From positions 44,454,001 through 44,518,000 of the forward strand of contig NC_135817.1 in the NCBI RefSeq assembly GCF_964213995.1: a DNA stretch of 64,000 nucleotides, given 5' to 3'. A model generated the notes under the pieces. The model did no database searches. It was not told the DNA's origin and was given only the letters and a program-made list of their open reading frames with translations. Origin of the DNA: Mustelus asterias (lineage: Eukaryota). Both the position numbers and the translations under genes were made by a program. Shown here in pieces: positions 1-64,000 of this stretch (within the stretch, counting starts at the first letter, position 1; each line of letters opens with the position of its first letter).

Positions 1-1745
1 GACTGCTTCAGTATCTGAGGTGTCTTGAATGATGCTGAATATTGTGCAACCATCAGCGAACATGATGGAAGGAAAGTTATTGATAAAGCATCTAAAGATG
101 GTTGGGTCTAGGACACTACCTAGAGGAATGCCTGCAGTGATGTCCTAACGCTGAAATGATGAACATCCATTACCATCTTCCTTTGTGCCAGTATGTGTCC
201 AACTAGTGGAATATTTTGCCAGGACTCCTTTATGTCACATTCAGTCAAATGTTTCCTTGATGTCAAGGGCAGTCACTCTCCCCCTCACCTCTTGAGTTCA
301 ACTCTTTTGTCCATGTTTGGACCAAGGCTATAATGAGGTCAGGAGCTAGGTGGCACTGGTGAAGCCCAAATTGAGCATCTGTGAGCAAAGTCCAAGCTGA
401 TATAACATGCCAAATCTCATTAGCCTTAATTTGTGGAATAATCCCTTATGTGGCACCTTATCAAATGCTTTTATTTTTGAAACAGTGCACTACAATCACT
501 AGTTCCCACTTATCTATCCTGCTAACCGCAACCTCAGCAACTAATAAATTTATCAAATCTTCTTTCCCTTTCATAAAACTGTATTGACTCTGCCTAATCG
601 AATTATGATTTTCTAAGTGCTCTGTTATCATGTCCTTGATAAATTCTGGCATTTCCTTGGTACTGATGTCAGACCAACTGGCCATTTTCTCCCTCTCTCA
701 TTCTTCCTTGAATTGCAGGGTCATGTTTGTTGAATTCCAATTCACGTGGAATCTTGACAGAATAGGGAAGTCTGAAAGATCAAAAGCAATGCTTCTGCTA
801 TCCCTCAAACTACCTCTTTAGATGGACATCAAGTCACTAGGTCTGGAAATTTGTCAGTTTTTCATTCTACTAATTATTTTAGTGCTTTTTTTATGGATAC
901 AAATTTCTTTAAGCTCCTCATTCTTGCTAGACTCCTGGAAGCTACTTTTTCAGGAATTATTTTGTCTTCTGCCATGGAGACACTACTTGTTCAATATTTT
1001 TCCATTGTCTTACCTTTCATTATAATTTCCCCTGTCTCTGCTTCTGAAGGATCCATGTTTACTTCTACTCATCTCTTTTATACATACCTATAGGAGATTT
1101 TCCAATCTTTTTATATCTCTCTCATTTATTCTCATATTCCATTTTCTCTTTATCAATTTCTTCTTCATCATTTGCAGAATTCTAAAATTGTCCCATTCCT
1201 CAGGCTTGCTATGTTTTTTGACAACTTTTCTGACAAGCCTCTTCTCTCAATCCAATGCTATCTTACTTGTGAGGCACAGTCGTACCATTTTTCTGATGAG
1301 GGTTTTAGTCCTTAAAGGGGCAATAATTGTTTTAAATGATGAGTTGTTTAATTGTTTGTCATTACTAATCAACCAAAATATATTTCAATTTGGCTTCCAA
1401 TGTACCTTAGCGAAGATTCCCTTCATACCTACATAGTCGTTTTGCTCAGATCAAAGCCTATTATTTCAGACTTAACTACATCAAACTGGAATGTTAAGTA
1501 AAATTCTTCCACATCCTGATAACTCTTCCCTAGAGTCTCCTCTACCACAGGAATAACAAAATAACCTGTTCCCTAGTTGTTTCCTCAACATACTAATCTA
1601 GAAAGCTACCACATCCTGATTACTCTTCCCTGGAGTCTCCTTTACCACAAGAATAACAAAATAACCAGATCCCTTTTGTTTCCTTGTCACACTAATCTAG
1701 AAAACTATTTTGTATACATTCAATTAACTCATCTTCCATAATAAT
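1..1745 (-). mobile_element. Decayed LINE fragments (RT piece at 1-385, then CR1 ORF2)
   Basis: Reverse-strand MFAD..TIFS and ALDIK motifs; HLENHNSIRQSQYSFMKG. Confidence 0.7.
1509..1707. repeat. Tandem duplication, 2 x ~100 bp
   Basis: ccacatcctgat...ctaatctagaaa occurs at 1509 and 1609. Confidence 0.85.
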
Positions 1746-2277
1746 CTTTGTAAATTGTGAGAAGGACAGTGTAGAGCTTCAAAAGGACATAGACAAGTTG
1801 GTGGAGTGGTTAGATGGGTGGCAGATGAAGGTCAGTGAAGAGTGATTAATTTTGATAGGGAGAACATAGAGCAACAGTATAAAATAAAGGGTACATCTCT
1901 AAAGGGGCTGTAGGATAAGGGGACCTGGATGTATATGTGCATAAATCATTGAAGGTGGTAGGACAAGTGGAGAGTGCAGTTAATAAAGCATACGGTGTCC
2001 TAGACTTTAATAGGGGAATAGAGTACGAGAGCAAGGAGGTTAAGCTGAACTTGTATAGGAAACTAGTTGGAGTATTGTGTAATGTTTTGGGCTTGACATT
2101 TTAGGAACGATATGAACTAAGGAAAAAAAGGTGTAAATACATTGCTCAGTGTAGTCTAGAGATTGCCAACTAGTGAGAAGGATGGAGGAGAACAAATCTG
2201 CAGGGAAATTACAGAAAGATGTAAACATAGAGTAATTATAATGGGGAACTTTAATGACCCGAATGTAGACTATGACA

Positions 2278-2607
2278 GGGCGGCATGGTGGCACATAGGT
2301 TAGCACTGCTGCCTCATGGTGCCAATAACTCGGGTTCGATTCCCGGCTTGGGTCACTGTCTGTGTGGAGTTTGCATATTCTCCCCATGTCTGCGTGGGTT
2401 TCCTCTGGGTGCTTTGGTTTCCTCCCACAGTCCAAAGATGTGCAGGTTAGGTTGATTGGCCATGCTTAATTGACCCTAGTGTTAGGGGGATTAGCAAGGT
2501 TAATATAGAGGGTTTACGGGAATAAGGCCTGGGTGGGATTGTTGTCAGCGCAGACTCGATGGGCCGAATGGCCTCCTTGTGCACTGTAGGGTTTCTATGG
2601 TTCTATG
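2278..2607 (+). mobile_element. HE1 / V-SINE
   Basis: tRNA-derived head with A/B boxes, V domain (gtgtggagtttgca...gggtttcctc), CR1-like tail with TTCTATG repeats; inserted in a CR1. Confidence 0.9.
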
Positions 2608-3240
2608 GACAGTCGTAATGTAAGGGGCAAAGAGGCAAAAATTCCTAGATGGTGTTCATGACGTGTCCAATCCAACAAGCAAGGATTCACTGTTGGACCT
2701 GGTCCTGGAAATAAGGTGAGTCAAGTACATTAGGTGTCAGTGGGGAACAGTTAGGAGACATTGATCATTGTATTGTAAGGTTTAGGATGATGATAGAAAA
2801 GAATAGTAGGCAATCGAGAGTAAAACTAATTAATTGGGAAAAAGTCGACTTCAGTAGGGCAAGGATGGAGCTGGGTCGGTTAGACTGGATTGAAAGGTTG
2901 GTGGGAAAAACTATACAGTGGGTTACCTTCAAAACAGAAATGGTCCGACATAGTTAAGGTGTATTCCATTAAAAGGGAAATGTAGGTCAAACAAATCCAG
3001 ACCTCCTTGGATGAAAAAGGAAATAGAAATTAATATAAACCTGAAAAAGTGTGATTATTACAGCAATCAAGTAGAAAATATAATTGAGAACCATAAGGAA
3101 TACAGAAGGTTCAGAGGGGAGGTGAACAAGCACATTAGAAAAGCGAGGAATGATTATGACAAAAAAATGATTGAGAAAAGACTGGCAGCCAACATAAAGG
3201 GGAAACCCAAAGTATTTTATAGGCATATGAATAATAAAAG

Positions 3241-3468
3241 GTAAAGTCACCATAATCTCAGTTGACCATAGGCCGCTTTCCTCTTTGAGGGGGGAAGAGC
3301 TGAATGGTGGTGATTTAACATGAGGATTACCACACCTCATGTGAGGGGCAAGGTTGAGAAGGAAGGCCTTCATGAATAACATCAACTGGTACGGGAATTG
3401 AATTCACGTTGTTGGCACCGCTGTACACCACTAACTAGCCGTCCAGCCATCTGAGCTAAGCTGACCCC
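3241..3468 (-). mobile_element. tRNA-derived SINE of a different family inserted in CR1
   Basis: Minus strand starts tagctcagatggctggacggc...aattcaattccc (A/B boxes) and interrupts CR1 ORF2 after FYRHMNNKR. Confidence 0.65.
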
Positions 3469-5134
3469 AAGCTAAATCCAAGTTTAACCTAGGGTGGTAG
3501 GAGGAGGAGTAAGGCTGATTAGGGACCTAAAAGGGAATTTACAAATGGAGGCTGGTGGTCATGGATGAGCTATTAAATATATACTTTGCATTTATTTTTA
3601 CCAAGGAGCTAGATGCTGCCCAGGTCATGACAATAGATGAGGAAACTCTGCTCTATAAAGGTTCAAAATTGCTGAGGAGGAAGTGTTGAATAGAATGTCA
3701 GTACTTAAAGTTGGCAAGGCACTTGGATTGGATGCATCCAAATATATTGAACAAAGTGAGAATTGAAATTGCAGGGGCCCTGGCCAAAATCTTCCAGTCT
3801 TTATGCTCGGGAGGTGCCAGAAAACTGGAGAACTGCAAATGTTACACCCTTGTTCAAAAAAGGTTTTAAGGCAGCCCCAGCAATTACAGACCAGTCAGTT
3901 TAACATCAGTGATGGGCAAGCTTCTAGCAGCAATTATTTCAGATAGAATTAACAGTCACATGGAAAAATGTGTGTTGATTAGGAAGAGCCAGCATGGATT
4001 TCTAAAGGGGAATTGTGTTTAACTCAACTTGCTGGAGTTTTTTGAGGAGATAACTAAAATAAGGGTGGTACTATTAATGTGATGTACACGGCCTTTAGAA
4101 AGGTATTTTATTCAGCGCCACACAACAGACTAATAAAGTTAAAGTAAAGTTTATTTATTCGTCACAAGTAAGGCTTACGTTAACGCTGCAATGAAAGCAA
4201 ATAGAATTCTGGGCTTTGTTAATAAAAGCATAGAAACAAGAATGTGGAGTCTGTGCAGAACTTATACAAGACACTAGTTAGACCTCAGCTGGTGTATTGT
4301 GTACGGTTCTGTGTGCCACATTTTAGGAAGGATGTGAATGCATAGGGGAGAACGCAGAAGAGGTTTATAAGAATAGTTCCAGGGATGGGAAACTTAAGTT
4401 ATGAAGATAGATTGGAGAAGTTGAGACTCTTCTCATGGAGCGGAGAAAAGAAGATTTGATAGAGGTGTTCAAGATCATGAGGAGGCTGGACAGAGTAGAA
4501 AGAGAGAAACTGCTCCCGCTCCTAAAAGGATCAAGAATGAGAGTGCACAGATTTTAAAGTGGTTTTCAAAAGAAGCAAATGCAATGTGAGAAAAATATTT
4601 TCCACACTGCAAGTGGTTAGAGTCTGGACATGTGGTGGAGGCAGTTTCAATTGAGGCATTCAGGAGGGCGTTAAATGATTATTTGACTAAAAAAACATGC
4701 AGGAGAATGAAACTAAGTCATAATGCTGATTCAGAAAGCTGGTGCAGTCACGATGGGTCGAATGGCCTCTCCATTACAATTCTGTGAATTACTGTAACAC
4801 CCTTGTTACAATAGCTTTCGAATTTCCGGATTTATACTCTAATACTAGCCCTGCTGTTAGGAAGGAAGATCACCCTTTTTCAGATTTTAAAATCAGTTGA
4901 TTTGTATGTGCAGGTCAACAATATGGGATTTTTGTTCAGAATTTGAGGAACACTTGAAATTAAGTAATTACCATGCCAGCAAAACCAACTTTCAATATGT
5001 TTTATTTTATTGAAATGTAATTTTTTTCAGTCTTGTTATTTGAATGTGATTTAAACATTTTAACGAATATAACTTCATTGTTCATAAATAAAAGAGAAAG
5101 TGCAGCTGCAGATACGAAATAAATGTAAAGCTAC

Positions 5135-5390
5135 AACTTGTACTTACTTAGTGCCTTTCACAATACATTCCAAAGCAAGGCTAGCAAGGTTTCAAAAATA
5201 GCAATATTGTGATATTAATTGAAGGTTAAATATTGACCTAAATAGTGGGAGAGCTCCCCTCCCTGTTCTTTAGATAGTACTATGAAATCTTTTATGCCCA
5301 TTTGAGAGTGCAAGTGGGACAGTTACTGCATTGGAATATCTATTTGGATTATGTGCTGAAGTCACTGGAGTGGGGCTTGAACCCAAGTGA
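5135..5390 (-). mobile_element. Old DeuSINE/AmnSINE-like fragment
   Basis: Motifs ggagtggggcttgaaccca and caacttgtacttacttagtgcctttcac; similar decayed copy on + at about 21330-21690. Confidence 0.45.
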
Positions 5391-6143
5391 GGTAACTTGT
5401 ATGCAAAGGCTGGTACCTAGACCCAGACACAAGCAAACTTTTACAGAATTTGAGTTATAACCTTGGTCAAGCAACTACAATTGGTAAGAAGGCCTGCAGA
5501 CTGGGAAAAAAAATCTTCCTTAATTTATAGCATGTTGTTCTCTGGTTAGTTGCATGCAGGTGAGGGAAGCATTTTGGGCTAGTTTAATTTATCCACCCAG
5601 TGGTGAAAGATTAGTTGCCCCTCTATCCCAGTGCATCATATCTGTCTGCCTTGATAAGTCTAAGGTTTTCACATCCGCTACCTTATCGAGAAGACCACTT
5701 AAAGTTCATTGCTCTCTGCATCAATTTCTTTCTGTCCAAAATTTGAAAGTGTCCCTTCACCATCAGTTTTAGCTGATGTTCCCTTGTTCTAATATCTTGG
5801 CTTTCCTTGAAATAATGCTCTGAGTTTAACTTGACTGTACTATTTGGTATCTTGTGCACTTCTGCCAGATCCACACTCAATCACCTGCTTTCAGAGTTGA
5901 CAACTTTGATTTCCCTAGTTTTCCCTTGTAACTCAATTCTTTGAGGTCAAGAGTCAGTTGTGTGTCTTTCTCCAGTGTCTCAAAAACTTGTGAATTACCT
6001 TTGCATCTTGGCGAATACAGCACTGATGGTACACTCTGAACAGAATAATGTACCATTTTAGTGTGGCATCCTCTGATTAGTATTCCATTGATCAAACAAT
6101 ATTGTTTATTGTATTTGTTTTGTTACTGCTTTATTGTGATATG

Positions 6144-6842
6144 ATGTGGAGATGCCGGCGTTGGACTGGGGTAAACACAGTAAGAAGTTTAACAACACCA
6201 GGTTAAAGTCCAACAGGTTTATTTGGTAGCAAAAGCCACACAAGCTTTCGAGGCTCTGAGCCCCTTCTTCAGGTGAGTGGGAATTCTGTTCACAAACAGA
6301 ACTTATAAGACACAGACTCAATTTACATGAATAATGGTTGGAATGCGAATACTTACAACTAATCCAGTCTTTAAGAAACAAAACAATGGGAGTGGAGAGA
6401 GCATCAAGACAGGCTATTGGGATATCAACCGGGATATTGGGTTTATGTCACACTATTTCACATAAATATTTCTGCTTTTTTCCTCCTGAGTCTTTATCAT
6501 GCGATCCTAGAATCAGAATTTATGTCACACTATTTGTAACTCCCACAGTTGCGTGGACCTGCAGAGTTTCACTGGCTGTCTTGTCTGGAGACAATACACA
6601 TCTTTTTAGCCTGTCTTGATGCTCTCTCCACTCCCATTGTTTTGTTTCTTAAAGACTGGATTAGTTGTAAGTATTCGCATTCCAACCATTATTCATGTAA
6701 ATTGAGTCTGTGTCTTATAAGTTCTGTTTGTGAACAGAATTCCCACTCACCTGAAGAAGGGGCTCAGAGCCTCGAAAGCTTGTGTGGCTTTTGCTACCAA
6801 ATAAACCTGTTGGACTTTAACCTGGTGTTGTTAAACTTCTTA
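6144..6842. mobile_element. Penelope-like element terminus with inverted pseudo-LTR arms
   Basis: ~235-bp near-perfect inverted repeat (6181-6416 vs 6607-6842); remnant of the ORF end (NRDIGFMSHY); TSD ttattgtgatatg at 6131-6143 and 6840-6852. Confidence 0.85.
6748..6784 (+). ncRNA. Minimal hammerhead ribozyme (Penelope type)
   Basis: cac-CTGAAGA-a-ggggctcagagcctc-GAAA-gctt-gtg; identical copy on the minus strand at about 6239-6275. Confidence 0.7.
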
Positions 6843-7055
6843 TTGTGATATGGCAGGTTAAATGTGGAGGGTGCTATCTTTCTTCAACTTGATCTTTATC
6901 TATTTTGCTCCACTCAGTAGATGTGTTATGTCTGGTTTTCTTCAAATATTTAGTGCCTTGTATTGGTATGTATCACATTTAATTTACCATCGTTATGCTA
7001 TTTACTGATTTTATCCAACTCTCCTTCTGGCTGTTCTTTCTGATTTGGACACTCG

Positions 7056-7887
7056 GGGCCTAATTTTACCATCATGTTGCGCCCGTTTTCGGGGGCGAAA
7101 ACTTGGTGAAGTTGGGCGTGAGGCGAGTAGCGCGATCCGCGCCCGCCTCCACACCAGTTCCCCCTTTACCAAGGCCCGAAATGGGCCACGATCAGGACAG
7201 CGCCCGAAACGGGCACAACAACCATTTAAATGCATTTGCATGCATTTAAATTGACTTAATGGGCTGCACGCCCAACCTTTATCGGCACTTCCCCCTTTAC
7301 CACCACATTCGCCCATCCAGAATCGGTGCGAAACAGACATACTCCAGTTAAGTCTGATTCGGACGCTCCAGTTAGTGAGGAGGTAAGTGCCGAGCGTCTG
7401 ATAGCTCTCTGATTGAGATCGGGTGGTAGGGGGGATGGTGGAAAGGGGGTCCGCTGCCACTCTTCCTGAGATCGGTAGGGGCGAAGGGGAAGGCTGGATC
7501 ACTGTGCCTGAGATCGGTGGGGGGGAGGAGCCCGTGATCGGTCTGGGTGACGGGGGATTGGGGGATAAGGGGATCAGTAATGTGGGGGTGGGGCAATGCC
7601 TGTGGGGGCCAAGGGGAGGCATTATCCCGGGAGGGATGTGGCAGGGGAGCAACATTCTATCATTTTGTTTCTGCGCGTGCGCAGTTGGAGGAGCTGATCG
7701 GAGCTGCAGGATTTTGGGCATGTTAAGCCCTGCCCACAGGCTTGTACAGCACGATTTAGACTTGCTGATATTTTTTGCAGGCAGAGTGTGTGGGGGGATG
7801 CCTCAGAACAGGTCTAAAAGTTGGATCTGAAATACTCCCAGTTTCAAGTTCGCCCAGCACTTAGAATCAAATGGTAAAATAGGGCCC
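7056..7887. mobile_element. Non-autonomous DNA transposon, PIF/Harbinger-like
   Basis: 17-bp TIRs gggcctaattttaccat / atggtaaaatagggccc (2 mismatches), flanked by tcg / tca (possible 3-bp TSD); GC-rich interior with palindromes. Confidence 0.7.
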
Positions 7888-8940
7888 TCAATCATTTTAT
7901 CATCTGTGAATTTAACTAATTTAGTTTATTATGCATAGATAACAACTGTCTGAAGCTATTAGATTAATAAAGTAATGATTACATATGACAAAGTAAAATA
8001 AGGAATGTGTTTGAGTGATTTGTAAGTTAACGTATGTTTATTTTGGCATTGTGATTATAGTAACAATACAAATTAAATTTAATTCCTAACAAAAATTGGA
8101 GGAAAAAAATCACTCCTTCCATGACATAAAACATGTTACACTATGGTAACGTCATGATTAGAAATAACTCCTCTTCCCTGACTGTTTCTGTAAATCAAGA
8201 ACAATACAATATGAATGATGCCAAATTTGGAGAGATTTTTGCATATTGGATATACGTGAAGTTGTGGAGGTAATTAGTAATACTTGATCTCTAAGTCCGT
8301 AATGATAGACCAGCATTTCGGGCTAAGCGCCTTGCAGGTTAATACTTCATTTTCACTATCTTAGTATACTATCTCTGTGTAGGGAATTTCAAGATAGAAG
8401 AGATGTTTGACAGCTCGCATGGCAAAATGGAAATAGTAAAGTGAAGTCTCAAACATGAATAATCACCACGTGGGTAGGTAACAGAGAGTGCCCTGCACCA
8501 AGGGAACGATACAACAATGAGGGGGGAGAGGTGTCATTGAACATTTTTTTTTCTTGAGGTTTAACAGCAGATTTTCAGGAGATCAAAGTGACTTTGTTTT
8601 TATATCCAAAATAAAATTGCACTTCATTAGAAGATAAAGTACAAATAAAATAATATTTTATTTAGTATCTTAAAACTTCCTCAAAGATTACATGTGGCTG
8701 AAATAATAACACTTCAAAGTCTTCTTTCTTCAGATCTTTGTTTACTTGGCTAAACATTGGACTAGATCTTGTTTGAAAAATAACCACATTAACAGCACAT
8801 ACCATTTGTTTTTTTTATGTGCAAATTGGCCAGCAAGTTCATGGAATTAAGAAATATTGGGTGACTTCCAAATGTCCAGAACTTGTTGGTTGATTTGCTT
8901 TACACATGAGCCATTAGTCTTTCTGTTATTCTGTAAGGAA

Positions 8941-9265
8941 TTTTTTTTTAAATACTTTTCCAATTCAATCAAATCAAATCCAATTCAGAGTCTCAACAAG
9001 TTGAGACATTTCCGATCCAGGCTGACAAGACAGGGCGGGTGACTAAGCCACCCTGTCCTGGGCCTGATCTACATGAGTCAAGCTGATTGGAGGAGGGGGA
9101 GGATCCTCCTCCAAGACTTGAGCTCATTTGCATCTTAGCCAAAAGGCCGAGATGCCGCTTTTAAAAATTGCTTCATATGAAACATATGAAGCCTCAGCGT
9201 AACCTCATGACCTCATTCAAGTGCAGATCCGATACTACACTTGATCTTAGCCAAAAGACCGAGAA
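8941..9265 (-). mobile_element. U2 snRNA-headed SINE-like retroposon (SINEU-like)
   Basis: 9231-9265 matches U2 nt 6-40 with one mismatch; 9132-9152 matches U2 nt 7-27; poly(A) at 8941-8949; TSD ttattctgtaaggaa(tt) at 8926-8942 and 9266-9282. Confidence 0.85.
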
Positions 9266-10377
9266 TTATTCTGTAAGGAATTGATGTATTTGCACCTTAA
9301 TTGCCCATTAAACTTGCCACAGTAAGGACTGGAACAAAACAACATAAATACCTTTTTAATCATGTGATAATTGCTTGTAAGATACCAATGAACCTTGCTG
9401 GCCCAAAAAGAGAACCATTTAAACTTTCAATTTCATTCCTACATGTAGTCAATTGTTGTCAGAATTTGAAAATGCCTTTTTTTTTCCTGTCTCTTTTTCT
9501 TTGTCTTAATCCAATCTTTCTTTTCCCCTCTCTTTCTCTTACAGTACTGGATTTGTCTTTAATGCACCCTCCTTCTCTGTTTGTTTGTGCCATTCACTGA
9601 AGTTATACATTTTCTGTTGCCCTCGTTATCAGCTCATGCTTCCAGCAAGTTATGGCACAAATAGTATGTGAGCTGTAGAGTGTAGAAAATGGTCTAACTA
9701 CCAGTGTGTACAGCAAGATACCAAACTCCAGCAGGGATTGGCTCAGTATATTCAGTCATATTTATGGATATATCGAAATGCATAACAATGGGAGCATTCT
9801 TAATTTTGCTCTTAAATATAGGATATGAAACTTAAAGCTTCAGCCTTTCAGTGTTTAATACTATCTGATACCATATATATAAATTAATACATTTAAAATT
9901 GAAGGAAAGACTTTGTTCCTGTATTAAGTCATTCTCCACCTAATATTTTCAGAAGATAACTTCAGTTTGTCAAGTATATGATGTGATTTAGTGCTCTCTC
10001 ATGTCTATGATGAATATACACGCAGTAAAATGTGTTTAGCATGAAGCAAGTATTAAAGACTAAATATTCACTGTTGAAGGTTTCATGGTTACCCGAAGTA
10101 ATAACTAGGACTTTTGCTGGTGAATAAATAAAGGAATTGAGAAAGGATGGGTCAGGTTAACAGTGACGATTTTAGGCCTCTCCAAATAACGGCTTGAGCT
10201 TTGTATTTCCTCAAACATGCCTGTTTGAATTGGACGGATCACTAACTATCCATGTTTGACCAGCACTTTTGCTAACTGGATTCACTTCTTACTTTGTCTT
10301 TATTTCCTGGTTGCCAGCATGTAACCACACCACTTTCTTCCTTTCCTGTTAAGTTTGCAAAAATGCACAGTCTAGAT

Positions 10378-10619
10378 CAGTGGTTCCCCTACTGGGTTGG
10401 GTGATTCGGGTGGCACGTGCTGAGAGAATTTTCTCTGAGGCCCCGATCGTCAAAAGAGCCATCACTCTGTGGCTGCTCGCCACAGGCTCCAGCTGCTCTC
10501 TGCCACCCTGCTTTTACAGCTGTCACTCCCATTCTGTGCCCCCAGAGCTGACTCTGGGGTCACAGCAATTTTCAAGTGTTAAAATGGGGTCATAGTGCAA
10601 AGATGTTTGAGAAGCACTG
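10378..10619. mobile_element. hAT (Charlie-like) MITE just downstream of the STX19 stop
   Basis: Ends cagtggttccc...gtttgagaagcactg; flanks gtctagat / ctccaaat resemble a decayed 8-bp NTCTAGAN target duplication. Confidence 0.55.
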
Positions 10620-10743
10620 CTCCAAATTTAATTGTTTCTTGGAGCAACAGTTTTTACACACTGGCCACAGCATTCTAAAACCCAATGTTTGTAAATGAAT
10701 CTTAATTTCATAATGATGAATTTATGGCAGTCATTACATAATA

Positions 10744-11625
10744 TCAAATGCAACATGGGAAACACCAACAGCACAATCTTCTGCATAGATTTTTCTTTCT
10801 GAATTTTACTGCTAGTCTGACTTCATCCCTGCCCTTTTCTGTGTACTCTTTTGTGCTCAGAACTGTCCTTTCAATGTTGTTAAGAAAATCCCCTTGCTCC
10901 TGTACCAAAAGTGAAATCTGCGCAAAGAGATCGTGTAACTCTTTGATTTGATTTTCAAGGTTGATCAGTTCCTTGTGACGGTTCTCAATTTCATTCAGAT
11001 GTCCTTTAGTAATTTTGACGTCACTGAGGAAGTTCTCGTTGAAAACGTACCATTTGTCATGCTCCACCATGTTGTTCAGCTCCTCCTCTGATACTTCCTT
11101 TCCGACGATTTCAAGCTGACGCTGAATGAATTTCTTGCAGTTTTCTTGCTTTTTATTTAGAATGGTATTAAAGTCTGACATTGCTACCTGATACTGCTTA
11201 AACAATATTGAATATTGTGTCCTCTTCATTCTTGAGATAATTGCATCCACTCCAGCCTCTGCCTCTGTTTGTTGTGTGTCCTTTGATAATGTATCTAAAT
11301 GCTTCTGTATGGACTCAGTTCGGACTTTGATGTCTTTAATGAGGTTGGAATTGTCTTTTTTTACAATGCTGAACCGACGTGTGGAAGGCATGGTCTTGTT
11401 CTGTTTACTCAGTTTCTTTATATCATTGTTTAGTTCATTGATTTCATCTTGAATTCGCTGTGCACTCAGTAAGAAACCCTCTATAACTGGCTCCTTTTCA
11501 AAAATAATGGCCTGCTGTTTGAAGTCTATAGTGTCTTCTGTTTGCTTGCTTTCTTCACCATCATTGTTTATCTTAAGTTCTGCCTCCTTTGCCCGTTGTC
11601 GAAGTTCTTGAAGACGGTCCCTCAT
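10744..11625 (-). CDS. STX19: Syntaxin-19, single coding exon, nested antisense in an ARL13B intron
   Basis: 293-aa ORF with syntaxin N-peptide MRDRLQEL, Habc region and SNARE motif (LNEIENRHKELINLENQIKELHDLF...QGDFLNNIE). It ends in a Cys-rich tail RRLCCWCFPCCI with no TM helix. A minus-strand acceptor (tttctcctttttacatag) puts the exon start at 11719. Position inside ARL13B matches known synteny. Confidence 0.95.
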   Translation of the reverse strand: MRDRLQELRQRAKEAELKINNDGEESKQTEDTIDFKQQAIIFEKEPVIEGFLLSAQRIQDEINELNNDIKKLSKQNKTMPSTRRFSIVKKDNSNLIKDIKVRTESIQKHLDTLSKDTQQTEAEAGVDAIISRMKRTQYSILFKQYQVAMSDFNTILNKKQENCKKFIQRQLEIVGKEVSEEELNNMVEHDKWYVFNENFLSDVKITKGHLNEIENRHKELINLENQIKELHDLFAQISLLVQEQGDFLNNIERTVLSTKEYTEKGRDEVRLAVKFRKKNLCRRLCCWCFPCCI

Positions 11626-12160
11626 TTTGGCTATCTGTGGTCTGTTACAGCAGGTTTATCTTCCATTCATACCTTCTCCACAGATTCCCGGATTTTATAT
11701 TCTTGCAGACGCTTTTAATCTATGTAAAAAGGAGAAATTTTCAGAAGTTAAAATACAAACTTTTAAAAAATTTACAAATTGCACCTGTTTCTGAAGGAAA
11801 ACAATGGGATTGTATTATATTTTGATATTTTAAAGTCACAGAGGCTGTCTTTTGAGATTTGAGTTAATGTGCATTGTTGGATCCTGGTAGCTGGAGTTTT
11901 ATTTCACAGGTGGCTGTGTTTTACTTGATTAGAAATGGTACTTTCTTGATTTCAAGAAAAATAAGCAAAAAGTTTGGTGAACAAATAAATAGTTATTATT
12001 GCCACTCTGGAACAAATGCCCTGAGTGAGTTTAACATGACTTATCCACAGGGTCCAGCTAGATTGTCGCATTGTATCAGGTAACCTAGGTGAGGAAAGCA
12101 CCTTAAACACTGGACAATTCAATAAGCATTGTTTCCACCATGGGAGTACAGCTAATCTGT

Positions 12161-12513
12161 TAGAAACAGAATAGAAACAGAAACCCTACAGTACAGAAGG
12201 AGGCCATTCGGCCCATCGAGTCTGCACCGACCACAATCCCACCCAGGCCCTACCCCCATATCCCTACATATTTACCCACAAATCCCTCTAACCTACGCAT
12301 CTCATAACACTAAGGGGCAATTTTAGCATGGCCAATCAACCTAACCCGCACATCTTTGGATTGTGGGAGGAAACCGGAGCACCCGGAGTAAACCCACGCA
12401 GACACGAGGAGAATGTGCAAACTCCACACAGACAGTGACCCAAGCCAGGAATCGAACCCAGGTCCCTGGAGCTGTGAAGCAGCAGTGCTAACCACTGTGC
12501 TACCGTGCCACCC
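12161..12513 (-). mobile_element. HE1 / V-SINE
   Basis: Full head, V domain and CR1-like tail in reverse. Confidence 0.9.
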
Positions 12514-12552
12514 ATTGGCCATTGGATGATGAGGACACTAAAGCTGTAGTGT

Positions 12553-12840
12553 GGGCGGCATGGTGGCACAGTGGTTAGCACTGCTGCCTCACAGCGCCAG
12601 GGACCCGGGTTCAATTCCAGGCTTGGATCACTGTCTGTGCGGAGTCTGCACATTCTCTCCATGTCTGCATGGTGCTCTGGTTTCCTCCCACAGTCTGAAA
12701 GACGTGCTGGTTAGGTGCATTGGCCATGCTAAAATTCTCCCTCAGTGTACCCGAACAAGCACTCGAGTGTGGCAACAGGGGATTTTTACAGTAACTTCAT
12801 TGCAGTGTATGCCTGCTTGTGACACGAATAAATAAACTTA
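12553..12840 (+). mobile_element. V-SINE with alternative tail
   Basis: Same head and V domain, but tail cagtaacttcattgcagtg...aataaataaac. Confidence 0.85.
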
Positions 12841-13663
12841 ATTACCTATATTTATTGTCTGAACAATAAATAATGGCAAGAAACTTGCAACTGTTGGTAG
12901 GTGTATTTCAGCCGACAGAGTTTCCAAATTTGATGCTTAGTTGATTTCATGTATTACTAATATGTTTTTGAAGGCCTGGTAATCTGCAGCATCACAGATG
13001 CAATCCCAGCAGTTGATACAGTAAAATACCCTGTGGAACCAGGGCATGTCTTGAATTGGGGTACTGTTCTCATTTGCCCAACTTCCCTGCATATCACAAC
13101 TATCACAGCCTGACATATAGCCAGAAGGTTGTTTCCTGCTAGATATGAATAGAGCTATTGACAGCTTGTTGTAGCCATGTATTCCAGAGTGCGGTCGAGG
13201 CTTTCATAGTCAAACCACTGCTCAATAAATTGCAAAGGGACTATGATAGGATGGCTAACAGTTTCCAGGAAAAGCTCTGTCAAATGCAGATCAGGGAATC
13301 CCTGTAGTGCTGGGCCTTGCCTTTGGAACATGAGCATTGCTTCTGTTTTTCCCATTTTTGACATCAGCATCTACATAATTGACATTACCCACTGCATACC
13401 ACGTGAAAGATGGGCAATTACAAGCGATTGATAGTTACTGTAACCATTCAGATACTAAGGCAAGTAATGTGGAATATAAGATTATTGATCACCATAATGC
13501 TGATTTAGGAAATTGTGCAATATACAGTATCTTGTAACATATGTCAAGATTTTAAAGTATCAATGTCATCCCATATTTGAACTAGTTGGAAGAATTGTGC
13601 TTCTAAGTGTATGAGGGGAAACCATGGTTGATTTTTATTCTGCTTCTTAATATAGCTCATATA

Positions 13664-14008
13664 GGGCGGCACGGTAGCACAGTGGTTAGCACTGCTGCTT
13701 CACAGCTCCAGGGACCTGGGTTCGATTCCCGGCTCGGGTCACTGTCTGTGTGGAGTTTGCACATTCTCCTTGTGTCTGCGTGGGTTTCCTCCGGGTGCTC
13801 CGGTTTCCTCCCACAGTCCAAAGATGTGCGGGTTAGGTTGATTGGCCGTGCTAAAATTGCCCCTTAGTGTCGAGATGGGTAGGTTAGAGGGATTAGTGGG
13901 TAAATATGTAGGGATATGGGTGTAGGGCCTGGGTGGGATTGTGGTCGGTGTAGACTCGATGGGCCGAATGGCCTCTTTCTACACTGTAGGGTTTCTATGA
14001 TTCTATGA
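13664..14008 (+). mobile_element. HE1 / V-SINE
   Basis: Full-length copy, very similar to the reverse complement of 12161-12513. Confidence 0.9.
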
Positions 14009-16167
14009 TATAATTAATATTTTGTCGTTAGTTATGAAATTGGTGTACACAGTTTTTGCATCTGAAAATGCAATTCTACATGTGTCTGGAATGTTTAGTT
14101 CATTCTTGTTCACCATTGTTTCAGTAGGTGTGTAATACTGTATTGTATATATTTCTCAATTTATTAATCAAAGCAACGAGTACTGGACAAGGAGCTCTGT
14201 CTATTTTAAAATCAAATTACTGTGTAGTTTGAAAGGTATAGATACTTTAAAGTTGACAGTAAAAGTAGAATAAGGTATATATTTAAAAATATTTTAAATC
14301 TAGGAGCATTGAGTACAAATGAGTAGTGATGCTGTTGGTTGACATTGGTTAGATCACATTGTAGGATTGTGTGTAGTTCTGGGTAAAGAATCATTAGTAT
14401 GATATGCTGGAGGTTATAGTTATATAGGTTCAAATAATAATGTAACTTTTTCACTTGAACACAGAAGATTGGGAGAAGGAAGTCATGGGGGAGCACTTGA
14501 AAGGAAGGGATAAATAGTGAAATATTGTTAGCACATGCTAGAAAATCGGTAGCAAGGGCATAAATTTAGGATTGTCACTACAGAAATGAAGAGCGAAGTT
14601 AGAAGCTGTTGTTCTGATTATTACAACATGGAATGCTTCTCCACAAGTGACTATTGAGGCAGAGATATACATCATTTAAAAATGAAGTAGATACATATTT
14701 GAAAAGGGCATAAGATGTACTAGAAAAGGACACAGAAATTGAATTGAAGTGGATGGCTCCAGTTCATAGAAACATAGAAAATGGGAGCAGGAGGAGGCCA
14801 TTCAGCCTTTCGAACCTACTCCGCCATCATTATTCGTGGCTGATCATTCTACTCAGAGGCCTGATCCCCTTCACCTCAAGTGCTATATCTAACTGATTTT
14901 TGATATTGAAAACATTCAATATTTTGGTCTCAACTACTTTGTGGTAGTGAATTCCATAAGTTGACCACTCTCTGGGTGAAGAAATTTCTGCTCATCTGGG
15001 TGCTCATCTCTGTCCTAAACGGTCTCCTCAGACTGTGACCCCTGGTTCTGGATACCTCTCACCATTGGGAACATCCTTCTTACACCTACCCTGTATAGTC
15101 CTGTTAGAAATTTATAGGTTTCTATGAGAGAATTGAATCAAGACATCCCATGCCCCTGCACTCGAATCCTCTTGCTCTGCAGGCCAAAATATGATGGGTT
15201 AACTAGCTACCTTGTAAACAATAATTTGAGTCCTGTTATTTCAAAATTAAATTCCAAAGTGATGCCACATCCTTGCAATTAATGATCACATTAATTTTAA
15301 AACTTGGATCAGATGAATCATATTTGGCATTTGTGCTCATCTGTGTTCAGTAAAGCATACATCGCTACTTGGAGTTATTTCATCCCTTTGGTTTCCACTT
15401 GTTACAGTTACTTTTTCCTCTCAACATCTCCCCTATCCCACCCCTCACTAGTAGATGTTCACTCAAAAACCTTAAATTATCAGGAAGACAAGTGATTCAT
15501 AACATCAAGCCAGATCACAACAAATGTTTGACCATCTGCGTATATTGTGTAACTTATTCTCTCACCCTCCCTCTTTTTCTCTCAGAATTACTCCTAGTTT
15601 CAATTGCGACATCTTGATCAACCTGGAACCTTTTAGGCTTCCTCTTTTAGTAGAGGACTGCAGAGAATTAGACAAATTGTTAGATTTGTCCCGAATTGCC
15701 ATGTGATATTTGGCCATTGTTACCATGACAAATCGCATGCCCTAACTATCAGAAGGTGGGCTGGATGTCTCAGTTAAGAGTTATTTTCTTCAGGTATTCA
15801 TGTGCGCTTCTAGACTGTGAAATCTAGAAAAATTAGTATCTTACGAAGATATTAAGTTCAAGTTCAATATCACAATCTCTGGCGATTTTGCATATTAGAA
15901 AGTAGCTTCTGTCTGTAAATCATTTTGGGTTGTGTATCCTTTTAATTAGTAGAATTCTGCTACTTTTTAATCTTTCAGTATGGTCGACCTAAACTTTTCA
16001 AGCCTTTTTTTAAAACAAGTAACTTAACTGGCTCCAGCCGTCGAAGTTTAATCCATAAATCATTTATTTTTATCAGCCTATCTTTAAATTGGTGACATGT
16101 ACTTGGACCGAATACCTTGACTAATGGTTCCAAAACTGTTTACATCACAAAGTTTGTCATCGGCCAC

Positions 16168-16891
16168 AAGGAACAAAGAACAAAGAACAATACAGCACAG
16201 GAACAGGCCCTTCGGCCCTCCAAGCCCGCGCCGCTCCCCGGTCCAGGATTGAATCCTGAATCCAGGATCCCCGCCCAATTTTCCAGCCTATCTACATACC
16301 AATATCCTATCCACCGAGCTGTCCCTCACAGCTACGATGCTTTGTTCATTACAACCTATTAACTCACCCCCACCCCCCTATTCCAGACCATGTGATCCCC
16401 AGGGAGAGGCGAAAACCCAGAGTGAAAAACCCCAGGGCCAATATGGGGAAAAAAAAAAAATCTGGGAAATTCCTCTCCGACCCCCTGAGGCGATCGAAAC
16501 GAGTCCAGGAGATCACAATGGCCCTGATCGGGAAATGCTTCCCAACCCTAGTCATTTCCACTTCCACGAACACCATATGAATTCCCTGCCCCCGAGACAG
16601 GTTCCCAACTATCCGCAGTCTCGCTCTGTACTGGCACCAGCAAGATGATCATAGAATGAAGCCTTGAAACGAGAAACAAGGAACAATTAGCCCGCGCCGC
16701 TCCCTGGTCCAAACTAGACCACTCTTTTGTATCCCTCCATTCCCACTCCGGTCATATAGCTGTCTAGATAAGTCTTAAACGTTCCCAGTGTGTCCGCCTC
16801 CACCACCTTGCCCGGCAACACATTCCAGGCCCCCACGACCCTCTGTGTGAAATATGTCCTTCTGATATCTGTGTTAAACCTCCCCCCCTTC
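16168..16891 (-). mobile_element. 3' fragment of a second young CR1 family with a long 3'UTR
   Basis: ORF2 C-terminus (FTQRVVGAWN...GYKRVV*), ~540-bp 3'UTR and (TTCTTTG)n tail; near identical to 39212-39927. Confidence 0.9.
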
Positions 16892-19850
16892 AAAGAACAA
16901 AGAACAAAGAACAGTACAGCACAGGAAACAGGCCTTCGGCCCTCCAAGCCTGTGCCGCTCCTTGGTCCAACTAGACCAATCGTTTGTATCCCTCCATTCC
17001 CAGGCTGCTCATGTGACTATCCAGGTAAGTCTTAAACGATGTCAGCGTGCCTGCCTCCACCACCCTACTTGGCAGCGCATTCCAGGCCCCCACCACCCTC
17101 TGTGTAAAAAACGTCCCTCTGATGTCTGAGTTATACTTCGCCCCTCTCAGCTTGAGCCCGTGACCCCTCGTGATCGTCACCTCCGACCTGGGAAAAAGCT
17201 TCCCACTGTTCACCCTATCTATACCCTTCATAATCTTGTATACCTCTATTAGATCTCCCCTCATTCTCCGTCTTTCCAAGGAGAACAACCCCAGTCTACC
17301 CAATCTCTCCTCATAGCTAAGACCCTCCATACCAGGCAACATCCTGGTAAACCTTCTCTGCACTCTCTCCAATGCCTCCACGTCCTTCTGGTAGTGCGGC
17401 GACCAGAACTGGACGCAGAACTCCAAATGCGGCCTAACCAGCGTTCTATACAGCTGCATCATCAGACTCCAGCTTTTATACTCTATACCCCGTCCTATAA
17501 AGGCAAGCATACCATATGCCTTCTTCACCACCTTCTCCACCTGTGTTGCCACCTTCAAGGATTTGTGGACTTGCACACCTAGGTCCCTCTGTGTTTCTAT
17601 ACTCCTGATGACTCTGCCATTTATTGCATAACTCCTCCCTACATTATTTCTTCCAAAATGCATCACTTCGCATTTATCCGGATTAAATTCCATCTGCCAC
17701 CTCTCCGCCCAATTTTCCAGCCTATCTATATCCTGCTGTATTGCCCGACAATGCTCTTCGCTATCCGCAATTCCAGCCATCTTTGTGTCATCCGCAAACT
17801 TGCTGATTACACCAGTTACACCTTCTTCCAAATCATTTATATATATCACAAATAGCAGAGGTCCCAGTACAGAGCCCTGCGGAACACCACTGGTCACAGA
17901 CCTCCAGCCGGAAAAAGACCCTTCGACCACTACCCTCTGTCTCCTATGGCCAAGCCAGTTCTCCACCCATCGAGCCACTTCTCCTTGTATCCCATGAGCC
18001 TTAACCTTCTTAACCAACCTGCCATGTGGGACTTTGTCAAATGCCTTACTGAAATCCATATAGACGACATCCACGGCCCTTCCTTCATCAACCGTTTTTG
18101 TCACTTCCTCAAAAAACTCCACCAAATTTGTAAGGCACGACCTCCCTCTTACAAAACCATGCTGTCTGTCACTAATGAGATTGTTCCGTTCTAAATGCAC
18201 ATACATCCTGTCTCTAAGAATCCTCTCCAACAACTTCCCTACCACGGACGTCAAGCTCACCGGCCTATAATTTCCTGGGTTATCCCTGCTACCCTTCTTA
18301 AACAACGGGACCACATTCGCTATCCTCCAATCCTCAGGGACCTCACCCGTGTCCAAAGAAGCGACAAAGATTTCCGTCAGAGGCCCAGCAATTTCCTCTC
18401 TCGTCTCCCTGAGCAGTCGAGGATAGATGCCATCAGGCCCTGGGGCTTTGTCAGTTTTAATGTTCCCTAAAAAACCTAACACTTCCTCTCTCGTAATGGA
18501 GATTTTCTCTAACGGGTCAACACCTCCCTCCGAGACACTCCCGGTTAACACGCCCCTCTCCTTCGTGAATACCGATGCAAAGTATTCATTTAGGATCTCC
18601 CCTATTCCCTTGGGTTCTAAGCATAATTCCCCTCCTTTGTCCCTGAGGGGTCCGATTTTCTCCCTGACAACTCTTTTGTTCCTAACGTATGAATAGAATG
18701 CCTTAGGATTCTCCTTAATCCTGCCTGCCAAGAACATCTCGTGCCCTCTTTTTGCCCTTCTAACTCCCCGTTTGAGATCTTTCCTACTCTCTCTGTATTC
18801 CTCCAGAGCTCCATCTGTTTTCAGTTGCCTGGACTTAACGTACGCCTCCCTTTTCATTTTAATCAGATCCTCAATTTCCCTGGTTATCCACGGCTCTCCA
18901 ATCCTACCTTTCCTATCTTTCCTTTTTACAGGCACATGCCTATCCTGCAGCCTTATCAATAGTTCCTTAAAAGACTCCCACATGCCAGACGCGGACTTAC
19001 CCTCGAACATCCTCTCCCAATCAACATCCACCAATTCCTGCCTAATCCGGCTATAGTCAGCCTTCCCCCAATTTAGCACCCTGCCCGTAGGACAGCACTC
19101 ATCCTTGTCCATTACTATCCTAAAGTTAACAGAGTTGTGGTCACTATTTGCCACATGTTCCCCTACCGAAACTTTGACGACCTGACCGGGCTCATTTCCC
19201 AGAACTAGGTCCAGTATAGCCCCCTCTCTAGTCGGGCTATCTACATACTGTTCCAAAGAACCTTCCAGTACGCATTTTACAAATTCCTCCCCGTCCGGTC
19301 CCCCAGCTCTAAGCACTTTCCAGTCTGTGCCAGGGAAATTAAAGTCCCCCACTACAACAACCCTATGTTTTCTGCACCTATCCAGAATCTCCTGACATAT
19401 CCTTTCCTCCACTTCCCGTGGGCTGTTGGGTGGTCTGTAGTACACCCCCAGCATAGTGACTGCACCCTTCCTGTTTCTGAGTTCCACCCACAGCGACTCA
19501 GTACATGACCCCTCTAAGTTGTCTACCCTCTGCACCGCGGTAATATGCTCCTTAACTAATATCGCTACTCCCCCACCTTTTTTAGCCCCTCCTCTGTCTC
19601 GCCTAAAACACTGATACCCCGGAATATTCAGCTGCCAGTCCTGTCCTTTTAACCAAGTTTCCGTCACCGCAACCACATCCAAATTCCGCACAAGCATTAA
19701 GGCCCTAAGTTCGTCTGTTTTACCCGTTACACTCCTCGCATTGAAGCAGATGCACTCCAGACCTCCAGGCCCAGTCAGGTCCTCCTCCTCCAGAGTGCTC
19801 CTCTTCTTAGCTAGCCTTGCCCTGGCCCCCAGCTCGACCCCAGGCTTCAT
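16892..19850 (-). mobile_element. CR1-clade LINE (HER1-like), 5'-truncated near the ORF2 start
   Basis: ORF2, short 3'UTR and (TTCTTTG)n tail at 16892-16912; no ORF1. Confidence 0.95.
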
Positions 19851-19871
19851 AATAATGATGTATAATGTCAA
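16971..19871 (-). CDS. CR1 ORF2: AP endonuclease + reverse transcriptase, uninterrupted
   Basis: APE motifs FNARS, TETWL, GDFN, LDLVL, SDH; RT motifs YRPVSLTS, DFSKAFD, GVPQGSVLGPLLF, FADD. The first ~7 residues are probably read-through from the flank. Confidence 0.92.
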   Translation of the reverse strand: MTLYIIIMKPGVELGARARLAKKRSTLEEEDLTGPGGLECICFNARSVTGKTDELRALMLVRNLDVVAVTETWLKGQDWQLNIPGYQCFRRDRGGAKKGGGVAILVKEHITAVQRVDNLEGSCTESLWVELRNRKGAVTMLGVYYRPPNSPREVEERICQEILDRCRKHRVVVVGDFNFPGTDWKVLRAGGPDGEEFVKCVLEGSLEQYVDSPTREGAILDLVLGNEPGQVVKVSVGEHVANSDHNSVNFRIVMDKDECCPTGRVLNWGKADYSRIRQELVDVDWERMFEGKSASGMWESFKELLIRLQDRHVPVKRKDRKGRIGEPWITREIEDLIKMKREAYVKSRQLKTDGALEEYRESRKDLKRGVRRAKRGHEMFLAGRIKENPKAFYSYVRNKRVVREKIGPLRDKGGELCLEPKGIGEILNEYFASVFTKERGVLTGSVSEGGVDPLEKISITREEVLGFLGNIKTDKAPGPDGIYPRLLRETREEIAGPLTEIFVASLDTGEVPEDWRIANVVPLFKKGSRDNPGNYRPVSLTSVVGKLLERILRDRMYVHLERNNLISDRQHGFVRGRSCLTNLVEFFEEVTKTVDEGRAVDVVYMDFSKAFDKVPHGRLVKKVKAHGIQGEVARWVENWLGHRRQRVVVEGSFSGWRSVTSGVPQGSVLGPLLFVIYINDLEEGVTGVISKFADDTKMAGIADSEEHCRAIQQDIDRLENWAERWQMEFNPDKCEVMHFGRNNVGRSYAINGRVIRSIETQRDLGVQVHKSLKVATQVEKVVKKAYGMLAFIGRGIEYKSWSLMMQLYRTLVRPHLEFCVQFWSPHYQKDVEALERVQRRFTRMLPGMEGLSYEERLGRLGLFSLERRRMRGDLIEVYKIMKGIDRVNSGKLFPRSEVTITRGHGLKLRGAKYNSDIRGTFFTQRVVGAWNALPSRVVEAGTLTSFKTYLDSHMSSLGMEGYKRLV

Positions 19872-20854
19872 GAAACTGTGTCATAAATGTGGGAAAATCA
19901 AAACAAGCATTTGAGATTGTGTAATAGTTTGGGAATTTGCTTAAGTGTAACTCCTCAGCCAACCTTGCAATAACTGGTGAGTTTGCACAAGAAAAAAATG
20001 GAAAGGGGCCAATATAGATTTTCTGCTAAAGACCTCAGCCAAGTATCCAAGACTGTCTGAATTGGGAAAAGAAGGCGACGAACAGAGGGAGTTGTTGCTT
20101 ATTGCTAATCTCCCTAATGAAATAAGATCAAAAGGTTTTGAAAATTGCAACTGCTGAACAACAAATGCCCAACACTGTGGTTAGGTGTGCCAGCTTGTTT
20201 TCCATTAACAAACAAGCAGTTCTCTGTTCATCAGTGCAGTTAATCATTGTGGTAAATTTGTTCAGTAATGGTTCCAAGTTTAAAATTTATCAACTAACTA
20301 GATTTGAGGAAATGATCTAATTGTTGCTGAGGTTGCTGTTCAAATCATTAACATTTCTACTGATTTGTATGTTTAAAACCAATCGTCAAAGGTCTGATCA
20401 ACTGCATAAACTACATCTGATATTTTTTGTCAAACATTAAACTATATCTACATTAGGACCTTGCATAATGATAGTGATGAGGTGAATTCAGACATAATGA
20501 GAGGAAGTTTGGGTTGCATAGACAGACTTGCGCCAAGGGAGATGGGCATTCCATGGGCCGCCAAGTATTCTCCAATGACATCACTGAAGAATGCTGTGCT
20601 GATTGCACAGATTGCCTAAGGGGAATCAATACAAGTCTGTATAGCCACTAAGTGAGCAAATTCTTCCCCAATGAATGTATTTCTTGCAGACCAGGAAATC
20701 ACCAGGTCTTTGGCTAAGTTATCTTTTACCTGAATGCTACTTGAAATGTTGCAATTAAGCTCAACACAGTTTGGTTAAGGAAGTGAAAAAGCAAGATTTC
20801 TTGTTCATGTTCACTACCATACAATCCCTGCTCAAAGTGGATTGACTTGGAGTT

Positions 20855-22241
20855 GCTTTTTATATTCCTACATTTAAATAAACTGCTAATACTTGCTGCC
20901 TAGTACCACACATTTGAATTGCCACTTGGACAAAGAACTGAAGTGGATTTGTGCCCATGGAGCCTCACATCATCAAGGAATCCATAACTGCAAGAAAATA
21001 GGGAACAGAAGATAATGGTTGGAAGCAAAAATAAATTAGCTGGCGAGGTCATCTTGACATTGGACTTCTAAAGCTAAAGGATATAGTTCTAAAAACAGAT
21101 TAAAGGAAATTATTTTTGAGTGACTTAGCCTATCTGAGCAATAGAGATTGTATAGTTTACTGCCAGCAAATGTGTTGTGGGTTTTCTCTGCATGTTTCCA
21201 TCTCTTTAATACATACTTTTTAGTAATCAGAAGATGAAACTGTACTCTACTCAAGGATTGGTCTGACATGTTTTATCTAAGTTTAATTACAATTTTGTCC
21301 AATCTGTACTGTTTCCACTATTATCAACTTGGCTTATTAGGTAGCATTCAGAGTTGAAAGGTTGAAAGTTCCAGCTGCACTATAGATCTGGAACATATAA
21401 TTGATATTTCACACTGTAGTACAGAGAAAATGCTGCATTATCTGAGTTGCAAATCCTTCTGAGACTCTATCTTCTTGCACCATGATTCAGGTAGATCTGA
21501 AAGATCCATGGCAATATTTGAAGAGTTCTCCCAGTATATTTGCCAACAATTCCACTTAAATTTAACACCATCAAAAATGGATTAGCTTGTCATTAATTTC
21601 AGTGCTGTTTGTGAAGATATTACTGTTTAAATGTCTGCCTCATTTCCCTACATTACTGAATGCACTTATAGTAATTTATGGGATGTGAGAGATTTTAGAA
21701 CAACAGAGCAGAGAAGGCTGAGGGGGGACCTCATCGAGGTGTACCAAATTGAGGGACATAGGGTAGATTGAAGAAACTTTTCCCCTCCGTCAAGATGTCA
21801 GTGACCAGGAGACAGATTTACGGTAAGGAGCAGGAGATTTAGAGGGGATTTGAGGAAAAACTTTTTCACCCAGAGAGTGGTTGGAATCTGCAACTCACTG
21901 CCTGAAAAGGTGATGGACGCAGGAATCCTTAACATTTAAGAAGCATTTGGATAAGCACTTGAAATGCCATAGCATACAGGGCTATTGACCAAGTGCTGGA
22001 AAGTGGGATTAGAATAGATTGGTGTTTGATGGCTGGTATAGACCCAATGGGCCGAAGGGACTTTTGCTGTGCTGTAAAACTGTATGACACATGTCAGTAT
22101 AATTGCAGTTATGGATTCCTTGATGATGTGAGGCTCCATGGGCACAAATCCACTTCAGTTCTTTGTCCAGTGGCAATTCAAATGTTTGGTACTAGGCAGC
22201 AAGTATTGGCAGTTTATTTAAATGTAGGACTATTAAAAGCA
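20855..22241. repeat. ~130-bp near-identical inverted repeat pair (20855-20993 and 22103-22241)
   Basis: Direct comparison of the reverse complement shows only a few mismatches. Confidence 0.9.
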
Positions 22242-23399
22242 GGTCAGTATAATTTCAGCTTTTTTCCCACTTTGTTCTCTTTCTTTTCAATCTTTCAATG
22301 ATCAGACAACATAATCATTCAGCCTACTAAGGTTTTTCAAATTCACTGCTAGTTATTTCTTGAGCCTTCCTGTTTTTCTTGTTTGCAGCATTTGTTTATG
22401 CTACATTTCATGCCATTGGTCCACCCACTTAAGTATTTTGTTGCTTTTTGTACTTTGGCAGGTTGCCTTTTCTAATTTGGTACCTTTAATATTTGGCCAA
22501 TTTTCATTGAAAATGCGAGTTACGTTAACACAAGCCTATCAGTTAATTTGGCTCGGGATTATTGTGTGACACAGATATGAAAGAAAAAAGGAAAGTGAAA
22601 ATATGCAATGTGTAAATATTTCTTTAGTTTACAAAATATGTTCAAGCCATTCAGCTGAAACTATAGAAACACCATACTATACTTTGGAACCTAGATGGGT
22701 AATAGATAGCGTACCGCTGTTCCCTCGGGTTCTGTTTTGAATTTTTCGGGCATAATCAGACAAATAATTCTGATGTGCTATATTGAGAAGTTCTATGAAC
22801 AATGTGTGATGCACTCCTGTTTTCTGCATTGTCTAGAGAAGAAATCATTCTACAGTAAGTTTTGCATTAATTTTAAATTTGTCAGCCTCTGGGGTAACTG
22901 ATGTGCTGTACTATCAGTTAAATGAGACACTTTTGGCACAAATAACCCTCATGTGACCTGCCCAATAACAACAGAACTCTTGCTATGGAGGAATAAGAGG
23001 TACTGCAGCGTAAGTACCAATGAATTATTGACTAATAGAATATTTGCAGCAGAGAAGGAAGCTATTTGGTCCATCATGTCCAGATCATCTCTTTGTAAGA
23101 GCAACTCAGCTAGTCCTTTCTCTGCAGCCCTGCATTTGTTTCTTCAGATGTGCATTTCCTTTTAAAATCCATTGTTGAACTTAACTCCTCGACACTCTCG
23201 AAATGTATTCCAGATCCTAACCACTTGCTGTGTTTTTAAAAAAACATTTTTCTCTCCTGTCACCATTGGTTCAAAGTCATTGGCAGCAAAAAAAATCAGA
23301 GTCTTCTAGTTATCTAACTTTCTGCCCTATGGAGCAGCACTTCTCTATCTAATCTATCTGGACCCTTCAGGGTTTTGAACATCGTTATCAAATCTCCCC

Positions 23400-23982
23400 T
23401 GAACCTTCACTGCTTTATGGAGAACAACCCCAACTTCTCCATTCTATACACGTTATTGAAATCCTTCATCCCTGGAACCAATATCAAAAATCTTTTTGGC
23501 ATCCACTCTACAGCCTTCCTAAGTTATGTGTCCAGAATCTGACATAGTGCTCCTACTGAGGCTGAACCAGTGTTTTATAAAGTTTCCTTGCTTTTGTACT
23601 CTGTGCCAGTGTGAAGATGGCTACCTTTTGGCAAGTCCAAAGCAGGACTGTGGCGGTGATTCAGAATCAAAGTGGGAGCTATCGCTTGAAATCATGATGT
23701 CACAATGTCTAAGAGAGAGGGCCTTCATTCTTATAATTGCCTATCTCTCCCCCGGTCCGGTTTAGTTGTAACTTTTATATTTCTGGCCTTTATAAGATCA
23801 TTAGTCGTACAAAATTAAATCTGTTTTTGTTACAAATCTCCCTGCAGTGTAAATGAGGCAGAATATAGCATTGCAAAAATGTAGTTCCAACCCTGTGAAC
23901 CTTCACTGCTTTATGGAGAACAACCCCAACTTCTCCATTCTATCCGCGTTATTGAAATCCTTCATCCCTGGAACCAATATCA
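23400..23982. repeat. 87-bp direct repeat (23400-23486 and 23896-23982)
   Basis: Two mismatches between the copies; both are decayed CR1 sequence. Confidence 0.9.
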
Positions 23983-24098
23983 CATAAGCAGGCCACTTCT
24001 TGCCTGTTATCTGCACTGGCTCTTTACCACAACAATTTAAAATTAATCCCACCATCTTGTCCTCATAAAGTGTAGCTTCCTCTGCTTTAAACCTTTTA

Positions 24099-24375
24099 AA
24101 CACAGTAAGAGTTCTAACAACACCAGGTTAAAGTCCAACAGGTTTATTTGGTAGCAAATACCATTAGCTTTCGGAGCGCTGCTCCTTCGTCGGATGGAGT
24201 GGAAATCTGCTCTCAAACAGGGCACAGAGCACAAACAGGGCACTCCATCTGACAAAGGAGCAGCGCTCCGAAAGCTAATGGTATTTGCTACCAAATAAAC
24301 CTGTTGGACTTTAACCTGGTATTGTTAAAACTCTTACTGTGTTTACCCCAGTCCAACGCCGGCATCTCCACATCA
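24099..24375. mobile_element. Short palindromic Penelope-like terminus
   Basis: Two inverted ~135-bp arms, each with a hammerhead carrying one core change; perfect 13-bp TSD tttaaacctttta at 24086-24098 and 24376-24388. Confidence 0.85.
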
Positions 24376-25918
24376 TTTAAACCTTTTACCCATTCTTCTC
24401 TTGAAGGTGCATGTGATGATCTTGTGGCAAAGTATTAATGCCCTAAGGATGCCAAAGAAATTTTTCCCAATCGTTCTACTTACTCAATTTTAAAATGGTC
24501 ACGTCACAAATTCCTCAACCGGGAGTTGCTCTTTCCCCATCAAAAGCTTTCATAATTTTGAATGACCTATTAAGTCTCCACTTGGCCTTTTCTGTTGCTT
24601 CTTAATTTGGTGTCATCCCAGTGAACATTTTCTATGGCTTTAATGGTCCTTATATAATGAGATGCCCAAAACTGCATGCAAGTGCTCTAGTTGGAACCTA
24701 CTAATTAGCTTAGACATTAAGGTACATATTAAGGAACATCTTAAAGGAGAAGTTAAAGCTAGAGAAAAGGTTAAAATAATAGGGTGGGCCAAGCATCGTG
24801 GATCTCCTACTTGCATTGTTCATTGACCAATTATTCCATGTAACAATTCAATGTTTTCTCTACGATCTTATTATCATGCATGCGTTCCTGGTACACCTTT
24901 TCTCAAATTCACCCTGGTGAATTTAAGTCATCCATAACAATTGTCTGTTTCTGTATACAGTTCCTGTATTTGGTTATAAATTTCTTGGTTCAATCCCTTC
25001 TTCCAATTTGATGATCTGTAGTGGACATTAAAGCTAGTTTCCCTCCCCTTGTCCTTCTGATGCCTGATCATGGGTTTCCATCTTATCTGTGCTTTGATTA
25101 GAAAGTTGCATCTCCATAAGAATCCACCTTTCCTTTGCATAATTGGTTAACATTCACACCAGTTTGATTCTTTTGCTATTCCAACAATCTGTATCCCTGC
25201 ATGTTTATCAAAGCTGTGCTGATGTTGAGCTCCAGTCTGACACCTGTGATATCTTACCTCATTTGTATCAAGAACTTTAGTGCCTCCCATTTTATTCCAA
25301 ATACTTCCAGAATTCATATACAGAATCTTACTTTCAATTCACTTCAGAGACTGATGTGATTGCTTTGTCATTATTTCCTCATGTAATCATATCTTTATAC
25401 TTGACAAGCTTACCTGCTATATTATTGGGATTATCAAATCCCACACATAAAGTGATATCTAGCTTCTTTACCTTTCTAACTGTATCACTCCCCACTCCCC
25501 CACCATTTCTGAATCTGCCTGGTTTGTTCCTTCCTCATTTTTTTTCAATCTCATCCCACTGTCTCATTTGCCACCTCTGCAAAGATATTGGCATTCTTTT
25601 GATTCAAGTGAAGTATCTGTAGCAGTGAATTTATCGTAATGAATTGGAATTTCAATCTACAAAGATCTTCAATCTTGCAATAAGCTACTGCGCTGGCTCA
25701 ATTTCTGAGTTTTGGAACAGTATAAAGTTGCTAAGTAAGAAAGTATGTAATACAGTATCTTATGTAAATCTAGAATATACATTTATGATATTTAGCTTTT
25801 TATGCAGCAGTTTTACAAAATCATAAATACTATCGTTGGTTACTCTCAGTAGTCCACATTTTATTTTACACATGCAATTGAAATCATTCGTAAAATATCT
25901 ATAATCATTGTACAGTAC

Positions 25919-26280
25919 CTTATGCAATCAGACCAGGATTAATAACATTCGTTCAAAATCTTAGATTGAATCGTGGCTCCTTGGATATAAAAGTGAAGAA
26001 TCAGTGCATAGAAGCTTAATGTTGTCCGTGAAGTCTTCAAGAGCAAACTATATTTTAAGATCACGATGACTTTTTAATAGTTCTCCATCTTGTAAACATA
26101 CTGAAGAAGCAACTTCCTACTGTGCTTAATGTTATGAGTTCTCAGACTACGTAACCTGGCACTCCTCCAGACGAGATGTGATCAGACTGCTTGGATGTTC
26201 AAATGACGTCAAGAACAAGAAAATTTCTTCCTGTTGTTTCCTGGTCTGGGAATCTGGTTCAGCCTGTTGGAGGCCTTCAG
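25919..26280 (-). promoter_or_regulatory. Candidate STX19 promoter and non-coding exon 1
   Basis: Repeat-free segment with a full CRE TGACGTCA (26204-26211), several TTCC ETS cores, GRHL-like CTGGTT motifs and a minus-strand donor AAG|gtactg at 25919. Confidence 0.3.
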
Positions 26281-28310
26281 AGGAGTAACATTCCTTGTCA
26301 GCTATCCACTAGTCTACAGCTTTGAGAAACAATTCCAATTACCAACAGTATAAATGATCAAGTAGTATAGGTACAGAAGGACGAAGCACCCTGACCATTC
26401 ACTGATCACTGCTTTCTGTATTTTTAATAAATCTAAATGACAAATATATTGTACCATGTTACGAATGTATTTGAAACTAAAATGTTAAAGGCTAATTTGG
26501 GATCTTGCATCCGGGCCAGACGTTTCCCAAAGGAAGAAGAATTTCACTGATCTAGTTTACATATGGACATTTGACAAAGAATCACAATAAGTTGCATCAT
26601 AGTCATAATTTACTGTGCTCAAAAAATCAAAGTCACTTCCACAACTGTTTCGCAGCATTGTACATACAGCTCTCCCATCTTTCATGAATAATGGTCAGTA
26701 ATTTAAAACAACAATCTATGAACTATTTTTTTCAAACCACATAAAGGTAAATAAAACCATCTTTTTTATTATAAATCAAATGAATAGGAATTTTTTCACA
26801 TTCCCCTCTTAATGATAGTGAAATCTGAATTATTGAATGCTAAAACTGCAATTAGTAGAATTGACTTATGACACTGAAACTTTCAATGCAAAGGAAACAA
26901 TTGCTTAACAGTTGAGCTAAGGTTGCTAAAACACTCTGGATTGTTTATACCTGTACTGATGATAATTAAGCTTCTTCAACAAAAGATCCTTTTTAAAAGA
27001 AATATGAGTAAAAGTACGAAGAAAATTAACTGATACTTGTTTTCACATTAACAGCAGGTTGCAATCCTAGACCAGAGGAGAAGGTCTTGTAAACATACTT
27101 TCAGCTTGGATGCTCAGTAATAAATCTATAAGGTTTGTTAAGTGAATAAGATGAATAAGTTGTCAATGGTTATTATTATATGGAAAAACATTGTCCACAT
27201 TGGAAGCTTTTTTCACACCGCAATATTAACCATTTATTTCCATTGAAAATCCATATTGTTCCATTTGGTCTCCCTTTCTGCGTTTACAAGCTTCTTTTCC
27301 TCCAGAGAAAACCTGGAGGGGGCTGTATGACAACAGTTGCACCAGACAAGAGCTTTCCAACAACAGTACATTAACAAATCCAGTATTGCGCTGGCTACCA
27401 AGACCAGTGGATCAGTGAACAGAATTCATCACAGGCATGCTAATGGAAACCAGAATCCATGAGCAGGGAGCAGTCTTTCCATATTAAGCTGATCAGCATT
27501 CACAGGAATAATGTATCAATGTGTAATGCAGTTGCCTTGAGGGAAATTTAACTCTGAATACGTTGCCCTCGAGCCAGCTCTGCTGTTCAGTAAGAGTGTA
27601 ATACCAATATTCCTCAAATTTTATTTCTTTTTCGTTGCATGCTATGGGGCTCTTAAGTTTTTGTGTGGTTGCCCATGTGCAGATAATTAAAGAAGGTGAC
27701 TTCTTCAAGAAATTTCCAGGTTGTGACCATGCGGCTTAGAGGGAACATTTCCCAAGGCCTATTCCTACTTCTGTGCCTATATATTCCTTTCTTGTGCTTG
27801 CATTCATCTGCTTAAAATCCAGTTGGAAACACTCATAGCTTTCTCACCTGTTCGGTTCTCCTTCCTTTCAATAGTCCCTTTAAATTCATCAGCTTTACGG
27901 AAGCTAGTGTGGTAAAAAGGGCGCATATCCTCCTTTGCTGCACTCCTTTTATACTTTGCTGCTGGAGTCCTTGAGCTGCTGCGCTTCCTCAGTCTCATCC
28001 AGCCTGAGTCAGGAAGGTTGGGGGGGACGGAATTGGAATTCCAGTGAAGGAAAGTTGCAATGGGGTGGCAATCTGCCACTGATTGCCACTCCGAGGAAGT
28101 TACAGGCCATTATTTTTTATTGATTTGTTCACTGGATGTGAGTGTTGCTGGCAAGGCCAACATTTATTGCTCATCTCTAATTGTCCTTGAGAATTCATTA
28201 AGTCTATTGCACTTAAAAGTTTGGGACATGTTGACTTGAGGGCTTAACGGCTAGAAAAATAAGATCCTGAAACAGCAGGTGGGCTTACTTAGCCAGAGAG
28301 TTGGATATGT

Positions 28311-28437
28311 GCACTGGAATTTTACCGCCTCGCCAGCCCAAAGCTCGTAAGATCCCACCCGAGGTCAATGGAGAATGCCGTTCTGTGAGCCTTGCCTGCC
28401 CCGATTCTGGGGCGGGTGTGCTGGTAAAATTCCGGCC
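28311..28437. mobile_element. Short MITE, Harbinger-like
   Basis: TIRs ctggaattttacc / ggtaaaattccgg, related to the ends of the 7056-7887 element. Confidence 0.6.
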
Positions 28438-28877
28438 ATGACATTTATACTGCTTGCAAAGAAATGCAGCCCAGAGAGATGTTTTGTTTTTGGAGGTTAG
28501 AGCCAAATTAGTTGAAAAGCATTCAGTGAACTTTTAAAAGCTACATTGTCATAGAGGTGGGTGGAGCTTAAGAAAGTTCACTGCTTTCAATTTATCTGTG
28601 TTTGCTGGAAGAGGTGGTTGGTTGCAGCTTGGATCTTTTGTGGCTTTCAGCAGCTCGTAGAGAAATCCTGGGAGCTATTAGCAGTCTCCGGGCAGTTGGG
28701 GCTCAGTAAAGTCCTGGTGGGCTGAGATGATGATGGAAGGTCTTTGCTTCAATGCTAGGCAGTTAGGGCTCAGAAAAGTCCCAGGAACCATTTGTAGCTT
28801 GCAACAGTTGGTAGACTGGAATTTGGAAAAATCCAGGGAAAGTGCCTGTTTAGTGAAACTGGTGGAGTTGGAAGTCA

Positions 28878-29288
28878 TGATGTGGAGATGCCGGCGTTGG
28901 ACTGGGGTGAACACAGTAAGAGTTTTAACAACACCAGGTTAAAGTCCAACAGGTTTATTTGGTAGCAAATGCCATTAGCTTTCGGAGCACTGCTCCTTCG
29001 TCAGATGGAGTGGAAATCTGCTCTCAAACAGGGCACAGAGACACAAAATCAAGTTACAGAATACTGATTAGAATGCGAATCTCTACAGCCAACCAGGTCT
29101 TAAAGATACAGACAATGTGAGTGGAGGGAGCATTAAGCACAGGTTAAAGAGATGTGAATTGTCTCCCGACTGGACAGCCAGTGAGATTCTGCAAGTCCAG
29201 GAGGCAAGCTGTGGGGGTTACTGATAGTGTGACATAAACCCAACATCCCGGTTTAGGCCGTCCTCATGTGTGCGGAACTTGGCTATCA
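28878..29288 (-). mobile_element. Penelope-like 3' fragment, single orientation
   Basis: Minus strand encodes IAKFRTHEDGLNRDVGFMSHY (ORF end after the GIY-YIG region), then the same terminal repeat as the other copies. Confidence 0.85.
28972..29007 (-). ncRNA. Minimal hammerhead ribozyme, intact core
   Basis: ccat-CTGACGA-a-ggagcagtgctcc-GAAA-gcta-atgg on the minus strand. Confidence 0.7.
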
Positions 29289-29876
29289 CAGCAGAATAAT
29301 TCTGAATGTTAGTGTGTCAGATGGACATTATAAATTGTTCTACTTTCTGATTTTGTTCGGTAAAGTTTAATTTGTTTAAAACTGTGCAATCTTGTGGCTT
29401 TATTCTCCAAGTGGATAACTGGAATTTCAAATTTTGTCTAACAGAACGTTACTGGCGGCAAACTGGATCATAAGCGTATATTAAGTCAAACCCCATTGTT
29501 GCATTTTTTCACAATTTCATTCTATTTTCTCCATTATTAATTCTTGTGCTTAAATTGATAGAAAACGCCATATAAACAGGAACAAAATTGTGCTACTTTT
29601 TCCTAACATTTTACGTAATGCGTGAAGAAAACTTTACCACTGTTTTTCCCTCGGTAACAGAAATTCTGATGTCAGAAAAAAGAGGTTGAGTAAAGTTAAA
29701 ATTAAATGTCGCAATAATGATTACGTTTATCCATTGAGTTATCTTTGAATGCTTTTATTAAAGTTTTATTTGGAAAAGTTTCAAAATTGTTGAAGTGGAA
29801 ATTGCCAGCCTCCAACTAAGAGTACAAAATATGCAAGTATGTGGTTATTTTATTTAAAACAAGATCAGTAAAATAG

Positions 29877-30014
<138 letters not shown>

Positions 30015-30519
30015 TGAATATCACCTTCATATATTCACTTTCTTTTCTGGGATAAAAAGAGGCTCCGTTTATTTTATTTTTCTCCTTTGCAATTTGTCAA
30101 TCTCATCTGTACCCTGCTATGGCCTTTTATATCTTTTCTAAAATGAGGTGTGCCCTAAATTAAATATCAAGCTTTGGTTGAATTCATGGTTTGTATAGAT
30201 TTAGCATTATCGGTTTTGTCTTTGAATTCTACATCCCTATTTATCAAACTTGCATCTCAGCTATAGCAAACTGGTCTTGCACTTTGTGATGTGTATTGAA
30301 GATGTGATTTGAATTAAGTGCCGCTGCTGCTTTATTTAAAGCTTTATCAGTGAGCTTCACTCCTCATTTTTCCTACCAAAATGCATTATCATAATGTCTT
30401 CCACATTAAACTTCATGTATTGCTTCAAACACAAACTTTTACCTGTCCTTTAAAATACCTTTGTAACAACCAGATCTCAAACTCTTGATGTTTCAGTTTA
30501 TGAACTTTTTTAAAAATTT

Positions 30520-32040
30520 GTTCATGGGATGTAAATGTCACTAAGCCAGCATTTATTGCCTATCCCTAACAGCCTTTGAGAAGATGGTGGTGAGCTGTCT
30601 TCTCGAACCACTGCAGTCCATGTGATGTAGGTACATCCACAGTGCTGTTAGGAAAGGTGTTCCAGGATTTTGATCCAGTGGCAGTGAAAGAACAGCAATA
30701 TATTTCCAAGTTAGGATGCTGAGTGAATTGGGCAGAAACTTGCAGGTGGTGGTGTCCCCATGCATCTGCTGCCCTTGTCATTCAAGATGGTAGAGGTTGT
30801 GGGTTTGAAAGGTGCCGTCTAAAGAGCCTTGGTGAGTTACTGCAGTACATCTTGTAGATGCTGCTACGGTATGTCGATGGTGGAGGGGGTAAATGTTTGT
30901 GGATAGGGTGCCAATCAAGCAGGCTGTTTTGCCCTGGATGGTAGCAAGCTTCTTGCGTATTGTTGGCGCTGCACTCGTCCAAGCAAATGGAGAACATTCC
31001 ATCACACTCCTGACTTGTACCTTATCTATGGTAGACAGGCTTTGGGAAGTCAGATCGTGAGTTACTCGTCACAGTATTCCTAGCCTCTGACCTGCTGTTG
31101 AAGGTGCAGTATTTAAATGGCTAGTCCAGTTCAGTTTCTGGTCAATAGTATGTTAACAGTAGGCGATTCAGTGATGGTACTGCCATTGAATGTCAAGGGG
31201 CAAAGGTTAGATTAACTCCATCTCTCTTGTTGGAGATGGTCGTTGCCTGGCACTTGTGTGGCATGAATGTTACTTGCTACTTGTCAGCCAGGATCTGAGA
31301 TGATTGGCCACCACAACCATCTTCCTTTGTGCTAGGTATATTTTCAACCAGTGGAGAATTTTCTCTCTGATATATCTATTGACTCCAGTTTTGCCTGACT
31401 CCTCGATGGCACACTTGGTAAAATGCTGCCTTGATGTCAAGGGCAGTCATTATCACCTCGCCTCTGGAGCTCAGTTCTTTCGTCCAGATTTGAACAAAGG
31501 CTGTATTGAGATCAGGAGCTGAGTGGCCTTAGCAGAACCCAAACTGAGCAACAGTGAGCAGGTTATTGCTAAGCAGGTGCTGCTTGATAGCACTGTTGAT
31601 GACCCCTTCCATCACTTTACTGCCGATTGAGATTAGACTTATGGGGCGGTTATTGGCCGGGCTGGATTTGTCTTGTTATTTGTGTACAGGACATACCCGG
31701 GCAATTTTCCACATTGCTGGGCAAATGCCAGTGCTGTAGTTGTACTGGAACAGCTTGATTAGAGGGTACGGCAATTTCTAGAGCACGTTTTCAGTACTGT
31801 TGCCAGAATCTTATCAGAGCCAGTAGTCTTTGAAATGTCTAGCCCTTCAGCCGTTTCTTGATATTACATGGAGTAACTCGAATTGACTGAAGACTGGCAT
31901 CTGTGATGCTGGGGAGCTCTGGAGGAGGCTGAGATGAATCATCCACTTGGCACTGATAGCTGAAAATTGGGGCAAATGCTTCAGCCTTACCTGTTGCATT
32001 AATTTGCTGGGCTCCCTCATCACTGAAGATAGGGATATGC
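30520..32040 (-). mobile_element. Decayed LINE RT fragments (same family as 1-385 and 35375-36480)
   Basis: Reverse RT C-terminal motifs and ALDIKAAF-like motif; 3' end aataaatgctggc. Confidence 0.7.
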
Positions 32041-33231
32041 AGGAAGTTTTAGCAGTGGCCAATTTCTATAAATAATGCTAACAAATAGTTTTTCTTTATG
32101 GATTTGATTCTTAATTTCTAAGTTTAGCAGTTCTGAAAAATAAACATTTAATTTTACTATTAAATTTAATGTGCTGTTCAATGTCCTGTAATGGTGACTG
32201 GTTTAGCATGGCAATGGCATATCTGTTTTACTGAGAGCAATTTTTTTAACCGGCTTATTAAGTTAGCTGTTTTAACAATGGTTTTAATTTTGTTTTGTAT
32301 GTTTGAATTTATTATTGTAAGATTGTAGAGTTCCTTCTCTCAAAACCAGACACCATTTTCCCTTTAACCAGATCATATAATCAAGAACCTATGATAACTG
32401 TTAACGTAATTCTGGATTGCTCAATTCATGGCTGAACCCATCACGTTCTAACAAAACTAATATTGTGCTCTAGAGTCTCAATCTCCTGATCCACCTCAAT
32501 ATCTGCACCCTTAAGGTTTATTTTCTTTCTAACCCTGCCTAGACCTCTAGAACCCCTAATTTTCCTGTGGTGCAATCCCTAACACAGTCTTCGCATCGCT
32601 CCTCCCTTGCAACTATACTATGGGACCCTAAGGCCCATATTGCTGCCTGATCGTGACCCCCTATCCCCAATTGTCTGAGATCAAGGCACTACTTAATTCC
32701 ACTGCAGTAAAGTTGAGACATTTCCACAGTGAAGCCTAAACTGCATCCTTCTTCCGAATCACACTTGTCCCTTCTCAATTGCTCTAAATTACAGGAGCAT
32801 TTTGTCAAGTTCTGAGTCACTCTAGGATTCTGCTCAGTGTTCCAGACCTTAACATCCTTTCCAATGCATCCTTATCCTGAGACTCTATATTCCCACCAGG
32901 ATTGAACCCTGAGATTGCACTCCCCCATCATCTCATGCCACATCCCAAGAATCACCCCATATTGCAAACTCCATATTCCGGTTGTACCAAAGCTCAGGAT
33001 CACACTCCACAATATGACTGCTGAAGCTGCCAGAGCTTGACACACTCCCATAATTACTGCCAAACTTTCAAATCCTCTCCCTATTCCACCTGTTGCTATT
33101 AAACCCCTGCCTATCAGGAACTTTGTAAAATGTCACCCAGGGGTTGAATCATTGAAATTTAAATCATGGAAGAAGGCCTTTTAGTCCATTATGCATGTGC
33201 CGCTTTTTGAAAACGGTGAAGGAACCTATAA

Positions 33232-33498
33232 TCATTGAATCCCTACAGTGCAGAAGGAGGCCATTCGGCCCTGTGCCAACAACAACTCCCACCCAGGCCC
33301 TATCCCCGTATTAAGGGGCAATTGAGCATGGCCAACCAACCTAACCCGCACATCTTTGGACTGTGAAAGGAAACCAGAGCACCAGAGGAAAACCACACAG
33401 ACACGGGGAGAACTCCGCACAGTCACCTGAGGCCGGAATTGAACCTGGGTCCCTGGTGCTGTGAGGCAGCAGTGCTAACCACTATTCCACATACCGCT
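33232..33498 (-). mobile_element. HE1 / V-SINE with internal deletions
   Basis: Reverse head, V domain and tail. Confidence 0.8.
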
Positions 33499-33715
33499 CT
33501 CTAATAAAGACCACTAATTTCTGATGTTCATGGAAATATTAACAGAGGCATGCAGTTTGTCCCCAAAGCATCATGGGGACGCTAAGACAATTTCTGCAAT
33601 TTCACTGATGCATCAGCTCATTTCACCCATTTAAACACAAATTAGGGATTGAATGCAAGAAATGAAACTCGGTAGCAATTCCCCACTGAGTATAATGTTC
33701 AATTTATGCCAATAG

Positions 33716-33918
33716 GAGCCATGTTCTGCTGCTTTGGGGTATGGAAAAAAATTGGACAAATCCATTAGGAAAGGCCTTAGTTGGCTTTTGATCACCATAG
33801 CAAAAGATTATGATGTTCTACAAGAACGGGTACAAAAAGACACAATGGAGCAGAAGGCACAGGAGGAGAAAGAAAAACGAGAACGGGCAGAGAGAGTGCG
33901 TAGAATACGAGAGGAAAG
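33716..33918 (+). CDS. ARL13B: ARL13B coding exon (exon 5 equivalent)
   Basis: aatag|GAG...AG|gtaaaa; encodes [25 protein letters not shown]...[13 protein letters not shown]; phase fits neighbouring exons. Confidence 0.95.
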
Positions 33919-34028
33919 GTAAAAACACATTTTGGCAGTTTAATTGTCCGATTTATTTAAATAGCACTTCATTTTTAACATTATGATTTTTTTCAATCCT
34001 TCAGAAGAATTTGAATTATAGACAGTTA

Positions 34029-34285
34029 AAATCATAGAATCCCCACCGTACAGAAGAGGCCATTCGGCCCATGGAGTGTGCACCGACTGTCTGATAGAGT
34101 ATCTTACCTAGGCCCTCACCCCCGTCCTGTTCCCATCACCCCACACATTTCCCACGGTTAATCCACCTAACCTGCACATCTTTGTACTGTGAGAGGAAAC
34201 TAGAGCACCTGGAGGAAACCCACACAGACATGGAGAACTCCACAGTCACTCAAGGCTGGAATCAAACTTGGGTCCCTGGAGCTGT
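34029..34285 (-). mobile_element. HE1 / V-SINE, head partly lost
   Basis: Reverse tail and V domain. Confidence 0.75.
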
Positions 34286-35096
34286 GTCATCTGCCACTTT
34301 TTCATAAGAATTTGAATAATTAGAATGTAAATATTTTATTTTTTTGTTGTGGAGTGGGTTATAACTTATTTTTAAAATCCATCCCCACCCTGTGGTAATA
34401 CTTTCATCTAAATCAGATGATTGTGAATTTAAGTTCCTCTCCTGAGACTTGAACAAATAATCTAAGCACACACGTGAGTGCTGTACACATGAGCCTTAAA
34501 TTTACTGCCTTAGTCTCAGCATTGAGCTATTAATCATGAGCTGGTCCACATATATTATCTCCTCTCCAGATTCGTTTTTGCATTGTTAAGTGAAATAAAA
34601 GTCTGGGTCCTCATTCTAATTCCTACAGGACACGATTCCACATCATATCACAAGACAATATTGTTTACAGAGTATGCATACTAGATTAGTAATCCAGAAA
34701 TCTGGACTAATAATCCAAAGGATGTGCATTCATATCCCACCATGAAAATTTAAGCTATTATTGGTTTTTTAAAAAGTGATCATGAAGTTGTTGGAATGTC
34801 ATAAAAACCTAACAGGTTAACTCATGTTCTTTTGAAAAGGAAACCTGCTGTTCTCTGGTGCATATGTCACTCAAGTTCCACACCAAAATGATTGACTCAT
34901 AACTTTAAATTGCAAGCCTCTCACTGTATTAAACCATTCTAGACAACTAAAAATGGGCAATAAATGCCAATGACCCATACATGCCAAGAATTATTTTTTA
35001 AATTTACACATGATAAATCTGACGCATCATTAAGTTTTCCCTGTGAATTGTCATTATTTTAAGACTGGTTTTCAAAAAGCATTTATGTCTTTATAG

Positions 35097-35214
35097 AGAA
35101 CAAATAGAAAAGGAAGTTGCTGAGAAAGAGGGGCACCTCCTAAATCGGGAAGAGGATGATGAACCTGACCTCAAAACAAACCCTTTTCAGCCTATATCTA
35201 AGGTCATTTCTGTG
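35097..35214 (+). CDS. ARL13B: ARL13B coding exon (exon 6 equivalent)
   Basis: ttatag|A...GTG|gtaggt; encodes EQIEKEVAEKEG...EPDLKTNPFQPISKVISV with the conserved TNPFQPI. Confidence 0.9.
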
Positions 35215-35374
35215 GTAGGTATTTAAGTACATCGCCAAAACGAGTTGCTTTTGTCGTTTAACTGTTGGATTTTAATATTGGCATTAGTGTTTTCCCTGAG
35301 TTTCTAATTTAGTCGCATTACGTTTTGATATTTTTAAACAATATTGCGATCTCTGTATGAATATGTTGCTGTTA

Positions 35375-36480
35375 AGGTGAGATGAGTGTGATTGCCCTTG
35401 ACTTTAAGGCAGCATTTGATGGAGTGTTGTATTCAGGAGCCCGATCAAAATTGATGTCAGTGGGAATTCAGGGCAAAAGCTCTCCCCTGATTGGAGTCAT
35501 ATCGAGCACAAAGGAAGATAGTTGTTGGAGGCCAATCATCTCAGCCAAATTCCCACAGGAGTCCCCCTGAATAGTGTCCTAAGCCTAACCACACTCAGCT
35601 ACTTCATCAATGGCCCTTCTTCCAATATAAGGGCAAAAATGGGCATGTTCACTGACAATTGCACAGTATTCAGTACGATTTGCAACCCTTTACACTGAAG
35701 CTGTTTGTGCCTTAAGCAGCAGGATGTGGACAACATTCAATGGCAAGTGACGCATTCATGCCACACAAGTGCCAGGTAATATCTCCATCAAGAGAAAATC
35801 TAACCATCTCCCATGTATGTTCAACTGCATTACCATCACTAAATCTCTTGCCCCCAACATCTTGGGGCTCATCATTGACCAGAAACTTAATTGGACCAGC
35901 CAAATAAATACTGTAACTACAAGAGCAAGTCAGAGGCCTGGAGTTCTGTGGCAAGTATCTCACCTCTTCAGTCCTCGAAGCCGAGCCACCATCAACAAGG
36001 CACAAATCAGATGTGTGATGAAATATTTTCCACTTTCCTTGGAGTGCAACTCCAAGAATACTCAAGAAGCCTAGAAATATCCATGGCATCTAACTTGATT
36101 GGGACCCCATCCAACCCCTTAAATATTCACTCCTCTCAATTACTTTGGCATTGGCTGCAGTGTGTACATCTACAAGATGCACTGCAGCAACTCATCAAGG
36201 CTCCTTCAATAGCATCTTCCAAACCCCCAATCTCTACTACTGAGAAGAACAGGGAACAGACATAAGTAACAGTGCCACCTGCAAGTTCCCCTCCAAGCCA
36301 CACAATATTGTGACTTGGGAATTCTATCACTTCCTTCATTATTGCTGTTTCAAACAACCTAGAACTCTTCCTAACAGCATTGTGGATGTACCTACATCAC
36401 ACAGACTACTGTGGTTCAAGAAGGCATCAACACCTTCTCGAGGGCAATTAAGGGTGAACAATAAATGCTGACCTTCCCAT
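35375..36480 (+). mobile_element. Decayed LINE RT fragment
   Basis: IALDFKAAFDGV, MFTDNCTVFS, ILGLIIDQKLNWTSQIN. Confidence 0.75.
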
Positions 36481-38036
36481 CCTGTTTTTTAAAAAAATGC
36501 ATTTAGTGAAGTCTGTAGATTTTCAGAAATCCTATAGTAGCTTTTAACTGCACTTTTCCGTGCAGGCCATACATCAAAACCAAACCACAGTTTGGGGACT
36601 ACAATTGGTCTGAGAGGCAGCTAGGTTGGTGCTTAGTTCTCACCTCAAATAATACTGGATGGGATTAGATAGCTATCTGAAAAAATTGAGCTGAAGGATC
36701 TATTCAGATCGCATAACTTTTGTCATAAACTGAAGAATATTTATGTGGCCATTATATTCTGATCACCTATGGTAGAAAAATCTTGAAGAAAAATATTTCA
36801 TTTAGCATTTATTGTACGGGGGTCTACATGCTTATTTATAGTTACACATGACCTAGTATTACAATGAGACTCTCAAAGTGTCATTTATCTGAGATTGACA
36901 TGGAATATAAAGTTCACAGTTAATTCCCTTTAAGAAAATCTGCTAAAATAATGGAAATAAATGATTGGATCTTGGTTGGGATGGTTGCTGATTGTTATGA
37001 TATTAGCAGGCTTAATAATGGGTGAAAGATCCAAAGGGTTGTGTTGTTTATAATTACACAAATATTCTAGAGAAATTAAAGTGCAGAGACTTTTCATTTT
37101 CATGGACTGGCACTTGAGACATGGAATTTTATGATCGGATCACAAGTGGACTTTGAGCAATGGCAAGTAAACTAACACTTAAATTAATAAGACAGCATTG
37201 ATCTTTCTGTGCACCTACAACTTCTTATCATTTGCTAAGTGTGTGAATACATTCCAACATTATAATCTGTAGTTTTTCATTCAACCTTGATGCTACTTTT
37301 CAATTCAAGTACCAAGAATGAACAGCCTGTGAATAATTGGTTTGTTCTTCACATGCATTGCAGGATTCCATCAAGAGCACGAAGCTTTGAGAGAGATGTT
37401 TGTGAACTGTCTGATATTTATATTTTGAGGTAGATTTCAGAATTGTTTGATGTATAACAGAATTGAACACTGGGATTTCTGGCTTCATGGGTATACCGGA
37501 GGCAAAAGGCATATGTAATTAACTAATACTGAGCTTAGTGTGATTGTGATTGTTTTTTAAGAAAATAAATTCCAAGTTGAAAATAAAGAGCAATTCTATC
37601 CAACAGATTAGGCAAGCAGCATTGGCAGGCACATGTAACAAGTTTAATACAATAACTCTCTGATAATTCTTTCATCAGGTTAGATTACTTTGATGGACAC
37701 ATATAAATGGGTTTAATATATCACCCGATTAATTCTGTTCAACAGTTGTCTGACGCAGGAAAAATAAGATCACTATAACATCACAAGGAGAGACAGCAAA
37801 AGTTGCCAGATAGAATGCTTGAGATCAAGACTTGTATAGCAGGTGGTCAGAGAGGCAAAGGAGGTGGTGGAGTAAGCTGTGACACTTTGGGGACAAAGAA
37901 ACTTATGAGCTCCTCAACTAGCAGCCAGTGAGAGGTCAGGGGAGATAGATGGGAGCTCGGACATGTTGTGCTTTAGACTGCAAACTGGAGAAGAACAGCA
38001 CTTCCCATTTTCTATTTTCTCTCTTTTTTTTGTTAG

Positions 38037-38247
38037 AATGAAGAGAAAATCAAAAAACAGAAAGAAAAGATCAAACCAAAATCTAATGGAGAGATTCTAC
38101 TTAGTGCTTCAGAAGCGACAAAATCGTCCAAAATGCAAAAAGAATCCGGCAATGGCAATCAAAATATTGAGAAAGTGAAGCCGATTGCCCATGTATTAAC
38201 TGAGCAACAGCAGGAAATCGAGCACAACCGGAAAATGCCAGACTCTG
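38037..38247 (+). CDS. ARL13B: ARL13B coding exon (exon 7 equivalent)
   Basis: Polypyrimidine tract, ttag|AAT GAA...TCT G|gtaatt; open frame NEEKIKKQKEK...; phases fit both flanking exons; sequence is divergent. Confidence 0.85.
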
Positions 38248-38397
38248 GTAATTTTACAAATGAAGTTGCTTTGGGAATATGAAGCAAGCAATAACACACA
38301 GCAACTGTGTCTGAATTTGCTCAGCGTATTGTTTATTAGACTTGATAAAATGGTGTTTATACTTAACTGTATATTTAAAATTATATATTTTAAACAG

Positions 38398-38505
38398 AAT
38401 CAGGGAAGAGAAAGGTCAAAAAAATTCCCATAAAGAGAAAGAACAAGGTGGAACCATTCAGTACAGATGATGACTCTGAAAATTCCAGTCCACCACCACC
38501 ACCAG
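38398..38505 (+). CDS. ARL13B: ARL13B coding exon (exon 8 equivalent) with ciliary-targeting VxP motif
   Basis: aacag|AA...CCA G|gtgag; encodes SGKRKVKKIPIKRKNKVEPFSTDDDSENSSPPPPP. Confidence 0.92.
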
Positions 38506-39211
38506 GTGAGCACAAGTTCCTTTTTCTGGCATGTACCCAATAAGAGAACCTGTTACCTTCAGAAACAAAGAGAGCAATAAATTATTATGCTTGAAATGGA
38601 GCATTCACAAATACTGTAGAAAAAAAATGAAATTCAGAAAAGATATTCAAATTAAAAGAAATTCCTAGCATGTGGTGACAAATTATAATAATTTGGCTGT
38701 TATTTTAAGAATGAATAGAACTGGCAAATACAATTCGACTGTTTTTCAAAAAACAGAAGCAGTAATCTGATCTACAGCTGTATACAATGGAGAACTGCAT
38801 CATATTGGAATACACAAAGCTAGTATATCCCCGGTTGGTTGATAATAGGGTGATTGTGGGTATGCGTTCATTGACATTATCTGTCTCTTACTGGCAAGAA
38901 AAATTCAGTCAAGGTACCCACTTCTAACTTCTATCTAATGATCTATGCTCAAAAGTATGCATGCGAATGCAGGTTGGGAACTGAATTTGCTTTGTCCAAC
39001 TTGCTCTGCACAACCACCCTTGCCCACTATCCAGCCTCACATGGGAAGAATAGAAAACTGTGTAAGCTAATAATCATTGCTAGAACCAATGTAAGTGCAC
39101 CAAAGCAAGAGTTGGCACCTTCAAGAAAAAGGTTTTTAAAAAATAAAGGTTGTGGGTGTTATACTACACAACCAGCTGATGAAGGATAATACTGGAACCA
39201 AACTTTACTCA

Positions 39212-39990
39212 GAACAAGAACAAAGAACAATACAGCACAGGAACAGGCCCTTCGGCCCTCCAAGCCCGCGCCGCTCCCCAGTCCAGGATTGAATCCTGAA
39301 TCCAGGATCCCCGCCCAATTTTCCAGCCTATCTACATACCAATATCCTATCCACCGAGCTGTCCCTCACAGCTACGATGCTTTGTTCATTACAACCTATT
39401 AACTCACCCCCACCCCCCCATTCCAGACCATGTGATCTCCAGGGAGAGGCGAAAACCCAGAGTGAAAAACCCCAGGGCCAATATGGGGAAAAAAAATCTG
39501 GGAAATTCCTCTCCGACCCCCTGAGGCGATCGAAACGAGTCCAGGAGATCACAATGGCCCTGATCGGGAAATGCTTCCCAACCCTAGTCATTTCCACTTC
39601 CACGAACACCATATGAATTCCCTGCCCCCGAGACAGGTTCCCAACTATCCGCAGTCTTGCTCTGTACTGGCACCAGCAAGATGATCATAGAATGAAGCCT
39701 TGAAACGAGAAACAAGGAACAATTAGCCCGCGCCGCTCCCTGGTCCAGACTAGACCACTCTTTTGTATCCCTCCATTCCCACTCCATTCATATTGCTGTC
39801 TAGATAAGTCTTAAACGTTCCCAGTGTATCCGCCTCCACCACCTTGCCCGGCAACACATTCCAGGCCCCCACGACCCTCTGTGTGAAATATGTCCTTCTG
39901 ATATCTGTGTTAAACCTCCCCCCCTTCACCTTGAACCTATGACCCCTCGTGAACGTCACCACCGACCCGGGGAAAAGCTTCCCACCGTTC
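39212..39990 (-). mobile_element. Second copy of the long-3'UTR CR1 family, 5'-truncated
   Basis: Near identical to 16168-16891 and extends about 60 bp further 5'. Confidence 0.9.
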
Positions 39991-40096
39991 AGTCTAACAT
40001 TTATTAACAGTGATTCATTATGATCATACACCTCCTAACTACACCTCTGTTTCTGTGAGTGTCCCTTTATATTTGCTCAAGTGAAACTCTAATTAA

Positions 40097-41981
40097 TAGA
40101 ACATAGAACATTACAGCGCAGTACAGGCCCTTCGGCCCTCGATGTTGCGCCGACCAGTGAAACCAATCTAAAGCCCCTCTAATCTATACTATTCCAATAT
40201 CATCCATATGTTTATCCAATAACCATTTGAATGCTCTTAATGTTGACGAGTCCCCTACTGCTGCAGGCAGGGCATTCCACGCCCTTACTACTCTCTGAGT
40301 AAAGAACCTACCTCTAACATCTGTCCTATATCTCTCACCTCTCAATTTAAAGCTATGTCCCCTCGTGTTAGCCATCACCATCCGAGGAAAAAGGCTCTCA
40401 CTATCCACCCTATCTAATCCTCTGATCATCTTGTATGCCTCTATTAAGTCACCTCTTAACCACCTTCTCTCTAACGAAAACAACCTCAAGCCCCTCAGCC
40501 TTTCCTCATACGATGTTCCCACCATACCAGGCAACATCCTGGTAAATCTCCTCTGCACACTTTCCAACACTTCCACATCTTTCCTATAATACGGCGACCA
40601 GAACTGTACGCAATACTCCAAGTGCGGCCGCACCAGAGTTTTGTACAGTTGCAGCATGACCTCCTGGCTCCGAAACTCAATCCCTCTACCAATAAAAGCT
40701 AACACACCGTACGTCTTCTTAATAACCCTATCAAACTGGGTGCCAACTTTGAGGGATCTATGCACATGGACACCCAGATCCCTCTGTTCATCCACACTAC
40801 CAAGTATCTTACCATTAGCCCAGTACTTTGTATTCCTGTTACTCCTTCCAAAGTGAATCACCTCACACTTTTCCACATTAAACACCATTTGCCACCTCTC
40901 AGCCCAGCTCTGCAGCTTATCTATGTCCCTCTGTAACCTGCCACTTCCCTCCACACTGTCTACAACTCCACCGACTTTAGTGTCATCTGCAAATTTGCTA
41001 ATCCATCCTTCTACGCCCTCATCCAGGTCATTAATAAAAATGACAAACAGCAGTGGCCCCAAAACAGATCCTTGCGGTACACCACTAGTAACTGAACTCC
41101 AGGATGAATTTTTCCCATCAACCACCACCCTCTGTTTTCTTACAGCTAGCCAATTCCTGATCCAAACCACTAAATCACCCTCAATCCCATGTGTCTGTAT
41201 TTTCTGCAAAAGCTTACCATGGGAACCTTATCAAACGCTTTGCTGAAACCCATATACACCACATCAACCGCTTTACCCTCATCCATCTCTTTGGTCACCT
41301 TCTCAAAGAACTCAATAAGGTTTGTGAGGCACGACCTACCCTTCACAAAACCGTGCTGACTATCCCTAATCAAATTATTCCTTTCTAGGTGATTATAAAT
41401 CCTATCTCTTATAATCCTTTCCAAAACTTTGCCCACAACAGAAGTAAGGCTCACCGGTCTATAATTACCAGGGTTGTCCCTACTTCCCTTCTTGAACAAG
41501 GGGACAACATTTGCTATCCTCCAGTCTTCTGGCACTGTTCCTGTAGACAAAGATCAAAGCCAAAGGCTCTGTAATCTCCTCTCTAGCCTCCCAGAGAATC
41601 CTAGGATAAATCCCATCCGGCCCAGGGAACTTATCTATTTTTACCCTTTCCAGAATTGCTAACACCTCCTCCTTATGAACCTCAATCCCGTCCAGTCCAA
41701 CAGCCTGCATCTCAGTACTCCCCTCGACAACACTGTCCCTCTCCTGTGTGAATACTGACGAAAAATATTCACCTAGTGCCTCTCCTATCTCTTCAGACTC
41801 CACGCACAACTTCCCATTACTGTCCTTGACTGGCCCTAATCTTACCCTAGTCATTCTTTTACTCCTGTCATACCTATAGAAAGCTTTAGGGTTTTCCTTG
41901 ATCCTACATGTCAAAGACTTCTCATGTCCCCTCCTGGCTCTTCTTAACTCTTTCTTTAGGTCCTTCCTGGCTAACTTGTAA
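40097..41981 (-). mobile_element. 5'-truncated, frameshifted CR1 LINE (RT region)
   Basis: Three overlapping ORF pieces (41480-42022, 41170-41550, 40184-41209) with RT motifs; (TTCTATG)n tail. Confidence 0.93.
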
Positions 41982-42759
41982 TGTCCTTCTGCTGCATATA
42001 ATAAAACACAATTAATATACAATTAACAGTTGGGGGGGAGGGTGCATGGCAGACTGCCTAAATGAAAGCCCAAAAGTGTTTTAATATTGTGCGGCATTAC
42101 ATATTGTGAACAATTTGCTTTTTCCGGAAATTTGAGTTTATTGATGTGAAAAATATTGAGTAGATATATTTTGAAAAATAGCTGTTCCTGTCTTCCATGA
42201 CCTGCATAATGTGACATGCAAGCCTGTAACACAAATATTTTAATTGATCTGTAATGGTACTAGCTGGAAACATTCAAAGAAGCATATTGAGGTTGTGGAA
42301 TATCAGCAAAGTATGAAGTACAAGTTCCATATAGATTAGAAATTCTCTCAGCTTACATTCTAGCTTCCTATTTTCATACTGTTAGTTTTAGAGATGTATC
42401 ATAGAACACACAACAAAAATAAATTATCCTTGTGTACTGAAACCTCTGGGTAAATTATCTAAATCTAACCTGTTTCTGTTGCAATAAAATGTGTAAGTCT
42501 TGATCAACTTCAGGTTGTAAAATCAGCTTTAAATGCAACCTATGTATCTGATTTTTTAGCAGGTATTTAATATGGTATTTAAGAAACTGTAGTGCTACCT
42601 GTAGAGGTTATAAAATTAAAGTTAATCTTCAGTCTTATTTCTCTTGTTGATTTAGGTAAATCAAGACATTCCCAATATGGGAAAAAAGGAACCTCCAATT
42701 AAGAATCTAATCATTCACTTCCCTCCACCCCCTATGCCTCTCACAAAATGTATTCAAAT

Positions 42760-43510
42760 CACAGAATTATTATGGCCCAAGAGGACGCCATTTGGCATCC
42801 TCCTGGGCCATTTGGCCCATCATGTCTACACCAGCTTTCCAAATGAAAGTCATAATAACTTGATGATTTTTTCCTGCACCCAGGCACATTGTTTCTATTC
42901 AAGTAATCATCAAATGCCCTCTTCGTTGCCTTGTTCAAGCCTGCCTCAACCACATTCCAGGCATTGAATTCCAAACCTAGATCACTTGTGAAAACGTTTT
43001 TCTGACATCACAATTACTTCTTTTGCAAATCACTTTGAATCTGTGCCCTCTCATTTTTGATCCTTTTATCAGCAGGAACAGTTTCTCCCTACCTGTCCAG
43101 CCCCTCATGATTTTGAACATCCCTATCAAATCTCCTCTTTGTCTTCTCCTCTCCAAGAACAGTCCAAACTCTGCCAATCTTTCCTCATAACTGAAGTTTC
43201 TCATTCCTGGAACCATTCTTGTAAACCTCTTCTGCATTCTCTCCAATATGTTCACATCCTTCCTATAGTGTGGTGCCCAGAACTGTACACAATATTCCAG
43301 CTGGGATCTAACTAGTGTCTTTTATAAATTCAACATAACTTCCTTGCGCTTGTACTCTATGCCCTTATTAATAAAGCCCAGAACACTCTGCATTATTAAA
43401 TGCTGTCTCCACCTGTTCTGCCACCTTCAATGATCTATGCATCTATACACACAGGTCCCTTGCTCCTGTGCCCCTTTAGAACTCCTGATTTTATTTTATA
43501 TTGCCTGGCA
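42760..43510 (-). mobile_element. Decayed CR1 3' fragment
   Basis: LERMQKRFTRMVPGMRNFSYEERL...RGHRFKV. Confidence 0.8.
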
Positions 43511-44830
43511 ATATAGTAATGGCAGCATTAGTAAGATAAATACTACTTCTGTCAGTCAAAAACAATTATTTAATGGTACGATGCATTTGTCTCAATCTGT
43601 GATAAAATATTTGTTCCTTGTTTCATAATTGCCTTTGAAAGTATTTACTGTCAGGGTAGTCGTAATAGGGATGGTATCTGTGTTAATTGATTCAGATACC
43701 AGTAACCACGTCTAGGACATTCTAGGAAGCATTAGGCAACAATGGCCATCCACACAGCATCTTTTAATTAATGGAGTTAATGATGAACATCTTGGAGATT
43801 TTTCCTATCAAGTGGGAAATCCAATGGGCCAAAGCAAATAAATTGGAAAAAGGAACACGTTCAAGTATGATAGTTCCATCAGGATATCGATCTTGTCTCT
43901 CAGGTTGCCAAAAGCAAATTTCAATCATTGCTTTCAAGTTCCACAGCTGAGTCATAATTCTTTATCCTGACCAGGAATTGTTTTTGAACTAAGGCCCTAG
44001 AATCTTGTACTCATAGCGTCCTAGCAAGATGCACTCTGAAAAAAGCCTCAGGTTAAATAGGCAAAAGCTCTGTAATGTTTAATGGATATTTTATCAGTTA
44101 ACAAGACCTTCCAAGTTCCTCCCATAATTAAAGATGTTATGTGAATGGCCATTCTTGCCTCTTGTTTCCCAGTAAGGCCTCGACATGGCGATTAGATATC
44201 AGAATTAGATATAGTTGCTGGATTAAAATACCCAGAATAATTCCACACATGTAGTTCAGAGGTTTTATGACTCCGGGTTATTTTAAGTTTTGGATGTCTC
44301 AGCAACTACAAGGAAGCTTATTCAAGGGGATGAATCATCCTGTTAAAGCCATAAAATTTCAAAACATCTTTTGAACTCAACCACAACATCCTGAGAATGA
44401 AAATTTTAAGGTCTAAGTCACTTGCCCAATTCACCAAGGTAGCTTCAAAGATTCATGTTCTCGCCCGTTGCCATCTTAGCATCTCAACAAAATGAGCATG
44501 CCTGCACCAAATTCTTCAATTTCTAGGGCATCTAACTAACTTGAGGACTATTTTTAGTGGTTCAAGTTTATTCTGAATGTTCTCCTATACTCTAAAAGAA
44601 AAATCATGTTGATGCCAGCTAACTAATATTTTCATTTGTTCTTTCCAAATCATACTTTCTTGAATATTATGTTTGCTCTAATATTTGTTGGTTCATTGCA
44701 GCTCACTTGGATGTTTTGGCTTTTTAAAAGCTTCTTCTTGCTTTGTTGGATTTTAACATCAACAACGTAGCAAGATTCTTTTCAAGCCAGACTTCCATGT
44801 TTAATGGTGATTTTATCTGTCTTCCTTTAG

Positions 44831-44899
44831 TCGGCTGGGGTACTCCCAAAGTTACCAGACTTCCAAAACTTGAACCTCTTGGTGAAACCCAACGTAATG
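44831..44899 (+). CDS. ARL13B: ARL13B coding exon (exon 9 equivalent)
   Basis: ctttag|TC...AAT G|gtaaat; encodes [23 protein letters not shown], near identical to the mammalian segment. Confidence 0.96.
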
Positions 44900-45177
44900 G
44901 TAAATTCTTTTCAACGTTCAGTGTTGCTCAGCATGCTTATTTTGCACTCCATTTGTTTGTTCAGCAGCAACTTCCATTAATGACCGTATAATATAAAACC
45001 CTGAAGCAATCACTGTAATTTGTTTTATTTTTTTAAATGGTTTTAGAGACTTTGGTATTATTTCATGGTAAGAACATGTCTATTATGCATAATTTGTGTG
45101 ACATTTCAGAGTTATCTGTTTGGAGTAATTTTTGCTCTCTTCAGCCTCGTCAGTATGACACTTATTACAGCCGATAT

Positions 45178-45350
45178 ATTGCCCCTTGGTGTCCAAAGAT
45201 GTGCAGGTTAGGGAGATTAGTGGGGTAAATATGTGGGGTTATGGGCATAGTGCAGTGGGTGGGCCTGAGTAAGGTGCTTCTTCGGAGATTCGGTGCAGAC
45301 TTGTTGGGCTAAACGATCTCCTTCTGTACTGTAGGGATTCTATGGATTCT
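45178..45350 (+). mobile_element. HE1 SINE 3' half
   Basis: attgcccctt...ctgtagggattctatggattct. Confidence 0.7.
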
Positions 45351-47607
45351 GAATGTATATCTAACAAAGTAGTGTATTATTTTAATAACTATTACAAATG
45401 GCACACTGAATAGAACAAATTCTAATATATTGCTATTGCTATGGTAGATCCCAGAAAATATTTTCACTGTATTCTTATTCACAGAAAACCTCAGTACTGA
45501 AGCACTTTGAGCGTCTTGAGTCCATGCCTTGAAATTGCTGTTCCTTTGCCAAAGTTTGCAACTCCTCTTTCAAATTCCACTTGGATTGGCTTTTTAAATT
45601 CCGGGGTTGTGTTCACATCATGAGTCCACAACATGCCCACTGCTCTTCATTCAACACCAAACTCAGAAGTAAAATGATAAATAAGCTGACTGTGTTAAAA
45701 TGCCAGACAGACATGTTGAAATTACCTGTAGGTTTCTCAAGTAATATTGGACACCCCGCACCACCAATGCACCTCAAAGTGAGTATTGGTGTTCATGTTT
45801 CTGTTATCACATTGACCTGCAAACACACTCTAACTGGTTTCTCTCTATCTACATATATCTTCACATTCTTGCTTTTATATACCACTTAAAAACTGTAATC
45901 GATACTGTAGCTAAATTAAGGGAAACATAGTTTTTTTTTAAAAAGAGTTGCAGTCACAAGTAGAAGAATGTTTAAAGAAGCAGCAGCTGCACAGTGGCGG
46001 AGAGTTAGCTCCTTAATATTAGAATGGTATAATAGTCTGGAGTAAGTGTAGTACAGATTTATCAAGACAAAAGGGATGAGGAATCTTGAATTTCAGGGAA
46101 AGGCTAAGTCAACTGGGGCTGGATTCTTTTCAACTTCAGAAAGATAAATGAAATAAGGTAAATTCAAGGTATAGATTCACGATCTTAAGATAAGCACAAG
46201 ATGCTTTAAGAAAGAGGTTTAATGAAACTTATTTGCACCCAGGTGTTATTGTTATGTGAAATACTTTGGCAAAAGTTGTGATAGCTGCCAACTTCCAGTG
46301 GTAACGATAAGAATATAGAGAGAAAATAACACAATGAAACTGTATGAAGTCAACATCCAAATCAGCATAAGTGTCTTGTACTAGAATCGTGATATTTCCA
46401 AAGCTAGATTGTATTCTTCTCATGTCGTCATTGTTTCTTTTACCAATCAACTTAAATCAGTGTCCTGTAGTTCGCAACACCTGTCAGTGGGAACAGTTCT
46501 TTTTCTACCTGTACTTGCCTAGACCCATCATGATTTCGAACAGCTCTTCTCAGATTTCCTCTCAGTCTTTAAAAGTTTCTTAAAGGAAGAAAGCACAGTA
46601 GAGAGATGGAAAGGTGTAGGGAGGGAAGTTTAGAACTTGGGGTGCAGGCAATTGAAGGCACGGCCATTAATGGTGGAACAATTATGATTTAGAATGCACA
46701 AGAGGCCAGTATTAGAAGGGTACAGTTATCTCAAAGTGAACTGATTGGGCTGTAGTTGCTGGATTTATCTTTTCAATCAGTTTTGAACAAGGATGTAACA
46801 TTTACAATTTTCTAGATTTTTGGCACCACCCCAATATCTAATGAGGATTGGAAGATTATGGCCAGTACCTTTGTAGTTTTCACCCTTACCTACTTCAACA
46901 TCCTCTGATGTGTCCTACTTGGTTCTAGTGACCCATCAACTTTCTCATAGCTGATCTTTCTCATAACTCCTCTATCAATTCTTAACCTTTCCAGTATCTC
47001 CTCTCCCATCATTACTTTGCTGCCAACTTCTTCCTTGAAAAGACAGACGGAGAACTACTCATCCTCCATCTTTAGATCCCCTTTTTGGTTCCTGATCGGC
47101 CAGTCAGCACCTTTTGCTGTTTATATGCCTAAAGACGACTTTTGGATTCCATTTTATGTTAGCTACCAGTCTGTTCTCAAGCTCCCTTCCTTTTCACTTC
47201 TGTTCTGAACCTTCTGTTACGGGCCTGATTCTTTCTTGTAATACCAACCTGCCTATCTGTTATTTGCCCCCTTCTTTCTACTTCAGTTTATTCACTGCCT
47301 CTTGTATCATCCAGTGAGCTTTGGGTTTGGTTGCACTACCATTCTCCATCATGGAAATGTACCTTGCCTGTATCCAAACTATTTTCTCTCTAAAGATAGC
47401 CTATTGTTTTGTTACAATTTTGCCTGCCATTCTCCACAATTGCTATATTATGATAATTAATGGCTCCCATTATCACTACTCTTCTGATTCTTTTTGACTA
47501 GTTGGTGACCTAAGAAAATACATTTTCTTAATTCTACCAAATGTCTTTGATTCCTGAAGGACATCCCACTCCCTCCAGCACTGCATTATTCTTCTTAATC
47601 GCCTCCT

Positions 47608-48520
47608 TAAATTCCCCTCCAACTCTATTTTCAAATTCCCCTCGAACTCAATTTTTAAGTTTGCTGATGACACCACCAGTGTGGGTCGGATTTCAAACAA
47701 TGACGTGACACAGTACAGGAAAGAGATAGACAATCTGGTGAACTGGTGCGACAACAATAATCTCTCCCTCGATGTCAACAAAACGAAGGAGATGGTCATC
47801 GACTTCAGGAAGTGTAAAGGAGAACATGTCCCTGTCTACATCAACGGGGACGAAGTAGAAAGGGTTGAGAGCTTCATGTTTTTAGGTGTCCAGATTACCA
47901 ACAACCTATTCTGGTCCCTCCATGCCAACGCTATATTTAAGAAAGCCACCAATGTCTCTACTTTCTCAGGAGACTAAGGAAATTTGGCAAAGGGGAATTG
48001 TCCACGACAACTCTCACCAACTTCTACAGATGCACCATAGAAAACATTCTTTCCAGTTGTATCTCAGCTTGGTATGGCTTCTGTTCTGTCCAACACTGCA
48101 GTAAACTACAAAGGATTGTGAACGAAGCCCAGTCCATCATTCAAACAAGCCTCCCATCCATTGATACTATCTATACTTTCCACTGCCTCAGAAAAGCAGC
48201 CAGCATAATCAAGGACCCCACACACCCCGGACATTCTCTCTTCCACCTTCCTCCATTGGTAAAAAGATACAGAAGTCTGAGGACAAGTACTAACCAACTC
48301 AAAAATAACTTCTTCCCTTTTGCCATCAGACTTTTGAATGGACCGATCTTGCATTAAGTTGATCTTTCTCTACACCCTAGTTATGACTGTAACACTACAT
48401 TCTGCAATCTCTCCTTTCCTTCTCTATGTATGGTATGTTTTGTGTGCTTAGCGTGCAAGAAACAATACTTTTCACTGTACACTAATAGTACATGTGACAC
48501 TAATAAATCAATTAATCAAT
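47608..48520 (+). mobile_element. 5'-truncated Rex1/Babar-like LINE inserted in an old CR1
   Basis: KFADDTTSVGRISNND...LVNWCDNNNLSLDVNKTKEMVIDFRK and FYRCTIENILS; tail aataaatcaattaatcaat; frameshifted. Confidence 0.8.
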
Positions 48521-49544
48521 ACCGCCATCCCTCTCCTTTCTCTTCTGAACACCTGCATCTAGGAATATTTCTAACCCAGTCTGTCCATTTTTTAATAGGT
48601 CTCTTATCACAGTATCATATTCTGATATGGTGATTTGCTCCTGCAATTCACAAACTTTATTTAACATTATCTGTGTGTCCACATACATGCACTGTAAACC
48701 TAATTTAGATCTTATTTCAATCCCTCTTTGTCTGACTCCATACGATACCTTGTTATTTCTAACTCTACTGCACAATCTGTCCTAATCCTTTGTCGAACTT
48801 GTTTTTTCTTTCTAATGCTACATCTTGGTTTCCATCCCACTGCCAAGTTGCCTTAAACCCTCCTAGAAGAAAAACAGGTAAGAATAGTGGGAATAGGACA
48901 AGAGAATTAAAATAGCAAGCTTCCAGCTCAGTCATATTTGCAGACTGATGGAGGTATTCAGCACAAGTGAGCTCACTATCTGCATTTGGTCTCCAAAGTC
49001 GAGGGGACCACTATGCTGCAGCAAGGTGGCAACTGTGTTAATGAGATTTTATAATGTGTTGGAAGCATTTTCTAGCCACAAGGATTCTGGCACCTGATTG
49101 CTATTTAGTGGCCCTTGATGGAAATACATCTATGTAGGTATTATTTTGTCGTAGGTTTACACTTGATGTATGGTGCTCTCAGTGTATCAACAGTCTGTTT
49201 ATACGCATGGTCAAGACTCTATATAAATATTTATCTTTGTGGGCCAGATACCAGAAAGCAACTACCAACTGTAGAACTATTCCTTTAGCAAGTAATGTAA
49301 TGCCTTCAGGAGAGGAACATGTGTACGTTACATTATTTTTGGCAAAAGTTATTATTGACTTTTCCAGTACATGTATGTGAACACACAGAAAATTGGGAGG
49401 AAATTAAGAAAAATAGACAAGAACAATAAAATTTTGAATGTATTAATAAACCACCTCGATGTTGTTTCACTGATCTTAATAATATGTAATCTATACTGTT
49501 TAAATTACTGTTCTAGTTGTCATAATTATCCTTTATTGTATAAC

Positions 49545-50750
49545 ACTGCTGTAAATGCATTTAAGGCGGTTCAGAGGAGGTTTACTAGATTGCCACTTGG
49601 AATTGAATGGATTGTCTGATGAGGATGGTTTGGACAGGCTGGGCTTGTTTCCACTGGAGTTTAGAATAGAGTAGTACTTGAAGTATATAAGATCCCATAT
49701 GGTCTTGACAAAGTGGACGTGGAGAGGATGTTTCTTATTGTGATTTGTGGCAGGACAGGTGGCAAGATCAGTTCATAAAGCATTTAGTATTTTGGGCTTT
49801 ATTAATCAAGGCATAGAGTACAAGAGCAAGGAGATTATGCTGAATTTACACAAGACATTTGTTCAATCTCAGCTGGAACATTGTGTACAATTCTGGCAAC
49901 ACATATAGGAAGAATGTGAACATATTGCAGAGTACAGAAGAGCTTTACAAGAATGGTTCCAGGGATGAGACACTTCAGTTATGAGGATAGATTGGAGGGA
50001 TTGAGACTATTCTTTTTGGAGAGAAGGCAGCTGAGAGGAGACTTGACAAAGATGTTTAAAATCACGTGGGGGCGGGACAGAGTAAATAGGAAAAATCTGC
50101 CCTTGTAAAATGATCCAAGAATGAGAGGGCACAGATATAAAGTGATTTGCAAAAGAAGCTAAAGTGATGTGAGAAAAAGCATTTTCGCACAGAGTGGTTC
50201 AGGTCTGGAATGCACTGCCTGGAAGTGTGGTGTAAGGAAGTTCAACTGAGGCATTCAAAAGGCATTAGACGATTACTTGAATAGAAACGATGTGCAGCGA
50301 TATGGGGAATGGCACTAAACGATGATGCTCATTTGGAGAGCTAGTGCAGACATGATGGGCCAGATGGTCTCCTTCTGCATCTATTAATAAAGTCCTGAAT
50401 CCGATATGCTTTGTTAACTGATCTCGCCACCTGTGCTGCCACCAATCAATGATTGAGTCAAGAACAAGAGGGGCGCTATTGTAAAATTAGGGGTTGCCTT
50501 TGTAGGAAAGCAATGAGGAGAAGTGTTTCGAGGTTATGCATCTTTGGAACTCTCTGCCTTAGAAGGCAGTGGAAGCAGTGCCATTGAATATTTTAAAGGC
50601 AGAGGTATACAGATACTTGCTAGGCAAGGCAATCAAAAGTTATCATGGGTAGATGAGAATGTGGAACTCAAAAACACGAACAGAATGGTGGAGCAGACTA
50701 GAGGGGCCGAATGGCTGCCTTCTCCTATTTTGTATGTTCATATGTACTGC
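49545..50750 (+). mobile_element. Nested decayed CR1 3' fragments
   Basis: AVQRRFTRL, gagagggcacag...gtctggaatgcactgcctg and ggccgaatggc 3' hairpin motifs. Confidence 0.7.
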
Positions 50751-51614
50751 TGAGATGAAAATAAAACTTTTCTCCCTTGTTTCTTCCTCTCATATTGAGT
50801 CGTACAGAAACAAAATTCATTGTGTGCACCAGCTCCCCTCCCAAATATATCAATTACGCACGCATGCACAGAATAACTGATTTTCCACATATCAAAGGGT
50901 AATTAGGCCAATTAAAGCTTGGCTCTGATCAGCTAATTAACCACTTTGTAGCATTTTAAACACACATTGTGAATGATATTTCATTTACATTAATCTCCTC
51001 ATACGGATTTGATGAGAATTGGTGTGAACATTGCTTATAGAACAGTTACCACACTTTCAATAGAAAGTAATTAAATGCCTAAGGTGTCAACAGAGAAATC
51101 AACATGAGTATTGCTGGAAAAGGACAGCTTAGCAGTTAACTGTCAGTCATCAGTTAACTGGTGCATTCTCCATGTCTACCAGTCAGGGTCCACTTGCCAG
51201 TCTCCTTATTCAGTCTTAATTGTTATTCCCTTTACATTTGGTATTCTTGCAAATTATCCTGATGAGCGCAAAACAAAAAGCTTTTGAGTCTTTCAGTAAT
51301 CCCCAAGTTCTGAACTACCAACTATTGGAAATTAACATGATGGATGTTCTACAAATAAATGCAAGGAGAATCTGTTGTAAAAAGTAATACAATATGACAA
51401 GGTTACTGAAGACCAGGTATGCAAAAATTATTTTTCTGACACAAATTTACCCTTGTTACCCTTCAGTGTGTTAATAACTGTGAAAAAAGAACTCGGGCTA
51501 TTTTGAGAAGAGCTGAGATTTTCTCAGTGTTTACACTTTTGTTGGTTGGTGCTAATCAGGAAATTACAGCTTTTCTAATAATCTATTACATTTTTCTTTT
51601 AACTTGTTTGACAG

Positions 51615-51691
51615 ATTTTTACAGTAAGCCACTGCCACCAGTACAAGTGAGCCAGAAACCAAATGCTGATACCCAAGAAGTCATCTCCTAG
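51615..51691 (+). CDS. ARL13B: ARL13B last coding exon
   Basis: gacag|AT...; encodes DFYSKPLPPVQVSQKPNADTQEVIS*, matching the mammalian C-terminus DFYRKPLPP...DVIS. Confidence 0.95.
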
Positions 51692-53538
51692 CAGTATGGA
51701 TCTCTTATTGCTCTTTGAACAGAAATAAAAAGATAATATTTGAAGTATTATTCAAAAAATTAAACTTGCGATTCATTCTTTCTCATCAGGAAAGATCTAA
51801 AGAACTTATCAAGGAGGGAATCTATTGTCACTTTTCAGAACAGAACAGAGCTTTCCATTCTGCATTCGAGGACACTATTGGAACTGCATTGGCATGTTTG
51901 CAAAGCAAATAAATGGCTGGAATGGACAGACTTTAATTTCGAGGAAAGTGTTGAACAGATACATCAGGCATGCGGTATATTTTGTAAACATTGGAGAAGG
52001 AAGAAGCAGTGAGACAATATACAAAAGTATTTTTTTCTGCTGTTTAAGCCAGTAGAATTTTGTATCGGTTGAAATGTTCATGAGGATGCACTGAAACCGG
52101 ATAGAAAAAAGCATCACTTTTTTAAATACAAGAATTGGTATTTGTATAGTACAAAACATTTTAATGCCTTTCATGCTTATTGTCTTTTGAGCATTCTTTC
52201 TAGAAAATGCAACATAGTCATGCAACTAATTATGTTTAGAACTGCAGATATTCTAGGTTTTGTTTCAAAGCTTTAGAAAGAACTTCTATTCAAGCGATCT
52301 TGAAACTCAATTGGATTGAATGTCTGCCAGTACTAATGTAGTGATATTTTGTTAGATGTTCCATGGAGCAAAAGAAAACACGTAATATTACCAAGCAATA
52401 ATCCCTTCATCTTCCTTGTATACTGCTGAGTTGACTCTGGATATGGTGTAATAGCTTCTTACATAAATATCCCAATTTTTAAATTGCAGAAACACTTCCC
52501 TTTAAAAGACTCTCAATCTGCGATCAGAGAAAACAAATCACGGTTATGTAGATTAAAGTCAAATGTGACATTTTAGAAGTGGCTTGTATTTTCCATCCTG
52601 AGATGTGATAGATCTGTTCTTGTAGAGAACAGTAATATAATGTAGTATACTTCAATGGTCATGAAAGTTGTCTGTAAAATTTAAATTTTTATCTTATTTA
52701 AAATGACCCATCTTGTGTCTGTAATACGTATTTCCTTTCTTGAAATGTTTTGAGTTTGTTTATAATAGTTACTAATTTGTATTTACAAATGAGTTTATGA
52801 CAGTTTTTCAAGCACTTTGTACATCTTTCAAAAAACGATCTTGCATTTTTATAAAAAGTATTACGTGTTGTGAAAAGGAAACAGTGAATCACTTGGTTAG
52901 ACCATAAGAAATAGGACCAGGAGAAGGCCACATGCCCCTCTAGCTTGCTCTACTGTTCAGTAAGATCATGGCTGATCTTCAACTATAACTCTACTTTACT
53001 ACGTGATTCCCATATCCTTTGATTCCCTTAGGATACAAAGGTGTATTAATCTCAGCCTTGAATTTTCTCAACAACTGAGTATCCACAGCCCTCTGATGTA
53101 CAGCATTTTAAGTATTCAAAACCCCTGACTGAAGAGGTTACTGCCCATCTCAATCCTTATCCTTTGATTTGGCCCCTAATTCTAGATTCTTAACCAATGG
53201 AAACAACATTTCAACATGTACCATATCATGCCCTCTCTGAATCTTCTGCATTTGGAAAAATGAGATGATTTCATCGAAACAAAATCTTGTACAATTTCAG
53301 CAAGACTTCCTTCATTGTGTACTACAACTCCCTTCCAATAAAAGCGAACATACCATTTGCCTTCCTAATTGCTTGCTGTACTTGTACATTATCTGCACTT
53401 CATGCACAAGGACACACAAATCCTTCTGAACACTAACTTTTAATAGATTTTTTATCATTTAAAAATATTACCTCTTTCTATTCCTATCATAGACTAACTG
53501 TATTTCCCCACATTAGGCTCCATCTCCATAGGCTCCGG

Positions 53539-53799
53539 GGGCGGCATGGTAGTACAGTGGTTAGCACTGCTGCTTCACAGGAACCCGAGTTCGGGTCACT
53601 ATGTGTGGAGTTTGCATGTTCTCCCCATGTCTGCGTGGGTTTCCTCCGGGTGCTCCGGTTTCCTCCCACATTCCGAAAGACATGCTGGTTAGGTGCATTG
53701 ACCCAAATGGGCGCCGGACTGTGGTGACTGAGGGAATTTCACAGTAACTTCATTGCAGTGTTATTGTAAGCCTTACTTGCGACTAATAAATAAAATAAA
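53539..53799 (+). mobile_element. V-SINE with alternative tail
   Basis: Same subfamily as 12553-12840. Confidence 0.8.
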
Positions 53800-55061
53800 T
53801 CTGCTGCTTTGCAGTGTTATTACACTATCCCACAGTGGTCTGAATTGAACAAAACTTATTAATAGATTTCATTAGAGTACCTTACTGTATTGTCTTGGAT
53901 ATGTAACTGAACATCAAACTATTGCTTCATCAATCAAAACGAACAAAAAGAAAAACTTTAAAGTTCGGGTTGCGACAAATCCTTCCTCTAATTATCCATC
54001 TTTCTTCTTGCTTGATAGTGCTTAATGTTGAAGAATGAATGTCAGCAACTATCTAATAACTCACCAAGTAGGAACTATATGCCTGTCAGCCTGGACAGAT
54101 TGAATAATTTGTGTATTTAACCAGTGGGCCGTTGCAGTTGAGTTCAGCCTGTTCTGCTGCTGATGTCCAGACGTGCATTTCCACCGGTAAGAACCATTGG
54201 ATAACTATCCAATGTTGGAAAATCATCTGATTTCCTGGGCTCTTGCTTCCCCTTTCTTTCCCACCACCCACCTACCCAAACAACCCTCCCAGTTCTGGGA
54301 AACAGATCAATTGCTGTTAACACGCACAGCCCATTTAAAATAAAAAGAGGATATATACTGGAAATATTCATCAATTCAGACAGCATCTGTGGAGGAAGAA
54401 ACAGTTAACCTTTCAGATTGATGACCTTGTGTCATACTATAAAATTGGCTAACAGCACAGATGAGGGGTTGAACCAGCCACCTTATGAAACAAAATACCA
54501 TAAATAATGGTGAATTCATTTTTGGTAAGAACATTAAATATTTGTATCAAAACATTTATGTTTCTGATATGTGTATTTTGTTTAATTTCTTTATCTAAAC
54601 ATAAATTTTACATAGTTGTTGCTATTTATTTTATTCCAAGACAAAGTGTTAAACTATGTGCTCTGCAATTTTTAAAATCCACCTCATTGGTTTGCAATAA
54701 AATTTCCTTTTTTAAAAAAAAGTTATTTTCTTATGTTTCAAACATCTATAACAAGTATTACAAATTAAATGTTTTGATTTACACTGTGCTTCCCTTTTAA
54801 GCCCTAGCTTAATCACACTTCTTTTTGAAAGTAATGTATATTATTTTGAACCATTTGTAGTAATAGATCTATTTGTAATCCAGTAATCATTTTTTTTTAA
54901 AGTACTGATTTGTGAAACACATTTATCAGTTTTTTCAAAGTCAGTACTTTGTGGTAGAATTGAAATGTTACTGTAAAATGTATTAGTCAAAAGCTGATTA
55001 AAATCCATTGTATTATACTTTGGGGCTTTATTTAATATCTGAAGATTTTATGGTCTTTTAA

Positions 55062-55067
55062 AATAAA
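55062..55067 (+). terminator. Candidate distal poly(A) signal of ARL13B
   Basis: AATAAA ending a long AT-rich, 3'UTR-like stretch and followed by GT/T-rich sequence. Alternatives at 51724 and 54696. Confidence 0.3.
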
Positions 55068-56619
55068 AATAACTTTTAAAAAGTGTTGCATAGTTCTTTT
55101 TCTAGCATCATTAGTTTGCAGACTCCAACAGTAATGATTCATTTTTACTCCTGATAACCTAGGATCAAACACTCAGATCATTTCTGGGGCATTCCTTATA
55201 AATCAAGTAAATCCATACCAAATTAGTTGTTTGTATATAAGATGAGAGTGTCTTTTGTGTCTGTGCATTTGTTCTGATCTCTTTGGCCTACCCATATAAC
55301 TCGATCTACACTACATCAATTAGGATGACAATATTCTCACAAGCAGGCAGCAATATCAGTCTGACTAGCAAAATGCTGACCTCATGAAAGAGATATGGAA
55401 ATGTGAACATCATGCCTACTCATCCCATGGCTAGTTTTGATTTGAGAACTGCAGGAAAAAGTGCATGTTTCATTTTGAATATGAAATAACAATATTCAGC
55501 AGAACTGATTCAACAGAAACTGATCAACTTGAAGTATTAGCTTATAAAAGGTCTAGAATTAAGCAAACTGAGCTTAAAAACAATTGTGTTTTTGCAAACA
55601 CAAATGCTTCATTCATCCCTTCATACACAATATCAAAATGTATCTATAAAAATGTTTTAATTGGCAAGTCATAACATTCAAGGTTATGGGCCAAGTGTTG
55701 GTAGATGGGGTTAGGTAGGAGTTCAATTATTTCTGATGTGTTGGTGCAGACTCAAAGGGCCTCTTCTGCACTGTATGATTCTAAGTATTGTTTCTAGAAT
55801 ATTTTAAGTCCTGGAAAATTTATTCCCTGGACTACGTGAAACAGATACCACGGTCTTGTTTTTAAAAAAATAACTTGAACTTATTTTGTCCTCGATTCAA
55901 TATTCAAAGTTCGATCAAATGGATGTGCCATTTCTTTATGTTATTGTTAGATCACCAGTGGAAGCTTGTAATCCCCTTTCTGTGTATACGTACACCCACC
56001 CCCACACACGCACCAAAAAAGAAATCTAGTAGCAATGGGGAACTTGGGTATTGGAGGGAGCAGTATTGCCAGAGTCTGGCAAAACTAGTGCAGATATCCT
56101 GGAGTTTAGGCAGACTGGTGCAGGTGCTGAGGTTTTGTAGCATTATAACACATCCCATGGTACTGCACTTTAATAAAATGAGGGATGGATTGCAGGCTTA
56201 ATACTAAGTGGTGAGTCGAGTATTCTGAAGTTTTGTCAGTTTTGTGGTGTGTTGTCCTGAGAGCAAAGTGAGGAGAGTAATCAAAATTTTTGTGTTGAAG
56301 GAATGGTTCTTGAATTTTGGAACACGGTGCTTTGTAGCAGGGGTTCCTTGAGTTTGACATGCAAAAGGCGTCCTTGGGTTTGAAAACACTGGGGCAGGGT
56401 TTGGGGTCTAGCGGCAGAAACTTGGGGCCACCAGGAATGTGGTATTCTAGAAGTCCTCTTTAGCACTGCTAAGAAGATTTATAGGGTTTGATAGCACTAA
56501 GGTAAAGTTGGGTCTGTAACAGATAGGGTATCAGATCCACCAGGACGTCAAGAGTAATCATTTCTGGATTGTTACCTAACCCACATGCCAATTGACATTG
56601 GGTCAAGTTGATTAGAGTA

Positions 56620-59025
<2,406 letters not shown>

Positions 59026-59966
59026 GATTACAGAATTAAATGCGTGACTCAAAGATTGTTGTGGGAAAGAGGGGTTCAATTCATGGGGCACTGAGCTCAA
59101 TACTCAGAGAAAAAGAAGCTATTCTGCTGGGATGGAATTTTATTTAAATCAGACTGGGACTAGTGTGTGTCTTGGCCAATCATATGGCTAGGGTTGTGGA
59201 TAAGGCTTTAAACAAATGAGGATGGAGGAGTGGTTAAGTCCAGTGAAGGGGAATTTTGAAATCCAAAGAGAAAGCTCAAGGCAACTGAACAGTGTAGCAA
59301 TATAGGAAAGACAAGCAGAGTGGGACAGAAAGGTTTAGAAAGTATGAGTGTCACCAAGTAAGGTCCATACAGGATATTGTGGTAGAAAAAAATAAATTAG
59401 AGAATTTTTATCTGAGTCTGTGAAACATCCACATAAAGATAGATGAATAAGTGGCACAAATAGATACAAGTGGTTTAAATTTAAGTGGTTTACAAGTGGT
59501 TTAAAGTGGTTTAAATCACCATTACAGAGATATGGTTACAAGGTTGAGAAATAAATTTTCCAAGATGCACAATATTTTGGAAAAACAGACAGAATGGTAA
59601 GGAGAAGGGAGAACTCAAACAGTAAAGGATGAGATAAGGACACTAGTGAGAAAGGATCTGAGCTTGGAAGATCATGAAGTCGAATCAGTATGCGTGGAGA
59701 TTGGGAATAGCCAGAAATAGCAAGGGAATTTTCACAGTAACTTCATTGCAGTGTTGATGTAATCCTACTAATAAATAATCTGTAAACAGGTGGGAGTAGC
59801 AGCATATAGTTCCCCCTTGAACAGAGCATTTAACAAGTTACTGGAGCTTCTAGCAAAGGCAATGTAATAATTGTGAGGGATTTTTAACCCTCAGATACAA
59901 TGGAACAATCAAAATGACACAGGTCTAGAAGATGAGCTTGTGTCTTTTTTCTGACAGATTGTGACA

Positions 59967-60812
59967 GGGGTGGCACAGTGATTAGCACTGCTGCCTCACA
60001 GCGCCAGGGACCCGGCTTGGGTCACTGTCTGTGTGGAGTTTGCACGTTCTCCCTGTGTCTGCGTGGGTTTCCTCCGGGTGCTCTGGATTCCTCCCACAGT
60101 AAGAAGTCTCACAACACCAGGTTAAAGCCCAACAGGTTTATTTGGTAGCACAAGCTTTCGGAGTGTTGTTCCTTCTTCAGGTGAGTGAGGAGTTGTGTTC
60201 ACAAACAGGGCATATATAGACACAAACTCAATTTACAAGATAATGGTTGGAATGTGAGCCTTTACAGGTAATCAAGTCTCAAAGGTACAGACAATGTGAG
60301 TGGAGAGAGGCTGAACTCAACAGAAACTGATAGCCAAGTTCCGCACACATGAGGATGGCCTCAACTGGGATCTTGGGTTCATGTCACACTATCTGTAACC
60401 CCCACAACTTGCCTGGGCTTGCAAAATCTCACTAACTGTCCTGGCTGGAGACAATACACACCTCTTTAACCTGTGCTTAACCCTCTCTCCACTCACATTG
60501 TCTGTACCTGTAAAGACTTGCATTCCAACCATTATCTTGTAAATTGAGTTTGTGTCTGTATATGCTCTGTTTGAGAACACAACTCCTCACTCACCTGAAG
60601 AAGGTGCGACACTCCGAAAGCTTGTGCTACCAAATAAACGTTTCGGACTTTAACCTGGTGTTGTGAGACTTCTTACTGTGCTTATCCCAGTCCAATGCTG
60701 GCATCTCCACATCATTCCTGTCACAGTCGAAAGCTGTGTGGGTTAGGTAGATTAGCCATGCTAAATTGCCCCTCAGTGTCAGGGGGACTAGCTAGGGTAA
60801 ATGTGTGGGGTT
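59967..60812 (+). mobile_element. HE1 SINE split by the Penelope insertion
   Basis: Head and V domain at 59967-60100 resume at 60715. Confidence 0.8.
60101..60714. mobile_element. Penelope-like terminus with inverted arms, nested in an HE1 SINE
   Basis: LIAKFRTHEDGLNWDLGFMSHYL* at about 60327-60398; hammerheads at 60149-60183 (-) and 60592-60636 (+); imperfect TSD ttcctcccacagt / ttcctgtcacagt. Confidence 0.85.
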
Positions 60813-60889
60813 CCTGGAGCAATATATTGCAGAACTGACAAGGGAAAATATACTAATTTAAAGATCTAGCATTGTGCAAAGAGTAATAA

Positions 60890-61380
60890 AGTGGAAGCCT
60901 TGGGGCCTGTCCAAGGAGTGGGTCCCAGTGGAAGCCCTGGGAGTCTGTCCTGGGATCTGTCCGGGGTGGGACCCAGTGGATCCCCGGTTCCTGTAGGGCG
61001 GCCCCGGTGAAACTCTGTGGAGAGGCCGGCCGGCGGTCGCTATGGTTCCGGGAGCCGCCGCGGCCCCTCTCCTGGCTCAAGCCGGTTGCGGCGCCCGCTT
61101 CGCTGCCTCCCTCGCCCGGTGTAAGTCTTTGACGGCCGCCGGGCGGAGCGGCGGCAGCCTCGGGCCCGAATCCAGGCCCCGGCAGCAGGTGAGAGCCGGA
61201 GCCCAGGCGGGGGAGCGACACGGCGGGAGCCGGGACTGGGGCCGGGGCCGGGCCGCAGTTTCCCGGGGAAAGGGGCTGCCAGCGGGGCCGGCTCGATGGG
61301 CAGAGCAGCCTGATAGTTTGCTGCAGCCACAGGTTACTCCTGTTGGGTTGTCCTGAGGCAGAGTTCAGCCTGAGGCAGCT
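60890..61380. promoter_or_regulatory. CpG island / promoter of the downstream gene
   Basis: Abrupt GC- and CpG-rich stretch in AT-rich DNA, with a GGGCGG box and no TIRs or repeat tail. Confidence 0.75.
61042..61188 (+). CDS. Probable first coding exon of the next gene (NSUN3 expected by synteny); resembles a mitochondrial presequence
   Basis: Strong Kozak gctATGg, 49 codons (MVPGAAAAPLLAQAGCGARFAASLARCKSL...), phase-0 donor CAG|gtgaga. Identity inferred from gene order only; no exon 2 recognised in the window. Confidence 0.45.
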
Positions 61381-61767
61381 TCAGGATTTTAATTGTGTTT
61401 TTTTAAATGTTAATAATGGGGAAGAAGAATAAACAGATTGAAGGATTGTTAAATTAAAGTTTAGAGAGGGTGAATTCAGTGTCATATCAGCTACAGAGAA
61501 ATACATTAAAGACGTGGGAGAGGAAATGGGATTGAGCAGAAACATAAGAAAAGTGAAATGAAAGGTTTTAAAATCTCTAACAGCAATTGAAACCAGAGTG
61601 AATGAGAATGTGTACAAACTTTAAAAAAATTAATTCATGGGACATTGGTGTTGCTGGCTGGCCAGAATGTATTGTCCATCTCTAGTTGCCCAAGGGCATT
61701 TGAGAGTCAACCACATTGCTGTGGCTCTGGAATCACATGTAGGGCAGACCAGGTAAGGACGGCAGAT

Positions 61768-62073
61768 TTCACAGAATCCTACCGTACAGTAGGAAGCCAT
61801 TCGGCCCATCGAGTCTGCACCAACCACAATCCCACCCAGGCCCTATCCCCATAACCCCATGCATTTACCCTAGCTAGTCCTGACACTAAGGGGCAATTTA
61901 GCATGGCCAATCCACCTAACCCACACATCTTTGGACTGTGAGAGGAAACCGGAGCATCCGGAGGAAACGCACGCAGACATGGGGAGAACCTGCAAACTCC
62001 ACACAGACAGTGACCCAAGTCGAGAATCGAACCTGGGGCCCTGGCACTGAGGCAGCGATGCTAACCACTGTGC
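61768..62073 (-). mobile_element. HE1 / V-SINE nested in an older SINE-like repeat
   Basis: Reverse HE1; the host repeat (about 61625-62115) resembles 34680-34990. Confidence 0.85.
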
Positions 62074-64000
62074 TCTTTCCTAAAGGATATTTCCTTCTCT
62101 AAAGGACATTAGTGACACTTAATTTTCAGTACTGGAAAGGTTGAGTGGTAATAATTCAGCTATCATGTCATGCAAGCGGCACTTAGACTGGAATGGATTT
62201 GACACCTAACTCATTGAGAGGCAAGTTTAGTGCAAGTGCAGGAACTTCAGGTGGTTCAATGCATCTGCCAACCAAGATGATTTTGTGTAGCTGCTGATGA
62301 CGTATTGCAGTTCAGACAGCACTTTTTGAGTTTTATCACACATCTGCCCTTTTTGTCTGAAGTTGCTGAAGTTTAAGTATAAACAACAGTGCCACTAACC
62401 TATAATTTTGAAATGTAAATCAGATGGAAAAGGCCCAATTGCAAGGGAAAGACAACAAGAAGTGGAAAACAATTATGAAAACCAACTTGTCTTGTGTCCC
62501 AGTCAGTTTGAGGCTGCTGCGGATGGGGATTGGAAAGAGCACCAGTATTTGCCAGTGATTTACTGTATTAAATGTGCTAAGGTACAAAACACCAGACATA
62601 AAAATCATCTAGTAGATTAATGACTAGATTAATGACCACCCTGTATAAGGCATCCGTGCTGTCTGCCTTGACCACTCTCTGTGACAGTGAGTTCCATTTT
62701 CTGTGGAGAGTTGCATGCTTTGGCACCCTCCTCAGAGGACAACAGTGAGCATGCCTGGCAGGTAGTGGCTGCCATGGTCAACACTGTGTGTGTTTGCAGC
62801 ATCTCAGGGCAAAATTAATAACTGAGTATAGGACATCTTTGAAACAAATGTGAGAAAATAGACAACAAAGAAATCACTAGTTAATGGTATATAATTTAAT
62901 GCAAGGAGTCTGGTGAATAAGGCAGTTGAGGTGAGGGCATAGACAAACACGTGAAAGTATGATGATATAACTATTACTGAATTATGGCTTAAAGATGGAC
63001 AGACCTGGCAGCTCAACATTTAGGTTGCAGGGTTTTCAGATGGATTAGGGAGGAGGATAAAAAGGGAAGGGTTGCAGTGTTGGTTAAGGAGGCAATCACA
63101 GACGTGAGGAGGGCATTTGAGCAGGAGATAGGGTTCAGAACAGACATTTTTCCATAATAAGTATGGGATTTACAAATCTATCTCCCCCACTACCACCACC
63201 AACCTGCCAAACATCAAAGAGCACGAAGAGTACAATAAGGCAACAAAGAATACTTATTTCAGATGCCCAAAGTTTAAAACTGCAGAAAGACAAGAGAACG
63301 ACAGAAAATTCAGGGGTGGAATTAAAAAGGAAATGATAATATATCAGAATGTTAAATCAAGCAAAAAAGTATACTGGAGACCAGAATGATTAAACTATTG
63401 TATAATAAATTGTGTACACTGAAATGTGGAGTGGAATATCAGCAAAGGAACAGATTGCTTTATATTATTGAGCATAGGTGATCATTAATGTAAAGAAGCA
63501 GAATTTAAGAGAGAACAAAAATGGGGGATCTCTGACATGAACTATAGCACAGATAGATTTGCAAAATGTTGGATAGCCAGGAATGTAACTAATGTAAAAC
63601 CACATAATGGTTTAGAGATGTACATGAAAGTTCAATTAATGAATTTGGAAGTACAAGACCAAGAGAAGGTTCACAAAGATCTGAAGAACAGTGACTGGGA
63701 TGTGCAGTGTAGACAAGAAATTAGTAATGGAATGGACATATTGAAAATTAGTATAATTTTTAGTTTGTGGATAATTTGAGTTTTGTAATTGCACCTTCAG
63801 TAACTTCAGAAAATATAGATAGAAGAGAAACTGGAAAGAGATTTGCCTAGTTATGAGTATAATCTTGGAAATCGATTCCAACATCTTAGTCACGTTTATA
63901 TACTGTGTGGAAGTGTAGGATGTTAACCTGCTTTATGTTAACCTGTTTCTGTGGGAACAGCTGTTGACCTAAGTTAATTGCACCAAGATATCAATTTCTA

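Follow-up and report, generated by a model that had tools for sequence, protein, structure and literature searches.

A U2 snRNA-headed, SINE-like retroposon beside the syntaxin-19 gene of a shark

The window (the whole stretch of DNA that was analysed, 64 kb) carries a single-exon syntaxin-19 orthologue. Among the best 120 of 290 matches, the identity of its product reaches 89% with the syntaxin-19 proteins of Cetorhinus maximus and Scyliorhinus canicula, lies at 63–70% with those of rays and chimaera, and does not exceed about 53% with those of bony vertebrates. Since this syntaxin is far closer to the two sharks than to rays, chimaera or bony vertebrates, the host is a shark, in keeping with the original prediction of a cartilaginous fish. 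About 1.5 kb past the syntaxin stop codon, and on the same strand, lies the short insert analysed here (Table 1). The window also holds an uninterrupted frame of 969 aa on the minus strand (16971–19880) with endonuclease and reverse transcriptase domains, which we take to be CR1-like; this LINE family is young, because the adjacent segment 16171–16892 is 98% identical to 39212–39928. At 6176–6847 there is a MITE-like inverted repeat of 241 bp (99.6% identity), with related copies near 24100, 28900 and 60100–60700, and a GC-rich, CpG-island-like stretch at 60850–61400 is possibly a host promoter or first exon.

Table 1. Features of the insert and of the neighbouring gene, in the order in which the minus strand is read (positions are those of the window).
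Feature	Position	Strand	Remarks
Single-exon syntaxin-19 orthologue, 293 aa	10744–11625	-	
5′ copy of the target-site duplication	9266–9282	-	17 nt, identical to 8926–8942
Head 1, U2 snRNA nt 6–40 (stem-loop 1 and branch-point recognition region)	9231–9265	-	Rfam RF00004 and by-eye comparison
Head-complementary arm, 10 nt	9217–9226	-	Pairs with U2 nt 27–36 of head 1, one G-U pair
Perfect hairpin, 10 bp, 3-nt loop	9170–9192	-	
T5-A4 linker	9159–9169	-	Would terminate Pol III
Inner U2 piece (nt 7–27 at 9152–9132)	9130–9155	-	Forms U2 stem-loop 1, plus three Watson-Crick pairs
Octamer ATGCAAAT, core of the snRNA distal sequence element	9126–9133	-	Overlaps the end of the inner hairpin
Body hairpin	9073–9127	-	About -31 kcal/mol, perfect 10-bp core
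Body hairpin	9014–9069	-	About -33 kcal/mol, 13-bp core
Short palindromic hairpin close to the 3′ end	8990–9007	-	
AT-rich 3′ segment	8950–8989	-	Degenerate 5-nt repeats; no AATAAA or ATTAAA
Poly(A) tail	8943–8949	-	7 A; 9 with the two A's common to the duplication
3′ copy of the target-site duplication	8926–8942	-	17 nt, identical to 9266–9282

The insert occupies 323 nt of the minus strand (9265–8943) and is flanked by identical direct repeats of 17 bp; since the first two A's of the target-site duplication (TSD) could be tail, the TSD measures 15–17 bp and the tail A7–9, which agrees with the perfect TSD and the poly(A) originally described as enclosing the element. Exact 17-mer direct repeats 60–600 nt apart number five in the window, the TSD of the insert counted, and among the 14 runs of at least eight A's on both strands only the tail of the insert precedes a 12-mer that is duplicated upstream. 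The 3′ junction reads poly(A) and then TTCC, and the insertion site differs from the TT/AAAA of human L1. This is one insert, bearing the signs of target-primed reverse transcription and with one TSD enclosing all of its parts, and it is a real retroposed element. TSDs near 15 bp combined with poly(A) are typical of mobilisation by the L1 group, and many other non-LTR elements leave shorter ones. The L2 chimeras of platypus, for instance, have TSDs of 1–9 bp (PMC4476161).

The 5′ end of the insert, head 1, matches the Rfam model of U2 (RF00004, gathering score 46) with 46.3 bits and E 4.5e-06, the sole gathering-level Rfam RNA match in the 64 kb, and by eye it corresponds to nt 6–40 of human U2 with one substitution, C13 to T, as had been read from the sequence at the outset. 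After a non-U2 spacer of 78 nt there follows an inner piece that is identical by eye to U2 nt 7–27 and agrees with head 1 at 20 of 21 positions; Rfam aligned only model positions 7–26 of it (19.5 bits, E 0.047). The original prediction spoke of tandem heads about 80 nt apart: two U2 pieces in the same orientation and at this distance are indeed present, but the sequence that divides them is not U2. Rfam gave no U2 match in 9156–9232 or in the insert body, and U2 stem-loops II–IV and the Sm site are absent after nt 40; a full-length or variant U2 snRNA gene is thus excluded. A spacer consisting of diverged U2 nt 41–105 has no Rfam support, the likeness of the bases after nt 40 to U2 41–58 is not significant (1049/3000 random), and a duplication that would relate units 1 and 2 beyond stem-loop 1 was likewise rejected, the two being unrelated (943/2000 and 1128/1500).

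It had further been predicted that the element gains a new head at every cycle of insertion into U2 genes, the inner piece then being the previous head. The common orientation of the two U2 5′ pieces and the U2-like target discussed below would accord with such a cycle, and a gapped alignment can carry the inner piece to nt 40, but this extension is not significant (367–457/4000 random), and the unrelated sequences after nt 40 (the second of the two comparisons above) and the intervening non-U2 sequence speak against it. The cycle would moreover predict abutting copies of U2(1–40), or, with a TSD of 15–17 bp made inside U2, heads that extend to about nt 57. Here the two heads lie apart and the inner piece comprises stem-loop 1 only; this part of the prediction is not supported, and it is the least probable of the explanations weighed here.

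The different U2 positions at which the two pieces stop, 40 and 27, and the substitution in head 1 are in line with a SINEU-like family as conceived by Kojima, in which two U2 heads would have been acquired by template switching of the LINE's reverse transcriptase and then fixed, with transcription from flanking promoters and mobilisation by an L1/Tx1-type LINE, the element never residing in U2 genes. In SINEU-1, the subfamilies came about as U1/U2 sequences were added one after another and parts were duplicated; they end in poly(A) tails, contain internal oligo(T) and lack an internal promoter (PMC4494074); template jumps of R2 onto U12 snRNA are also known (PMC3414825). Since head 1 carries one mismatch and the TSDs none, a fixed head fits as well as a fresh one. 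Template switching alone, however, leaves unexplained that the end of the head shares its register with a U2-like target and that the bases next to the head pair with it, although both features could have arisen after fixation, and we consider this explanation to be on the unlikely side.

The RNA of the whole element is predicted to fold into a chain of hairpins of -139 kcal/mol (z -8.0), with 0 of 100 shuffles as low. The body without its U2 pieces still reaches a z of -6.2, below all 160 minus-strand tiles of 180 nt (lowest -5.45), and three other SINE-like copies in the window gave values from 0.5 to -1.3 in four folds. Five perfect stems of at least 7 bp are found in the body, a number attained by one of 198 tiles and exceeded by none, the element itself being included in this tiling. 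As the fold of the body lies far beyond the background, it points to an RNA shaped by evolution and not to a random piece of mRNA; strong folding is by itself no proof of multiple copies. Rfam offered no family for the body at the gathering level and no convincing match. The T5-A4 linker is, as we take it, Sm-site-like, but ends in A where the consensus has G.

Downstream of head 1, the complementary arm is predicted to sequester the branch-point recognition sequence. Among 127,980 window positions, three carry a 10-mer of this type, one of them being the head's own opposite strand, and a gapped test of the same complementarity was weaker (66/2000 shuffles). In the predicted ensemble of this one sequence, the stem between arm and head has pair probabilities of 0.98–1.0 and the native stem-loop 1 of head 1 is close to 0; the inner stem-loop 1 does form there, lengthened by three Watson-Crick pairs. 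An arm complementary to the head implies that head and body regularly occur on one RNA.

The Pol III box A and box B patterns were not found on the sense strand of the insert, which has three internal runs of T4–5, shows no poly(A) signal and codes for nothing; in the 64-kb window no tRNA was detected. Together with the long TSD, the A-tail and the snRNA-derived head, the lack of Pol III boxes upholds the original description of the insert as a SINE-like retroposon. Besides the octamer ATGCAAAT, the body contains a variant octamer at 9067–9074 (minus strand). The octamer consensus is the core of the snRNA enhancer, the distal sequence element or DSE (PMC3544641). The canonical octamer lies about 190 nt from the element's 3′ end, a spacing like that of a DSE if a tandem copy followed downstream. 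Little weight is given to the octamer, because it occurs three times in the window, the one in the insert counted, and no PSE could be established. About 300 nt upstream of the insert were free of the octamer and of the tested PSE-start motif, and Rfam found no further U2 sequence on either side. An HDV-like ribozyme had 0 matches on both strands with one home-made descriptor run without a positive control, no hammerhead motif was found in the insert, and no ribozyme family appeared among the Rfam matches up to E 10.

A blastn search (word size 7) for a second copy in the window returned short matches only, the best being 16/16 at 32710 (E 0.021) and 20/23 at 31302, neither of which extends to a recognisable copy, although 64 kb is too small for this absence to mean much. 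The search for copies through protein frames was a weak test that covered 2 of the 9 open frames of at least 30 aa around the element: frame 9160–8996 gave no candidate copy among predicted proteins, its phmmer match P0002 (24 of 55 residues at 52% identity, in a Ser/Gly-rich stretch of the query) being judged low-complexity, and frame 8952–9083 had none among longer predicted proteins. A body pattern had 0 matches in GTDB, a prokaryotic collection and hence no real test of a shark repeat; the tandem-head pattern had two in prokaryotic collections, both chance bacterial repeats, and plasmids and phages yielded 8 and 2 short matches only, respectively, at E 0.3–1. None of the window's other repeats matched the tail of the insert significantly, and its derivation from the 3′ ends of the window's other LINEs was rejected, with one common 10-mer only. 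The latter lies in the antisense 3′ end of a LINE remnant (48464–48520), which has this 10-mer and similar 5-nt repeats in common with 8951–8980; the 10-mer could be due to chance or be a remnant of a source copy's flank.

The lack of a second copy in the window and in the protein-frame searches would suit a one-off chimeric retrocopy, in which a U2 fragment was joined by template switching to a single-copy structured RNA, or to an unrelated SINE already holding a U2 stem-loop. Chimeras of snRNAs with TSDs, sometimes including sequence of unknown origin, are found in mammals, platypus and lizard (PMC4476161), but such an event would require two independent U2 pieces and a chance complementarity between head and body (the 66/2000 above), and the body has neither a gathering-level Rfam family nor a poly(A) signal, so that this origin appears improbable. 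Judged from its evolved structure and not from a copy count, the element probably belongs to a multicopy family.

In the literature searched, which left most subscription papers and Repbase Reports outside its scope, no snRNA-headed SINE was found for a cartilaginous fish, and Tx1/Keno elements were undocumented in sharks. One review names L2, CR1 and SINEs as prevalent in the elephant shark, and the available sections of a paper on elephant-shark SINEs leave snRNA unmentioned.

When its first base is set at U2 nt 41, directly after the last base of the head, the TSD agrees with U2 nt 41–57 at 10 of 17 positions, the other 12 of 13 offsets scoring 3–7; at least 10/17 is reached at 710 of 127,968 window positions (0.55%) and 9 of 1,965 flank positions, and as the comparison is post hoc and concerns one site, allowing for the 13 offsets (0.0055 × 13) gives about 0.07. 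With three upstream nt added the match becomes 13/20, equalled at 44 of 127,962 positions, and the likeness fades with more upstream bases, to 13/27 (1.3%) with 10 and 14/37 (9%) with 20. The best register places the start of the TSD at the equivalent of U2 nt 41–43, and head 1 ends at nt 40, two nt from the Keno/Utopia site 38/39. The TSD of the crocodilian SINEU-3, compared in the same way, matches U2 nt 41–55 at 11 of 15 positions and in nearly the same register, and it matches the shark site at 9/16, a value found at 1,062 of 127,970 positions (0.8%) and the best of nine offsets. The published target duplication of SINEU-3 sits in Mariner-N4_AMi, and the LINE to which SINEU-3 is attributed is Tx1-Mar, a relative that groups with the U2-specific Keno; the U2 likeness of the target goes unremarked in the sections of that paper describing it (PMC4494074). 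The SINEU-3 target suggests that Tx1-Mar kept the U2-like preference of Keno.

A U2-like target directly after a U2 fragment could also have been produced in two steps, in which a tailless retrocopy of U2 6–40 made the TSD and a U2-targeting element without a TSD of its own (9230–8943) entered later, since U2 6–40 followed by the shark TSD would mimic U2 6–57. Retrocopies of snRNAs truncated at the 3′ end and flanked by TSDs are the commonest class in human (PMC5322556), and a crocodilian Utopia has been found in a U2-like remnant of this kind (PMC4640811). Tailless copies, however, prime by complementarity at the 3′ junction (PMC5322556), yet the first two TSD bases mismatch U2 41–42; two events would moreover be invoked where one suffices, and this course is very improbable.

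The architecture corresponds to that of SINEU (PMC4494074), which has a U2-derived 5′ head, more than one snRNA piece, a non-snRNA 3′ body, a poly(A) tail, a length of less than 500 bp, internal oligo(T) and no Pol III promoter, and SINEU-3 in particular has a TSD of similar length and similar U2 likeness. By these features the shark element works like SINEU. It is not filed with the crocodilian families SINEU-1, -2 and -3, from which its host sets it apart, given that SINEU is recorded only in crocodilians (Kojima 2015, PMC4494074), a setting repeated in a review of 2017. At the shark site no Mariner-type target was evident; a head-complementary arm and a chain of hairpins, both present in the shark element, do not form part of the SINEU descriptions in the relevant sections of the former paper.

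Keno and Tx1-Mar have a U2 or U2-like target, which the shark site apparently resembles, and Tx1-11_Crp carries a U2 head (PMC4494074); both are, in contrast to this non-coding element, autonomous LINEs. Keno (Tx1 clade, APE) has been reported from frogs, fish, lancelet and hydra (PMC4640811), and Utopia (NeSL clade, RLE) uses a U2 site near nt 38/39, its families in reptiles also inserting off target at U2-like sequence with 20-bp TSDs (PMC4640811). The 3′ flanks of Keno and Utopia begin at U2 nt 39 (TCTG), whereas the shark TSD begins at the equivalent of 41–43, and most off-target Utopia copies of turtles and crocodilians keep TCTG at the 3′ junction (PMC4640811), which the shark junction lacks; the shark element is therefore not filed as a Keno or Utopia insertion. 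The host table for Utopia in the same paper includes no cartilaginous fish (PMC4640811). The link to Keno/Tx1 put forward in the original prediction is favoured by the apparently U2-like target in register with the head end, but not by the 3′ junction. The R2 SIDEs, short, non-autonomous, resident in a host RNA gene and transcribed along with that gene (PMC3414825), provide the model proposed here; they differ in their 28S target and in an HDV-like ribozyme, a motif not found in the shark element by the search described above. Chimeric retrocopies and tailless retropseudogenes of snRNAs (PMC4476161, PMC5322556) resemble it in the 3′-truncated 5′ snRNA and the long TSD, but they are single events with one snRNA piece, whereas the shark insert combines two U2 pieces with a strongly folded body.

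The explanation tentatively preferred, with slightly less than even confidence, is a SINEU-like non-autonomous retroposon, probably of independent origin in sharks, moved by a LINE of the L1/Tx1 group that is related to Keno/Tx1-Mar and has a relaxed, U2-like preference; with the same reserve, the insert may be a young copy. One event of target-primed reverse transcription would have made the whole insert. Source copies would reside in U2 genes after nt 40, where Pol II, starting at the U2 promoter, would transcribe them together with U2, and each RNA would thus start with U2 1–40. On re-insertion into a U2 gene, the leader cDNA would anneal to the upstream DNA, whose sequence is identical, in the way proposed for R2 and 28S, and no head would therefore be added; at an off-target site, the leader would be copied in, slightly 5′-truncated and with a TSD. 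By pairing with the leader, the first bases of the element would conceal the branch-point region, and the inner stem-loop 1 would have been captured once, at an earlier time, and retained as a structural module. Retention of upstream target sequence and uniform junctions have a precedent in R2 (PMC3774820). In its full form, a shark SINE-like family that lives in U2 genes, borrows the U2 promoter and masks the branch-point recognition sequence of its leader with an antisense arm, as a U2 counterpart of the R2 SIDEs and a second case in which snRNA-headed SINEs arose independently, is possible, though doubtful.

Kojima left open how snRNA-headed SINEs are transcribed, U1 and U2 having no internal promoter (PMC4494074), and a shark family resident in U2 genes would, if true, answer this question. 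If the family is young, it would provide an independent case in which near-intact copies show transcription starts and target sites directly. If other copies proved to have both the U2-like target and the arm that masks the head, these features would tie the origins of SINEU to U2-targeting LINEs of the Keno type, and would show how an element can reside in the gene of a splicing RNA without giving rise to a U2-like transcript that does harm; with a single-copy body, the insert would be an ordinary curiosity. A T-run followed by A's closes both the first 110 nt and the whole element (9159–9169 and 8943–8956, minus strand), hinting that the element may be a dimer of two U2-headed monomers.
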